The translations under genes and the position numbers were made by a program. This document shows positions 1-64,000 of a DNA stretch of 64,000 nt, one piece after another. The first letter of the stretch is position 1, and each line of letters starts with the position of its first letter. The stretch comes from Terriglobia bacterium. Lineage in GTDB: Bacteria; Acidobacteriota; Terriglobia; JAJPHL01; JAPKYU01. The stretch lies in the NCBI GenBank assembly GCA_965206645.1, contig CBDBKE010000004.1:320001-384000 (forward strand), written 5' to 3'. The notes under the pieces were generated by a model. It was given only the letters and a program-made list of their open reading frames with translations. It did no database searches and was not told the DNA's origin.

Positions 1-232
1 CGCCATGGTGTTGCCCGGCTCGGTTTCGGTGGCCGGAGTGCAGAGACTTTTTGACGAGGAAGGTCGGTGCCTGGATGCAGGAACTGAGAAGAGGATTCGG
101 GGCGTAGCGACCAGCCTACTGAACTATATCCGGCGACACATCTGCCCGCACTTGGCGCTGGAGGAAATGGCCCGAGGCGGCGAGACCGCCTGGATGAAGC
201 GTTTCGCCGGCTCAGCCGAACGGAGTAGTTGA
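1..232 (+). CDS. C-terminal part of a probable NADPH-dependent FMN reductase/flavoprotein (truncated by window edge)
   Basis: VLPGSVSVAGVQRLFDEEGRCLD resembles the C-terminus of FMN_red family proteins. Confidence 0.55.
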   Translation, partial: AMVLPGSVSVAGVQRLFDEEGRCLDAGTEKRIRGVATSLLNYIRRHICPHLALEEMARGGETAWMKRFAGSAERSS

Positions 233-293
233 AGGTTGGCTTCCAGGTTCGTAATCTTCTCTCTAGGATCGAGTGAAACAGGATCGAAACGCC

Positions 294-917
294 ATGGAGA
301 GAAAACCTGCTTGGGCCGGCGCCACTTTGATTCACAGTGCGGGCGCGCTGTGGAAGCCGGCGACGACGTCCCCGTTTCTGGACGCGCTGGCAGCCGGCAA
401 CCTGCCGGCGGAAGTCTTCCGGCGCTGGCTGGCGCAGGATTATTTGTTCGCGAGGGACCTGATGGCATTCCAGGCGATCTTGCTGGCCAAAGTTCCGCGA
501 GACTGCCACAAGCCGCTTCTGGCGGGCCTGGCCGCACTCGACAGCGAGCTGGACTGGTTCGAAGAGCACGCGGGGCGTCTCCGGCTGGATCTGAATATCG
601 CGGCGCATCCCACCTGTCGGCGCTACAGCGATTTCCTGCTGCGCTGCGCCTATGAGCAGCCGTACCCGGTGCTGCTGGCGATACTGTTCGGCGTCGAGGT
701 TTCTTACCTGGCCGCCTGGAGCGCGCTCGAGCCAGTGGGACCCTATGCCGAGTTCATCGAGCGCTGGTCGGGCCCGGCGTTTGCCGACTATGTGGCGGCG
801 CTGCGCAGCCTGGCCGAGCGATACCCGCACGAGGCAGCGCAGGAGTTTTTCAATCAGGTACTCCAGCATGATCGCGACTTCTGGCAGATGTCCTGGGGAA
901 ATTGCCAAGTGTCCTGA
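294..917 (+). CDS. tenA: TenA family protein, probably TenA_E type (no catalytic Cys)
   Basis: PFL..L..G.L....F..WL.QDYLF motif; GVEVSY where TenA_C has PC; start could be 273. Confidence 0.8.
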   Translation: MERKPAWAGATLIHSAGALWKPATTSPFLDALAAGNLPAEVFRRWLAQDYLFARDLMAFQAILLAKVPRDCHKPLLAGLAALDSELDWFEEHAGRLRLDLNIAAHPTCRRYSDFLLRCAYEQPYPVLLAILFGVEVSYLAAWSALEPVGPYAEFIERWSGPAFADYVAALRSLAERYPHEAAQEFFNQVLQHDRDFWQMSWGNCQVS

Positions 918-947
918 GGAAACTGCCAGGTGTCTTAAGAAAACTGA

Positions 948-1571
948 ATGCTGCACAGGATGCTGTGGAAGTCGAACCTAGACCTGGCCCGGGCCTGCCT
1001 GAGTCATCCATTTGTAAACGCACTCGGCGAAGGCAGCTTGGACGCAGCAGCGTTTCGGGGCTACATCGCACAAGACGCTTTTTTCTTGCGGGCTTTCGTG
1101 AAGGCCTATGCGCTGGCACTGGCGCGGAGCCAGGACCTGGCAACCGCGGCCGAGTTCCACGGCTTGATTGGCGGCGCGCTGAAAGAGCTGGAACTGCACC
1201 ACGATTATGCAGCCGAACTGGGGATTGATCTGGCCCGAGTCTCGCCGAATCGAGCCTGTCAGGCATACACCGACTTTTTGTTGCGCGCCGCCTGGCACGC
1301 TTCGCTGGGCGAAATTGCCGCAGCGGTGACTCCTTGCATGCGCCTCTACGCTTATCTGGGCAGCCACCTCGCCGGGAAAACTCATCCCCAGCACCCCTAT
1401 CGGCGCTGGATTGAATCCTACAGCGGAGCTGACTTTGAGCGCCTTGCGGTACGGGTCGAGGCTCTGTTAGATCAAGTGGGCGCCGACACGCGGCCGGTGC
1501 GGGACAGCTACCGGTATGCCATGCAGTGCGAACTGGACTTTTTCTCCGGGGCGCTGGAGACCACAAAATGA
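948..1571 (+). CDS. tenA: TenA (thiaminase II / aminopyrimidine aminohydrolase), TenA_C type
   Basis: HPFV..L..G.L...F..YIAQDAFFL, TPCMRLY catalytic Cys, PY..WI..YS. Confidence 0.9.
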   Translation: MLHRMLWKSNLDLARACLSHPFVNALGEGSLDAAAFRGYIAQDAFFLRAFVKAYALALARSQDLATAAEFHGLIGGALKELELHHDYAAELGIDLARVSPNRACQAYTDFLLRAAWHASLGEIAAAVTPCMRLYAYLGSHLAGKTHPQHPYRRWIESYSGADFERLAVRVEALLDQVGADTRPVRDSYRYAMQCELDFFSGALETTK

Positions 1572-2347
1572 AACCGGTCGCGCTGACCATTGCCGGCTCG
1601 GATCCCTCGGGCGGCGCCGGGATTCAGGCTGACCTGAAGACGTTTCACCAGTTCGATGTCTATGGCATGAGCGTCATTACGCTGCTGACCGTGCAGAATA
1701 CGCAGCGGGTGAGCGCAGTCGAGCCAGTGGCGGCACGGCTGGTTCACGAGCAGCTAGAAGCCGTGCTGGAGGACATTCCTCCCCAGGCGGCGAAAAGCGG
1801 TGCCCTGGGGACAGTCGAAAACATTGAGGTCGTGGCCGACTGCGCGCGCCGGGCCGCATTTCCGCTGGTGGTGGACCCGGTGATGATCAGCAAGCATGGA
1901 GCCGCGCTGATCGCCGACGACGCCCGGCAGGCGCTGGTGCGTCTGCTGCTGCCAGAAGCCTTCCTGTTGACGCCCAATCTTCACGAAGCCGCAGCGCTGA
2001 TTGGGAGCGACGTGGAGAACGTGGAGGCGATGGAGGAGGCCGCCCGGCGCATCGCCCAAATGGGTCCGAAGGCGGTGTTGGTCAAAGGCGGTCACCTGAC
2101 CGACGACGCCGTGGACTTGCTCTACTACCGGGGGCGGATTCAGAAATTCATCGCCCGGCGGGTGTCTTCGGCAAACACGCACGGCACCGGCTGCACTTAC
2201 TCGGCAGCCATCACCGCGGAGTTGTCCCAGGGGCGGGAACTGGAGGCATCGGTTGAAACCGCCAAGCGCTTCATCACCAGCGCCATTGCTGGCAACCCTG
2301 GGCTGGGTAAAGGCTGCGGCCCGGTCAACCACCACGCCGCGCGGTAG
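1568..2347 (+). CDS. thiD: Hydroxymethylpyrimidine/phosphomethylpyrimidine kinase
   Basis: ALTIAGSDPSGGAGIQADLKTF, VDPVMISKHG, NTHGTGCTYSAAI, G.G.GPVNH; ATGA overlap with tenA. Confidence 0.96.
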   Translation: MKPVALTIAGSDPSGGAGIQADLKTFHQFDVYGMSVITLLTVQNTQRVSAVEPVAARLVHEQLEAVLEDIPPQAAKSGALGTVENIEVVADCARRAAFPLVVDPVMISKHGAALIADDARQALVRLLLPEAFLLTPNLHEAAALIGSDVENVEAMEEAARRIAQMGPKAVLVKGGHLTDDAVDLLYYRGRIQKFIARRVSSANTHGTGCTYSAAITAELSQGRELEASVETAKRFITSAIAGNPGLGKGCGPVNHHAAR

Positions 2348-2766
2348 GGCGAGCACTCACCTCCGCGTCGGTCTTCTTCGCGCGACCCGGCGAGATATCC
2401 TTCCAACTGACCCCGCCATCCACCGTGGATAGCAGTCCCCTTTGCCCCGACATCCAACCGTGCATGCTGTCCGCAAAGCTGAGCGAGACTGGCCTGGGCG
2501 AGAACACGATGCTCGAACTGGCTTCGCCCGCAAGTGGGACGCGTGTTGCCGTAACGCTGGTCAGGCTGGCGCCTGTGGTCAGAATAAGCGCGGAGTCGGC
2601 AAACGCAACCGAAATCCTCATACCGGTGGGCACCCTCCTCGACGCGGCTAAGACCTGGACCGGCCTCCACGTCCTGCCACCATCTTCGGTTGCAAGCAGG
2701 ATGCCCGACCTGAAATTTATGCTACTGAGCAGACCCAGGATCATCCACCCGTGCCGAGCGTCTAGA

Positions 2767-4424
2767 CCCGGATTTCCGTTTTAAAACTCCAAAGCTAACC
2801 TTATACTGACCTCCGACGCCAATATTTATGCCGGTTCCAGCGTCAATACAGCTTCCGGAGGTAGAAACCGAGTGGGTGAGAGGCAAAATCAGCCCTTTCA
2901 GTTCTCTTTCAATGCTGCATTGAAGGTCGATTTCCAGGGGTCGCGGGTTACTTCCGACGGCGGCCTGATCCTCGTGCGCAAATCAGACGAACATTTGGGA
3001 TTCGGAGAACTCATCAAACAGCACTTGGCCGATCCTCGGAGAAAGAACACACGGTTGCCCTTTGCTGACCTCCTGCGCCAGTCCGTGTACAGCCGCTTGG
3101 CGGGTTACGAAGATATGAATGACGCGGAACGGCTCTCTCAAGATCCGACGTTCCGGCTGATCGGTTCAGAAAAGATCTGGGAGCGAGGAGCCGCGTTGAC
3201 TTCCCGGCTGCAATCGTTCGAGACAGAACTACTGACGCAAGATGAGAACCTGGCTGGTTTGGCAGCGATCAACCGGGATTTAATCGCCAGGGCGGAAGCT
3301 ATGGATTCCCCGCAACGGGTGGTGCTGGACATGGACTCGACCGAGATTCCGGTCTACGGCCAGCAGGAGCAGAGTGCCTACAACGGGCATTTCGAGTCGA
3401 GCTGCTATCACCCGTTGTTGCTGTTCAATCGCGAGGGTGACTGTCTGGCGGCCAAGCTGCGACCGGGCAACGTGCACAGCGCCGAGGACTGGAAAGAACT
3501 TCTCCTGCCGGAGATCGAGCGGCAGCAGCAGCTGGGCAAGGAAGTGGTGTTTCGTGCCGACGCGGCCTTTGCCAAGCCGGAGATTTACGAGGCTCTGGAG
3601 GAGCGGGAGGTAAAGTACGCCATCCGCATCCCGGCTAACGACAGCCTACAGCGGGACATTGAGGAGTTGCTGACTCGGCCGGTGGGGAGACCCAGCAAGA
3701 AGCCGTTGGTGGAGTTCAAGGGCTTTCTATACCAAGCGGCCAGTTGGAAGACAGCCCGCAGGGTGGTGGCCAAGGTGGAGCATCATCCAGGGGAGCTGTT
3801 CCCGCGAGTAGGGTTTATCGTTACGAACTTGACTCTGCCAAGTCGGGCGGTGATGCGGTTTTACAACAAGCGGGGGACAGCGGAGCAGTGGATCAAAGAA
3901 GGAAAGCAAGCAGTGAAGATGACGCGGCTCAGTTGTCACCGGTTCCGGTCGAACGAGGTCCGGCTGTGGCTCACCATCATTGCCTATAATCTCGGCAACC
4001 TGTGGCGGCGACTGGTGCTGCCACAGAGAATCGGGAACTGGTCCCTGACGAGCTTGCAACAGCGGTTGGTGAAAACGGGAGGACGGCTGGTGAAACATGC
4101 GCGATATTACTGGCTTTTGCTGGCCGAAGGGCACTTGAGCCGGAGGCTGTTCAGCAGCATGCTGCGAACGATCTCGGCACTGCCGCTGCCAGACGGCTAG
4201 CGAACCGGGAGAGAGGGTAATTTTAGGTGCTCAGAAGTGGTCGGGCCGGATAAGTGTCAGCGGCGCGGCAGGCTGGGCAGGCGAACCCCGCACAGCGACT
4301 CCGAAGAACAGCCAAAATGTGCCGCACTACCACCTCAAAGAGGCCAGAGCTGTTTGCGGTTGACATGACAGGGTACGAGGCATAGCTTTTCGGGTGAAGA
4401 GGAAGCTCGAAATGGAAATTCCGG
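2767..4424 (+). mobile_element. IS1380-family insertion sequence, copy 1 (1658 bp)
   Basis: Imperfect terminal IRs CCCGGATTTCCGTTT / AAATGGAAATTCCGG; 5-bp TSD CTAGA at 2762-2766 and 4425-4429. Confidence 0.93.
2872..4200 (+). CDS. IS1380-family DDE transposase
   Basis: TSDGGL, LDMDST, G.QE.SAYNGH, LRPGNVHS, RADAAF, Y..RG..EQWIKEGK motifs. Confidence 0.95.
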   Translation: MGERQNQPFQFSFNAALKVDFQGSRVTSDGGLILVRKSDEHLGFGELIKQHLADPRRKNTRLPFADLLRQSVYSRLAGYEDMNDAERLSQDPTFRLIGSEKIWERGAALTSRLQSFETELLTQDENLAGLAAINRDLIARAEAMDSPQRVVLDMDSTEIPVYGQQEQSAYNGHFESSCYHPLLLFNREGDCLAAKLRPGNVHSAEDWKELLLPEIERQQQLGKEVVFRADAAFAKPEIYEALEEREVKYAIRIPANDSLQRDIEELLTRPVGRPSKKPLVEFKGFLYQAASWKTARRVVAKVEHHPGELFPRVGFIVTNLTLPSRAVMRFYNKRGTAEQWIKEGKQAVKMTRLSCHRFRSNEVRLWLTIIAYNLGNLWRRLVLPQRIGNWSLTSLQQRLVKTGGRLVKHARYYWLLLAEGHLSRRLFSSMLRTISALPLPDG

Positions 4425-4971
4425 CTAGAATAATGAAGCCGACCTCCGCCAGCAAGAGCTTGGCTTCTGGCATACGGGTCCGGGAGCGTGACCGTGTTCA
4501 CGGACCAGTTGGTCCCGGCGGTGCTTGTGGATGCGAGATCGAAGTGTGAATGGGTTCCGTCCTCGCCCTGATAGGAGATCAGAGCCCAGCCATTGAGCGT
4601 GTCCAGGAAGAAGACTGAAACGACGCGCGCCCGCGGGCCCAGGGGCGGCGTAATGTCTTTCCAACTGGCGCCTGCATCGGTTGTCCAGCGAATTCCCTTC
4701 CCACCAGCTAGCCAGCCCACCTCGGGCGTGAGCAGTTTCATCGCCGCGCGGGCCGGCGAGGCGGCGGAGAAGAATAACGCTGAAAATAGCACCATGCTAA
4801 TGGTCACCCTCATCTTTGGCAGCACGGAAAACCTCCTTCGAAGCGACATTCCGGGTGAATCAGACTGAACTGACGATGGCTTCCGTGTACCGTCGCTATC
4901 AGCTGTAGTGTCCTGAGTTGCAAGGGAGAGAGAACCAGGCATCGGCCCACAGGTGGAGTTTCGGGCAGTGG

Positions 4972-6102
4972 TCAGCCGCTGAAGTACTCTTTCATCTTCT
5001 CGAGGAAGCCTTTGTCTGAGGGCGAGTTGTCGGCCGGAGAGATCTCGGCCAGTTGCTGAAGCAGTTGGCGCTGCTCGCTAGTGAGGCGGGTGGGCGTCTG
5101 CACCTTCACCTGAATGTAAAGATCGCCGCGCCCTCTCCCATCCAGGTCGGGAAAGCCACGGCTACGAATGCGGAAGACGGCATCGGCCTGCGTGCCTTCT
5201 GGAATTTTCAGTGTTTGCTTACCCTCCAAGGTAGGGATCTGGATCTCAGCGCCCAGCGCCGCCTGCCAGAACGAAAGCGGGACCGTGCAGCTCAGATCGC
5301 GATCGTGGCGCTCGAAAAACGGATGTTCCCCGACGATAAGCACCACGTAGAGGTCGCCCGGTGGGCTACCCTGCGTGCCTGCTTCCCCTTCGCCGGGCAC
5401 GCGTAACCGCGTCCCGGTATCCACCCCGGGAGGAATGCGCACCTGCAGGGTCTTCTCGCGGCGAAGCCGTCCTTGGCCGCGGCACTCGGGACAGGGGTGG
5501 CGAATGACCTGGCCTGTGCCGTGACAGGTTGAGCAGGGCCGGCTGATGGAGAAAAAGCCCTGTGTATAGCGGACCTGGCCGCGGCCGCCGCACTGGGAAC
5601 AGATGGTCGGCGAGGTGCCCTTCTTGGCCCCTGAGCCCAAGCAGGCCCCGCAGGTCTCTCGACGAGGCACCTTGATCTGCGCTTCCAGACCGAAGGCGGC
5701 TTCGTCAAAGCTGATCTCGAGGTCGAAGCGCAAGTCGGCGCCGCGGTTGGAGCGGGCGCCACGCCCGCGGCCGCCCATCCCGAACAGGTCGCCGAAGCCG
5801 AAGAAGTCCCCTGAAACGTCCTCGAATTCGGTGAAGATGGAAGGATCGAACCCGCCGGCCCCGACGCCGGCGACCCCGGCCGGCCCGAACTGGTCGTAAC
5901 GGGCGCGCTTCTGTGGGTCGCTCAGGATGCTGTAAGCCTGGGAGGCCTCTTTGAATTTTTCCTCGGCTTGCTCGCGGTGGTCCGGGTTTCGGTCGGGGTG
6001 GTGCTCCAGCGCTTTCTTGCGGTAGGCGCTCTTGATTTCCTGCTCGCTGGCATTTCGAGCCACGCCGAGCACTTCGTAATAATCTTGTGTGTTGCCGTTC
6101 AC
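4972..6102 (-). CDS. dnaJ: Chaperone DnaJ
   Basis: DYYEVLGV, HPD, G/F region, four CxxCxGxG repeats; GTG start overlaps the grpE stop (GTGA). Confidence 0.97.
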   Translation of the reverse strand: MNGNTQDYYEVLGVARNASEQEIKSAYRKKALEHHPDRNPDHREQAEEKFKEASQAYSILSDPQKRARYDQFGPAGVAGVGAGGFDPSIFTEFEDVSGDFFGFGDLFGMGGRGRGARSNRGADLRFDLEISFDEAAFGLEAQIKVPRRETCGACLGSGAKKGTSPTICSQCGGRGQVRYTQGFFSISRPCSTCHGTGQVIRHPCPECRGQGRLRREKTLQVRIPPGVDTGTRLRVPGEGEAGTQGSPPGDLYVVLIVGEHPFFERHDRDLSCTVPLSFWQAALGAEIQIPTLEGKQTLKIPEGTQADAVFRIRSRGFPDLDGRGRGDLYIQVKVQTPTRLTSEQRQLLQQLAEISPADNSPSDKGFLEKMKEYFSG

Positions 6103-6674
6103 TGAACTTTGCGCACTGCGACCTTTACCAGCGCCGGGCGGAGCAGCCGCTTCCGAAACAGGTAGCCGCGCTGCCATTCTGTCAGGATAGCCTGGTCGTC
6201 GTGGTCCTCGGTTTCCACGCGCTCCACAGCTTCGTGGAGGTGCGGATCAAATGTCTGCCCGAGGGCCTGGATCGGTTCCAGCCCAAAACGAGCCAATGTG
6301 TCCCACAACTGGCGGGCAATGAGTTGAATGCCGGAGCGAAACTCGTCGTCGCCGCCCTGCGAGGCTAGAGCACGTTCCAAGGCGTCCATTACCGGTAGCA
6401 TTTCTCTTACCACTTCCATGGAGACGCGATGCAGATCCTCTTTCCGCTCCTTCTCCAGCCGTTTGCGGTAGTTGTCAAAATCGGCACGGGCACGCAGGAA
6501 GCTGTCGAACACGGAGGCTTTTTCCTCGGCCAGGCGGTCCCGCTCGGCAGTCAACGCCTGAAGAGGATCCAGGGCTTCCGCCGCTGCCGGTTCTGCGCTG
6601 GCAGCCCCTTGAGAGTTCTCTTCCTCTATTGCTTTTGTCTCCTCGTTCGCTTCCGACTTGGCCATCTCGTCCAT
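6099..6674 (-). CDS. grpE: Nucleotide exchange factor GrpE
   Basis: R..ADFDNYRKR, LPVMD.LERAL, FDPHLHEAV, GY....RLLRPA.VKV. Confidence 0.96.
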   Translation of the reverse strand: MDEMAKSEANEETKAIEEENSQGAASAEPAAAEALDPLQALTAERDRLAEEKASVFDSFLRARADFDNYRKRLEKERKEDLHRVSMEVVREMLPVMDALERALASQGGDDEFRSGIQLIARQLWDTLARFGLEPIQALGQTFDPHLHEAVERVETEDHDDQAILTEWQRGYLFRKRLLRPALVKVAVRKVQ

Positions 6675-6684
6675 GACTTTCTCG

Positions 6685-7743
6685 CTAATGTTGGCCGATT
6701 GCCTCTCCGACCTGCCGGGCCACCTCCGACACGGCGCTGATAACTCGCTCGTAGGGCATGCGCGGCGGCCCCAGCACCGCCACCCGGCCCGCCAGTCCTC
6801 CAGCCGTGATGCACGGCGCACCGACCAACGCAAAATCCTGCATCGGGGGATCGGTGTCCAGCCCGATGACGACCTGGGCCTGTTTCCACTCTGGGGACTC
6901 CGCTTCCTGAATGTAGCGGGTAATGAGTTGGACCAGGCGCTCCTTCTCCTCCAACGCCCGTAATAGGTCGCGCAGGACTTGAGGATTGTCCAGTTCAGGA
7001 CGGCCCATCAAGTGGGAGGTCCCTTCCAGGTAGACACCGGCGCTGGCATCGCTTTCTAGAATGCCTAGTCGCCAGAGCTTGGCCAGCCGCCGCAGCAACT
7101 CGTCGTACCTGGCGCGTTCTTCCTGCATTAGGCGAGTGATTTCGCTGCGCGCGGCTTCCAGGCGCCAGCCGGCAAAATTGCAGTTCAGGTAGTTGGCCAC
7201 GCGGTCCAGTTCGTCCTGATGAAATTCTTCTTCCACTCGGACCACCCGGCTGCGCGCCGGCGCACCGCGCGGCGCCAGCAGTACCAGCACGCGCCTTTCC
7301 GCGAGCTGCACGAACTCGATGTGTTCGAGTAACGTATCGGCGGCTGTGGCCGATACCACAATGCCGATATTGTGGGTCACCCTCGAAAGCACGTGCGAGG
7401 CCCGCTCCAGGATCGCCTGGGGGCCTTCTGTGGTGCCTTGGATCTCGCGCCGAATTCGTTCTTCTTCCTTGCGGGGCAGGTGCCGGACGGGGCGGGCAAG
7501 ATGCTCCACATAGAATTGGTAGGCTTTGCCGGTAGGGATGCGGCCCGCCGAGGTATGCGGTTGGCGCAGGTATCCGTCGGCTTCCAGGTCGGCCATGGTA
7601 TTGCGGATGGTAGCTGGGCTAAGCCGGTCGCGGCGCCGGTGTGAGATCGTGAGCGAGCCGACAGGCTGTCCAGTGGCGATATAGGTGCGGATGATGACCG
7701 CCAAAACTTCCCGGTTTCGCCCTTCCAGCCCGGAGGTCCGCAT
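6685..7743 (-). CDS. hrcA: Heat-inducible transcription repressor HrcA
   Basis: YI.TGQPVGS, SPATIRN.MADLE..GYL.QPHTSAGRIPT, VLGP.RM.Y. Confidence 0.97.
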   Translation of the reverse strand: MRTSGLEGRNREVLAVIIRTYIATGQPVGSLTISHRRRDRLSPATIRNTMADLEADGYLRQPHTSAGRIPTGKAYQFYVEHLARPVRHLPRKEEERIRREIQGTTEGPQAILERASHVLSRVTHNIGIVVSATAADTLLEHIEFVQLAERRVLVLLAPRGAPARSRVVRVEEEFHQDELDRVANYLNCNFAGWRLEAARSEITRLMQEERARYDELLRRLAKLWRLGILESDASAGVYLEGTSHLMGRPELDNPQVLRDLLRALEEKERLVQLITRYIQEAESPEWKQAQVVIGLDTDPPMQDFALVGAPCITAGGLAGRVAVLGPPRMPYERVISAVSEVARQVGEAIGQH

Positions 7744-7775
7744 TTTCAATAAGTTGGAGTCAAAGTAAGCAACCT

Positions 7776-7805
7776 ATTTTACGATTTTCAGCCGGCGGCT
7801 GTCAA
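7776..7805 (-). promoter_or_regulatory. Sigma70-type promoter of hrcA-grpE-dnaJ
   Basis: TTGACA (7805-7800), 18-nt spacer, TAAAAT (7781-7776) on the minus strand. Confidence 0.75.
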
Positions 7806-7807
7806 GT

Positions 7808-7834
7808 TTAGCACTATTGGTATGAGAGTGCTAA
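7808..7834. promoter_or_regulatory. CIRCE operator (HrcA binding site)
   Basis: TTAGCACTA-N9-GAGTGCTAA, one mismatch to consensus, next to the -35 box. Confidence 0.95.
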
Positions 7835-7881
7835 GCAGCCGTCTGCGTCCTGCTTTTTGAATCTTGGTCGGCAGCACCCAG

Positions 7882-9795
7882 CTACTTCGTCTCCTGCTTC
7901 TTCTCTTGCGGGCACGGCTTGATGGACATGCCTGGCGGCAGCTTGGTTTCTGCATCCCCACATGCCGAATCAAGCTACTCCTGCGTGAGACCTCCGGCAT
8001 ATCTCAGGTCGGCTCCCTGGAGCTTGGCGAGCTCGAGGAAGGCCCTCTGGAGGTTGGCGCCGCGGAGGGCGGCCTCCCGGAGGTTGGCGCCGAAGAGATC
8101 GGCCCCCTGGAGGTTGGCGTCGTAGAGGCTAGCCATCCGAAGGTCGGCTTCATCGAGGTCGGCTTTGACCAGGTGCGCCGCCACTTTGCGCGGTTGAAAG
8201 AGGGCCGCCCGTTCCTTGTCCAGTTCAAGGAATGGACCATCATCTTTCTCGCCTGGTGGACCGTCCCAGCGACCCTGTTTGCCTTCTGGCTCAGATACCT
8301 TCGCCGTCACGAATGGGGCGGCACGGGGTTGCACGTTTTTATTCTGGTGGCCGCGGTTGCTCTCGGGATCATTTTCTATCGTTCCGCGGCGCGAACACTG
8401 CGAGGGGCCGACCCTCCGCTGTTTGGGTGGAAGACATTTTGGCGGAACCGCAGAATCTTTCAAGTAGCCGGTACATCTCTTCTTGGCGTCTTGCTTTCGG
8501 TGCTCTCCTTCGGCGCAATCGAGGGGTTTCGGGGACGCAATCCGGATCGGGCCGATATTGCCAGCGCGGAGCAGTTCGTTAAGAAATGGGTGCCGCAGGC
8601 CTTTGGAAAAGTTGGCTACAGCCCGTTCGCCGACCTGGTAGAAGCAAAGGTTTCGATCAAGCCTGAGAACTGGACGGGAATCGGCGATGAGGAGCAGCTC
8701 AACGCCCAAATCGCTCAAGTCAAGGGGGCGCGCCTGGAGGGCATGGACCTCCGTTACGCTTCCGCAGATGGCGCGTTCCTGACCATTCAGGAGCCAGGGG
8801 TAAGCGCGCTCATCCAACCGCTTGCCGTCGGGAAACTTCGCCGGGAGGCCCGCCAACCCTTCCCACAGCATGCCCAGGTAAAAATGGAGATAGACGTAAA
8901 ACCCCAGCAGGGCAAACGGTGCGGCCCAATAGAACCAAGCGATGGGGATTTCCGTCCGTATGATCGGAAGCGGGGAGGAAGCCGAATTCGTGAGGAGCCG
9001 CGCGTCGGTTGTGGTGGCGATCGTCAGCAACGAGTAGGCACAGCCCGACAACATCGCCAGGAAAATCTTGCGTGCGTTCTTGGAGGTTTCGGCGACGGTC
9101 TCCAGTATTTTGAAATCGCGAATGTCTTCCGGCAGTTTTGCTCCGGTTACATCCGCGCGCGCAAACTCCGTCCCCAGGAGTCCGTTAGCACCGTCGAAGT
9201 TCGCATTCTGTAATCTAGCCTCAGCCAACCCTTCAACACCTTCTAGCCCCGCTCCTTGGAGTTTCGCTTTAGTTAGGTCGGCCCCGCAAACGTCGGCCGC
9301 CATGAGGTGAGCCCTCTGGAGGTTGGCTTCGTAGAGGTCGGCCCCCTGGAGGTTGGCTTCGGTGAGGCTGGTGCCCTGGAGCTTAGCTTCTTTGAGGTCG
9401 GCCCCCTGGAGGTTGGCGCGAAAGAACTCGGCCCCTTGGAGGTTTGCGGCGTAGAGGCGCGCCCGCTGAAGGTTGGTCCCGAGGAGGTCGGCCTCCTGGA
9501 GGTTGGCGCCTTCGAAGTCGGCCCTCTGGAGGTTGGCTCCTTTAAGGTCAGCCCCCTGGAGGTTGGCGCCGCTGAGGTTGGCCTCCCGTAAGTTGGCGAG
9601 GACTAGGCAGGCGTTTTCGAGGTTGGCCTTCTGGAGGTTGGCACGGCTGAGGTCGGCGTGCTTACCTTGCTTTCCCTGCGATTCTACCCACTTCCGATGC
9701 GCTTCAAGAATCTCTGCCAATTCCTCTTTGCTGATCTCTCGAAACTCAGGCTTTTCAGAGGTGGGTGCTTCGGGCCCCTTTGTTTCCTCGTTCAT
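7882..9795 (-). pseudogene. Pentapeptide-repeat membrane protein with an internal 612-bp inversion (8170-8781) and a premature TAG (7975-7977)
   Basis: A[DN]LxG repeats at both ends and TM segments; the native-looking middle is on the + strand; past the TAG the frame continues LDSACGDAETKLPPG to a stop at 7882. Confidence 0.8.
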
Positions 9796-9877
9796 CTTGC
9801 CTGCCCCTTGACCACGCCGGGGATAAAGATCCACGGCCTGCGACATCTTAGCAGCATGCAGAAAGAACCTGCCAGCG

Positions 9878-9951
9878 TGTCATTCCGAGCGGTGACAGTC
9901 TACTGCCGCTACAGATTGAAAAGCAGATTCCTCGCTGCGCTCGGAATGACA
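9878..9951. repeat. REP-like palindromic element (GTCATTCCGAGCG type)
   Basis: Perfect 14-bp IR TGTCATTCCGAGCG (9878-9891) / CGCTCGGAATGACA (9938-9951); the 29-bp right unit recurs at 12998 and 55997. Confidence 0.8.
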
Positions 9952-10031
9952 ACGGGGCAGGAACCTGAAACCGCAGCGCCTGCGGGCACGTCATCACAAC
10001 ACAGAGGCCACCACAGAGGGGAGGAGTTCCA

Positions 10032-11015
10032 ATGCGCCTGCCTGCCGTCCCGCTGTTCCTGCTTCTGGTTGCATTCTCCCTGCCTGTTTTCCCGGCCCCG
10101 ATCGAGCCGACGATTCCGGAAACGACCATTCGGGTGGACGTGAACCTGGTCAGCTTCCCCGCAACTGTCACCGACCGCTATAGGCGCTATGTGGGCTCCC
10201 TGCGCCGGCGGGACTTCACCTTGTATGAGGACGGCGTGCCGCAGAAGATCGCCGTCTTCCACAACGAAATTGTGCCTGTTAGCGTGGGCGTGGTGATTGA
10301 CACCAGCGGGAGCATGGTGGACAAGATTCAGGAGGCGGCCGACGCCCTGACTTACTTCGTCAACACCATCCAGCCCGAGGATGACGTCTTTCTGATCCGC
10401 TTCGCGCGAACCGTCAAGCTGGAACTGGACTTCACCGCGAACCGGGCGCTGTTCCGCCGGGCAGCCTACCGGCTGCGCGCTCGAGGCTCCACGCGGCTCT
10501 ATGACGCGCTGGCCGAAGCGCTGGACAAAGTCCGAAGCGGGCTGCATCAGAAGAAGGCCATCGTGCTAATTACCGACGGCAACGACACTTCCAGCTACGT
10601 CGGCTTCGAGGAGGTGTTGGAGATGGCGCGCCGCTCCGAAGTGCTGGTCTACGCAATGGGGATTGGGCACGGGCACCGCGGCTTGCTGGGCGAACTTCGC
10701 CGCCACGCGCGCCGGCGGCGGGGCCAAGACCGGGTGGACATGCGGGTCCTGGGGGCCATTGCCGGCGCTACCGGCGGCTTCGCCTTCCACCTGGAGAATG
10801 CGCACCGCCCGGGAGCAGACCTGATTGACCAGGCTGCGCAGGAAATTTCCACCGAGCTGCGGCAGCACTACACCATCGGCTACTATCCCACCAACGCCGC
10901 GCGAGACGGAACCTACCGGAATATCAAGCTGGAGGCCAAAGTGCCCGGCCTGAGAGTCCGTCACCGCCGTGGCTACTATTCGCCGGGGGAAACCTCCGCC
11001 CGTGCGCGGCCTTGA
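10032..11015 (+). CDS. VWA-domain protein, Acidobacterial VWFA-related type (secreted)
   Basis: Signal peptide, IRVDVNLV, DTSGSM MIDAS, T.LYDA, ITDG.D, Y.IGYYPTN..RDG.YR, RRGYY. Confidence 0.92.
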   Translation: MRLPAVPLFLLLVAFSLPVFPAPIEPTIPETTIRVDVNLVSFPATVTDRYRRYVGSLRRRDFTLYEDGVPQKIAVFHNEIVPVSVGVVIDTSGSMVDKIQEAADALTYFVNTIQPEDDVFLIRFARTVKLELDFTANRALFRRAAYRLRARGSTRLYDALAEALDKVRSGLHQKKAIVLITDGNDTSSYVGFEEVLEMARRSEVLVYAMGIGHGHRGLLGELRRHARRRRGQDRVDMRVLGAIAGATGGFAFHLENAHRPGADLIDQAAQEISTELRQHYTIGYYPTNAARDGTYRNIKLEAKVPGLRVRHRRGYYSPGETSARARP

Positions 11016-11059
11016 GAGTTGAAATTTCAGGATGGCAGGGAAGCTGCTCTTGCACCCTG

Positions 11060-11602
11060 CTACGCGATGCCTGACTCCGGCCGGCGTTTCTGCGGGAGCT
11101 TCTCTTCTTCACGCCGCTGCAACTGGAACACTTTTTCGGCGACGAATATCTTGGCGCCGGAGCGCAGCGCCAGCGCGATCGAGTCGCTCGGCCGGGCGTC
11201 GTAGGTCTGTTGACGGCCGTCTTTCTGAAAGGTCAGGTTGGCGAGAAAGGTGCCGTTCACCAGGTCTCGCACCACGACGCGCTCGACCTGCCAGCCATTG
11301 CGGTCCAGGAACGTCTTGAAGATGTCGTGGGTCAGGGGCCGTGCCGCCTTCTTTTTCAGTTGCGCCAGGTTAATGGAGTGGCCTTCGGAGAAGCCCACAA
11401 TCATCTCGATCCGGTCCACACTATCTACTGCGCGCAGGGCCACGGCGAAGCCCGCGTTGGTCAGCATCAGGCGGTCCAGCACGACTTCGCGAATGTCCTC
11501 CTTGCTTTTCTCCGCCGCGGGAAGCGAGGTGGGAGCACCCAGCAGGGAAGGCCATACGCACAACAGCAGCATCATCATCACCCGGCACACATTGCGTCTC
11601 AT
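11060..11602 (-). CDS. Bifunctional nuclease family protein (DUF151/BFN) with N-terminal signal-like peptide
   Basis: G..E..SI, RPLTHD, GTF.A.L, DARPSDSIALALR...IFV; GAGGAG RBS before ATG 11602. Confidence 0.88.
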   Translation of the reverse strand: MRRNVCRVMMMLLLCVWPSLLGAPTSLPAAEKSKEDIREVVLDRLMLTNAGFAVALRAVDSVDRIEMIVGFSEGHSINLAQLKKKAARPLTHDIFKTFLDRNGWQVERVVVRDLVNGTFLANLTFQKDGRQQTYDARPSDSIALALRSGAKIFVAEKVFQLQRREEEKLPQKRRPESGIA

Positions 11603-11840
11603 ATGCAACTCCTCTGAGGCCAGGCTACCCTGTTGCAGCCCAGGCCTGCCAACCCAGATCTGCGGTGATAGTAGCACGACTCGAAACCTGAGACGGCACG
11701 CGTCGTGGTAGAATTTGCGGACGAACGGAATCAACCAACTAGCGCGCAGCATGTTTCTGCGAAAAGTAAAGACGCACCTGTCCGTGGCAGAATCCGCCGA
11801 TGCTTTCTCGGTTCCTTCGATTGTCCCTTGAAGCAATAGC

Positions 11841-12530
11841 GTGCCGGCCCGCGTCGCCCTGCTGATTCCTGCACTGAACGAAGAGGCATCTATCGGGCAT
11901 GTACTCAGCAGTCTGCCCGAGGGCGTGTTTTCCCAGATTGTGGTGGTGGACAACGCCAGCACCGACCGAACCGCCGAGGTGGCTCGAGCCCTGGGCGCCA
12001 CCGTGGTTCGGGAGCCGCGGCGGGGCTACGGACGCGCCTGCCTGGCAGGGTTAGCGGCGCTGGAAGCGAACACCGACACGGTTGTGTTCATGGACGCCGA
12101 TTCCAGCGACGTCCCCGAGGAGGCGGGACGCCTGCTGGAGCCGATTGTCTCTGGGTCTGCGGATTTGGTGATTGGCTCGCGCGTGCTGGGCCAGGCCGAG
12201 CCCGGAGCGCTGGCCCCGCACCAGCGCTTCGGCAACCGCCTCGCCACCTCCCTGGTGGCTTGGCTCTACGGCTTTCGCTACACCGACCTCGGTCCCTTCC
12301 GCGCGATTCGCGCTGATCGCCTTCGCCAACTGGGCATGCGGGATTGCGACTTTGGCTGGACGGTCGAGATGCAGGTGCGCGCGTTGCGCTGCGGGCTGCG
12401 CGTGGTGGAGGTGCCGGTCAGCTACCGGCGGCGCATCGGAACCAGCAAAATCTCCGGCAACCTGCGCGCTTCTCTGGCTGCTGGGTGGAAGATCATTTCT
12501 ACCATCCTCCGCCTGCGATTCGTCTCTTAA
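11841..12530 (+). CDS. Glycosyltransferase family 2 (DPM-synthase-like)
   Basis: LIPALNEE, VVDNASTD.T, RGYG.AC, FMDAD, TDLGPFRAI, GWTVEMQ. Confidence 0.92.
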   Translation: MPARVALLIPALNEEASIGHVLSSLPEGVFSQIVVVDNASTDRTAEVARALGATVVREPRRGYGRACLAGLAALEANTDTVVFMDADSSDVPEEAGRLLEPIVSGSADLVIGSRVLGQAEPGALAPHQRFGNRLATSLVAWLYGFRYTDLGPFRAIRADRLRQLGMRDCDFGWTVEMQVRALRCGLRVVEVPVSYRRRIGTSKISGNLRASLAAGWKIISTILRLRFVS

Positions 12531-12581
12531 CGGGGGTCTCTTTGCCGGGGTCCGGACGACTTCCTGATGGCCGCCTAACTG

Positions 12582-12941
12582 CTAACGTTCCCTTTGGTGG
12601 GAACGGTGTCCGTTTGTTCCTTGGACATCTCCAGATTCAGGGCTTTCTTGCAGGTGGAGGACCAGCTCCTGCTCCACAAAGAGGACTTCCATGCCCTCCC
12701 GCACCAGGACCTTGCAGGAGAGGACCGTGCGCGGCCTGCCGTCCATGCCGACCACCACCACCCGGCAGTACTGGCATTCTTCATTCCAGCAGAAGCGGCC
12801 GTAGGGAATCGTGTTGGGGCTCACGAATTGGAAGCCCCGAAGCAGGATGTTGTTCTCCGGGACCTCGGCGGTTTTCCCCAGCACCGTGATTTTGATTAGG
12901 CGTTCGTAGGGGGCATACAGTCCGCTTGTCTGGGTGGACAT
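12582..12941 (-). CDS. Small 2Fe-2S cluster-binding protein
   Basis: CWNEECQYC...LSC (Cx4Cx2C..C), VREGM. Confidence 0.75.
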   Translation of the reverse strand: MSTQTSGLYAPYERLIKITVLGKTAEVPENNILLRGFQFVSPNTIPYGRFCWNEECQYCRVVVVGMDGRPRTVLSCKVLVREGMEVLFVEQELVLHLQESPESGDVQGTNGHRSHQRER

Positions 12942-12997
12942 CCGAACTATTCTACTCCAGGAGGGTTCTGGAAAATGCCCGGCCAGCGTGCGGAAAG

Positions 12998-13026
12998 GCA
13001 GATTCCTCGCTTTGCTCGGAATGACA
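12998..13026. repeat. REP-like 29-bp unit, copy 2
   Basis: GCAGATTCCTCGCTTTGCTCGGAATGACA, near-identical to 9923-9951. Confidence 0.75.
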
Positions 13027-13065
13027 GGGAAGTCGCTTTTTCGGCACCCTGCCGACCGCTTCTCC

Positions 13066-13764
13066 TCATCGGACTGCAGGATACCAACGGGCCAACCGAT
13101 GCGCCGGCACTCCCAGGGTATAAAAGGTCTGAATCCAGAACCAGGTCCACATCGTCCGCCACACTCCCCGGTTCTCCCATCGGCGGGATGACACCTCAAG
13201 TTCCTCGCGCAGATGAGCCAAGCGTCCTGCCTTCCACAGACGCCTGGCAAATTCGTAATCTTCCATCAGTGACAGCGGAGCGAAGCCGCCCAGCCGTTCA
13301 AAGACGGACCGCCGCACGAAGATGCCCGAATCCGCATAGAAGATCCCAAAGCGCCGCCGGTGGTGATTGATGGCGGTAAACAATCGGCTGGCCACAGCAT
13401 GTCCGCCGCCGGCAAAACGCACCCGGAAGTTGCCTCCCAGGATGGACGTGTCCGCCAGAGCGCGCTCGATGGCCAGGATGCCGTCCGGGTGGAAGCGCAC
13501 ATCGGCGTGCAAGAACAACAGGACGTCACCGCGTGCGGCGCCTGCGCCGGCGTTCATCTGGGCCGCGCGTCCTCGCGCAGCGTGCAGAACTCGGCATACG
13601 GAGTTGAAATCCGCGGCGATCTTGATCGTGGTATCTGTGCTGTCGCCGTCCACGACCAATACTTCAAACGCTCCCTGGGCGGCGGCCAGCGAACGCAACG
13701 TGGCGGCCAGCACGCGTTCCTCATTTAGGACGGGAATGATGACGGAAACCACTACCTGCAGCAC
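13066..13764 (-). CDS. GT2 glycosyltransferase, TIGR04283-like
   Basis: SVIIPVLNEE, GRAAQMNAGA, LLFLHAD, F..LGGF...LMED, SSRRW; start approximate. Confidence 0.88.
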   Translation of the reverse strand: MLQVVVSVIIPVLNEERVLAATLRSLAAAQGAFEVLVVDGDSTDTTIKIAADFNSVCRVLHAARGRAAQMNAGAGAARGDVLLFLHADVRFHPDGILAIERALADTSILGGNFRVRFAGGGHAVASRLFTAINHHRRRFGIFYADSGIFVRRSVFERLGGFAPLSLMEDYEFARRLWKAGRLAHLREELEVSSRRWENRGVWRTMWTWFWIQTFYTLGVPAHRLARWYPAVR

Positions 13765-13826
13765 CTGTACAAATTGGAGGCCCTGTGTCCGGAGAGTAGC
13801 AGCTACGATTCTCCACGTGTCTATCT

Positions 13827-13867
13827 CGCGGATTCTACCCGCCGGCGCGCGGATTCTACCCGCCGGC
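13827..13867. repeat. Tandem duplication (20 bp, period 21) in a divergent promoter region
   Basis: CGCGGATTCTACCCGCCGGC at 13827-13846 and 13848-13867. Confidence 0.85.
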
Positions 13868-13898
13868 CGAACCGGAAGCAAGGTCAACTCCCCCTAAG

Positions 13899-13927
13899 TT
13901 GACATCCCCCAACCGCGCTGCTATACG
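13899..13927 (+). promoter_or_regulatory. Sigma70-type promoter of the aminotransferase operon
   Basis: TTGACA-17nt-TATACG with TG extended -10. Confidence 0.65.
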
Positions 13928-13934
13928 GTTCAGG

Positions 13935-15185
13935 ATGGGAGCGCAACCCTTGCGGCATTCCGCCCGCACCTCGCTGCTTCTGCCCACCGCAGTGAACTCC
14001 ATCCTTTCCGAGGTTCGTCGGTATCAGGCGGAAGGCAGAGAATGTATCTCACTGATGCGAGGACAGCCTGACATTCCCACCCCGCCGCACATCGTGGAGG
14101 CCGCGGCTCGTGCGCTCCGGTATGGGCGCACCGGCTACCCGGACAATCGCGGTGAACCGTCGCTTCGGGAAGCAGTCGCCGAAAAACTGCGTCGCGAGAA
14201 CCAACTCCATTACGAACCCGGCTCGGAAATCCTCATCACTACGGGCGCCACGTTTGGCATCTACGCAGCCCTGACGGCCCTGCTGAACGAAGGCGACGAA
14301 GTGTTGCTACCCGACCCGATCTACGACGCCTACCGGTCACCGATCCTGCTGGCGGGCGGCCGGGTGCGGTCGGTCCCCGCTAAGCTTCAGGGCGACCGAT
14401 TTCGCCTGGACCGCGAAAGCCTGGAATCGGCTTGGACTCCAGCCTGCAAAGCACTGCTGCTGAACACACCATGGAACCCGGTGGGTTCTGTCTTCACGGA
14501 GACCGAGCTGAACGATATCGCCGGGTTTCTGGAGCAGCGCGACGTGCTGCTCCTCAGCGATGAGATTTATGAGGCGATCCTCTACGGCGATCGCCGGCAC
14601 GTTTCGCCCGCCTCACTTTCCGAGCGCCTCCGCGCGAGGTGCATCGTCGTGAACAGCCTGTCCAAAACATATGCGATGACCGGGTGGCGGGTGGGCTATT
14701 GCGCGGGACCAAAGGAACTGATCCAGGCGATGTTCCTGGTGCTCCAGCAATCGAGTCGCGGTCCGGCGCTGTTTGTGCAGGATGCTGCAGTAGTGGCCTT
14801 GGGCGGACCGCAAGATTGCGTTCTTGAGATGCGCGCGGAATACAGCCGGCGCCGCGCACAGGTTCTGGAGCAATTGAAGGGAATCCAGGCGACGGTGGTG
14901 CTGCCTCCGGAGGGAGGCTTCTTTGCCATGCTTGACATCCGTGAGCTAGGTCTGGCTTCCGACGAGGTTCGCCGGCGACTTCTGGCGGAAAGCGGCGTCG
15001 TGGTGGTCCACGGCGCCGCCTATGGTTCGGGCGGAGAGGGCACCTTACGAGTGTCCTTCGCCGCCGGCGGTGAGAACCTGACGCGCGGATTGGGGCGTTT
15101 GCGAGAGGGTTTGGCACGGATCAGCACAGAGCCGAGTAGCAGCGGCGCGCCGAGCGCAGGCGTTCCAAATTTTGCCCAGCCATGA
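13935..15185 (+). CDS. PLP-dependent aminotransferase class I/II
   Basis: GQPD..TP, LNTP.NP.G, SDEIY, SLSKTYAMTGWRVGY, LRVSFA. Confidence 0.93.
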   Translation: MGAQPLRHSARTSLLLPTAVNSILSEVRRYQAEGRECISLMRGQPDIPTPPHIVEAAARALRYGRTGYPDNRGEPSLREAVAEKLRRENQLHYEPGSEILITTGATFGIYAALTALLNEGDEVLLPDPIYDAYRSPILLAGGRVRSVPAKLQGDRFRLDRESLESAWTPACKALLLNTPWNPVGSVFTETELNDIAGFLEQRDVLLLSDEIYEAILYGDRRHVSPASLSERLRARCIVVNSLSKTYAMTGWRVGYCAGPKELIQAMFLVLQQSSRGPALFVQDAAVVALGGPQDCVLEMRAEYSRRRAQVLEQLKGIQATVVLPPEGGFFAMLDIRELGLASDEVRRRLLAESGVVVVHGAAYGSGGEGTLRVSFAAGGENLTRGLGRLREGLARISTEPSSSGAPSAGVPNFAQP

Positions 15186-15197
15186 TCTTCTCCAGTC

Positions 15198-18185
15198 ATG
15201 ATCCCGACACCTGCCGAACCCGAAGCTAGCGAGAGGCTGGCTGTCGCTGAGGCCGGCTCGCCTGTGGCGCAGGCGGATGCCTCGCGCGTGGACGCGGAGG
15301 CGCTGCGCCGGGAATTGGTGTCCCAGCTTGCCGGCGAAGTCCGCTTCGATAGGGTTTCCCGAGCGTTGTATTCCACCGATGCCAGTGTCTACCAGATTGA
15401 GCCTCTGGGCGTAGTGGTGGTGCGCTCGCGCGAGGATGTGATCCACACGGTTCAGGTTTGTCACCAGCTCCGCTGCCCCATCACTGCCCGCGGGGGAGGC
15501 ACTTCGCAGGCGGGCCAGGCCATTGGACCCGGCCTGCAGTTGGACACCTCGAAATTCTTCAACCGACTTCTGGAAGTGAATGCTGCGGAGTGCTGGGCGC
15601 GGGTGGAGCCGGGCATCGTGCTTGACGAGCTAAACGAGCAGCTCCGCCTCCACGGGTTGCAGTTTGCACCCGATGTCTCCACTTCCAATCGAGCGACCCT
15701 GGGAGGGATGATGGCCAATAACTCCTGTGGCGCGCGCTCGGTGCTCTACGGCAAAACCATTGATCATGTGCTGGAGCAGCACGTGGTGCTGGCTGACGGC
15801 AACGTCGCCCACTTTCGACCGCTCGCTCCAGCGGAGTTGGAAGCCATCTGCGCCGAGGACAGCCTGGAAGCGGCTGGGTATCGCGCCGTGCGAGAGTTGG
15901 CCGCTGCCTGCGCCGAAGAGATTGAACGCCGCTTCCCCAAGATTCTCCGGCGCGTCGGAGGCTACAACCTGGACGCTTTCGCTTGCCGGGATCAGCCGTT
16001 CAATCTGGCCAAGCTGATGGTCGGCTCGGAGGGAACGCTGGGCGTAGTGGTGGAAGCGAAGCTAAAGCTGGTTCCGATCCCTCGGACCAGTGTTTTGCTG
16101 GTCATCCACTTCACGGACCTTTTGCCAGCGCTCGCCGCTACCTCAGCCATCCTTGGGCACCAGCCGTCGGCGATTGAGTTGTTGGACAAGTTCATCCTCG
16201 ACTCCACGCGCCAGCGGCCTTCGTTGGAAAGCCTGCGCGACTTCATCCAGGGCGATCCAGGCGCTCTGCTGATCGTCGAGTTCCAGGGCGAGAACCAGGA
16301 ATCGCTATTGGAGCAAGTCGATTCGCTGGAGCTGGACCTTAAGAGCAAACAACTCGGCTACCACTACCATCGCGCGCTGGACCCTGTGGCTCAAGGCCGC
16401 ATCTGGAGTTTGCGCCGGGGGGCGCTGGGTCTTTCCATGGCCATGAAGGGGGATGCCAAGTCGTTTTCTTTCGTGGAAGACACAGCGGTGGCGCCCGAAA
16501 AGCTCCGCGACTACATCGAGCGGTTTCTCCAACTTGTTCGCCGCCACGGAACCACCGCCGGTGTCTACGCGCACGCCTCGGTTGGCTGTCTGCACGTGCG
16601 GCCCGTGGTCAACCTGAAGACCGAGGCAGGCGTGCGGCAATTCGAGGCGATTGCCAGCGACGTTGCTGACCTCGTGCTGGAGTACGGCGGGGCAATCTCG
16701 GGCGAGCACGGCGATGGCTTGGTTCGCAGTCCGTTTATGCGCAGGATGTTCGGGCCCACGCTCTATGAGGCGTTCCGCGCCATCAAGCGCACGTTCGACC
16801 CGCTCGGCATCTTCAATCCAGGCAAGATCGTGGATTCTCCCCCCCTGACCGCCAATCTTCGCTATGGTCCGAGCTACCAGACGCCAGACCCGCCCACCTT
16901 CTTCGACTACTCCGAATATGGCGGCCTGGGCAGGGCCGTGGAAATGTGCAGCGGCCTGGGCGCCTGCCGCAAGAAACTCACAGGAACGATGTGCCCCTCC
17001 TACATGGCCACCCTGGAGGAGATGCACACCACCCGCGGCCGCGCCAACGTGCTGCTCCTGGCGATGGCGGGCAGGCTGGGCGAAGATCGCCTGACGGATG
17101 AGCAGGTGCTTCAGACTCTGGACCTGTGTCTGGAGTGCCGCGCCTGCAAGTCCGAATGTCCCGTCGGGGTGGACATGGCGCGGTACAAGAGTGAGTTTCT
17201 GGCCGCGTACTGGGAGCGCAACCGTATCTCGGGTCAGGCATGGCTGCTGGGCCACCTCCACGCCATTTCCCGATGGGGGAGCCGCTCGGCCCCGGTGTCA
17301 AACTGGCTGGTCCGCAGCTGGCCGGTTCGCCAGCTCAACGAAATGCTGTGGGGCATGGATGCCCGCAGGAAATTGCCGCTGTGGCGACGCCCGACGCTAG
17401 CGCACTGGTTTGCCCGGAGAAACGGGGTATCCCGACTGTCGGGAGATGCCCCCAGGGTCGTATTGTTCAACGATACCTTTACCAATTATTACGAGTCCGA
17501 TGTGGGAATCGCCGCTGTTGAGCTTCTGGAAGCGGCAGGCATCGGCGTTGAGCTGGGGCAGCACGGCTGTTGTGGTCGTCCGCTCATCTCCCAGGGCTTG
17601 TTGAGCAAAGCCCGGGAGAGTGCCGCAGCCAACGCCGAGATTCTGTATCCATCGGCGGCGCAGGGGAAGAAAATCCTGTTTTGCGAGCCGAGCTGCTTAT
17701 CGGCGATGCGCGAGGACGCTCCGGCGCTGCTACGTGGTGAGGCCCAGAGCAGGGCAATGGTTGTGGCCCGGGCCTGCATGCTACTGGAAGAGTTTCTGGA
17801 GACGGAGTGGCAGTCCGGGCGGGTGGGGTTGGCGCTACGGCCGGGTCCGCGCAAGGTGCTCCTGCATGGGCATTGCCATCAGAAGGCTATGGGGCTGCTG
17901 CCGGCTGCCCGGGCGTTGCTCGGCCGCATCCCTTCCTGCACAGTGGTGGATCTGGATGCGGGCTGCTGTGGGATGGCAGGCTCGTTCGGGTATCTGCGCA
18001 ATCACTATGATCTGTCGCGCAAGATCGCCGAGCAGCGCCTGCTGCCGGCGGTCCGCAGCAAAGAACCGGATACGGTGTTGGCAGCGCCTGGGGTCTCCTG
18101 CCGCCATCAGGTGGAGGACTTCAGCGGCGAGAAAGCGGTGCATCCGGCCGTCCTGCTGCGATCCCTGCTGGCCGAGAGCCGATGA
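15198..18185 (+). CDS. FAD-binding/Fe-S oxidoreductase (YdiJ-like GlcD-GlcF fusion; D-2-hydroxyacid dehydrogenase)
   Basis: YSTDASVY, RGGGTSQAGQ, GSEGTL, SGEHGDG, CxGxGxC, CLECRACKSECP, CCG motifs. Confidence 0.92.
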   Translation: MIPTPAEPEASERLAVAEAGSPVAQADASRVDAEALRRELVSQLAGEVRFDRVSRALYSTDASVYQIEPLGVVVVRSREDVIHTVQVCHQLRCPITARGGGTSQAGQAIGPGLQLDTSKFFNRLLEVNAAECWARVEPGIVLDELNEQLRLHGLQFAPDVSTSNRATLGGMMANNSCGARSVLYGKTIDHVLEQHVVLADGNVAHFRPLAPAELEAICAEDSLEAAGYRAVRELAAACAEEIERRFPKILRRVGGYNLDAFACRDQPFNLAKLMVGSEGTLGVVVEAKLKLVPIPRTSVLLVIHFTDLLPALAATSAILGHQPSAIELLDKFILDSTRQRPSLESLRDFIQGDPGALLIVEFQGENQESLLEQVDSLELDLKSKQLGYHYHRALDPVAQGRIWSLRRGALGLSMAMKGDAKSFSFVEDTAVAPEKLRDYIERFLQLVRRHGTTAGVYAHASVGCLHVRPVVNLKTEAGVRQFEAIASDVADLVLEYGGAISGEHGDGLVRSPFMRRMFGPTLYEAFRAIKRTFDPLGIFNPGKIVDSPPLTANLRYGPSYQTPDPPTFFDYSEYGGLGRAVEMCSGLGACRKKLTGTMCPSYMATLEEMHTTRGRANVLLLAMAGRLGEDRLTDEQVLQTLDLCLECRACKSECPVGVDMARYKSEFLAAYWERNRISGQAWLLGHLHAISRWGSRSAPVSNWLVRSWPVRQLNEMLWGMDARRKLPLWRRPTLAHWFARRNGVSRLSGDAPRVVLFNDTFTNYYESDVGIAAVELLEAAGIGVELGQHGCCGRPLISQGLLSKARESAAANAEILYPSAAQGKKILFCEPSCLSAMREDAPALLRGEAQSRAMVVARACMLLEEFLETEWQSGRVGLALRPGPRKVLLHGHCHQKAMGLLPAARALLGRIPSCTVVDLDAGCCGMAGSFGYLRNHYDLSRKIAEQRLLPAVRSKEPDTVLAAPGVSCRHQVEDFSGEKAVHPAVLLRSLLAESR

Positions 18186-18297
18186 GCGAGTTCGCCACAG
18201 AGACCTTGAGGACACAGAGGTTCCTTTCCGCAAAGGCGGGATTCTGTCGAAATGAAGCAGGCGCTGGTTTTCTTCACAGCGCCTTCGGAGTAGGGAA

Positions 18298-19602
18298 GTG
18301 AATCTGGCAGCTGTCTCGTTCGGCGCGTTGCTGCTGGCGATCCTGCTTAGCTCCACTACGAAAGTCAATGTCGGCTTCCTCTCGATTGTCTTCGCCTGGA
18401 TCATCGGGGTCTACCTGAGCGGGATGCAGGTGGGGGAGGTGGCGGCCGGCTTCCCGACCCAACTGTTTCTGACGCTGGTGGGCGTCACGCTCCTATTTGC
18501 TCAGGCCCAGGTCAATGGGACTTTGGACAAAGTGGCGCATCGGGCCCTACGGATTTGCAGAGGAAACGTGGGATTGATCCCGGTGATGTTTTTCTTTCTG
18601 GCGCTGGTGTTGGCCTCCGTTGGACCTGGCAACATCGCCGCAACCGCCCTGATGGCCCCCATGGCGATGGCGTTGGCGGGTCGCGCGGGGATCTCGGGCT
18701 TCTTGATGGCGATCATGGTGGCCAATGGCGCCAACGCCGGGTCGCTCTCTCCCTTTGCCCCCACCGGCATCATTGTCAATGGCCTGATGGCGCGGATGGA
18801 GCTGGGCGGATGGGAGTGGCAAACCTACCTCAATAACCTGATCGCGCATACGGGCATCGCCTTTGCCGGCTACTTCCTCTTTGGAGGGTGGCGGCTTTTC
18901 GGGCGAACCTATGCCGGCGAGCAAGTCTTGGCGGCAAGCGAGCCGGACGGTACTCCGGCCGGTAGCGCTTCCCCGCAAGCGCAAGCCGACGTTGCCCAGC
19001 CGTTTCAGCCCAGACAGTGGGTGACGCTGGGAGTCATTGGCGCCTGGATCATGGCCGTGATCCTGTTCGGCGTGCATGTCGGGATGGGCGCCTTCGCGGC
19101 GGTCATCCTGCTTCTCCTGTTTCGGGTTGCTGACGAGGGCACGACGGTACGGGCTGTGCCCTGGCGCGTCATCCTTATGGTAACCGGCGTCACGGTGCTG
19201 ATTGCGATGCTGGAAAAGACCGGCGGGATGGATCTGTTTGTCTCCGTGCTGGTCCGCTTCTCCACCCGCGACTCGGTTACCGGCGTGATTGCGTTCCTGA
19301 CTGGATTTATTTCCGTTTATAGCAGCACCTCCGGGGTCGTGTTGCCGGCGTTCCTGCCGACCGTGCCTGGGCTGGTCGAGAAGCTGGGGGGCGGCGACCC
19401 GCTGGCCATCGCCTCGGCCATGAACGTCGGGGCTCACCTGGTTGACGTTTCTCCGGTTTCTACCCTTGGGGCGCTCTGTGTGGCTTCGGCTGCTTCCACC
19501 GAAGACACCCGCGCGCTGTTCAACAAACTGCTGGCCTGGGGCCTTTCGATGTCAGTGGTGGGCGGCCTGATCTGCTACGTCTTCTTCGGCTTGTTGTGGT
19601 AG
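18298..19602 (+). CDS. Dicarboxylate carrier (MatC/SLC13-like permease)
   Basis: Multi-TM; FP..LFLTLVGVTLLF..A..NGTL, SPFAPTGII, VDVSP.STLGAL. Confidence 0.8.
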   Translation: MNLAAVSFGALLLAILLSSTTKVNVGFLSIVFAWIIGVYLSGMQVGEVAAGFPTQLFLTLVGVTLLFAQAQVNGTLDKVAHRALRICRGNVGLIPVMFFFLALVLASVGPGNIAATALMAPMAMALAGRAGISGFLMAIMVANGANAGSLSPFAPTGIIVNGLMARMELGGWEWQTYLNNLIAHTGIAFAGYFLFGGWRLFGRTYAGEQVLAASEPDGTPAGSASPQAQADVAQPFQPRQWVTLGVIGAWIMAVILFGVHVGMGAFAAVILLLLFRVADEGTTVRAVPWRVILMVTGVTVLIAMLEKTGGMDLFVSVLVRFSTRDSVTGVIAFLTGFISVYSSTSGVVLPAFLPTVPGLVEKLGGGDPLAIASAMNVGAHLVDVSPVSTLGALCVASAASTEDTRALFNKLLAWGLSMSVVGGLICYVFFGLLW

Positions 19603-19743
19603 CTGACGAGTGCGGCGGTTTGTGGGGGTATTTTTGATTGGGGCCTAGGCCTAAAAACTTTGCCGGAGGCCAAAGAGCTGAGTAACCAAACCGGCGCAAG
19701 GTTCACGCGGCCTTATTGCTGCTTTGTGGGGATACCTTAGCTT

Positions 19744-21327
19744 TTAAGAAGGCATGCGGCCACGCCGCAAACGTGCGCCCGCCCATATGGCGAGTGGCGC
19801 AACGAACATAGCAATGCTAACTCCTATCAAAGCAAGCAGATGCAGGTAGGTTTTAAAGAGTACATTTAAGTCTGGCACCCGCTGGGTCATCCACAAGCCG
19901 TAAGACCAGTAGACCCAAAGCACTTGGCCTGCCAGTGACAGGCTGATCAGCAGCGCGGTCGCTGCCGAGAGCCGAAGACCAGCCCGGCCAGATATCAGGC
20001 CCATGACGAAGGCGGCTGTCAAAAGCGCTCCACCGGCCAGAACCATGTTTTTCAGCAGAAAGCTCTCCAGGTATTCCTCTCGATTGATCGTGCTCAATGA
20101 ATAGCCTAACCCGAACCGATCCAGGAGCAGGAAATGGGTCAGGTAAAAGACCAGAAGCGCGCCCAGGGCACCGCGCCATTGGGCCGGCGTCTCGAAGACA
20201 CTGACGAAGAGCCAGGCCAGCAGGAACAGCAGTCCCAGGCCCAGACGCCTGGCGATAGGGCTACGCACACTGCGAAGCCGATCCATGGCCTGCTGTTCCG
20301 TGCCTGCCAGAACCCCCCGGCGAATCAAGGCGAAAATTCTACTCTGGTTGTTCTGCATCCCCATCAGCCTGTCGCGCAAGCTGGGATCAAGCTGGAGAGC
20401 GCCGAATAACACCTTGCCCTCATTGGTGGCGGGAAAGGGCAGGCCGAGTAGAGCACAAATGGTGGGCGCCACATCCACGTGCTCGGCTTCTAATTGAGCG
20501 CCGCGGCGCACCGGGCCGCCGACCAGCACCAGCGGCACTTCGAGCACCTCAGGTTCGCTGCCACCATGGCCTCCGCGGTCCAGGTGGCCGTGGTCCGCGG
20601 TCACGATGATGACCGTTTGGCTGAGGTCCTGCGAGGCCACCAGCTTGCGCAGGCAGTTGTCGATGATGCCGTAGACTTCTCGGGCAACAGGCGACAGCGG
20701 CCCGTAGTCGTGGGAGGCGGTGTCGGCAGCCGTCAAATCAATGGCCAGGAAATTGAACTCCGTATTACGCACAAACTCCAACCCCTCCGTACAACGGCGC
20801 TCCTGCCAATTGAGCAGTTGCGCTGGCGGGGCAAATTTCGGCTCCTTGGCCGGCGGCAGCAGCGCATCCAGATGAAGACCAAACCCCCGAATCCAAAACT
20901 CGGAGCCAGCCGCCGCGGTGCGCTGCCCGGCAGCCCGGGCGAGGGAAAACACCGAGTCGGCATCCACCGGCTGCGCCGCGAAGTTGGAGGTGATGCCGTG
21001 CACCTCCGCCCAGGCGCCGGTGGCCAGCACTGCCCGCCCCGGATAGGAGAACGACGGCACACCCACCTGGGCGCTGCCGGAGGCGCCGCGGCGTCGCAGC
21101 TCATTCAGGAAGTCCATCTGGCGGGAGGTGTCCAGGCGGAGGCCGTCTATGGTCACCAGGATAACGCGCGGAACCAGCGGCTCCGCGGCAGGCAACGGTG
21201 GGTGGAACCGATAGGGAGTGCGATAGTGAACCACGCTGTCCCAGGCGGAGGCCGCGATTTGATACCCGCCCCAGGCCATCCCTAGGATCAGCAACGCGCA
21301 GGTAACGGGTGGTCCCCAGTCTCGCAT
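19744..21327 (-). CDS. Membrane-bound alkaline-phosphatase-superfamily transferase (PIG-G/O/N-like architecture)
   Basis: IDGLR, D..SH..G, TADHGH...GGHGG, DVAPT..LLG.P.P..N.G; N-terminal anchor plus multiple C-terminal TMs. Confidence 0.75.
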   Translation of the reverse strand: MRDWGPPVTCALLILGMAWGGYQIAASAWDSVVHYRTPYRFHPPLPAAEPLVPRVILVTIDGLRLDTSRQMDFLNELRRRGASGSAQVGVPSFSYPGRAVLATGAWAEVHGITSNFAAQPVDADSVFSLARAAGQRTAAAGSEFWIRGFGLHLDALLPPAKEPKFAPPAQLLNWQERRCTEGLEFVRNTEFNFLAIDLTAADTASHDYGPLSPVAREVYGIIDNCLRKLVASQDLSQTVIIVTADHGHLDRGGHGGSEPEVLEVPLVLVGGPVRRGAQLEAEHVDVAPTICALLGLPFPATNEGKVLFGALQLDPSLRDRLMGMQNNQSRIFALIRRGVLAGTEQQAMDRLRSVRSPIARRLGLGLLFLLAWLFVSVFETPAQWRGALGALLVFYLTHFLLLDRFGLGYSLSTINREEYLESFLLKNMVLAGGALLTAAFVMGLISGRAGLRLSAATALLISLSLAGQVLWVYWSYGLWMTQRVPDLNVLFKTYLHLLALIGVSIAMFVAPLAIWAGARLRRGRMPS

Positions 21328-21429
21328 TTAAGTTCGAAACAATTCCCCAGCGTCGCAAACCGGCGTTGCGTATAGCCGGGAACCTTTGGCACAGACTTGA
21401 GTAGAATACCAATAGACCATGGCATCGCG

Positions 21430-22065
21430 ATGAATTTACCACTTCCAGAACTGCTGGCTCTGGCGCTCGCTTCCGCGGTGGCTTCCGGCTTGAATGCCTA
21501 TGCCAGCGTGGCCATGATCGGTCTGCTCCAACGCTACGACGTGATTCAGCTGCCGCCGCCTATGAACGCCCTCAGTCAGGACTGGGTGATTGGGGTGGCG
21601 CTGGCGCTGTTTGCCATTGAGTTTGTTGCCGACAAGATCCCCTACTTGGATAATCTCTGGGACGCCATCCACACGTTCATCCGAGTGCCGGTCGGAGCGG
21701 GCTTGGCGGCCGGGTTCTTCGCCGGTCAGGCGGGTCCCTGGCAGGCGCTGATGGCGGTGGTGGGCGGCGCGCTGGCCCTGCAATCGCACGGCACCAAGGC
21801 CTCGGCCCGGCTGGCGGTCAACACCAGCCCGGAACCGTTCAGCAACTGGGCGCTCAGCCTGGGCGAGGACATCCTGGTAGCGCTGCTGCTGTGGATGGCT
21901 GCCTCGCATCCCTACATCACCCTTGCCATTCTAGCCGTGCTGGTGGTGATTTTTGTACTGCTGGCGCGTGTGATTCTTGATGCGCTGCGGCGGATGTTGC
22001 GGCGTCTGAGCGGGCGGTCAGGCGCCGCCCCCGCCCCGAGGACCACCGCGAGCTCCCCGCGCTGA
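21430..22065 (+). CDS. DUF4126 family membrane protein
   Basis: ASGLNAY, EFVADKIPY.D..WD.IHTFIR, N.SPEPFSN..LS..ED. Confidence 0.9.
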   Translation: MNLPLPELLALALASAVASGLNAYASVAMIGLLQRYDVIQLPPPMNALSQDWVIGVALALFAIEFVADKIPYLDNLWDAIHTFIRVPVGAGLAAGFFAGQAGPWQALMAVVGGALALQSHGTKASARLAVNTSPEPFSNWALSLGEDILVALLLWMAASHPYITLAILAVLVVIFVLLARVILDALRRMLRRLSGRSGAAPAPRTTASSPR

Positions 22066-22174
22066 GATTCCTATCCGCCCGAAGGGCGGCGGCCTTAGAA
22101 GTGCAGGTTCAGGCGTCCGGCAACGACGCGGCGGCCTGCGAATTGGATTGGCGGAGGCTCGCAACTTCCATTGT

Positions 22175-23104
22175 TTAATCGCTTGAGTTTGTATGAACTA
22201 TCCCTAAAGTGTCTCGCCAGAAGGCCAGCACCCGCCGCTCGTACTCTTCAGGAGCTGTTTCCCAGGCCTGGCCGTGTGTTGCGTCCGGGACCGTCCAGAA
22301 CATTTTGGGATCCCGTGCCGCCACATAAAGAGTTTCCACCGAGTCACAGGGAAACACTGTGTCCATGTCCTCATCAATCAGGAACACAGGGCGCGGACTG
22401 ATTCTGCCGATAACCTCAACAGGGGCTACCTTGTCCAAATCAACTCCCAGACGAAGCTCAGCGGTCCATTTCGTGAGGTGTGCGAAGGGGAAACAAGGCA
22501 GTCCAAATCCCAATTCGTTCTTAAACGAATGGCAGAGAATGTCATTGATGCTTGTGAAGGGAATATGGGCGACCATCCCCTTGATTTCCGGCTTCTCGGC
22601 TGCGGCCAGTATGGCCGATGCGGCACCCAGAGAGTTACCCTGTACGCCGATACGTTCCGGGTCTACATCGGGGCGCGTCTTCAGATAGTCCACCGCACTT
22701 TGGATGTCCCACGATTCCTTGGCGCCGAGCGTTTGCGCGTCCCCTTCGCTCTCACCGCGATAGCGAAAATCGACCAGCAGGGTAGAGAAACCGGCCTTAT
22801 GCAGATAATCCGCGTGGGGTAACATCCAATCCTTGTAACCACCCCTGCCATGGGCCAGCACAACAGTCGCACCGTTGGTGCTGGGAACGAACCAACCGGC
22901 CAGCTTCAGCCCATCCCGGCTCTGAAAGTGCACGTTCTTCAGTGGCAGTTTGTAATCCTCCGGCCGGTAAGGCGATGGCTCCTGCTTCGGGTGGATAACT
23001 TGCTCGGATGCGTACCAACCAACCGCCCCGAGAGCCACTACAACCCCGACCACGACAGCAGCCGCCCAGTACACCTTTCCCCTCCTCGCCAGCGGGCCTT
23101 TCAT
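22175..23104 (-). CDS. Membrane-anchored alpha/beta hydrolase
   Basis: DGLKL.GWF, HG.GG, DFR..GES, GNSLG nucleophile elbow. Confidence 0.9.
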   Translation of the reverse strand: MKGPLARRGKVYWAAAVVVGVVVALGAVGWYASEQVIHPKQEPSPYRPEDYKLPLKNVHFQSRDGLKLAGWFVPSTNGATVVLAHGRGGYKDWMLPHADYLHKAGFSTLLVDFRYRGESEGDAQTLGAKESWDIQSAVDYLKTRPDVDPERIGVQGNSLGAASAILAAAEKPEIKGMVAHIPFTSINDILCHSFKNELGFGLPCFPFAHLTKWTAELRLGVDLDKVAPVEVIGRISPRPVFLIDEDMDTVFPCDSVETLYVAARDPKMFWTVPDATHGQAWETAPEEYERRVLAFWRDTLGIVHTNSSD

Positions 23105-23169
23105 ATCAAGTTCCAGGGCGTACTCCCGCCTACGTTTTCCAAAGCTGCGCCAGGGAACAAAAGGTGAGC

Positions 23170-24206
23170 CTATCCGAAGAAGGTGGAAGCGATCCTGTAA
23201 AGTTCCTCGTCGACGTAGCGGGTGATCAGTGCCTCCTGAAACGGCACGGACACAATGCTGCGGCCCTGGAGAGCCACCATTTTGCCGAATTCTCCGCGGT
23301 GGACCATCTCGCTGGCGGCAACTCCGAAGCGCGTGGCCAGGATGCGGTCGAAGGCTGTTGGCGAACCCCCACGCTGGATGTGCCCGAGAATCACGACTCG
23401 CGTCTCAAACCCGGTGCGCTGCTCGATCTGCTTGGCCAACACCTGCCCAATCCCGCCCAACTGCACGTGCCCGAACTCATCCACGCGCTCACTCTGGCGC
23501 ACCTCCTGCGGCGCTCCGCCCGGCAGGCTCAGCTTGCAGCCTTCGGCCACAACCACAATACTGAATTCGCGTCCCCGCTGGTTTCGCTTGTGAAGGATTC
23601 CGGCGACCTCCTCCAGATTGATGGGGATCTCTGGAATCAGAATGACATCGGCTCCGCCGGCCATGCCGGCGCCGACGGCGATCCAGCCCGTGTCCCTGCC
23701 CATTACCTCCACGACCATCACCCGCTGGTGTGCCTCGGCGGTGCTGTGGACGCGGTCGATGGCCTCGGTAGCGATATTGACAGCGGTGTCGAAGCCGAAG
23801 GTCTGGTCGGTGCCAGACAGGTCGTTGTCAATTGTCTTGGGAACGCCGACCACGTTCTTGCCCCGCCGGTGGAGCTCCTCCGCCACTGACATGGTGTCGT
23901 CGCCGCCCACTGCGATGAGCGCGTAGAGGCCCGGTCGAAGTTCTCTGTCACTCGCTGGATTCCATTGGGCCGATTGGTGGGGTTGGTTCGCGAGGTGCGC
24001 AGGATCGTGCCGCCTCGCGGCAGAATGCCTGCGACTTTGTCCAGATCCAATGGCTCCCACTTGGCTTCCAGCAGGCCGCGCCATCCTTCCAGGATTCCCA
24101 GCACCTCGCACCCATGCTGGAGGGATCTGCGCACTACGGCTCGAATCACCGCATTCAAGCCGGGGCAGTCGCCTCCGCCAGTGAAGATTCCGATGCGCTT
24201 CGCCAT
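23170..24206 (-). pseudogene. pfkA: 6-phosphofructokinase, frameshifted near 23930
   Basis: N-terminus ([19 protein letters not shown]) and remainder (GGDDT, PKTIDND, MGRD.G, GHIQRGG) are in different frames. Confidence 0.88.
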
Positions 24207-24400
24207 GTCAATTCGCTGATTGAGGAGATTTATCGGGTCAGATTACCACATACGCCGCGGAAGCAATGAAGGCGCAAACCAACTGGAGTTCCTGCGTGAG
24301 CACAGCTCGCAACCTGCGCTGACTCAGAGCCGTGACTCAAGGCGGTTAATGCGACTCCGACATTCTTGCTGTTTCCTAGTCTTGTTTCTTGGTTCGGAAA

Positions 24401-25429
24401 TCAGCCTGCTGGAGCTATCCGCAGAGCTTTGCGTGAAGGTGTGGACACAGGGAAGCGGCGAAGTCTCGCCCCATCCATGAAGCGGAGCGAACCGGGCGCC
24501 GAAGCGGCTAGCTGTTCGGTCGTGCGCTGTGGTTTCATGCGATTTAGCCGCGCGCGAAACACCTGTACCTCGATGTTGCGGTAGGTTACCGAATGGTGGA
24601 AGGCGCTGACACGGTCAAGCCGGTCCAGCAGCGGGTGCGGCAGTTCCGGCAGCGACCAGAAGCGAGGCCACCAACCGCGGCCGCTGGGGGGCGCCAGCAG
24701 GACCTGGCCGTCGCGCTCTACCAGCGCAAGCTGCAAGCGGAACCGCTGGGGCGGCCGGCGCGGCCTGGGTGGCGGGAAGCGAGCGACCGTGCCCGTCTGC
24801 CGCGCCTGGCAATGCGCCACGAGCGGACATTTCGGGCACAACGGGGCCCGCGGCCGGCAGATCGTCGCCCCCAACTCCATCAGCGCCTGGTTGAAGTCGC
24901 CGGGCCGGTTGCGGTCGAGCAGCGAGGTCGCTCTTTCCTGCAATCCCTCGGCGCAGGCGAACAGCCGCGCTAGCACGCGTCGAACGTTTCCATCTACCAC
25001 CGCGTGCGGCTCGCCGAAGGCGATACTGGCCACCGCTGCCGCGGTGTACGGACCAACTCCGGGCAGGGCGCGCCATTCCGAGTAGGTGGAAGGGAAGCAG
25101 CCTCGGGTGCGGATCTGGCGGGCGGCGGCCTGCAGCGCGCGCGCGCGCGAGTAGTAGCCCAATCCGGCCCAGGCGCGCAGCACCGTTTGTGGCCGCGCAC
25201 GTGCCAACACTTCCACGGACGGGAACAGTTGGAGGAAGCGCTGGTAATAGGGCTCGACCGCAGCCACTCGCGTCTGTTGCAGCATCACTTCGGCGAGCCA
25301 CACCCGATAGGGGTCCGGCGTTCGGCGCCACGGCAGATTGCGCCGGTGTCGGTCATACCACTTCAGCAGCTTGCGGCGCAATTTTTGCGGGTGATACACT
25401 TCATCAGGGATGTTCGCCGCGAGCCCCAT
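24401..25429 (-). CDS. mutY: A/G-specific adenine glycosylase
   Basis: PY.VW..EVMLQQT, W.GLGYYSRAR, LPGVG.YTA, VDGNV.RV, Cx6Cx2Cx5C. Confidence 0.95.
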   Translation of the reverse strand: MGLAANIPDEVYHPQKLRRKLLKWYDRHRRNLPWRRTPDPYRVWLAEVMLQQTRVAAVEPYYQRFLQLFPSVEVLARARPQTVLRAWAGLGYYSRARALQAAARQIRTRGCFPSTYSEWRALPGVGPYTAAAVASIAFGEPHAVVDGNVRRVLARLFACAEGLQERATSLLDRNRPGDFNQALMELGATICRPRAPLCPKCPLVAHCQARQTGTVARFPPPRPRRPPQRFRLQLALVERDGQVLLAPPSGRGWWPRFWSLPELPHPLLDRLDRVSAFHHSVTYRNIEVQVFRARLNRMKPQRTTEQLAASAPGSLRFMDGARLRRFPVSTPSRKALRIAPAG

Positions 25430-25629
25430 TTCTTCACAGAGTTGAACCTTTGGGCATTATAGTCGGGTTTTCGGTGGCCGATAAGAGGTTCAATGCCGAA
25501 ACCGGCCGTACGATTGCATTCAGGGGCGGCCCCGTGTATGTTACCGGTCGGTCGAGATTTGAAAACGGAAATCCTGAAGTAATACACCTGAAGTAATACA
25601 CTATGTGACGCGCGAAGAGGCTCTCCCTT

Positions 25630-26322
25630 ATGAGCCGAAACATGTTTCCAGCGCTGGCAGCCATGGGAGTTGCCCTGTTGCTTTTCGTTGCTCTCGGATG
25701 CCAATTTCTGGAGAAAAGCCCTGCGCCGTCTCCGAGCGCAGCAACCTCCAGCCAGGCTCCTGCACGTCCACCCCAGTCCGCCACGAAGCTCCTGTTTCGC
25801 GTCAAGGTCTCCGATGTCGGCTTGCAGAATAGCTCACTGGTGCAAGGTAAGGGCCCGGCTGACTTTGTAGAGGTTACGTTGTCGGGTGAGCTTTACGATC
25901 CGCCGCGCCGGTTTCAGTCTGTCAAGCGGGAGCAGGCGAAGTGGGACACGCCTCTGGACGCAGCAGCTTCTGATTTTTCTGCATTCAAAGCCGATGAGGA
26001 TGCCTGGATTCTGGAAAATTTCGTCAGTCAAGAGCGCGATCAGGTGCGTGAATTTCTCAGTAACGCGCGCATGCGTGAGCAGAACAGAAAGTCATTTGAG
26101 GGTGCTGAGTATCGAGAGGTTACGGGTCAGGCTCAACACCAAGGTTATGTCCTAGTGTTTGCGCGCGAAAGCGGAGAAACGCGCTCCTCGCCCCTGACGT
26201 TTCAGCAAACTGCGGGCGGTTGGAAGCGGACGAATGCGCTCTCTGGCGACGAGGTATTCGATATCGTGTTCACCGCCTTGTTGCGCGGAGGAGAAGTGAG
26301 CGTTACAAACGAGTCGCGTTAG
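25630..26322 (+). CDS. Hypothetical lipoprotein
   Basis: Signal peptide ending in lipobox-like ALGC, then a P/S/A-rich linker. Confidence 0.65.
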   Translation: MSRNMFPALAAMGVALLLFVALGCQFLEKSPAPSPSAATSSQAPARPPQSATKLLFRVKVSDVGLQNSSLVQGKGPADFVEVTLSGELYDPPRRFQSVKREQAKWDTPLDAAASDFSAFKADEDAWILENFVSQERDQVREFLSNARMREQNRKSFEGAEYREVTGQAQHQGYVLVFARESGETRSSPLTFQQTAGGWKRTNALSGDEVFDIVFTALLRGGEVSVTNESR

Positions 26323-26338
26323 ATCCTGCTCATACGAA

Positions 26339-27208
26339 ATGTTGCTCTCGCCCCGGCAATGGTTGGTGACCTTTCTTTCCTTACTCCCTCCGGCCTTGCT
26401 CCTCCCGGGTTTACTCCTCCTGGCCCTGCTCCTTCCCGGTTCCCCGTGTCTGCGGGCAGACGACGCGCCGCGACTGCTGGTCACCGTGAGCAACCAGTAC
26501 GGCTTTCCCGTAACGGACCTGAAGGCGGAAGATTTCAAGGTGAAGCACAAAAAAACCGTACGGTCGGTGCAAACGGCCCGTTACCAAACCCATGACCTGC
26601 TGGACATGGTCTTGTTGCTAGAAACGAGCGAACTGGGAGCGCGGGTACGGGGCCAGATTCGACATGTGGCCGGTCTTTTCATCCAGGGCCTGGGCGGGAA
26701 GGATCAAATGGCGATTGTCGGTTACGCCACCGCGGCTGACCTGGTGCAGGACTTCACCTCCAGCAAGAAGCTGCTGAAACGCGCAGTGGGCAAGCTCGAG
26801 TACGGTAACCCGCCGGCCCTGCTGGACGCCATCTACGCGGTCGTGGATGGTGCCTTCGAGGATGCCGCTGGCCGCCGGGTGGTGGTGGTCATTGGCAGCG
26901 GCCTGGACAGGCGCAACCGTGTCGAGCGGAAGGAAGTGCTGCGATTGGCGCGCCGCAACGACGTTTCCATCTTCTCTATCTCCTTCGCCGGCGACTGGAA
27001 TCTGAAAAAGCTCGCCAAGCAAACGGCCGGCGACTCCCACAGCGGCAAGGAGCTGCGCCAGATCAAGCAGCTAGTCAAGAATATCCTGGAGGGGTTTCGC
27101 GGCTATTACGAGCTGGTGTTGCCCGGCCCCCCGCTGGATAGCAGCAAGCTCAAGGTGGAGGTGCCTCGCGGCGAGAAGCTGCGCATCAGCTACCGCACCG
27201 CCCGCTAA
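26339..27208 (+). CDS. VWA-domain protein, degenerate MIDAS
   Basis: VTV....G.PV.DL...DF.V, LVQDFTS, LLDAI; ETS in place of DxSxS. Confidence 0.8.
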   Translation: MLLSPRQWLVTFLSLLPPALLLPGLLLLALLLPGSPCLRADDAPRLLVTVSNQYGFPVTDLKAEDFKVKHKKTVRSVQTARYQTHDLLDMVLLLETSELGARVRGQIRHVAGLFIQGLGGKDQMAIVGYATAADLVQDFTSSKKLLKRAVGKLEYGNPPALLDAIYAVVDGAFEDAAGRRVVVVIGSGLDRRNRVERKEVLRLARRNDVSIFSISFAGDWNLKKLAKQTAGDSHSGKELRQIKQLVKNILEGFRGYYELVLPGPPLDSSKLKVEVPRGEKLRISYRTAR

Positions 27209-27728
27209 CTTTTATTGTTTTCTCCGTCAGCCACAGAAGAGAACAGGGCCGTCACTGGCTGCCAGGCTCGCAGCGTGTGCAGATTCACTGCCGTCAAGAA
27301 GCAAGGTCCTCAAAGTTGAATCTTAAGAACGCGCCTACCGGTTCCCCACCCGGTAGTGGCCTCTCGCCATTTACGAGGAGGCTGGCCGCGTTCTTGGTTC
27401 ATGCTGCCGCACGGTCAATTGACACTTGACACTGGTATTAGAATAAACCCAAGCAGAATAAGGGCCAAGAAGCTATCCAAACACCCCGAGGTAGACCATG
27501 CATGGACTATGCGTCGCTACTATTTTAACCGTGATGGCGGTTGGGCCTGCACTGGCCCAAGATCTCAAGCCCGTTTCGGCTTCCCTGGCGCATCGTATCG
27601 AGGCGTCCGGTCGCAAGACTGTAGCAGTGATTGATTTTACCGACCTGCAGGGAAACGTAACGGAGCTCGGCCGTTTTCTCGCCGAAAAACTTTCTGTTGA
27701 TTTGGTAAACGATGCGAAGAGCTTTAAG

Positions 27729-29376
27729 CCCGGATTTCCTTTTTGAAAACGCAGCGGCAACCTTCAGCTAACCTCCAACGTCAATATTGATACTGGTTGC
27801 AGCATCAATCGGAGCGTTCGGAGGCGTAAACCCAATGGGTGAGAGCGGAAAACAGGGATTTCAGCTGTCGTTCAACCGATTTCTGCGAGTCGGGTTTCAG
27901 GGATCACGGGTGACTTCCAATGGTGGACTGATTCTGGTCCGGGAGTTGGATGAGCGTCTGGGATTCAGCGAACTCATTGACGAGCACCTGACCGATTCGC
28001 GGGCAAACAATGCTCGGTTTTCTTTCGCGGACTTGCTGCGGCAGTCGGTCTACAGTCGCCTAGCTGGATACGAGGATGTAAATGATGCCGAGCGGCTGTC
28101 GCAAGACCCGACCTTTCGGCTGATTGGTTCAGAGAAGACTTGGGAACGAGGCGCGGCGCTGACCTCCAGGTTGCAAACTTTCGAGACGGAGATGCTGGCG
28201 AAGGTGGAGAACTTCGTCGGGTTAGCCCGGATCAACCGGGAACTGATCGGAAAGGTCGAAGCCTTCCAGTGGCACTACCGAGCGGTGCTGGATATGGACT
28301 CAACCGAGATTCCGGTCTACGGGGAGCAGGAACAGAGCGCCTACAACGGACACTTCGAGTCCACTTGCTATCACCCGCTGCTTTTGTTCAATCGAGACGG
28401 CGACTGTCTGGCGGCCCAGCTGCGTCCGGGCAACGTGCACAGTGCCGAGGGTTGGGAGAAACTCCTGTTACCCGAGATTGAGCGCCAGCAAAGAATGGGA
28501 AAAGAGATTGCGTTTCGGGCGGACGCGGCCTTTGCCAAGCCGGAGGTGTACGAGGCATTGGAGGAACGGGGTGTGAAGTACGCAATTCGCATCCCGGCCA
28601 ACGATATTCTGCAGCGAGACATCGAAGAGCTACTGAAACGCCCCGTGGGAAGGCCCACCAAGAAACCGCTGGTCGAGTACAAGGGGTTCTTGTACCAGGC
28701 AGCCGGTTGGAAGACGGCTCGAAGGGTGGTGGCGAAAGTAGAGCATCATTCCGGGGAGTTGTTCCCGCGAGTGGGGTTCATTGTAACGAATCTGACGCTG
28801 CCGAATCGGGCGGTGGTGCGATTCTATAACAAGCGCGGCACCGCAGAACAGTGGATCAAGGAAGGCAAGCAGGCGGTGAAGATGACGCGGCTCAGTTGCC
28901 ACAAGTTCCGATCTAACGAGGTACGGCTTTGGCTGACGATCATCGCCTACAACCTGGGCAACCTATGGCGACGGCTAGTGCTGCCACAGAGAATCGAGAA
29001 GTGGTCCTTGACGAGCCTCCAGCAGCGGCTGATGAAAACCGGAGGACGGCTCCTAAAACACTCACGGTACTACTGGCTCCTGCTGGCCGAGGGCCATTTG
29101 ACCCGACGGCTGTTTGCCAGCATGCTGGGGCGGATCGATGGATTGGCACTCCCGTCGGGATAGCCTGGGCTACGGCACACAAGAAAACGATGCCGCTATC
29201 CCCCAGGTATGGAGAGTTGTCTGAAAAAGCTGGGTTTGGATGCTGATTGGACGGTTTTAGGGGACCCCGAAAGGGACGCTCGGAGCCGATGGTCCTCTCG
29301 GAGAAAACATTGTACTCGCTGGGACGCAGATGCGTGTATATTTTCAATCGCCGGAAGGCCAAAAAGGAAATTCCGG
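27729..29376 (+). mobile_element. IS1380-family insertion sequence, copy 2 (1648 bp)
   Basis: Ends CCCGGATTTCCTTTT / AAAAGGAAATTCCGG; TSD TTAAG at 27724-27728 and 29377-29381. Confidence 0.94.
27835..29163 (+). CDS. IS1380-family transposase
   Basis: Diverged paralog of 2872-4200 with the same motifs. Confidence 0.95.
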   Translation: MGESGKQGFQLSFNRFLRVGFQGSRVTSNGGLILVRELDERLGFSELIDEHLTDSRANNARFSFADLLRQSVYSRLAGYEDVNDAERLSQDPTFRLIGSEKTWERGAALTSRLQTFETEMLAKVENFVGLARINRELIGKVEAFQWHYRAVLDMDSTEIPVYGEQEQSAYNGHFESTCYHPLLLFNRDGDCLAAQLRPGNVHSAEGWEKLLLPEIERQQRMGKEIAFRADAAFAKPEVYEALEERGVKYAIRIPANDILQRDIEELLKRPVGRPTKKPLVEYKGFLYQAAGWKTARRVVAKVEHHSGELFPRVGFIVTNLTLPNRAVVRFYNKRGTAEQWIKEGKQAVKMTRLSCHKFRSNEVRLWLTIIAYNLGNLWRRLVLPQRIEKWSLTSLQQRLMKTGGRLLKHSRYYWLLLAEGHLTRRLFASMLGRIDGLALPSG

Positions 29377-29484
29377 TTAAGGTCATTGACCGCACGCATC
29401 TGAAGGCCATTCTACATGAGCACAAGCTGGCGTCCACGGGCTTGATTGATCCGCAAACGGCCAGACAGTTGGGCCGGATCGCCG

Positions 29485-30734
29485 TGACCAGACCGATTTT
29501 TTGTACCAACCGTAGTGAGAGTTCACATCGCAGCCTGGGGCTGTGAAACTGGTTTCAGTGGCAGGGGAGGGCTATAGGCCCCCGGCGCCGGGGGCCTATA
29601 GCCGAGCGCCGAGTGCGGCCGCACCGTGTTGTATTGCACCCTCCACTGTTCAATCACCACCTGTGCCTCCTTCAACGAGTAGAAGATCTCTCCATTCAGG
29701 CATTCGTCCCGCAGCTTCCCATTGAAACTCTCGCAGTACCCGTTCTCCCAGGGACTGCCCGGTTCGATGTACAGTGTCCCGGTCCCTAGATTTGCCAACC
29801 ACTGGCGCAGTTGTTTGGCGATGAACTCGGGACCATTGTCGGATCGAATCTGTTCCGGTATCCCTCGCCACAACATCACGTCCGACAACGCCTCAATGAT
29901 TTGTTGGCTGCCCATTCTCCGCTCCACCCGGATCGCCAGGCATTCCCGCGTGTACTCATCCAGCAAGGTCAGCAGCCGCAGCGTTCTCCCCTCGTGCGTT
30001 CTGGCACTCATGAAGTCGTAGCTCCACACGTGGTTCGGTCGCTCCGGCCTCAGTCGTACACAGGAACCGTCGTTCAGCCACAGCCGTCCTCGCGGCCTTT
30101 GTTTTTGCGGCACTTTCAGCCCTTCCCGCCGCCAAATCCGCTGCACCCGGTCCTTGCCCACTTCCCAGCCCGCACTCCGCAGCAACGCTGTGATCCTCCG
30201 GTAGCCATATCGCCCGTACTTCGCTCCCAGGGCAATGATCGCTCGGGTCAGAGCATCCTCGTCCACCCGATGAATCGGCTCGTATCGTTGTGTCCCTCGC
30301 CATTGCCCCAGCAGCCGGCAGGCATGCCGTTCCGACAACCCGTGTTGCTCCCACGCACGCTCCACCGCACAACGCCGCCGCTCAGGGCTCAGAAGTTTCC
30401 CTGTGCCACATCCCGCAGCACCTGCTTCTCCAGAGAAAGCTCCGCTACCAACCGCTTCAGCCGCGTGTTTTCCTTCTCCAACTCCTTCAGCCGTTTTGCC
30501 TGCACCACCTTCAGCCCGCCGTATTCCTTCCGCCACCGGTAGTAGGTTTGGGTGTGGATTCCAGCTTCTTTGCAGGCTTGGGGCGCAGTCTTCCCGTTCC
30601 CCATCTGCACTTCTATCTGCCGTAGCACCGCTACAATCTGCTCCGGCTTGTAACTCCTTGTCGGCATGACCTCACTTCCTCCTCAAGTGGATTCTCTCTC
30701 TTTCCACTTGGTACAAAAAGTGCCGGTCAGGTCA
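29485..30734 (-). mobile_element. IS3-family element, IS407-like (1250 bp)
   Basis: TG..CA ends TGACCAGACCG..TTTTTGTACCAA / TTGGTACAAAAA..CGGTCAGGTCA; 4-bp TSD GCCG. Confidence 0.93.
29523..30667 (-). CDS. IS3 transposase OrfA (30389-30667) + OrfB (ends 29523), programmed -1 frameshift
   Basis: OrfA HTH/leucine zipper ending at a G-GGA-AAC slippery site; OrfB YGYRRI, WSYDF, SDNGPEF, PW.NG..ESFNG, RPHSALGY. Confidence 0.92.
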
Positions 30735-31117
30735 GCCGGTGTGGATGCGCTGGTGACGGGGACGCTAACACCACTGGGGGATAGCGTGAGGCTTTCGGCC
30801 AAAGTGCTCGACACGGAAACAGCAACGATGATTGCAGCGTCAACTGTGAACGTCCCTAAGACTAAGGCTATTGAGGAGTTATTGTCACGAGGGATTGGGA
30901 GCCAGCAATCGGCTAATGTTGGGAGCGGGTCCACCGCGGGCGCGTCTACCAGTTCACTGCCGAAACCAACGGGAAGCCTTCCATCGTTTGAAACAGACAT
31001 CTTTCGTCTAGTTGTAACTTCTTTACGCAAGACTGCTCGCTTCTTAGAGGTGGTTATCACAGCTGAATCGAAGGGTAATGAAACAGTGCGTTTTAAGTTG
31101 GGCAGAGGCCCCAGTAT

Positions 31118-32397
31118 TGACCTGCCTGGCGATTTCCGGACCAGCTGAAGCCTGAGAGAATGGCGCCCTCGGAGAAACGAGGGAGCCATGAAGAAGACCC
31201 GGTTTACCGAAGAGCAGATGGTGACGATCCTCCGCGAGGCCGATCAGCGGCCCGTTCCGGAGGTGGCCAAAAAGAACGGCGTCAGCGCCCAGACGCTCTA
31301 CGCCTGGCGGAAACACTTCGGCACGTTGGAGCCCGCCGATGTGAAGCGGCTGCGGCAGCTCGAGCAGGAGAACGGCCGGCTGAAAAAGATGGTGGCCGAT
31401 CGAGATCTGGAGATCGACGTGCTCAAGGAGATCACCCGAAAAAAATGGTAGGCGCACGCGTGCGCCGGCCGCAGGTCGCGTATGCACGTGCACGCGGTCT
31501 GTCGGGTCGCCGCGCGTGCGCCTTGCTCTCCGTCGCACGGTCCACGCTGGGCTACCAGTCGCGGCTGGTCGACCGGGATGCCCCGGCGCTGGCCGCGATG
31601 CGTCGTCTGGCGGCGCAGTATCCGCGGTACGGCTATCGCCGGATTCGGATTTTCCTAAAACGCGAAGGGCACACGATGAGCACGGACCGGACCCATCGCC
31701 TCTGGCGCCAGGCGGGGTTGCAGGTGCCTCGGCGGCGGCCGCGGCGCCGGGTCGCCCTGAGCCGGCCCCGCCCGGTGCCCGCCACTGCGGTCAATCACGT
31801 CTGGGCGTACGACTTCGTGTTCGACACCTGCGCGAATGGGCAGACGCTCAAGTGCCTCACCGTCGTCGACGAATGGACCCGCGAGTCACTCGCGATCGAC
31901 GTGGCCGGCGGCATTCGGTCCGGGCGCGTTATCGAGGTGCTCACGCAGCTCGTGAGCGTCCACGGAGCCCCACGTTACCTCCGGTCCGACAACGGCCCCG
32001 AGTTTGTCGCGGGTGCGATTCTCCGGTGGCTGCTCCAGGCGCAGATCGAAACCGCGCTCATCAAGCCGGGGAAGCCGTGGCAGAATGCGACCGACGAATC
32101 GTTCAACGGGAAGTTCCGCGACGAGTATCTGAGCCTGCAGTGGTTTCGGAACCGCGTGGACGCGAAGGTGGGGATCGAGCAATGGCGACGGCACTACAAC
32201 GACGTGCGACCGCACTCGATCCTTGGCTATCTGACGCCAGCCGAGTTCAAAGCGCAGCTCCGTGCTGGCTCGGATGACGGTGGGCGCTCGCCGGCGATGC
32301 CGGCTCACGCTGACCAAGAAGAACACGAGAGCGACTTAACCATGCCGACTGGCGCTGTTCTCCAGTAATCGGTGGTCCGAAGAAAGCCGGCAGGTCA
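31118..32397 (+). mobile_element. IS3-family element, IS407-like (1280 bp), no TSD
   Basis: IRs TGACCTGCC..CGGACCA / TGGTCCG..GGCAGGTCA; flanks GTAT and AGTC differ. Confidence 0.92.
31188..32368 (+). CDS. IS3 transposase OrfA (31188-31451) + OrfB (ends 32368), -1 frameshift at A7
   Basis: MKKTRFTEEQ OrfA; AAAAAAATGG slippery site; OrfB DDE motifs. Confidence 0.92.
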
Positions 32398-32916
32398 AGT
32401 CCACCGGAACAGGTTGTCTCCGAAGAAGATGAGTTTGTTCAAAAGTACCTGGCAAAGGATGTGGGTTCTGGGGGCAGCGCGCCTAGATGGGCGATCCTGA
32501 TCGCGGGCAGGCAAGCGACCAGTTATCCGCAGTTGAATTCAGCGGTGGCAGATGTATTGTCGGAAAAGGGCTACCAGAGGGTTTCAGTTTTCCGCCGCTC
32601 CCTTCTTCAGGATGCCAGATACGAGGTGTTATATGCAGCTGATCCGTTTCTAATCCGCAGACTGCGTGAATACTGCGATGGTATCATCGTTGGAACTGTG
32701 CATTCTGCCTTGCGCCGGGACGCGACAGCGGAAGGTTTACTCACGGCTGAACTTTCACTTAATGTCCGTGTGATAGCTACCGCCACTGGTGGCATCAGGA
32801 ACGAATTCAGCATCCGCGAGAACGGCGCCGGCTTCTCATCTGCACAGGCACAAGCACATGCTGAGGAAAGACTTGCACGGAGCTTAGAGGCAAAGCTGCA
32901 GGTCGCTGTGCCATAG
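32398..32916 (+). pseudogene. Headless C-terminal gene fragment downstream of IS3
   Basis: Frame is open from the IS end (SPPEQVVSEEDEF...) to the stop at 32916; may be the distal part of the CsgG-like gene. Confidence 0.55.
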
Positions 32917-33088
32917 TCGCTTGGGCGTTCTTGGTTTGTGGGGAGCCGTGTAGCCAAGGACTACCTTGTCCTAAGCCGATCCTTGAAGGCGCGCCTTCCA
33001 CCTACCCTCGCAAGGGCAATCACGTCAAATGACCGAATTGGCTTGGGATGCGCCAATTCCAGTTTCCGCAACCGGCCGCGACTTGTGT

Positions 33089-33952
33089 TCACTTGGGGGA
33101 GGAGACGTAGCCGACGATCCGGTTCTTGTGCACCTGGTTGACTACAATTTCGTGCAGCCCCCGTGACCGCGCCATGTAAAACTGCACCGGCTCGTTCACC
33201 GTCTTGTTTTTCTTCTCAACCTTCTTGTCGTCGGCGTAGAGTTCCAAGGTATAGCGCTGGCGCTTGGTGTTGGTTTTCTTCAGCTTCAACGAAATGTTGC
33301 CAACGCGGCTGGGCCGCTTCTGCTTTCGCAGGTCGAATTCGAAGTAGTTGCGCTCGCCGCGCCTCCGGAGTTCCTCCAACTCCCCTCCGTTCCGGGCAAT
33401 CAGAACGTTGGCCTTGCTGAGGTCCCCGACGGCGGTGGTCAACTGGAGCTTGGTCTCTTCCAGATCCTTGCGGGTGGAGACAATGTCGGCCTTGTTCGTC
33501 GTCACACCCCCAGTCAGCTCACCCAGTCTGGCGGTGGACTCCTCGCGCAGAGTACTCACCTGCTGACCGATCTGGGCCGCCGCCCGCTTCTGCTCTTCGC
33601 CCAGGGCCTGAGACAATTTCCGCGCTCGCGCCAGGTCACGCCTGGTCATGCCCAGCTTTTCTTGGGCCACCATGAGCTCGCCCCGCAGGTCGTTATGTCG
33701 CTCGTCATTGGCCTGGATGTTGGCTTCCAGGCGGCGCATGAGCACGCTGCTTCGTTCCTGCATCTCGGCGAGCCGCTGGTCCAGCGAGGTGCGAGTGGTG
33801 CTTAAGTCGTACAGCAGAAAGATATTGACGATCGCGAGCACCACCAATGCGGCGATGACAGCCGGTGAAAACCAATTGCGAGGACCTTCCGGAGATTGCG
33901 GGGTCTCCGGCTCTTCAGTGAAAATGCTTCCAGTCGGCGGGTTAATGCTCAT
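33089..33952 (-). CDS. Membrane-anchored coiled-coil hypothetical protein
   Basis: Single TM, long heptad region, C-terminal beta domain (GERNYFEF.L...NEPVQFY...GYVS.PK). Confidence 0.8.
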   Translation of the reverse strand: MSINPPTGSIFTEEPETPQSPEGPRNWFSPAVIAALVVLAIVNIFLLYDLSTTRTSLDQRLAEMQERSSVLMRRLEANIQANDERHNDLRGELMVAQEKLGMTRRDLARARKLSQALGEEQKRAAAQIGQQVSTLREESTARLGELTGGVTTNKADIVSTRKDLEETKLQLTTAVGDLSKANVLIARNGGELEELRRRGERNYFEFDLRKQKRPSRVGNISLKLKKTNTKRQRYTLELYADDKKVEKKNKTVNEPVQFYMARSRGLHEIVVNQVHKNRIVGYVSSPK

Positions 33953-34341
33953 AACTCTCCTCTCGCGAATATTCTACCACGCTACCCATTGGCGTACGCC
34001 GGGGCGCGGTGACCAGCTTGGATGCCCTCGTTTCTACGACGGACCGGCCACCGGCGCGATGCCTGCTTCGCTGCCAGTTGGGCACTGCCAACTCCTAGTC
34101 GGGCACTACCTTAAGATGCATGCTACCGCGCCCGCGTTTCATCCCATCCAGAAGAGACCATGGCGATCTGAGTTTGAGTCGGTGGGGCGGCCTGAGGTAA
34201 AATGTTAAGTCGAGCGGAAGCTGAACTTGAGAGTTCCCGAGGAAACCGAAGCCCGGGATTCAGCAAGACTGGGATTTGAGCAAGACCGGATTTCAGTAAG
34301 AGAGGACGCAACAAATCTTTAGACACGGGAGGAATCAACTA

Positions 34342-35346
34342 ATGAGAGGCAAGCACTTGGCTTTGGTTTCACTTACTCTCGCGGCGAGCATTACGCTGCT
34401 GTCCCCGGCTTTCGCGCAGGGCGCCGGCTCGAAACAGAAGCTCTCCGGCGTGATCATCAAGCAAGATGCGGATAGCTTTGTTCTGCGAACGGGTAATGGG
34501 ATGGACCAGAAAGTCAAGGTCACGCTTGTCACAGAAATCAAGGAGAAGAAAAAGAATCCCTTCCGGAGCGCAAGGGAGTACGCAGCCAGTGAGCTGCTGC
34601 GCAGCCTGAAGGTGGAGGTGGAAGGGCGGTTAGACGATTCTGGCGTACTGGTTGCCAAAAAGATCCGTTTCACGAACGACGACCTGGAACTGGCCCACGC
34701 GGTCGAGGGAAGAGTGGCGCCGGTGGAAACGCGGGTGGGCAAGGCAGAAGCCAGGATGACGGCGTCGGAGAAGCGACTTGCCCAAAGTGAGGACAACGCG
34801 GAGCGGCTGGCCGGCCAGATCGAGGAGCTGAACACTATCTCGAATGCCGCGCACGGGGAAGCGAAAGCGGCCCAGCAAACAGCAGATGACGCTGTAGCCG
34901 CGGTTCAGGCCACCAACCAAAGAATTGCAGCGCTGGACGATTACCAGCTCGAAAAGAGCGTCACCGTTCAGTTCAAGGCTGGAAGTGCTTTCCTGTCGAT
35001 GGAAGCCAAGGACCTGCTGGACGAACTGGCGGCCTATGCGGAGACCCAGAAGGGGTTTGTCATTGAAATCGCCGGCTTTGCCTCAGCCGATGGGAGCGAA
35101 GAGCTAAACCGTCGTCTCAGCCAGCGCCGGGCTGAGGCGGTTTCTCAGTACCTAGCCGAGAATCACGATATTCCTTTGCGGCGAATGATTATTCCCTTCG
35201 GGTATGGTGAGTCGCATCCCGTTGCTGACAACTCTACGCGCCAGGGTCGAGAGGGAAACCGGCGTGTGGAAGTCAGGGTCCTGGTCAACCGGGGCTTGAC
35301 AATGACTACGGAGCCGCAAGCCAACCTGGTTAAGCAGGAAGGGTGA
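34342..35346 (+). CDS. OmpA-family peptidoglycan-binding protein
   Basis: Signal peptide, coiled coil, N..LS.RRA..V..YL, GYGE..PVADN.T..GR..NRRVE. Confidence 0.92.
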   Translation: MRGKHLALVSLTLAASITLLSPAFAQGAGSKQKLSGVIIKQDADSFVLRTGNGMDQKVKVTLVTEIKEKKKNPFRSAREYAASELLRSLKVEVEGRLDDSGVLVAKKIRFTNDDLELAHAVEGRVAPVETRVGKAEARMTASEKRLAQSEDNAERLAGQIEELNTISNAAHGEAKAAQQTADDAVAAVQATNQRIAALDDYQLEKSVTVQFKAGSAFLSMEAKDLLDELAAYAETQKGFVIEIAGFASADGSEELNRRLSQRRAEAVSQYLAENHDIPLRRMIIPFGYGESHPVADNSTRQGREGNRRVEVRVLVNRGLTMTTEPQANLVKQEG

Positions 35347-35387
35347 AGTAGGCAGGCAGTGGCCTAGTCTCGCCAGGGCCTACAGCG

Positions 35388-36479
35388 ATGGGCGGAACAT
35401 TCCGAGGCGCGGCTGCCGTGCACCCACGAAATTTGAGGGTCAGGGTCACACGCTTCCTGCTTTTTCTTGGCCTGCTGAGCGGGCTGCTGAGCCTGCTGCC
35501 GCAGCGCGAGCCTCACACGCTGGCGGGCACCCCACACTCCACCACGAGCCTGAACCAGGGAAGCGAGCGCACGGCGTTCACGCTTATTGCGCGAAAGGCA
35601 CTTGTACCGGGTACGCGGCAAAATCCAGGGTCGGTCATCCGGGTGAGTTCGAACCTGGTGACCGTGCCTGTCTCGGTAACGGACACCTTTGGACAGCCGC
35701 TGCGCGACCTGACCGCTGCGGACTTCGAAATCAAAGAAGACAAGCAACTGCAGCGTGTGATCAGCCTAGGCGAACCGGGGAAGACGCCGATCGACTTGGC
35801 GCTGGTCCTCGACGTTTCCGGCAGCGTACGTAAGCGCCTTCAGTTCGAGCAAAAGGCAGCGACAAACTTCCTGAAGCTGGTGCTCAAACCTGGCGACACG
35901 GTGTCGGTCTTCGCTCTCGGCCTGGCTTTGAGGCTGGTGCAGCCGCGGACCACAAGACTGGAAGCGGGGATGTCCGGCGTGATGGCCTTGAAAGCCACAA
36001 GGGAACCCACGGCGTTCTTCGCTGCCGTGATCGAGGCAGCGAGCTACTTGGCCGACCACGCGCAGCCGGGCACTCGGCGAGCGTTGCTGGTGATGTCCGA
36101 TGGGGAAGACAACAACAGCCTTAGCTATCAGCTCAGTGATGCGCTCAGAGAACTCCAACGGGCTGACTGCTTGTTCTACTCCATCAACCCGAGTGGGCCG
36201 GCAATCAGACTAAACCCGATCAGCCTGAAGGGACAGGAGGCGATGGCAGCTCTGGCGGCGGAGACTGGCGGCGCTTTTGTCCCGGCTACACCCCAGGAGC
36301 TGGAAGCGGCTCTCGGACAGATTGCTAGCGAGCTCCAGGCGCAATACCTGCTGGGATACTACTCAAAGGAAGCGCGACAAGACGGCGGATTCCGAGCAAT
36401 CACCGTGAGCGTACCCGGAAGGCCTAACCTCCGAGTTCGCGCACGCAGGGGGTACTACGCGACGACATTCCAGCCTTGA
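35388..36479 (+). CDS. VWA-domain protein, Acidobacterial type
   Basis: NLVTVPVSVTD, DVSGSV, SDGEDN, QYLLGYY, RARRGYY; start uncertain. Confidence 0.9.
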   Translation: MGGTFRGAAAVHPRNLRVRVTRFLLFLGLLSGLLSLLPQREPHTLAGTPHSTTSLNQGSERTAFTLIARKALVPGTRQNPGSVIRVSSNLVTVPVSVTDTFGQPLRDLTAADFEIKEDKQLQRVISLGEPGKTPIDLALVLDVSGSVRKRLQFEQKAATNFLKLVLKPGDTVSVFALGLALRLVQPRTTRLEAGMSGVMALKATREPTAFFAAVIEAASYLADHAQPGTRRALLVMSDGEDNNSLSYQLSDALRELQRADCLFYSINPSGPAIRLNPISLKGQEAMAALAAETGGAFVPATPQELEAALGQIASELQAQYLLGYYSKEARQDGGFRAITVSVPGRPNLRVRARRGYYATTFQP

Positions 36480-36664
36480 AGGTGCGCATTGACCCTGACC
36501 ACGCCACGGCTGTCGCCCACCGCCATGTGGGATCTTGTCGAGGAAGCCTCTGGCCAGTCAGGCACGACTTGATTTTCCCTGTTGGCCCGTCGCGGTGGTT
36601 TGTGTTATCCTGCGTTCGAGACAGAGAGAGGTTGAAACCGAAGAAGGAGTAAGAAGGCGGATTG

Positions 36665-36934
36665 ATGCCCCTGGTTGCCGACCAAAAAGGAGCCATAATT
36701 GCGAAATTTCGGCTTGGTCCGAAAGATGTTGGCTCCTCCGACGTCCAGATTGCATTGCTGACGGAACGGATTACGCAACTCACCGGACACCTGAAGTCGC
36801 ATCGCAAGGACCACGGTTCCCGTCGGGGCCTGCTGATCATGGTGAGCACGAGGCGCCGCCTGTTGAAGTACCTGAAACGGACCGAGACGGAGCGCTACCG
36901 GCAGGTAATCGAGAAATTGGGCCTCCGTCGCTAG
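36665..36934 (+). CDS. rpsO: 30S ribosomal protein S15
   Basis: D.GS..VQIALLT.RI..LT.HL..H.KD..SRRGLL.MV..RRRLL.YL. Confidence 0.98.
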
Positions 36935-37063
36935 CCCGCATTTCCTCCAATTCTTTCTTCTCTGCCTTTCTCAGACAGCGCAGTTAAAAAAAAGAGAGAT
37001 GGCCCCTCGCGCTAGGGCAACACCAGCCAACTAGCTTTGGGGACATGCCAGAGGAGTTGAGAT

Positions 37064-39205
37064 TTGCCAATGTCACAGAATGTGCAGGAAGTAAGTATTG
37101 AGCTGGGGAATAGCCAGCTCTCGATTCAAACCGGGAAGTTGGCCAAGCAGGCCGGCGGGGCGGTGCTCGTGCGCTTCGGCGATTCGATGGTGCTGGCCTC
37201 GGCCTGCGCCAACCAGGAGCCCCGCGAGGGCATTGATTTCTTCCCCTTGACGGTGGACTACCGCGAGTACACCTACGCCGCTGGCAAGATCCCCGGCGGT
37301 TTCTTTAAGCGCGAAGGGCGACCAACCGAGAAGGAGATTCTGACCAGCCGGCGGATTGACCGGCCGATTCGCCCGCTGTTTGCTAAGGGCTTTCGCTGCG
37401 AAACGCAAGTCGTTGCCCTGACCCTGTCGGCCGATACCGACAATGACCCGGACGTGCTAGGCCTGGTGGGAGCTTCGGCAGCGTTGCATCTTTCCGACAT
37501 TCCGTTCCGGACGCCGATTGCCGCGGTCCGTGTGGGCCTCGTCAACGGCAGCTTCGTTGTCAACCCCACTTACCTTGAGAGGTCGCAGAGCTTACTGAAC
37601 CTGCTTGTGGCGACCAGCGAGCAAGGTATCGTGATGGTGGAATCCGACGCCCAGCAGGTGGCCGAGGGGACAGTGATGGACGCGCTGGAATTTGGGCACC
37701 AGCAGTGCAAGAAGATCATTGCTGCCATCGAGGACCTGCATGCCAAAGCCGGCGTGCCCAAACGCGAGGTGGTCGAACCGGAACTGGATCGCGCGCTGTA
37801 TGCCCAGGTGGAGGGCAGCTACCGCGACCGCCTGAAGGAGGCGCTGGATACAGCCAAGCAGCAGAAGCAGGAAAGCGTCCTGCAGGTGAAGGCGCTGAAA
37901 AAGGAACTGGTGGGCTCCTACCCGCCCGAGGAATCCGAAAAAGCAGCCGCGGCTGGCAAGCTATTCGGCCATCTGCGGGAGCAGATCTTCCGTGAGGAAC
38001 TGTTACAACAGCGCCGCCGGCCCGACGCGCGCGCCTTTGACAAGGTCCGCACCATCCAGTGCGAGGTCGGCTTGCTGCCGCGCACTCACGGCTCGGCGCT
38101 GTTCACCCGCGGGGAAACTCAGGCACTGGTGACCGCGACTCTGGGCACGAAGGAAGACGCGCAACGGATGGATGCTCTGGAGCCCGGCGAGCACTTTAAG
38201 CGCTTCATGATGCACTACAACTTTCCCCCCTTCAGCGTGGGGGAGGTGGCCTTCCTGCGAGGTCCGGGGCGGCGCGAGATCGGCCACGGCGCTCTGGCCG
38301 AGCGCGCCTTGCTTCCGGTGCTCCCCGAAGAGGCGGTCTTCCCCTATACCATCCGGGTGGTTTCCGACATTCTGGAATCTAACGGATCCAGCTCCATGGC
38401 CTCGGCCTCCGGAGCGACCCTGGCACTGATGGATGCGGGCGTTCCGATCAAGGCGCCGGTGGCCGGCATCGCCATGGGCCTGGTGATGGGCGACGACGGG
38501 TCCTATTCGATCCTGACCGACATTGCGGGAGCCGAAGACCACTACGGCGATATGGACCTGAAAGTGGCCGGCACACGCGAGGGCATTACCGCTCTGCAAA
38601 TGGATATCAAAGTCGCCCGCGTCACGACGGAAATTCTTCGAGAAGCGTTGGAGCAGGCACGGCATGCCCGACTGTACATCCTGGACCGGATGCTAGAAAC
38701 GCTGCCCGAACCGCGCACGGCCATCTCTGCCTATGCGCCCCGAATCTACGTCATGCACATCCCCCCGGACAAGATCCGCGATGTCATCGGGCCGGGCGGC
38801 AAAATCATCCGCTCCATCATTGAGCGAACCGGCGTCAAGATTAACGTCGAGGACGACGGCTCGGTGCACATCGCGTCTTCCGACGAAGCCTCGGCGGGGC
38901 GCGCAATGCAGATCGTTGCCGATCTGACGGCCTCGGCCGAGATGGGCAAGACGTACCTGGGGAAGGTTGTTCGCATCGTGGATTTCGGGGCCTTCGTGGA
39001 AATCATTCCCGGCACTGATGGGCTGCTCCACATCAGCGAAATCGCCGAGCAGCGGGTTCGCGCGGTTGGCGACGAGCTGCGGGAAGGCGACCAGATCCTG
39101 GTGAAAGTCATCAACATTGATGGGAACAAGGTCAAGCTGAGCCGCAAAGCCGTACTCCGCGACCAGCGTGAGAAGCGGAAAACGGCGGAGGCGACAAATA
39201 GCTAG
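37064..39205 (+). CDS. pnp: Polyribonucleotide nucleotidyltransferase
   Basis: FFPLTVDY, IPGGFFKREG, HGSALFTRGETQ, ESNGSSSMAS, KH and S1 domains. Confidence 0.98.
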   Translation: MPMSQNVQEVSIELGNSQLSIQTGKLAKQAGGAVLVRFGDSMVLASACANQEPREGIDFFPLTVDYREYTYAAGKIPGGFFKREGRPTEKEILTSRRIDRPIRPLFAKGFRCETQVVALTLSADTDNDPDVLGLVGASAALHLSDIPFRTPIAAVRVGLVNGSFVVNPTYLERSQSLLNLLVATSEQGIVMVESDAQQVAEGTVMDALEFGHQQCKKIIAAIEDLHAKAGVPKREVVEPELDRALYAQVEGSYRDRLKEALDTAKQQKQESVLQVKALKKELVGSYPPEESEKAAAAGKLFGHLREQIFREELLQQRRRPDARAFDKVRTIQCEVGLLPRTHGSALFTRGETQALVTATLGTKEDAQRMDALEPGEHFKRFMMHYNFPPFSVGEVAFLRGPGRREIGHGALAERALLPVLPEEAVFPYTIRVVSDILESNGSSSMASASGATLALMDAGVPIKAPVAGIAMGLVMGDDGSYSILTDIAGAEDHYGDMDLKVAGTREGITALQMDIKVARVTTEILREALEQARHARLYILDRMLETLPEPRTAISAYAPRIYVMHIPPDKIRDVIGPGGKIIRSIIERTGVKINVEDDGSVHIASSDEASAGRAMQIVADLTASAEMGKTYLGKVVRIVDFGAFVEIIPGTDGLLHISEIAEQRVRAVGDELREGDQILVKVINIDGNKVKLSRKAVLRDQREKRKTAEATNS

Positions 39206-39293
39206 GGCTCAGGTGCTAGGTGTCAGCTACCTTGGCGGTTAAAGCTGGGCAAGTCAAACCCGGCTTCTGATACCTGACACCCGTACCTAACAC

Positions 39294-40085
39294 ATGACAC
39301 CTGCTTGTATGCCGTTGTACCTGCTGGGGCTGGTAGGTTTAGGAGCCGGTGCAGGTTTGCTTGGGTCCCTGTTGGGAATCGGCGGCGGGCTGCTTATTAG
39401 TCCTTTCCTGATCCTTTTGTTCGGCGTCCCCATCGAACAGGCGATTGCTACCAGCCTGGTCGCGATCATCGCCACGTCCAGTGTCGCTGCCAGTTTCTAC
39501 GTGCAGGAGAAGCTCAGCGACATTCGCTTGGGAATGGTCCTGGAGCTGGCCACCACGCTTGGGGCCGTCAGCGGCGCTCTCACCGCCGGGTTGCTGAGCC
39601 GGCGCTGGCTGACCCTCATCTTCAGTTCGTTTCTGCTTTACGCTGGCAGCACTTTGGTGCGCCGCGCACTGAAGCCACGGCCCCGTGAAGAGGATCTGAC
39701 TGACTACCAGGTGCGGCGCCTCCCTCTGGGTATGGGGATTTCCTATCTGGCTGGGAACATTTCCGGCCTGCTGGGAGTGGGCGGCGGTCCCGTTAAGGTT
39801 CCCATGATGTACTTGCTGATGGGGGTGCCGCTGAAAGTGGCCACAGCCACCAGTAATTTCATGATCGGCGTGACGGCAGCGGCAAGCGCCTTCATCTACT
39901 ACCTGCGGGGCGACGTTCTGGTGTACCCTACGGCCCCAGTGGTGGTTGGGGTTTTTGTGGGCTCTCTGGCCGGGTCGCGCATCTTCCCGCGGGTACCCAC
40001 GCGTTGGATTCTCTGGTTGTTTGTGGGCCTGATGTTTTACCTGGCTCTTTCCATGGGCCTGCAAGGCTTGCGAATGGAGGGATAG
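39294..40085 (+). CDS. TauE/SafE-family sulfite exporter
   Basis: GSLLGIGGG, SGLLGVGGG, KVATATSNFMIGVT. Confidence 0.9.
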   Translation: MTPACMPLYLLGLVGLGAGAGLLGSLLGIGGGLLISPFLILLFGVPIEQAIATSLVAIIATSSVAASFYVQEKLSDIRLGMVLELATTLGAVSGALTAGLLSRRWLTLIFSSFLLYAGSTLVRRALKPRPREEDLTDYQVRRLPLGMGISYLAGNISGLLGVGGGPVKVPMMYLLMGVPLKVATATSNFMIGVTAAASAFIYYLRGDVLVYPTAPVVVGVFVGSLAGSRIFPRVPTRWILWLFVGLMFYLALSMGLQGLRMEG

Positions 40086-40096
40086 GGTTGGGCACA

Positions 40097-40447
40097 GTGA
40101 CACACAAGGTGGCGCGCGAAGATGACACCATTCGCTGGATTTCATGGGTCCTCAGGTTAGGCTCCTACGGCTCGGCCTTGCTGATGCTGGTAGGGGTCCT
40201 GATGGCGCTGGCTCGGCCCGGCCGTCGAGCGACCTATCCGCTGGAGACTCTCGCCAGTCATCTGCTGCTCCTGGATGCCACCGCGGTGATGCAGGCCGGC
40301 ATCACCTTGCTTCTTCTGACGCCAGTCATGCGCATCGTGGTGGCGATCATCTGCTTTGCACGCGAGGGCGACTACCGCTACGCATGGATCTCGAGCGGGG
40401 TCCTGCTCATCGTGATTTCCTCGGTCCTGTTTCGTGTTCTCCTCTAA
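40097..40447 (+). CDS. DUF1634 membrane protein
   Basis: I..VLR.G, GI.LLLLTP..R; usual partner of TauE genes. Confidence 0.8.
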   Translation: MTHKVAREDDTIRWISWVLRLGSYGSALLMLVGVLMALARPGRRATYPLETLASHLLLLDATAVMQAGITLLLLTPVMRIVVAIICFAREGDYRYAWISSGVLLIVISSVLFRVLL

Positions 40448-40480
40448 GGAGTTGTGATAGAATTGTGGTGAGAGGTGCCT

Positions 40481-41422
40481 ATGACCGTGGGCAAACTTTC
40501 GCTCCTGCTGGCCCTTCCACTGGCGGTACCTGCGGCGGCGCAACACGTCATCTCGGCGCGTGCCGGTTACGTGAATTACTGGCAGGGCGCGGTGACGCTG
40601 CCCACCGGCCCGGACGAAAAGATCAAGCGGCAAATCGCCGAAGGCCAGAGTGTAACGACCGAGCGGGGGCGCCTGGAACTGCTTCTGACTCCGGGCAGTT
40701 TTCTGCGCCTGGACCGCCACTCCACAGTCCGGCTGCTCTCCTCGCGGCTTGCAGACGTTCGCGTCGAGCTGGTTTCGGGCACCGCCATGCTGGAAGTGAA
40801 CGAAACTCGGAAGGGAACTTCCATTGTGATGCTATGGCGGGAACACACGATTCCCATCAAGCGCACCGGGCTATATCGCTTCGAAGCTGCTCAGGACTCC
40901 TTGCGCGTCCATGTCGAAAAAGGCAAGTTGCGAGTGCCCGGGAAGAAGGGCCCCCTCAAGGGGGGGAGGTACGTGGAGTTGGCCGCGGCGGGAACTGCCA
41001 GCGCGGCAGTCAAGTACAACCGGAAGGACCTGGATGAGTTTGACCGTTGGAACCGGTTCCGATCCTCGGAACTGGCCACCGCCTCCTATGCAGCGGTCAA
41101 TAGTTTCCGCAATCAACGCTCCTCCTTACTGTCCACCGGGCGGTCCAGCCAGTGGTTCTTCCATTCCGGGTTCGGCTACTACACCTTCCTGCCGTACCGC
41201 TACTCAATCCGATCGCCCTTTGGCTTTGTTTACCGTTGCCCTCGTCCTCGTTATGTCTATCGACAACCCTCCGGGGATGGGTATCCCGGCGGAGCCTGGG
41301 CAGGCCGACCCAGGACCTCAGCGAGATCGAGGCCTTCCGGAAGACCTTCCTCGGGTAGTGGATGGGGGGCAAGCTCCGGCAGGAAAAGGGGCGGCAGCCT
41401 GCCGTCTCGTCGTCCCCGCTAA
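40481..41422 (+). CDS. FecR-domain secreted protein
   Basis: Signal peptide, ISARAG.VNY..G, GR.E.LL.PGS.LRL, D.FD.W...R. Confidence 0.75.
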   Translation: MTVGKLSLLLALPLAVPAAAQHVISARAGYVNYWQGAVTLPTGPDEKIKRQIAEGQSVTTERGRLELLLTPGSFLRLDRHSTVRLLSSRLADVRVELVSGTAMLEVNETRKGTSIVMLWREHTIPIKRTGLYRFEAAQDSLRVHVEKGKLRVPGKKGPLKGGRYVELAAAGTASAAVKYNRKDLDEFDRWNRFRSSELATASYAAVNSFRNQRSSLLSTGRSSQWFFHSGFGYYTFLPYRYSIRSPFGFVYRCPRPRYVYRQPSGDGYPGGAWAGRPRTSARSRPSGRPSSGSGWGASSGRKRGGSLPSRRPR

Positions 41423-41534
41423 CGTTCGTCACGCCGTTGAATGTCTACCCAGCATGTGGGCTTGCTATGTCTCACTCAGGGAACTCTTCCAACACCCCTT
41501 GGGGTGCATATAACCCCTAGACAAATCAGAGGAT

Positions 41535-41556
41535 TCCGCTTAACATCCGCTTAACA
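41535..41556 (+). promoter_or_regulatory. 11-bp direct repeat (TTAACA-N5-TTAACA), candidate PhoB/OmpR-family site
   Basis: TCCGCTTAACA twice in tandem, upstream of 41714. Confidence 0.4.
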
Positions 41557-41713
41557 TTGCGCAGCCGCCGTTGAGAGTAGCGGCGTTGCCTTTCAATGGA
41601 AAGCGATTTGCTGAAGTCCTAGTGTTGCGTGTAGGATGCTCAATGTATTCCTGTGCATGGGGTCCCGCTTCTGCATGCACGTGAGCGCAGTTTAATTTCA
41701 TGCGAGGAGAGCG

Positions 41714-43501
41714 ATGAGCACAAACAGCCAGTCTTTCCACAGTCCAGAAAGTGGGCTTGTTCAAATCCAGCCGGTCGAGGAGATGATCCGGCAGCGCCTG
41801 ACCGAAGAACGGGTGCGCATGGAAAAGGAAGCCGGGGTCACTCGGAAATCGGTCCACCACTTCAAGGGACCCGTGGAGCGGCCTTTCACCAAGAGTCAAC
41901 GCCCCCACACCACGCTGCTGTTCGGCGGCCTCACCTGGAAGCACGAGAAGCTGATCCTAGGTGCGTGGGAAGGTCTGGGCTACAAGTGTGAAGTGGTGCC
42001 CACACCCGACGTGAAAGCGTTTCAAACGGGGAAGGAGTACGGGAATAACGGGCAGTGCAACCCGACCTACTTCACGGTGGGCAACCTGGTCCAGTACCTG
42101 CAGGGACTGGAAGCCCAGGGCATGAGCAAGGACGAGATTGCCAACAACTACATTTTCCTGACCGCCGGCGCCTGCGGGCCGTGTCGTTTCGGCATGTACG
42201 AAGCCGAGTACCGACTGGCGCTGCGCAACGCCGGCTTTGGCGACTTCCGGGTCGTCCTGTTCCAGCAGGGCGGGGGCCTTTCCCAGTCCGATGCCGAGGC
42301 CGGCCTGGAAATGAACCTGGATTTCTTCCTCACCATGATCAACTCCATGAACATCGGCGACCTCATGGGCGAGATGACTCACTTGATCGCTCCCTTTGAG
42401 GTCAAGGAAGGTGAGACCGACAGGGTGCTGGAAGAAGTGATGGACTACATGCACGAGGTGATGCGGAAGAAGCGCCCGTGGCAGCTCAACGGCAACCTGG
42501 AGCGCTACCTCAAACACTTCCCCAAGGTTGCTGACACGGGCTCTTACTTGGGCAAATTCCTGAACCAAATCCTGGGCGACGACTATATAGAGGCCCTGCA
42601 CCACGTGCGGGACCGCTTTGAGCAAATCGAAGTCGACCCCCTGCGGGTCAAGCCCATTGTGAAGATCACCGGTGAGTTCTGGGCGCAGACCACAGAGGGC
42701 GACGGGAACTTTAACATGTTTGCCTTCCTGGAGCGGGAGGGGGCCCAGATCCTGGTGGAGCCGGTCGGGACCTGGATCATGTACATGCTGCACCAGGCGG
42801 TCCAGTCTATCCGTGACAAGAAAGGCCTGGAGGAAGGCATCGTCAGCCCGCCCAAGTGGCGCCTGGACAAACACGCGAAAATCGAGATCAACTACCGCAA
42901 GAAGCTTGCGCAATTGAAGATAGCGGAAGCCATCTTCAAGCGGGAATACCACCGCGTCAAGGACGCCCTGGGAGGCATTGCACACGGGCTTACCGACCAG
43001 TACGAGATGCAGCGGCTGGGGCATCCCTTCTACAATTCCCGCTCCGCCGGCGGCGAAGGGCACCTGGAAGTGGCCAAGAACATCTACTACTCGAACAAAG
43101 ACCTCTGCCACATGGTGCTTTCCCTGAAGCCGTTCGGTTGCATGCCCTCGACGCAGTCCGACGGGGCGCAGTCGGCGGTCATCACCCAATATAAGGACAT
43201 GATCTTCCTGCCCGTCGAGACCTCCGGTGAAGGCGAGATCAACGCCCATAGCCGCGTGCAGATGGCTTTGGGCGAGGCCAAGCTAAAGACGAAGAACGAG
43301 TTCGCCGAAGCGCTCCAGAACACGGGCTTGACCCTGGAGGAGTGCAAGGCCTACGTGAACGCGACCCCGGAGCTGAAGCGGCCCATGTATCACGTCCCGC
43401 AACGGAAAGGTGTGATCGGCGGCGCCGCTCTGATGGTGTACCACATCGGTGACCGGATGAAGCAGGACCAGGGGAAGGGCACCACAACCCAGGTCCACTA
43501 A
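41714..43501 (+). CDS. PlsR-like reductase/dehydratase component (2-hydroxyacyl-CoA dehydratase D-like)
   Basis: CNPT..TVG, GACGPCRFGMY, GEF, GGEG, PFGCMP. Confidence 0.75.
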   Translation: MSTNSQSFHSPESGLVQIQPVEEMIRQRLTEERVRMEKEAGVTRKSVHHFKGPVERPFTKSQRPHTTLLFGGLTWKHEKLILGAWEGLGYKCEVVPTPDVKAFQTGKEYGNNGQCNPTYFTVGNLVQYLQGLEAQGMSKDEIANNYIFLTAGACGPCRFGMYEAEYRLALRNAGFGDFRVVLFQQGGGLSQSDAEAGLEMNLDFFLTMINSMNIGDLMGEMTHLIAPFEVKEGETDRVLEEVMDYMHEVMRKKRPWQLNGNLERYLKHFPKVADTGSYLGKFLNQILGDDYIEALHHVRDRFEQIEVDPLRVKPIVKITGEFWAQTTEGDGNFNMFAFLEREGAQILVEPVGTWIMYMLHQAVQSIRDKKGLEEGIVSPPKWRLDKHAKIEINYRKKLAQLKIAEAIFKREYHRVKDALGGIAHGLTDQYEMQRLGHPFYNSRSAGGEGHLEVAKNIYYSNKDLCHMVLSLKPFGCMPSTQSDGAQSAVITQYKDMIFLPVETSGEGEINAHSRVQMALGEAKLKTKNEFAEALQNTGLTLEECKAYVNATPELKRPMYHVPQRKGVIGGAALMVYHIGDRMKQDQGKGTTTQVH

Positions 43502-43565
43502 CCCTCTGGAGCCACCTGAGGCCCGGAACTGTGCTGCCGCTAGCTATGGCATCGAGATAAAACTT

Positions 43566-46500
43566 ATGCGTACAAGCTACATGATCGGGATGGACGTTGG
43601 CTCGACTACCGTCAAAGCGGTGGTAGTGGAGGCAGCGACAGACAAAATCATCTGGGATGATTATCAGCGCCACGACACCAAGCAGCCGGAAAAGGTCCTG
43701 GAGCTACTCAAGCAGATCGAGAACGACGTACCCGATCTGAAGTCCGAAAATACCCGGCTGTTCGTTACGGGGAGCGGCGGCAACGGACTGGCCAAGTTCC
43801 TGGGCGGCAAGTTCGTTCAGGAGGTCAACGCGGTTTCGCTGGCCGTGGAAAAACTTTACCCCGATTGCGAGTCGGTGATCGAGCTGGGCGGACAGGACGC
43901 CAAGATCATCATCTTCAAGCCCGACCCGGAGACGGGACGCAAGAAGAAGCTTCCCAGCATGAATGACAAGTGCGCTGGCGGCACCGGGGCGGTCATTGAC
44001 AAGATTAACGCCAAGCTGCGCATTCCGGCGGACCAGCTTTGCGAGATGGGCTATTACGACGTGAAACTGCACCCGGTGGCGGGCAAGTGTGGCGTCTTTG
44101 CCGAAACCGACATCAATGGGTTACAGAAGCAGGGCGTTGAACCTCCCGAATTGATGGCTTCTTTGTTCGAAGCCATTGTGCAGCAGAACCTGTCGGTGCT
44201 GACCCGTGGGAACACGCTGCGCCCGGTGGTGCTGCTATTGGGCGGCCCCAACACCTACATCAAGGGGATGCAGGACTGCTGGAAGCACAACATTCCCAAG
44301 ATTTGGGAAGAGCGCAACTTTCCGCTCCCGGCGGGTGTGGACCCCAAGGATCTGATCCGCACTCCCGAGAATGCCCAATACTTCGCGGCGATTGGCTCAG
44401 TGGAGTTCGGTAAGACCGAAGAGGAGCATATCGGCCGCTACCTGGGCTGCGAAAAGCTGGAGTGGTACATCACCGTCGGTCGCGACGAGGAGAAGGCCAA
44501 GAGGGCTGGCGGCGGCGGCCTGGCAAAGAACCAGGAAGATCTGGATGCATTCTACGCCGGCTACGGCAAGCGGGAGAAGTTCAAATCCGCCCAGCTTCAG
44601 CCCGGCACGGTGCTCGAAGGCTTTATCGGCATTGATGGCGGCTCCACCTCCACCAAGGGCGTCATTGTGGACCATGACCGCAACGTACTCTTCAAGAACT
44701 ATTCGCTTTCGAAGGGCAATCCCATCGAGGATACGATGGAGTTGCTGGCCCGGCTGCGCAAGCAGGTGGAAGACCAGGGGGCCACGTTGCAGGTGCTTGG
44801 CGTGGGCACCACCGGGTACGCCAAGGACATCCTGAAAGACGCCGTCAACGCCGATGTGGCGCTGGTCGAGACGGTGGCCCACACGGAGTCGGCGGTGCAT
44901 TTCTACCCCGGTGTGGACGTCATCTGCGACGTCGGCGGGCAGGACATCAAGATCATCATCCTGAAGGACGGCCGGGTGAAGGACTTCAAGCTCAACACCC
45001 AGTGCTCGGCCGGCAACGGCTACTTTCTCCAGTCCACGTGCGAGGGCTTTGGCCTCCAGGTGGAGCAGTATGCCGACATTGCCTTCGGCGCTACTTCTTT
45101 TCCGCAGTTCGGTTATGGTTGCGCAGTGTTCATGCAGTCCGACATCGTGGACTTCCAGCGGCAGGGCTGGAAGGCGGAAGAGATCATGGCCGGGCTGTGC
45201 AACGTGCTGCCTAAGAACATCTGGCTGTACGTCAGCCAGATCCCGAACCTCTCCTCGTTGGGAACCCAGTTCGTGCTCCAGGGTGGGACGCAGCACAACC
45301 TGGCAGCGGTCAAAGCGCAGGTGGACTTCATTGGGGGCAGGTTCAAGGGCAAGGGTCTGGAACCCGACGTCGTCGTCCACAAGCACTGCGGAGAAGCCGG
45401 CGCCATCGGGTGTGCCTTTGAGGCAGTGCGCCTCTATGAGAACGGACGCCGGACCAGCTTTATGGGACTGGATGCCGTAGCCCAGATCACTTACACGACC
45501 ACGAGGAATGAGAGCACCCGCTGCTACTTCTGCAAGAACAAGTGCTTGCGCACCTTCATTGATATCCAGGCGTCCACAGCCAGCGACACCACCCGGCCGC
45601 CGGTCAAGAGCAAAGTGCCCCTGGAGCCCGGCGCACAGCGCCTGATCATCGCCACCTGCGAGAAGGGCACGGTCGAGAATGTGGACGATATGCGCCACAT
45701 CAAGTCCGGCCTGGACGCCATGAAGAAAGAAAACCCCAACCTGGTGGACGTGGCCTCCAGAGCCGCCTTCCGTAGCTACGGCGCCCCGGTCGTGGCGGAC
45801 CCGGTCCCCCGGCGGGCTTTTACCCAAGGACAAAAGAAGCGCGTCCAGCTTATGAAGAGGCGCTCGGAAATCAAGATCGGCATGCCCCGGGTGCTGAACA
45901 TGTACTCGCAGACGCCTTTCTTCTCTGGCTACTTCGAGGCGCTGGGCGTGAAGCCGGAGAACCTGATTTACTCCGACTACACCAGTGAGCAGCTTTACAA
46001 GGAGGGCGCCAAGCGCGGCGCCATTGACCCGTGCTTCCCCAGCAAGGTCGGCATTCCTCATGTCCACAACCTGCTCTATGTGATTCACCCTAAGAAGAAG
46101 CTGGACGTCGTCTTCTTCCCGATGATTGACAGCCTGACCTCGGACTTGATCGGCACCCAGGACAGCCGTGCCTGCCCGACCGTGACGGGCACGCCGTCAG
46201 CGGTCAAGGCTGCCTTCACCAAGGAAGGTGACCTGTTCCGGGAGAAGGGCGTACTCTGGATGGACACCTTGGTTTGCATGGACAAGCCCGACGTGCTGTG
46301 CCGCCAGATGTACGAGGACTGGAAGGACATTTTGGGACTAAGTGAGGAAGAGAACTACCGGGCCGTCGAGGAAGGGTACAAACAGCTGAATTATTTCGAC
46401 AACGTCGTGCTGCGCGGCCAAGCCCGGGAAATCATCAAGAAGCTGGAGGCTGAGGACAAGCTGGCCATCGTGCTGCTGGCCCGGCCCTACCACAATGACC

Positions 46501-47072
46501 CGGGCATCAACCACGAAATCCTGGAGGAGTTCCAGAAGCTGGGCTACCCGGTCATCGCCCAGGACGCCCTGCCGATTGATGACGATATGCTCTGGAAGCT
46601 CTTCCACGAGGAAGTACAGGCCGGGGAAATCGCGCACCCGATGGCCATTAGCGACGTCTGGAAGAACTCCTACAGCGAGAACACCAGCCGCAAGGTCTGG
46701 GCGGCCAAGTACATTGCCCGGCACCCGAATCTGGTGGCCCTGGAGATGTCCAGCTTCAAGTGCGGCCACGACGCGCCCATTTACTCGGTGGTCGAGGAGA
46801 TTGTGGAACACTCCGGCACGCCGTACTTCTGCTTTAAGGACATTGACGAGAACAAGCCAACCGGCTCGATCAAGATTCGGGTCGAGACCATTGGCTACTT
46901 CCTGAAGCGGTACCGTGAGGACATGGTGCGGGCCAAGCAGAAGAACGCTGAGATTGACACCCGCTTGGGCGAACTGGAAGAGCAACTCCGCCGCGAGTTC
47001 ACCGCGCACCCCGAGTGGACTCCCTCGCCGGAGCAGGCAGCCGAAATCGAGGAAGCCATCCCCGGCGACTAG
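43566..47072 (+). CDS. PlsA/Ger-like protein: two BadF/BadG/BcrA/BcrD ATPase domains plus a DUF2229-like domain
   Basis: GMDVGSTTVK, ELGGQDAK, CAGGTG; GIDGGSTSTK, DVGGQD.K, CSAGNG; IG.PR.LN.Y, CFPSK, RPYH.DP.INH, FKCG.DA. Confidence 0.85.
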   Translation: MRTSYMIGMDVGSTTVKAVVVEAATDKIIWDDYQRHDTKQPEKVLELLKQIENDVPDLKSENTRLFVTGSGGNGLAKFLGGKFVQEVNAVSLAVEKLYPDCESVIELGGQDAKIIIFKPDPETGRKKKLPSMNDKCAGGTGAVIDKINAKLRIPADQLCEMGYYDVKLHPVAGKCGVFAETDINGLQKQGVEPPELMASLFEAIVQQNLSVLTRGNTLRPVVLLLGGPNTYIKGMQDCWKHNIPKIWEERNFPLPAGVDPKDLIRTPENAQYFAAIGSVEFGKTEEEHIGRYLGCEKLEWYITVGRDEEKAKRAGGGGLAKNQEDLDAFYAGYGKREKFKSAQLQPGTVLEGFIGIDGGSTSTKGVIVDHDRNVLFKNYSLSKGNPIEDTMELLARLRKQVEDQGATLQVLGVGTTGYAKDILKDAVNADVALVETVAHTESAVHFYPGVDVICDVGGQDIKIIILKDGRVKDFKLNTQCSAGNGYFLQSTCEGFGLQVEQYADIAFGATSFPQFGYGCAVFMQSDIVDFQRQGWKAEEIMAGLCNVLPKNIWLYVSQIPNLSSLGTQFVLQGGTQHNLAAVKAQVDFIGGRFKGKGLEPDVVVHKHCGEAGAIGCAFEAVRLYENGRRTSFMGLDAVAQITYTTTRNESTRCYFCKNKCLRTFIDIQASTASDTTRPPVKSKVPLEPGAQRLIIATCEKGTVENVDDMRHIKSGLDAMKKENPNLVDVASRAAFRSYGAPVVADPVPRRAFTQGQKKRVQLMKRRSEIKIGMPRVLNMYSQTPFFSGYFEALGVKPENLIYSDYTSEQLYKEGAKRGAIDPCFPSKVGIPHVHNLLYVIHPKKKLDVVFFPMIDSLTSDLIGTQDSRACPTVTGTPSAVKAAFTKEGDLFREKGVLWMDTLVCMDKPDVLCRQMYEDWKDILGLSEEENYRAVEEGYKQLNYFDNVVLRGQAREIIKKLEAEDKLAIVLLARPYHNDPGINHEILEEFQKLGYPVIAQDALPIDDDMLWKLFHEEVQAGEIAHPMAISDVWKNSYSENTSRKVWAAKYIARHPNLVALEMSSFKCGHDAPIYSVVEEIVEHSGTPYFCFKDIDENKPTGSIKIRVETIGYFLKRYREDMVRAKQKNAEIDTRLGELEEQLRREFTAHPEWTPSPEQAAEIEEAIPGD

Positions 47073-47110
47073 TGGTGTTTTCCCGCGACGGTTTCTAGAG
47101 CTGATACCAA

Positions 47111-47136
47111 GCCCTCCTTTCGGGGAGGGCTTTTTT
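47111..47136 (+). terminator. Rho-independent terminator
   Basis: GCCCTCC-TTTCGG-GGAGGGC followed by T6. Confidence 0.85.
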
Positions 47137-47209
47137 CTGCAGGAAGGGCGTGTTAGTCTTTCGCTGTGGGCATCTCCGACAAAAAGTACGACAAAACAGC
47201 AGAGGGCGA

Positions 47210-47488
47210 ATGATGTTTGAAGCCGATAAGGTGATGTTTGAAGTCTACCGGGAGCCGTTGGCCGGCAAGTACAAGGTGCTGTACTTCACCGAGCTGCAGG
47301 ATCACAACAAGGAGTGGGAGCTCAACCGGGCGCTGGCCGGTGACCACTTCTACGATGGGTTCATTCGCAACTACCGCAAGGAGCAGGCCAAAGGCGTCAT
47401 CCAGCAACTGCTCGACCGAATGAACGAGGGGGAGCAGATTACCGCCGAAGAGTTTGAATCCGCAATCCGCGAGTACACCCCCGCCTGA
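47210..47488 (+). CDS. Hypothetical protein
   Basis: 92-aa ORF with host-like codon usage. Confidence 0.65.
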   Translation: MMFEADKVMFEVYREPLAGKYKVLYFTELQDHNKEWELNRALAGDHFYDGFIRNYRKEQAKGVIQQLLDRMNEGEQITAEEFESAIREYTPA

Positions 47489-47498
47489 TACCCACCCA

Positions 47499-48035
47499 AT
47501 GGAAGCCGAATACCTCCAGATCGCAGGCCTGGTCGAGGCAGAGTTTGCCCGCAATAAGGCCCGCTTCGGCGACCGCATGCGCTGTGGCCTGGGGTGCACC
47601 GATTGCTGCCACCACCTGTTCGATGTGGACACGCTGGAGGCCCGTCGCATCGCCGCCTACGTGGCCGGGTTGCCAAACCCGGAACAGGAGAAGCTTTGGG
47701 CACGGGCCCGGCTTTACCAGCAGCAGCACAGCAAGCTCGAAGGGCGGCGGCTGGCTTGCGCGGCCCTCACGCCGGAGGGTGCGTGCGCCATCTATCCTGC
47801 CCGGCCGCTCGTGTGCCGCAAGTTCGGCATGCCCATCTACGACCCCCGCCAGCCCGGCCGGCTCAAAGCCTGCGAACTGAACTTCCTGCCAGGGGAAGAG
47901 ATTGACTCCGAAGGTATCGTTGAGCGCCAGACTGAAATTCACCAGCAGTGGGAGGCCCTGAAACGCCGCCACTCCGACGAGCGCCGCTGGACAGTAGCCA
48001 CCGCATTGCTAACGACCTGCGATGAGGATTCTTGA
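47499..48035 (+). CDS. YkgJ-family cysteine cluster protein
   Basis: CxxGCxxCC, C..L...G.C.IY..RP.VCR. Confidence 0.88.
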   Translation: MEAEYLQIAGLVEAEFARNKARFGDRMRCGLGCTDCCHHLFDVDTLEARRIAAYVAGLPNPEQEKLWARARLYQQQHSKLEGRRLACAALTPEGACAIYPARPLVCRKFGMPIYDPRQPGRLKACELNFLPGEEIDSEGIVERQTEIHQQWEALKRRHSDERRWTVATALLTTCDEDS

Positions 48036-48576
48036 CCAGCCTGCCCTGAACCACACCGAGTACTTAGCCTGCCTGGCTGCCTTCTCGAACTCGCTGGGCC
48101 GCAACCTGGGGGAAACCGATGCCTACCTGGCAAAGCTGGCCGGCAAGCGCAAGGGCAGCCATTTCGGTTGGGAGATGGCGCTGGACAAGGCCCGCTACGG
48201 CGCGCTGATCGTGCTGGAGCGCTGGAAGGAGTTCAACCAGCGGTTCGCCGATTCGCTCCGCAACACCCCCGCCCGCGCCATGGCCGAGGCAGCCGCTCCC
48301 CGGTGCGACACGGCCGCGCAGGCCCTGGAGGCGGCTTACTACAGTCTGGATCAGTTGGATGAGTACAGCGAGTTGCTCGTGCAGGAGGCGATGAGGCGGC
48401 TCCGTGCGGTCGAGAAAATCTTCGCTGAAGAACGCGAGGCTGCGTCGCGGGCGAGCAGCCAGTTCAGCCCGGAGAGTCCCACCCTTACGGTGGTGGGCGG
48501 GCCCGCTGGACCAGCGTCCGCGGACAAATTCCACAGCGTGTATGACAGCTTCCTCACCGATCTAGGCCGGCGGTGA
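48022..48576 (+). CDS. Hypothetical helical protein
   Basis: Overlaps the upstream gene; host-like codon usage. Confidence 0.65.
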   Translation: MRILDQPALNHTEYLACLAAFSNSLGRNLGETDAYLAKLAGKRKGSHFGWEMALDKARYGALIVLERWKEFNQRFADSLRNTPARAMAEAAAPRCDTAAQALEAAYYSLDQLDEYSELLVQEAMRRLRAVEKIFAEEREAASRASSQFSPESPTLTVVGGPAGPASADKFHSVYDSFLTDLGRR

Positions 48577-48645
48577 GACGTAGCGACAGGCATTCTTACC
48601 TGTCCATTCGGTGCAATTCCTCCCTGTTCGTGCGGTGCAATTCCT

Positions 48646-49002
48646 ATGGATGAGTTCTGGCGAGAAGAGGTCATCGGGTTTGCGCTCGACCACGATACCG
48701 AGCGCCACATTGCCGAGCAGAAAGCGGCCATCGCCGCCAACCCAAATGATGCCCGCGCCCACTTGAACCTCGGCTTGCTCTTCCAGATTCAGTACAAGCA
48801 GGACCTTGCCGTCGAGTATTTCCTCAAAGCGCTTTCGCTCGACCCACGCCTGGCCGCTGCTCATGTCAGCCTCGGCCGTGCCTATGCGGTGCGCGGCGAA
48901 ATGGAGAAAGCCTGGGAGCACGCACATGTGGCCGCCGCGTTAGGCGATAGAAGTCTTCTAGATCAACTTGAACGATACAAGAAGGATGCAGGAATAAAGT
49001 GA
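48646..49002 (+). CDS. Tetratricopeptide repeat protein
   Basis: AHLNLG....A...F.KAL.LDP..A.AH..LG. Confidence 0.85.
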   Translation: MDEFWREEVIGFALDHDTERHIAEQKAAIAANPNDARAHLNLGLLFQIQYKQDLAVEYFLKALSLDPRLAAAHVSLGRAYAVRGEMEKAWEHAHVAAALGDRSLLDQLERYKKDAGIK

Positions 49003-49023
49003 AGCTTTACATTAACGCCCCAA

Positions 49024-49890
49024 TCAGAAGTACTTGCCCACCAGCAGCTCTAGCTTCTGGCGGGTGGCAGCCGGGATTTTGCTGCGGTCGGTGATTATCG
49101 CGTGGGCCAGGGCCGACCCGCACTTGCAAGCCCGATCATGTGGCATCGCTTGAACGGCCTTGGCCAACACCCGGACAGCATTGGCGGCATTCTTGTTCAG
49201 ATAGTTGATCACCTCCGTCACGGTGACCGCGTCGTGCCCCGGATGCCAGCAATCGTAGTCGGTCACCATAGCGACGGTCGCGTAACAGAGCTCGGCCTCC
49301 CGTGCCAGCTTGGCTTCCTGCACATTGGTCATCCCGATGATGTCCATGCCCCAGGAGCGGTACACCTCGGACTCCGCTTTGCTGGAAAAGTTCGGACCCT
49401 CCATACACAGATAGGTCCCGCCGAGCTTCGCCGGCACGCCTACTCCCTGGCAGGCCTCATAGACAACCTTGGCCACTTCCGGGCAAACCGGGTCAGCAAA
49501 GCTAATGTGCACCACCAGGCCATCGCCGAAAAAAGTGGAGACCCGCAACTTTGTATGGTCATAGAACTGGTCGGGAATCAGGAACTCCAGCGGGTGGTGC
49601 TCTTCTTTGAGGGAACCGACGGCGCTGAAGGAAATTACGCGCTCCGCGCCCAGCTTTTTGAAGCCATAGATGTTGGCGCGGAAATTCAGCTCCGTAGGCA
49701 TAATGCGATGGCCGCGCCCATGCCGCGCCAGAAACGCCACGCGCCGCCCGGCCAGAGTGCCGACCAGGTAACTGTCGGACGGGCTTCCCCACGGCGTGCG
49801 GAGTTTCACCTCCCTGATTCCCTCAAGCCCCTGCATGCTGTAGAGGCCGCTTCCGCCGATAATTCCGATCTCTGCGCGCGCTTCTGCCAT
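49024..49890 (-). CDS. mtnP: S-methyl-5'-thioadenosine phosphorylase
   Basis: IGIIGGSGLY, FLARHG, EGP.FS..AES, GMT...EA.LAREA, TDYDCW. Confidence 0.95.
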   Translation of the reverse strand: MAEARAEIGIIGGSGLYSMQGLEGIREVKLRTPWGSPSDSYLVGTLAGRRVAFLARHGRGHRIMPTELNFRANIYGFKKLGAERVISFSAVGSLKEEHHPLEFLIPDQFYDHTKLRVSTFFGDGLVVHISFADPVCPEVAKVVYEACQGVGVPAKLGGTYLCMEGPNFSSKAESEVYRSWGMDIIGMTNVQEAKLAREAELCYATVAMVTDYDCWHPGHDAVTVTEVINYLNKNAANAVRVLAKAVQAMPHDRACKCGSALAHAIITDRSKIPAATRQKLELLVGKYF

Positions 49891-49936
49891 TCCACTCCTT
49901 TCCGCTGCCCGGCCTGCAGCCTTTCCAACCTTTCGC

Positions 49937-50350
49937 TTACGGGTCATTGCTGTCTTCGATCAGCTCCAGCAGTACGCCCCCGGCGCTCTCGGGATGAACA
50001 AACACGTACCGATGCCCTCCGGCACCGCGTTGCGGCTCGGAGTTGATCAGGCGCAGGCCCGCTCGTTTCATTCGCTCCACCACCGCCGCCAGGTTTTCGA
50101 CCCGCAGCGCGATGTGGTGAAGCCCCTCGCCTCGCCGCGCCAGAAAACGCGCGATGGAAGAATCCTCGGCAGTGGCCTCCAGCAGCTCGATCCGGCTCTC
50201 GCCCACCGGAAGCATAGCCAGCCGCACCTTCTCGGCTTCCACCGTCTCGATACCGGACGCCTCCATCTGCAAGTGTTTGCAGTAAAACTCGAGCGCCGCC
50301 TCCAGCGAGCGAACCGCAATCCCAATGTGATCCACGACGTATCGACTCAC
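49937..50350 (-). CDS. mce: Methylmalonyl-CoA epimerase
   Basis: DHIGIAV, IELLE, GEGLHHIA, FVHP...GGVLLEL; adjacent to meaB. Confidence 0.92.
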   Translation of the reverse strand: MSRYVVDHIGIAVRSLEAALEFYCKHLQMEASGIETVEAEKVRLAMLPVGESRIELLEATAEDSSIARFLARRGEGLHHIALRVENLAAVVERMKRAGLRLINSEPQRGAGGHRYVFVHPESAGGVLLELIEDSNDP

Positions 50351-51297
50351 AGGCCCGCCTTTTTCAGAACTTCATCCACCACCGAGTAGGGGTCCACCTG
50401 GCGCGCCGCGACTCGCGCCGCGTACTCGTCCAGGAGGCCGTCGTCCAGTGTCTCAATGACTACGCGGTTCAGCAACCGCTCGCGCAGCAACGCCAGGAGG
50501 CGCTGGCGCCAGTTATGCCGCCCCTTCTGCTCGGCCAGACCGGCGCCGTTGAGAAACTCCCGGTAGCGCTCGATCGTAGCCAGCAACTCCTCCACTCCGG
50601 CTCCTTCGGTGGCTACCGTCCTGAGCACCACCGGCGCCCAGCCATCGGCGCGCTGAGAGATGGTAAGCAGGGCGTGGAGTTCCGCCTCAAGCCGGTCGCT
50701 GCCATCCCGGTCGGCTTTGTTGATGGCGAAGATGTCGGCAATTTCCATCAGGCCGGCCTTGATAGTCTGCACGTCGTCGCCCATGCCGGGGACCAGTAGC
50801 ACCACGGTCACGTCGGCGAGCTTCACAATGTCCACCTCATCCTGGCCCACGCCGACCGTTTCCACGACCACGATGTCCCTGCCGGCGGCGTCGAGCAGTG
50901 TGGCCACGTCCACAGTAGCGCGCGCCAGGCCGCCCAGGCTGCCACGGGTAGCCATGCTGCGGATGTAGATCCCCGGGTCGCTGCTGTGGCTCTGCATGCG
51001 AATCCGGTCTCCCAGAATGGCCCCGCCGGAAAATGGACTACTGGGGTCCACGGCGATGATTCCGACGGTCTTTTCCTGCCGACGGTAGGCGGCGGCCATG
51101 CGGTCCACCAACGTGCTCTTGCCTGCGCCGGGCGACCCCGTAATGCCCAGCACTAGCGCCCGCCCGGAGTGCGGGAACAATTGCTTGAGCAATTCATCCG
51201 CCTGAGGTTCGCTATTTTCAACGGTGGTGATCGCCCGGGCCAGGGCGCGCAGGTCGCCTGCCAGGATGCTTTGAACCGTGGCTTCAGCCGTGCTCAT
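50347..51297 (-). CDS. meaB: Methylmalonyl-CoA mutase-associated GTPase
   Basis: GSPGAGKST, DPSSPFSGGAILGDRIRM, ETVGVGQ, NKAD. Confidence 0.95.
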   Translation of the reverse strand: MSTAEATVQSILAGDLRALARAITTVENSEPQADELLKQLFPHSGRALVLGITGSPGAGKSTLVDRMAAAYRRQEKTVGIIAVDPSSPFSGGAILGDRIRMQSHSSDPGIYIRSMATRGSLGGLARATVDVATLLDAAGRDIVVVETVGVGQDEVDIVKLADVTVVLLVPGMGDDVQTIKAGLMEIADIFAINKADRDGSDRLEAELHALLTISQRADGWAPVVLRTVATEGAGVEELLATIERYREFLNGAGLAEQKGRHNWRQRLLALLRERLLNRVVIETLDDGLLDEYAARVAARQVDPYSVVDEVLKKAGL

Positions 51298-51340
51298 TTC
51301 TTCATACCTCAAGGCCTCCACACCTCAAGGCCCCCACACC

Positions 51341-53350
51341 TTAAGAGGCGACATGGACGGTGACGATCTGACTCGATACGCCGTTGATGATGACCTCCAC
51401 GTCCTGCACATCCACAGGGACGCCCGATGGCACCTGCACGTTCACCTGGTAGAGTCCCACAAATCCTGGGGCCAGGCCGGAGAAGGTCACGTCGGCGGCT
51501 ATGCCGGCGATGTTCACCATCGGCAGAGTGACGGTTCGCGCCAGTGGCTCAGTGCTGGGGGCAACATCGCCGGATGCGACTTCGGGCTGTACCGGACCGA
51601 GCCCGGTGCAAAAGATCGCCAGGAATTCGCCGGGTTGTGCGGGGGCGCTTGCGGTGACCGGCTGGAAATCTTCCGCGTGAAGGATCGCCGCGGGGCCGCT
51701 GCCCTGCTGGTTCAGCGTAAAAATCCCCGGCGAAACGGCCGCGATCTCGGTCGGCTGCGCCTCGGTCGTTTCACTGCCCCGCGTCACCTGCACCGTGACC
51801 GAACCCGCTCCGGTCGTCAGCTCAAACGGGACCTGCGCATTGATCTGCACGCGGGAGATGAAAAACAACGACGCGAGAATATTGTCGAAGGTTACGCTGG
51901 TCTCTCCCAGCGTCGTTGGAAGTGGTACTTCACCCGCCAGTACAGTTTCGCTCGCCAGGTCCGCGCCGAAGATGGCGACGATGGCGCCCGGCGCGATGGC
52001 GGAGTTCGGCTCTGTGGCCGGCCGGAAGCTGGCACCATTGACCACGGAGTTGGCCGGCAGAGTTGGGGGCCCAGGCGGCTCGTCCGTGATTTTGGCGATG
52101 AAAGTGTCCTGGCCCCCGGCGATATTCGGCTGAATTGGATTTACCGTAGGCGGGAAGTTAAAACGGGTAGACCCTGTCACGTAGGCGTTGCCGGAGGCAT
52201 CCACAGCGATGGCCTTGCCACCGAGGTGCATGGAGTAAACCAGAGCGTCGCCGGCGGCATTCAATTTCGTCACGAGAGGGCTGTAGGCGTTGCCAGCGGA
52301 GTCCACAGCGATATCACCACAGAAACCACTTTCGAAGGTAGAGTAGACGAGAGCGGAACCTGTGGCGTTAAACTTCGTAACGAAGCAGCCGATGAAGGGG
52401 GCCCCCAGCGTCGTAGGGAAGTCGGGGGAGAAGGTCCGGCCAGACACGTAGGTGTTGCCAGCAGAGTCCGCCGCTATGCCTCTGCAACTATCGGAGTTCG
52501 TGCCGCCGAGGTAGGTGGAGTAGCTCAGTACAGGATCAATGATGAGCGGCTGGCTAGCATCATACGCAGCCACCTGGAAGCTGACCTGGCGCTGGCGGTT
52601 GACCACGTATGCTCCGGCGACTTCCCGCTGGACGCCGTCTACGTGCTGATAGACCAGCGGTTTGTGCAGGCGAACTTCTTCTCCAGCGGTGTGTAGCACC
52701 AGGTCGCCTTGAGCATCTATTTCCAGGTTCTCATTACCCTCGAAGGCGAGCTGGATAACGTCAGGATCGGTCCCCGGAGCGACAATCAGGTCGTATTCAA
52801 GTTGCCGTTGGTTGCCGTAGTAGACCAGATCAACGCCGGGATAAACGTTCTTGTACTGCACTTTGGCGTAGGTCGGTACGTCGGTGCGCCACTTGTCGGG
52901 ATCATTGCCCAGGAAGTAGTTGCTCTTGCCGGGTAGCTCCTCCAGCCCCTTCACCTCAGGATGCGGGTTAGCCCCGACGAGCTGCATCCGCAGGACGTTG
53001 CGGCCCTCCGGCGGTGAAGAACTCGGCGGTGAAGAGCCCGGTAGTGAAGAGCTTGCTCCCGCTCCCTTACGGTCGCGGCTCGGAAAACTCAAGACTGCCT
53101 CGGTTGAGTTCAAAAACAGGGTGTAACCGGGACCGCGAGATATGAATTTTACGCGGCTGTCCGTCTGCCCCTGATTGGCTTCAAAACTCAAAGGCAGTTT
53201 GCCGTAAGTTTCGACGATCCGCTGCTTGGTCGCCTCAGCGACTCCCTCCGTCAGAACATCGCCCTTCGGAAGAGTATTTTGAACCTGGACCAGGCTTATG
53301 GCAGCAAGAAGCAGGCCCGCGTAAAGAAGCACGAACGCCTTTCGTTTCAT
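51341..53350 (-). CDS. Secreted SBBP-repeat protein with TIGR03437-type C-terminal domain
   Basis: PLSFEANQGQ, YPGVDLVYYG, IDP.LSYSTYLGG, IAVD.SGNAYV.G, VVNGASF, FSGLAPGFVGLYQVNVQVP. Confidence 0.9.
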   Translation of the reverse strand: MKRKAFVLLYAGLLLAAISLVQVQNTLPKGDVLTEGVAEATKQRIVETYGKLPLSFEANQGQTDSRVKFISRGPGYTLFLNSTEAVLSFPSRDRKGAGASSSLPGSSPPSSSPPEGRNVLRMQLVGANPHPEVKGLEELPGKSNYFLGNDPDKWRTDVPTYAKVQYKNVYPGVDLVYYGNQRQLEYDLIVAPGTDPDVIQLAFEGNENLEIDAQGDLVLHTAGEEVRLHKPLVYQHVDGVQREVAGAYVVNRQRQVSFQVAAYDASQPLIIDPVLSYSTYLGGTNSDSCRGIAADSAGNTYVSGRTFSPDFPTTLGAPFIGCFVTKFNATGSALVYSTFESGFCGDIAVDSAGNAYSPLVTKLNAAGDALVYSMHLGGKAIAVDASGNAYVTGSTRFNFPPTVNPIQPNIAGGQDTFIAKITDEPPGPPTLPANSVVNGASFRPATEPNSAIAPGAIVAIFGADLASETVLAGEVPLPTTLGETSVTFDNILASLFFISRVQINAQVPFELTTGAGSVTVQVTRGSETTEAQPTEIAAVSPGIFTLNQQGSGPAAILHAEDFQPVTASAPAQPGEFLAIFCTGLGPVQPEVASGDVAPSTEPLARTVTLPMVNIAGIAADVTFSGLAPGFVGLYQVNVQVPSGVPVDVQDVEVIINGVSSQIVTVHVAS
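53059..53083. repeat. REP-like element embedded in frame in a CDS
   Basis: CCGAGCCGCGACCGTAAGGGAGCGG on the minus strand, translated as PSRDRKGA. Confidence 0.55.
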
Positions 53351-53428
53351 CGCACGCTCCTCAAGAGCCTCCTGAAAACTCCTGCCCCGTGTCATTCCGC
53401 GGGCCGACAACCTCAGGGCCTCCACACC

Positions 53429-53573
53429 TTAAGGGAAGACAGGGACGGTGACGATCTTACTTGAGACGCCGTTGATGATGATCTCGACATCCTGCGTACC
53501 CGCAGGGACGCCCAATGGCACCTGCACGTTTACCTGGTAGAGCCCCACAAATCCTGGGGCCAGGCCGGAGAAG
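53429..53573 (-). pseudogene. 3' remnant of a tandem TIGR03437-type paralog truncated by IS3
   Basis: FSGLAPGFVGLYQVNVQVPLGVPAGTQDVEIIINGVSSKIVTVPVFP*; near-copy of 51341-51485. Confidence 0.85.
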
Positions 53574-54914
53574 TGAGGTGGCCCCGGTCAGTCGGGCAGC
53601 TTGGCGGTTTGTTTAAGGTATATTCCGATTGTCACTCATACCGCCAAAATCTCCTTGGATAGATCTTCCTGTCGCTGTTGCTGCGCCTGTGGGTATGTGG
53701 GCAAGGCGCGTAGCGGCTCGTCCATCATACCCACAAGCGGGTCGCCGCGGTAGGCCTCGGCCGGGGGTTTCCCATCGAGCGCCGAGTGTGGCCTTTCGGT
53801 GTTGTAGAAGCCGATCCACTCGTCGATGAGGCGCCGGGCCTCGAAGCCGTCGGTAAGCTCGTGCAGATAGACAGCCTCGTATTTGAGCGAGCGCCACAGC
53901 CGCTCGATGAAGATGTTGTCCAGGCAACGGCCCCTGCCGTCCATCGAAATACGGACACCGGCCGCCTGCAAGCGCCCGCTGAAGGCGAAGCCGGTGAACT
54001 GGCTGCCTTGATCGGTGTTGAAAACCTCCGGCTGGCCATGGCGGGTCAGCGCCTCATCGAGCGCCTCGACGCAAAAGCCCGCGTCCAGGGTGTTCGACAA
54101 CCGCCAGGCCAGCACATGCCTACTCGCCCAATCCATGATCGCCACCAGGTAAAGGAAGCCGCGGCGCACCGGGATGTAGGTGATGTCGGCGCACCAGACC
54201 TGATTGGATCGGTTGATCGACATGCCCTTGAGCAGATAGGGGTAGACCCGCTGCTCGGGATGCGGATCGCTGGTGCGTGGCGCCCGGTAGATCGCCTGAA
54301 GCCCCATCAGGCGCATCAGACGACTGGCCCGGCGACGGCCGATGCGCACCCCCTCAAGGCGCAGATGACGAACCATCTGACGGGCGCCGTAGAACGGATG
54401 CTTCAGGAACAACTCATCGATGCGCCGCATCAGCGCAAGGCTCTCCGCGCTTTCGCCCTTGGGCGTGTAATAGAGCCAGGATCGCCCGATCGATAGCAAA
54501 CGGCATTGACGACTCAAGCTCAGTCCCGGGTGAGGGCGCCTCACCATCACCCGCCGCTCGGCCCGGCTCATCGACCGGACCCTGTGGACAAAAATCCCGT
54601 TCAACCGTCAATTCGCCGATCTTGGCGTGAAGCTCACGGACTTCGCTTTCATGATCTCGCCGGCGGCGATCCACACCGTTCGAGAACACCTCGCCAAGCC
54701 CTTCGATCGCTTGGCGCTTCCATGTGCTCACCTGGTTCGGATGCACCTGGTGCTTCGAGGCAATCTCCTGCAGCGTCCGGTCGCCCCGCAGCGCTTCCAG
54801 TGCCACCTTCGCTTTCAAATCACCAGAAAACCTGCGTCTCCTCCTCATCGCATATCCCTCCTCAGTCGGTGGAATACACCTTAAACGTCTGTCCGATTTT
54901 CCGGGGCCACCTCA
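53574..54914 (-). mobile_element. IS3-family element (1341 bp), no TSD
   Basis: IRs TGAGGTGGCCCCGG / CCGGGGCCACCTCA; flanks GAAG and AATG differ. Confidence 0.92.
53636..54848 (-). CDS. IS3 transposase OrfA/OrfB (slippery run possibly one T short)
   Basis: OrfA KAKVALEA...W; OrfB W.ADITY, NTDQGSQF, SMDGRGR..DN.FIERLWRSLKYE. Confidence 0.88.
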
Positions 54915-55134
54915 AATGGCCTTGTCGACGTCGTATAAACGGTAATGCCCCTTTTCGATATCCGTAAGGAGAGAAAAGCTGCAGATGTATAGGGAGAAAA
55001 ACTATTCTTGCAAGCGCCAATCGGGTGCAAGGTGTTTGGTTTCCCCCCCTAAGTCTAAGAACACAAATGGCTTGATGAACTCGGCCCTTTGGGCGCAAGA
55101 AATTCCAGCCCCCCTAAACTATGGAGGTAATGCC

Positions 55135-55865
55135 ATGAGAAAGTTATTTTTGGGTATGAGGAAGGTGGCGACACCGGCGGCCCTGGTCATTTTTGTCGTC
55201 TTGGCCTTCGTCGTCCCGCCTGCAAGCGCCGCCGGCAAGGGTACCCTGTCAGCCTTTCTGGTGGGCTACTGGGACGAATTGGGGGCCGAGGGGGAGCAGG
55301 GATTCCAACTTAGGATCATTAACCCCACAGCGCAAAGTTTAGAGGCCGTGGTGGCTGTGTTCGATTCCGAAGAGGTGCTCTTTGCCTGCGGCAGGACTGT
55401 GCTTAGCTCAAACGATGAGGTCCTGATGAGGTCCTACTGAATGGCGCCAAAGCTATCTGGCAAGAGCCCGCTATGGGCACCAGTGGGATGACGATTCAGC
55501 AGTTATACAACTCGACCCCCGCTCGAAGGGAAGGCGTCATTAAGATCGTTTCGCTGAAGCCTCCAGAGGAAATGGAGCAGAATGGCATTCTTGAACTAGC
55601 GAATGACCATGAGGAGGAGAATGGCAATGGGGGGAAACGAGTGAAGGATGGGCTGCTGGCCTGGATAGTGAACCTCGGTAAGGTAGGCGACGTCTCCTTC
55701 ACTTCCGTTATCGAACTGCACGGGTTGCCCAACGAATTCCTCAGGAAGGGTAGGGAGAGCGAGAGCGAGCTGGAGAAGATTGCAGGGGAAGACGCGTGTG
55801 GTGCCGGAGTGTTGCTAGAGGATCCCCTAGACACAGAGCCGCCGGAAGAGACACAACAAGAGTAG
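55135..55865 (+). pseudogene. Secreted hypothetical protein frameshifted by an 11-bp tandem duplication
   Basis: GGAGG RBS and signal peptide; GATGAGGTCCT twice at 55414-55435; deleting one copy fuses the two ORFs. Confidence 0.8.
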
Positions 55866-55996
55866 CCGTAAGCTTTCGCTCTGCCCGAGCATCCTGGGTA
55901 CCCCGCCACGGGCCTGCTCTTGGCCGTGGCGGGCTATCCGTCCTACCGGCCTCATCGGCCCCAGCCGCTGGGCCGGCGGCGCTACTGGGCAAAAAA

Positions 55997-56025
55997 GCGG
56001 ATTCTTCGCTTCGCTCGGAGTGACA
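55997..56025. repeat. REP-like 29-bp unit, copy 3
   Basis: GCGGATTCTTCGCTTCGCTCGGAGTGACA. Confidence 0.7.
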
Positions 56026-56142
56026 AGGAAGCTACTTCTTGACCGCCCCTCTTAAGAGCAAAAAGACCGATTCAGTGCTCGTGGTTCCCACAGATATTGC
56101 CATTCGTCGCTGCCAGTCTCAAGCCTCAAGGCGTCAGTCACT

Positions 56143-56166
56143 GTAGGGGCAGGCTTTAGCCTGCTC
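56143..56166. repeat. GTAG-type REP hairpin
   Basis: GTAG followed by GGGCAGGC-TTTA-GCCTGCTC. Confidence 0.55.
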
Positions 56167-56172
56167 ACGGCA

Positions 56173-57315
56173 TCAGTCGCCCAAGATCTGCCGCGCGATG
56201 ATGAGCCGCTGGCTTTCGCTGGTGCCTTCGCCAATGGTGCACAGCTTCACGTCGCGGTAATACTTCTCCGCCGGATAGTCCTTGATGAAGCCGTAGCCTC
56301 CGTGAACCTGCAACGCCTCGTTGGCCACCCGCACCGCCACTTCGCTGGCATAGAGCTTGGCCATCGAGGATTCCTTGGTGTGGCGCAGGCCGCGGTCGGC
56401 CAGCCAGGCGGCCCGATAGTTGAGCAGGCGCGCGGCGTCAATCTCGGTAGCCATGTCGACCAGCTTCCACTGGATGGCCTGAAATTCCGAGATGGGCCGG
56501 CCAAACTGTTTCCGCTGCTTGGCATGCTTGAGCGCCGCCTCATACGCACCCTGGGCCATGCCGATGGCCATGGCCGCAATGGAAATGCGCCCGCCGTCCA
56601 GAATCCGCAGGCTGTCCACGAATCCTGCGCCCTCCTTGCCGAGCAGGTTGGCGGCGGACAGGCGGCAATCCTCAAAGATGACTTCGGAAGTGTCGCTGGC
56701 GCGCAGGCCCAGCTTGTCCTCTTTCTTGCCCACGCGGAAGCCGGGCGTCCCCTTCTCGATGAGAAAGGCGGAGATGCCGTGGTGCCCCTTGGCGCGGTTG
56801 GTGGAGGCCATGGCGACGCAGCGATCGGCGTGATGCCCGTTGGTGGTGAAGGTCTTCGAGCCGTTCAGCAGATAGCAGTCGTCCTGCCGCACGGCGGTGG
56901 TGCGCGTGCCGGCGGCGTCGGAGCCGGCTTCGGGCTCGGTCAGGCTCCAGCAGCCCAGCTTGCGCCCGGAGGCCAGATCGGGCAGGTAGCGGCGCCGTTG
57001 CTCTTCGCTGCCGCATTGGCAGATGTGGTTGGCGCACAACGAAGTGTGCGCCGCCACGATAATGCCTACGGAGCCGTCCACGCGCGACAGTTCCTCGATC
57101 ACGATCGCGTAGTCGATGTATCCCAGGCCCGCCCCGCCGTATTCTTCGGGGAAGATCACGCCCATCAGGCCCAGGGCCGCCAGCTTCGGCATCAGTTCTT
57201 CCGGGAATTGCGAGGCCTGGTCTCAGCGCCGGACGTGGGGCGCAATTTCCGCTTCCGCAAATTCGCGGACATTCCTGCGCAGCTGGACTTGCTCCGGCGT
57301 CAGTTCAAAGTCCAT
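56173..57315 (-). pseudogene. Acyl-CoA dehydrogenase with in-frame TGA at codon 31
   Basis: [28 protein letters not shown]; [21 protein letters not shown]...Y..E..YRD, IGEGTSE. Confidence 0.88.
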
Positions 57316-57401
57316 TGGCGGCCCCGGCATGTGGGGCGGTTGGGCTCATTTAGTTGGGCTCATATAACAGACTACATTTGAAGGGGGCCAGCGTCACCAG
57401 A

Positions 57402-58490
57402 TTAACTGCGCCAATGGAGCGTCACGGGGCCGGGGATGGGGTGCTGCATGGGTTTCCCCGTACGCTTGGCTTCGAGGTGAGCGGCTTTCAGTTGGAAGTA
57501 CCACTTCGCGGGACGGTCGGCATCATCGATCAACATCAGCGAAGGGTCGTGCTTCAAGCCCAGCGCCTGCTTTTCCATCGTCTGCTGGTCCTGCTGGATG
57601 AACTTGTGGCCAAAGAGGCGGAAGATGGGCACCATGAACGGCATCCAGGGGAACAGGTTCCAGGCGGCGCAGAAGTCGATGCGGCTCTGCTCTGCCGTTA
57701 CCGGCGTCACCGTGGCTCGGCTGGAAAACCAGTAGGAGCCGCAGCGAATCTGCTCAAAGCGCATGTTGGGCAGGACGAACTCGATGGTGGTGGTGATGGG
57801 CTGCCCGTAGACCCGTAGGAGCTTGTAGGGGGCGCTGTTGGGAGAGGGGGAGTGGGCGCGGATGCGAAAGCCGTTGGGGATGGGCTCGAAGATCTTTTCC
57901 TTTTGTCGGATGCTGCGCTGAGCCCGCCACCACCAAGCCTGGTGAACGAAAGGCCCGTGGGCAGGGTCCATCAGCCCGATGATGCCGTGGTCAACGTGGC
58001 AGGGCAGGTGGGCCCAGAGATGCGTCAGGCGGTAGCCCTCACTGAAGACGGGCAGCCGCGGCGTCGGCGGCACCGGCTCCTGCCGGTTGGCCGTCTCGGG
58101 AACATAGACCCAGACGTAGCCGTCCTGCTCCTCGCAAGGGAAATGGCCGGCGTGGATGCGCTCCACCTTCAGCTTGGAGTCGGCAGTGAGAGAAGGGACC
58201 TCTGTGCATTGGCCGCTGTGGACGTCGAACTGCCAGCCGTGGTAGCTGCATTCCAGGCGGTGGCCGTTGAGCCGGCCAAACGACAAGGGCATGCCTCGAT
58301 GGGGGCAACTGTCGCGAAGAGAGAAGGCCCGGCCCTGGGCGTCACGTCCAACGACCAGCGGCATGCCCAGCAGCGTCACCGGCCGTAGCTTCTTGCTCTG
58401 CAGTTGAGCGCTCCGCAGGGCCGGGTACCAGAAATCCTGTAGCATTTGGGCATCGGCCTTCGGGAGCGCGCCCGCGCTGACATCGCTCAT
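57402..58490 (-). CDS. Rieske non-heme iron oxygenase alpha subunit (VanA-like)
   Basis: CPHRG..LS.G, CSYHGW, DPAHGPFVH, QD. Confidence 0.92.
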   Translation of the reverse strand: MSDVSAGALPKADAQMLQDFWYPALRSAQLQSKKLRPVTLLGMPLVVGRDAQGRAFSLRDSCPHRGMPLSFGRLNGHRLECSYHGWQFDVHSGQCTEVPSLTADSKLKVERIHAGHFPCEEQDGYVWVYVPETANRQEPVPPTPRLPVFSEGYRLTHLWAHLPCHVDHGIIGLMDPAHGPFVHQAWWWRAQRSIRQKEKIFEPIPNGFRIRAHSPSPNSAPYKLLRVYGQPITTTIEFVLPNMRFEQIRCGSYWFSSRATVTPVTAEQSRIDFCAAWNLFPWMPFMVPIFRLFGHKFIQQDQQTMEKQALGLKHDPSLMLIDDADRPAKWYFQLKAAHLEAKRTGKPMQHPIPGPVTLHWRS

Positions 58491-58577
58491 TGGCGGAATT
58501 CTAGCACGCTTGCAGGAGGGGCGTTCAGGCGGGAAGGGAGTTGCCGGCGGGCTAGCTGCGATAGCGCAGGTAAACCC

Positions 58578-59687
58578 CTACGCGACGCCAACCGGTTTGG
58601 CGCCCACCACGCGCGTCATCACCTCCAGCGCCCGGTCAATCATCTGCCGGTTCACGTCCAGGTGAGTGACCATGCGCATCGTTTCCGGGCTGACTCCCGA
58701 GGCCAGCACATTGTGCTCCTTTAGGACAGCCGACAGCTCGGTGGAGGTCAGGCCCGTGCCGGAGACGTCCAGGATCATGATGTTGGTCTGGACCTTCGCC
58801 GGATTGATAAGAATTCCGGGAATCTGGGCCAGCCCTTCGGCCAGGTGGCGCGCATTTCCGTGGTCTTCCGCCAGTCGCTGTGGCCCTTTCTCCAGTGCGA
58901 CGAGGCCGGCAGCCGCTAGCACCCCGACCTGGCGCATGCCGCCGCCGAGCGTCTTGCGGGCGACGCGCGCCTGGTCGATGAAGTCGCGGCTACCGACCAG
59001 CATCGAGCCGACCGGCGCTCCCAGCCCCTTCGACAGGCAGAACATCACCGAGTCGCACTTGGCCGTCAGAGTGCGCACGTCGCGGCCCAGGTGCGTTGCG
59101 GCGTTGAAGATGCGCGCACCGTCCATGTGCACGGGGATACCCGCATCATGCGCTCCATCGCAAATCTGCTCGACAACCGCCAGCGGATAAACGGTGCCCC
59201 CGGCCAAGTTGTGCGTGCTCTCCAACGAGATCAACCCGGTCTGCGCGCGGTAATAGACCTTGGGGCGAATCTGCCGTTTCACCTGCTCCCAGCGCAGGAT
59301 GCCGCCCTCGGCATAAATGGGGCGGGGTACAGTGCCAGCGATGGCGCTCATGGCACCCATCTCGTAGTTGAAGACGTGCCCGCGCTCTTCGCAGATCACT
59401 TCGTTCCCTGGCCGGGTGTGTATTTTGATGGCGATCAGGTTTCCCATCGAGCCGGAAGGGACAAACAGCGCCGCTTCACGCCCGAAAATCTCCGCGGCAC
59501 GCTCTTGAAGGCGGTTGACCGTGGGGTCTTCCATGTAGACGTCGTCGCCCACTTCAGCCTCGGCAATGGCCCGGCGCATCTCAGCCGAGGGGTTGGTGAT
59601 GGTGTCGCTGCGCAAGTCCACCACAATGTGCGCTGCCTCAGAGATTCCTCTTGAGGATTGGACTTTCGGGTTAGCGTTTCCTTGCAT
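58578..59687 (-). CDS. ltaE: Low-specificity L-threonine aldolase
   Basis: [46 protein letters not shown]; start uncertain. Confidence 0.93.
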
Positions 59688-59805
59688 GGTTTTCCCCATC
59701 AGACGCTCCATTCAGTTACAACAACTCGTCCAGTCTCCGCTGTGCCCTCCATACAAGCAGTTCATTGAATCGCTTCCTGGCGAATGGTGTGCACGGTTCC
59801 CAGTG

Positions 59806-61005
59806 TCAGTGGATGAAAGCGCTAAAGACTTCGTTGGAAAGCAACCGGCCGCGAGCGGTCAGGCGCAGGCGGCCATCGGCCAACTCCAGCAGGCCTGCTT
59901 CTGCCAATTCAGTGATTTCGCGTTGGTAGCTGTGGTGGTCTGCGGGCGAAAGTTCCACACCTTCGTTTCGGCGCAAGCCTAGGAACATCCGCTCCTCTGC
60001 GCGGCGGCGCTCATCCAACCGATGCCGCTCGGCCACCGGCAACTCGTGCCGGGCGACGAGTGCGAGGTACTCCTCCAGCGAATCAGTGTTGGCCCACCGC
60101 TGGGCGCCGTCAAACGAGTGCGCGTCCAGGCCGAACCCCAGATAGGGCACGCCTTCCCAGTACTTGCGGTTGTGCCGCGAGTCGCAGCCGGACAGTGCGA
60201 AGTTGGAAATCTCGTACTGGCGGTAGCCCAGCCCCGTGAGCCGGTCGATGGCGCGGCAGTAAAAGTCGGCCGCGGCATCTTCCTCTGGGAGCGCGGCGGC
60301 TGAATAGCGAACACCGCTCGCAAGCGCCTCTGCGCCCAGACGGCTGTCGGCGTCAATCTCCAGCATGTACACCGAGACGTGCGACGGACGTAGGCGCGCC
60401 ACCCAGTCCAGCGAAACCTCCCAACTCGCGGCAGTCTGGTGAGGAAGCCCGGCGATCAGGTCGAGCGACACATTCGCGATTCCAGCAGCACGCAGCCATG
60501 CAACGTCAGCCGCAACCGTTTCGGCCCGGTGCGGACGGCCCACCGCCTTTAGCTCGCGCTCTACGAACGACTGCACTCCCAGGCTCACCCGGTTCACCCC
60601 GCACTGCTGCCAGGCGTCCGCCAGCTCTCGGCTGAAGCTGCCAGGGGCTGCTTCAAGAGTGATCTCGGCGTCCGCCGCAATGGAAAACACCTGCCGAGGT
60701 TCGTCCAGCAGGCGGCCAAGCTGGGTGGCCGTGAGCAAGCTTGGCGTTCCGCCGCCCAGGTAAATGGAGTCAGTCGGCAAGCGGGAGTCCGCCCGGGAGC
60801 CCAGTAAGGACAGGGCTCCCGGCCCATCATTCCCACTGCGGTATTCGCTCCCTTTGCGGATTTCCCAGCACAGGGCTTCGAGGTAATGTGGCAGCTTTTC
60901 TGCGGGAAAAACTCCCGAGGCGAAATTGCAATAGGTGCACTTGAAGCGACAAAAAGGGATGCTCACATAGAGACCCCAGTGAGGTTGCTCAGAATTAGCC
61001 GGCAA
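59806..61005 (-). CDS. hemW: Radical SAM heme chaperone HemW
   Basis: IPFCRFKCTYCNF, YLGGGTPS, RVSLGVQSF, YEISNFA, HNRKYW. Confidence 0.9.
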   Translation of the reverse strand: MPANSEQPHWGLYVSIPFCRFKCTYCNFASGVFPAEKLPHYLEALCWEIRKGSEYRSGNDGPGALSLLGSRADSRLPTDSIYLGGGTPSLLTATQLGRLLDEPRQVFSIAADAEITLEAAPGSFSRELADAWQQCGVNRVSLGVQSFVERELKAVGRPHRAETVAADVAWLRAAGIANVSLDLIAGLPHQTAASWEVSLDWVARLRPSHVSVYMLEIDADSRLGAEALASGVRYSAAALPEEDAAADFYCRAIDRLTGLGYRQYEISNFALSGCDSRHNRKYWEGVPYLGFGLDAHSFDGAQRWANTDSLEEYLALVARHELPVAERHRLDERRRAEERMFLGLRRNEGVELSPADHHSYQREITELAEAGLLELADGRLRLTARGRLLSNEVFSAFIH

Positions 61006-61393
61006 TGATTTTCACCTTCAGTTCGCGCTGGCGTGGCCCGTCGAACTCGCAAAAGAAGATGCCCTGCCAGCGTCCCAGCGCCAGGCGTCCGTCTTCGATC
61101 GGGACGCTCTCCGAGGTGCCGACGAGTGTGGCCTTGATATGGGAATCGGCGTTGCCTTCCCAATGCTTGTAGGCACCGTCTTTGGGGAACAGCTTGCGCA
61201 GGACCGTGTCCACATCGGCCATCACGTCCGGGTCATCGGATTCGTTGACGGCAACCGCCGCGGTCGTGTGCGGGACGTAGAGGTAGCACAGGCCGCTTCT
61301 CACGCCGGCGGTGCGCACTAACTTTTCCACCTCGGTAGTGACGTCGCGAGCCTCGTTCCTTGTTTGGGTCTTGATGCGGAGCGTATGCAGCAC
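60995..61393 (-). CDS. yjbQ: YjbQ/UPF0047 family protein
   Basis: HTTA...NE..DP, N.DSHIK, LGRWQGIFFCEFDGPR. Confidence 0.92.
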   Translation of the reverse strand: MLHTLRIKTQTRNEARDVTTEVEKLVRTAGVRSGLCYLYVPHTTAAVAVNESDDPDVMADVDTVLRKLFPKDGAYKHWEGNADSHIKATLVGTSESVPIEDGRLALGRWQGIFFCEFDGPRQRELKVKIIAG

Positions 61394-61588
61394 GTCGGTT
61401 CTCGATTATACCCATTCGAGCAGGGCGCTGTACACGGGCCGAGGCGGCAAGCTCCCATACCTGCCAGGCATCGTTGCCTTAGGCTTCGTTGCCAAAGATA
61501 TACGACGAATAAATGTTTTCCTCGTGCAAGGGCCCACTGACTTTTTTCGAGCCGCGGTGGGAAACGGAAATGCGATCAATCTCGGCTT

Positions 61589-63277
61589 TTACTTGAATTT
61601 GGCTTTAGGCTGCATCTGGCCGGAGTGCAACCGTCCGACGTAGTCGTGGTAGTTGGCCATCGTCTGACGGCTGAAAATCAGGATGATCGGAATGTTGGCG
61701 AAGAGCATGACTCCGGTTCCCAGTGCGGTCACCGCATCCAGCTCCGCGTCGGTCGTGATGAACCCGGAAGTAGCCACGAGAATGAGCAGGCAGTAGACGA
61801 CTTTGTAAGGCCGAACCCACTTTGCGCCCAGCAAGAAAACGATGCCCTGCTCTCCATAATAGCTCCACGAGATCATTGTGGAGATCGCGAAGAGCCACGA
61901 AGCGAGTGTCACGAGCCATCGGCCGAGACCCGGCCGCACGCGATCAAAGGCATGGCTCGTCAGACTGGCTCCGGCGTAAACGATGTAGACGCCGCCCGTG
62001 TGGATGGTAGGGGCCCGGTTGCCGGTGTAGGTGTTCCAGGCAACGCTGTACTCTCCGTTGGATTCCTGTACCACTCCGAGGAGCTCGACCAGCGAGGCTC
62101 CGGTCTGTTCATTTACGACGCCGGTGTCGAAGACCGTAAAAACGTCCTGTCCCGCCTGCCAGAGTGGGTTCGGCGGCAGTCGTCCCGACTCAAGAGTCCA
62201 CTGACCGGGCTCTGCCTCAACAACCACTGGAGTGTCCAACATTGCATCGGGTGGCCGGTTCCAGGCTCCGCTGGACAGGATGACGAGCGCGGTGAGCGTG
62301 CAGACGATAATTGTATCGATGAACGGTTCCAAGCCGGCAACGATTCCCTCACGCACGGGTTCGCCGGTTCGCACCGCGGAATGCGCGATAGGCGCGGAGC
62401 CCTGCCCTGCCTCGTTCGAGAATAAGGCTCGCTTCATACCCCAAAGAAAGGCATAGCCCAATGTGCCTCCGAGGAATGCCCCTTGGGCTTCGACGGGGTT
62501 GAAGGCTGATGTGAAGATCAACCGAATCAGATCGGGGATGCTCGCAAAGTTAACGATCAGAACGTAAGCGCTCGCCACCAGATAAAGTCCACACATGAAC
62601 GGTACGAGTCTAGCGGCGACCGTGCCGATCCGCTTGATCCCGCCGATGATCACGAGCGCCGTGATAACGGCCAGAACGCCGCCCGTGAGCCGCTCGGGAA
62701 CGCCAAAATTCAGTTCCGTGACGTTGCCCGCGTTCCAGGCCTGGAACATGTTGCCGCCCGTGACGGCCGAAATGAGTAACGTGACACAGAAGACATATCC
62801 AATCCCGCGCCCGAGGCCCGCAAGCGCAGGGTGCAACGCTGCCAGTCCACGGCTGGCGACATACATCGGTCCACCGTGCGGGTTGTCTGGGTCGGTCGTG
62901 TTCCGGTAGAGCATGGACTGGGTGACTTCGGTCATCTTGATCGCCATCCCGACGATGCCCACGACCCACATCCAGAATATGGCTCCGGGGCCACCCAGGG
63001 AGATCGCCACAGCGACCCCGGCGATGTTACCGAGGCCGACCGTTGCGGAAAGGGCTGCAGAAAGAGCTTGGAAGTGGCTGATTGCGCCCGGCTCATTCTT
63101 ATCGTCGAAATCGCCGCGGATGACGGCCACACCGTGTGTGAGCGCAACGAAGGGCCCGAACTTGGTCCAAACTAGTAGGAGAGTGCCGACGCCGAGGATG
63201 ACGTAGAGGACTACGTCGTGCCAAAGGATGCTGTTGACCGGTGAGAGTATGGCGTCGAACGTGTCGAACGTCTGCAT
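61589..63277 (-). CDS. Alanine/glycine:cation symporter (AGCS)
   Basis: FQAL..ALSATVGLGNIAGVA, GGPGA.FWMW, FSNEAG.GS, EPFIDT..VCT.T, FA.ST...WSYYG. Confidence 0.93.
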   Translation of the reverse strand: MQTFDTFDAILSPVNSILWHDVVLYVILGVGTLLLVWTKFGPFVALTHGVAVIRGDFDDKNEPGAISHFQALSAALSATVGLGNIAGVAVAISLGGPGAIFWMWVVGIVGMAIKMTEVTQSMLYRNTTDPDNPHGGPMYVASRGLAALHPALAGLGRGIGYVFCVTLLISAVTGGNMFQAWNAGNVTELNFGVPERLTGGVLAVITALVIIGGIKRIGTVAARLVPFMCGLYLVASAYVLIVNFASIPDLIRLIFTSAFNPVEAQGAFLGGTLGYAFLWGMKRALFSNEAGQGSAPIAHSAVRTGEPVREGIVAGLEPFIDTIIVCTLTALVILSSGAWNRPPDAMLDTPVVVEAEPGQWTLESGRLPPNPLWQAGQDVFTVFDTGVVNEQTGASLVELLGVVQESNGEYSVAWNTYTGNRAPTIHTGGVYIVYAGASLTSHAFDRVRPGLGRWLVTLASWLFAISTMISWSYYGEQGIVFLLGAKWVRPYKVVYCLLILVATSGFITTDAELDAVTALGTGVMLFANIPIILIFSRQTMANYHDYVGRLHSGQMQPKAKFK

Positions 63278-63459
63278 TCGGGTATCCCCAATTAAAACAG
63301 ATTCGATCGTTTTCGGCTCAAAACAAAAGAAGTCCCCGTCCGGATCTTTCTCCGCTGCCTCACGCTAGCAGCCATCTTGACGGACCAGTCAGCGTGTCTA
63401 CATATTCGATTACATGTGGGAGGCCAACACTTGACGGCCGGCATGGCCCTCCTGGCCGC

Positions 63460-64000
63460 TCACATCACTTCGGGGATTTCAATGCCCAGCAGATCCAGGG
63501 TACGCTCGAGTTGGCTGCGGACGAAGCCGGCCAGCCACAACAGGAATAGCTTCTTTTGGGGGTCGGGTTCGCGGAGGATTGGGTGGCGATGGTAGAAGTT
63601 GTTGAAGCTTTGCGCCAGCAGGAAAGCGAACTTGGCGATCACCGCAGGCTCGCTGGCGCTCAGCGCCTGCTCGGCCACCGCGTCGGTCTGTGAAGCCAGC
63701 AGCGCCAGTTGCCAATATTCCTGGCCCGCCGGTGAACTCAAGGCCGCTACCAGCGTGTCGGCAGAGAGGTGCCTGAAGTCGGGCGGCTCCCCCAACTTGC
63801 GGAAGATGCTGGCGGCGCGCACCGCTGCGTACTGCACGTAGGGTCCGGTTTCCCCCTCGAAGCTGAGTGCTTCGGCGAAGTCGAAGGCAATGACCGATGC
63901 CCGCGTGTACTTCAGCAGGAAGTAGCGCAGCGCGCCGATGGCGATCTGCCGCGCCACCTGCTGTTGGAAGTCAGCCGGCGCCTCGGGATGGCGCGAGCGC
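63460..64000 (-). CDS. argS: Arginyl-tRNA synthetase, C-terminal part (truncated by window edge)
   Basis: FEGETGPYVQYA..RA.SI, F..FY....IL, LDLLGIE.PE.M. Confidence 0.93.
   Translation of the reverse strand, partial: RSRHPEAPADFQQQVARQIAIGALRYFLLKYTRASVIAFDFAEALSFEGETGPYVQYAAVRAASIFRKLGEPPDFRHLSADTLVAALSSPAGQEYWQLALLASQTDAVAEQALSASEPAVIAKFAFLLAQSFNNFYHRHPILREPDPQKKLFLLWLAGFVRSQLERTLDLLGIEIPEVM

Follow-up and report, generated by a model that had tools for sequence, protein, structure and literature searches.

Why does a gene that reads like a normal pentapeptide-repeat membrane protein at both ends become unprotein-like for 204 codons in between, and is this block a reversible switch, the mark of a single event or an error of assembly? 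The gene lies in a 64,000-nucleotide stretch of the genome of a Terriglobia bacterium, which is called the window here. Its current open reading frame (ORF) spans 7975..9846 on the minus strand and encodes 623 aa from the first ATG, and gene calls in other assemblies start at Met18 of this ORF.

An inverted 612-bp block in a pentapeptide-repeat gene

The N-terminal part of the gene (8782..9846, minus strand) is in native orientation and makes up the first 355 codons, in which a PF00805 array is followed by the first membrane helices and which end with ...ERAYPWLLNG. The C-terminal part (7975..8169, minus strand), also in native orientation, is a short pentapeptide-repeat array of 64 codons that resumes with VKADLDEADL. 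Compared with PF00805 (Pfam cut-off 20.2), the N-terminal part scored 142.9 bits (E = 1.8e-42) and the C-terminal part 56.4 bits (E = 2e-15). With tandem repeats above the cut-off in both parts, the protein is a member of the PF00805 family.

Between these parts lies a block of 612 bp, or 204 codons (8170..8781), the native frame of which is now on the plus strand. The original prediction had placed the break in the minus-strand frame after ERAYPWLLNG and its resumption 204 codons later, and these coordinates and frames held exactly. The plus-strand translation, QVRRHFARLK...GAFL, contains three hydrophobic 19-residue segments, in line with the helices predicted there, and a linker, while the minus-strand reading contains no such segment. 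As part of the ORF, the minus-strand reading is hydrophilic and known only from this lineage; its 204 codons hold no stop and matched no Pfam family, and the central block as such has no Pfam family either. The codon-usage score of the ORF was +8 to +29 over the N-terminal part and -5 to -14 over the block, indicating that codon usage over the block is still that of the other strand.

Comparison with the protein family gave the ancestral order of these parts. The plus-strand frame of the block was matched in 120 of 126 fetched family proteins, always collinear within one polypeptide, and this un-inverted architecture is common to hundreds of proteins across many phyla. Homologs aligned to the minus-strand middle block had been named beforehand as the observation that would speak against an inversion; such matches were confined to the remaining 6/126 proteins, all from this lineage, and these six, the window's own protein included, form one 90%-identity cluster. 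Among 61 related genomes searched, the plus-strand reading was found in six, again including the window's own. In the other five genomes (G003 and four more distant ones), the block sits inside single open frames of 681-756 aa, and the 734-aa ORF of G003, which belongs to the same genus, reads ...PWLLNG-LVRRHF...DGAFV-VKADL.... When the block was flipped in a script, one frame resulted, which aligned to the G003 ORF in a single HSP (identity 436/617) that crossed both junctions without a gap at either. The predicted seamless flip was borne out as to frame and length, with a departure from the family at a single residue, the Gln at the first junction, where un-inverted homologs have other residues (see below). 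Against the ancestral gene order, the inversion is exact, with a few bases of homology at its ends and no bases gained or lost. These results confirmed an exact inversion of 612 bp (204 codons) at 8170-8781 within the ORF 7975..9846.

Searches with the block found no relative on the genome contigs covered, and one locus on metagenome contigs (L007, 44% identity), which is uninformative on the breakpoints or on near-identical strains. G001, a genome of the same genus that is 96% complete, gave no match to the block with the query used; the genus may be able to do without the gene, or a G001 copy may have diverged beyond detection.

A plus-strand open frame of 449 codons (7864-9213) crosses the block into the antisense of both repeat arrays, and it is more plausibly a by-product of G+C-rich repeats than a gene. 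A consensus scan found no plus-strand promoter-like site able to express the block alone, and Rfam gave no match over 7700-10100 up to E = 1. On one side of the gene, an inverted repeat, TTAGCACT-a-N9-GAGTGCTAA, lies at 7808-7834, just upstream of hrcA-grpE (6099..7749, minus strand), and presumably represents a CIRCE heat-shock operator, the consensus of which it matches. Beside it, a strong promoter-like site, TTGACA-18-TAAAAT, was found at 7776-7805 on the minus strand. On the other side, a 35-base element (GAAAAGCAGATTCCTCGCTGCGCTCGGAATGACAA, 9918-9952) has 13 copies with 90-100% identity in this genome. Its word depths were 808-10,041 in all four metagenome runs used below, against 9.5-316 beside it, and it had loose ends into many different contexts and no Rfam match. 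This element is a short dispersed repeat common to many organisms of these samples.

Distribution among strains and later lesions

The same inverted ORF was present in five other assemblies (P0005 and P0125-P0128, on contigs of 61 kb to 1.76 Mb), in each of which the antisense-derived stretch of 204 residues recurs with 0 to 4 residue differences. Contigs of four metagenome runs from four studies were also compared with 7000-10000 of the window, with the limit that contigs drop rare variants. The left junction was bridged in inverted form by contigs of all four runs, and the right junction in two of the four (X4 and X7) among the pieces listed. X4, probably the source sample, contained an independently assembled 5551-base contig (Logan) that matches 7000-9947 with 0 differences. 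In X7, one contig runs over 7000-8238 (13 differences) and another over 8210-9103 (4 differences), so that both junctions are bridged, and the left junction was also bridged by a contig of X8 (8047-8641) and one of X9 (7699-8506).

The un-inverted joint, which connects 8172 to 8781 on opposite strands, was seen only on one X7 contig, at a depth of 7.9. Over 308 bases, this contig has 32 differences from the window, about 10% divergence, and so comes from another organism with the ancestral arrangement. The inverted state was thus inherited in six of six alleles and in the contigs of four studies, each with its own point differences, and as far as contigs can show, the inversion is fixed in the lineage. 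The original prediction had stated that finding only the current orientation across samples would mean a fixed lesion rather than a switch, and within the reach of contigs this was the outcome.

The alleles also carry lesions of their own. In the window, the ORF ends at a strain-specific TAG (7975..7977, minus strand), which is CAG (Gln) in runs X7, X8 and X9, with G at 7977. Beyond this stop, 30 codons and the original stop survive intact as an orphaned tail (7882..7974, minus strand); the C-terminal tail of the other alleles has the same sequence, and that of G003 is homologous. Of the five other alleles, four read Q at 7975-7977 and continue for 31 residues, and P0127 has a frameshift near its end. 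C-terminal lesions were therefore present in 2/6 alleles, as a nonsense codon in the window and a frameshift in P0127. Inside the block, all six differences listed among strains are non-synonymous in the original plus-strand frame, and all but one are so in the minus-strand frame as well. One of them, 8315 G>A in run X7, turns TGG into TAG in the original plus-strand frame and P into L in the minus-strand frame, a replacement seen in P0128.

Repeat number in both pentapeptide arrays (7975-8169 and 9150-9650) varies among strains. P0125 and P0126 have a 30-residue deletion in the repeat arrays, the C-terminal array shows 10- and 15-residue insertions among alleles, and run X7 has a 30-base insertion behind 8078.

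Breakpoints, open frame and age of the inversion

The left breakpoint region (TGACCAGGTGCGC, 8166..8178) holds the breakpoint within CAGG at 8170-8173, and the right one (GCGTTCCTGACCA, 8773..8785) holds it within CCTG at 8778-8781. CAGG/CCTG is the only sequence that the block ends have in common. The predicted imperfect inverted repeat (TGnnCAGGnnCGC, at 8166-8178 and 8773-8785) does exist, with 9/13 positions matching, and it is no better than background: 7900-9100 contains 58 inverted-repeat pairs, and this one falls outside the 25 longest. The four-base junction motif is itself altered among strains, by 8171 A>C in run X8, which is L-to-R in P0125 and P0126.

To place the junction residues, we used 14 un-inverted homologs (the G003 ORF and 13 fetched proteins), in 13 of which the search pattern located the first junction. 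After the flip, this junction reads Gln (CAG), against Leu in 12 and Met in one of these 13; the second junction corresponds to Leu in 10 and Val in two of the 12 homologs where it was located. The flipped reconstruction is thus one base off the family consensus at the first junction, CAG instead of CTG. G003, the one homolog compared as DNA at this junction, has CTG there, and its equivalent breakpoint sites read CTGG and CGTG. Given the Leu consensus and the CTG of G003, the ancestor probably had CTGG at one arm, and both arms now read CAGG. A conservative inversion of the consensus sequence would be expected to leave one A/T discrepancy, whereas CAGG is seen on both arms. The CAG at the flipped junction is consistent with a CTGG-to-CAGG conversion, and a prior polymorphism would look identical.

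We next asked how surprising the open minus-strand frame is. The genome has a G+C content of 61%, and TTA, CTA and TCA together make up 1.08% of the codons in long frames. With the codon frequencies of this genome, a 204-codon in-frame stretch has no antisense stop with a probability of 0.11, and the empirical value was 0.24 (3196 of 13571 windows). The caution in the original prediction that an open antisense frame is weak evidence in such DNA was well placed. When openness is multiplied by one third for length, an open in-frame inversion of such size is expected in roughly 4-8% of cases, which is uncommon and not remarkable. The antisense of the equivalent G003 block holds one stop. Of the 1836 possible single-base changes in the block, 61 create a stop in the minus-strand frame, and about 9 substitutions would leave it open with a probability of 0.74 under neutrality. 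As the strains are only ~1% diverged, the fact that no new stop has arisen is uninformative.

In protein comparisons, this lineage's block shares 74-76% identity with a tight clade of homologs and 78% with the outlier P0030. With P0030 and the main clade as reference points, a three-point estimate therefore gives the block a short branch of its own, about 7%, and long neutral decay of the block was rejected on this ground. Together with the retained codon usage, the short branch suggests a fairly recent event. The sequence comparison points to an inversion that looks recent and yet predates the ~1% divergence of the strain cluster.

A genome-wide codon-usage scan for ORFs of the sense/antisense-like/sense type was noisy and flagged 13 other long ORFs. 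Two of these (L013 and L016) are ordinary complete enzymes with complete Pfam architectures, the other 11 (L008-L012, L014, L015 and L017-L020) have no Pfam match in the sense frame, and the antisense frames of the flagged ORFs hold stops. The scan is no evidence for or against further inversions.

Competing explanations and significance

The locus is likely the product of a single illegitimate inversion, by microhomology or template switch, which was not programmed, became fixed in the lineage and cost the gene its full-length function. A one-off microhomology inversion was among the options first proposed, and it is the one favoured by the four bases of homology and by fixation across the alleles. 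The 612-bp inversion would have arisen in one event in the ancestor of the strain cluster, where it is now fixed, inside a conserved gene with the order pentapeptide repeats, membrane helices, pentapeptide repeats. Both breakpoints lie in a microhomology of four nearly palindromic bases, which reads C(T/A)GG at one site and CCTG at the other, without gain or loss of a base. The length of the block is divisible by three and the block happens to contain no TTA, CTA or TCA, and for both reasons the gene still reads as one open frame, which gene callers take for an intact protein. Any protein made from it would keep the N-terminal repeat domain and the first helices and lack three membrane helices, with 204 hydrophilic, antisense-derived residues in their place. 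From the block onward, the gene would be free of the old constraint and decaying. Full-length function thus appears to have been lost; the N-terminal repeat domain and two helices may continue to be produced while the rest is drifting. The inversion itself, its fixed state in the assemblies and studies compared and the later lesions are observed directly, and the mutational mechanism and the loss of full-length function are inferences.

As judged from the junctions, the mutational mechanism could be a template switch or breakage followed by microhomology rejoining, which look the same at this locus. Template switching is described as homogenising the arms and inverting the spacer of an inverted repeat (PMC8604942). 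Like the cases in the available part of that report, the inversion here is exact, without gain or loss, has its breakpoints in a short imperfect inverted repeat, lies in coding sequence and recodes a protein. Both of its arms now read CAGG, where one mismatch would be expected from the family consensus (CTGG). The coding cases given there have arms of at least 9 bp and spacers of 2-5 bases, whereas the arm here is 4 bases and the spacer about 604, a difference that counts against template switching. Homogenisation depends on one base, and the ancestor may have carried CAG. Against a one-off fixed inversion more generally, a minority of cells in the other orientation is possible since contigs drop rare variants, and the right junction was bridged by X4 and X7 only among the pieces listed.

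One part of this account, the decay of the block and of what follows it, has to be set against the alternative that the inversion is fixed and the gene is alive. Its product would then be a working recoded protein, kept open by selection and composed of the N-terminal repeat domain, two helices, a new disordered linker of 204 antisense-born residues and the short C-terminal repeats. The minus-strand frame of the block is open in six of six alleles, and the two disabling lesions are confined to the short C-terminal part, lying within the last ~100 codons and sparing the preceding 540. The N-terminal part is nearly invariant outside its repeat arrays, and the conserved C-terminal tail is kept in four of the five other alleles. 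This pattern could also mean that the N-terminal part and the new middle are retained by selection. With alleles only about 1% apart, however, an open frame is statistically uninformative (P = 0.74 under neutrality), and five of the six listed block differences change the minus-strand residue. The minus-strand reading of the block also lacks relatives outside the cluster and any family match, and the C-terminal lesions show that at least the C-terminal part is dispensable. We regard a working recoded protein as improbable. The more specific claim, that the inversion made a new working protein with changed topology which is under selection, is a little less probable again, with the open frame as the one observation in its favour.

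The original prediction had also offered a phase-variable switch, and this idea found no support. In this scenario, a recombinase would still be flipping the segment as an intragenic inverton, the gene would alternate between a full-length protein with five helices and the recoded form, and all assemblies would have caught one state. Recoding intragenic invertons are described as reversible, as worked by site-specific recombinases on flanking inverted repeats, and as present in both orientations in one population ('Intragenic DNA inversions expand bacterial coding capacity', bioRxiv 10.1101/2023.03.11.532203). The present inversion is exact, in frame and open both ways, which is the pattern of the recoding invertons in the available part of that report. 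It is like them in outcome only, being wholly intragenic and replacing a stretch of protein in an open frame, and unlike them it has no real repeats, was seen in one orientation, and has the other frame decaying. No inverted repeat extends beyond four bases, and this motif is mutated in some strains. A single orientation was found in six of six alleles and in all near-identical contigs of the four studies, the sole un-inverted joint being that on the contig with 32/308 differences. The two readings are not both maintained, as the flipped-back frame has a stop in X7 and P0128 (8315 G>A), and two of the six alleles have C-terminal lesions. A recombinase was predicted to be absent from the window, and no match to PF00239 or PF00589 was found in it; the nearest lies at C4:449694, about 66 kb past the window end. 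The genome as a whole has 3 serine-recombinase (PF00239) and 36 tyrosine-recombinase (PF00589) matches, which could be put in favour of an inverton. Such matches occurred in 12 and 14 of 14 control genomes, respectively, so their presence here says nothing. An inverton is very unlikely on these grounds.

An assembly or scaffolding artefact, with the block placed backwards by the assembler, has practically no chance of being correct, and the chimera first suggested is refuted: the X4 contig matches the window with 0 differences across both junctions, and contigs of three further studies and five further assemblies have the same junctions with point differences of their own. Nothing was found in favour of an artefact, the suspicion having come solely from the odd reading frame.

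A single inversion fixed in the lineage, the favoured explanation, sets this gene apart from its relatives and from the usual pseudogenes. Its N- and C-terminal parts match those of PF00805 proteins that carry a membrane module in the middle and are annotated 'uncharacterized protein YjbI with pentapeptide repeats', and unlike in those proteins the central helices are on the wrong strand here. As with cryptic pseudogenes and the open ORFs of high-G+C DNA, a disrupted gene is listed as an intact 'pentapeptide repeat-containing protein' and no stop arose. In contrast to usual pseudogenes, the lesion is an inversion and not a frameshift or nonsense mutation, so it is missed by pseudogene detection based on length and stops, and the N-terminal domain may still function.

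Gene callers are blind to such lesions, and six database proteins carry 204 antisense-derived residues under a normal label. At 61% G+C, being open in both orientations is weak evidence for a switch. The finding opens no new biological mechanism, and the junctions are an uncommon record of a ~600-base inversion that took place with hardly any homology. For this lineage, it is a clean, well-bounded natural case of an in-frame intragenic inversion that has spread. If the recoded protein were real after all, the locus would hold a natural protein segment born from antisense DNA through an in-frame inversion, with a change of topology in one step.
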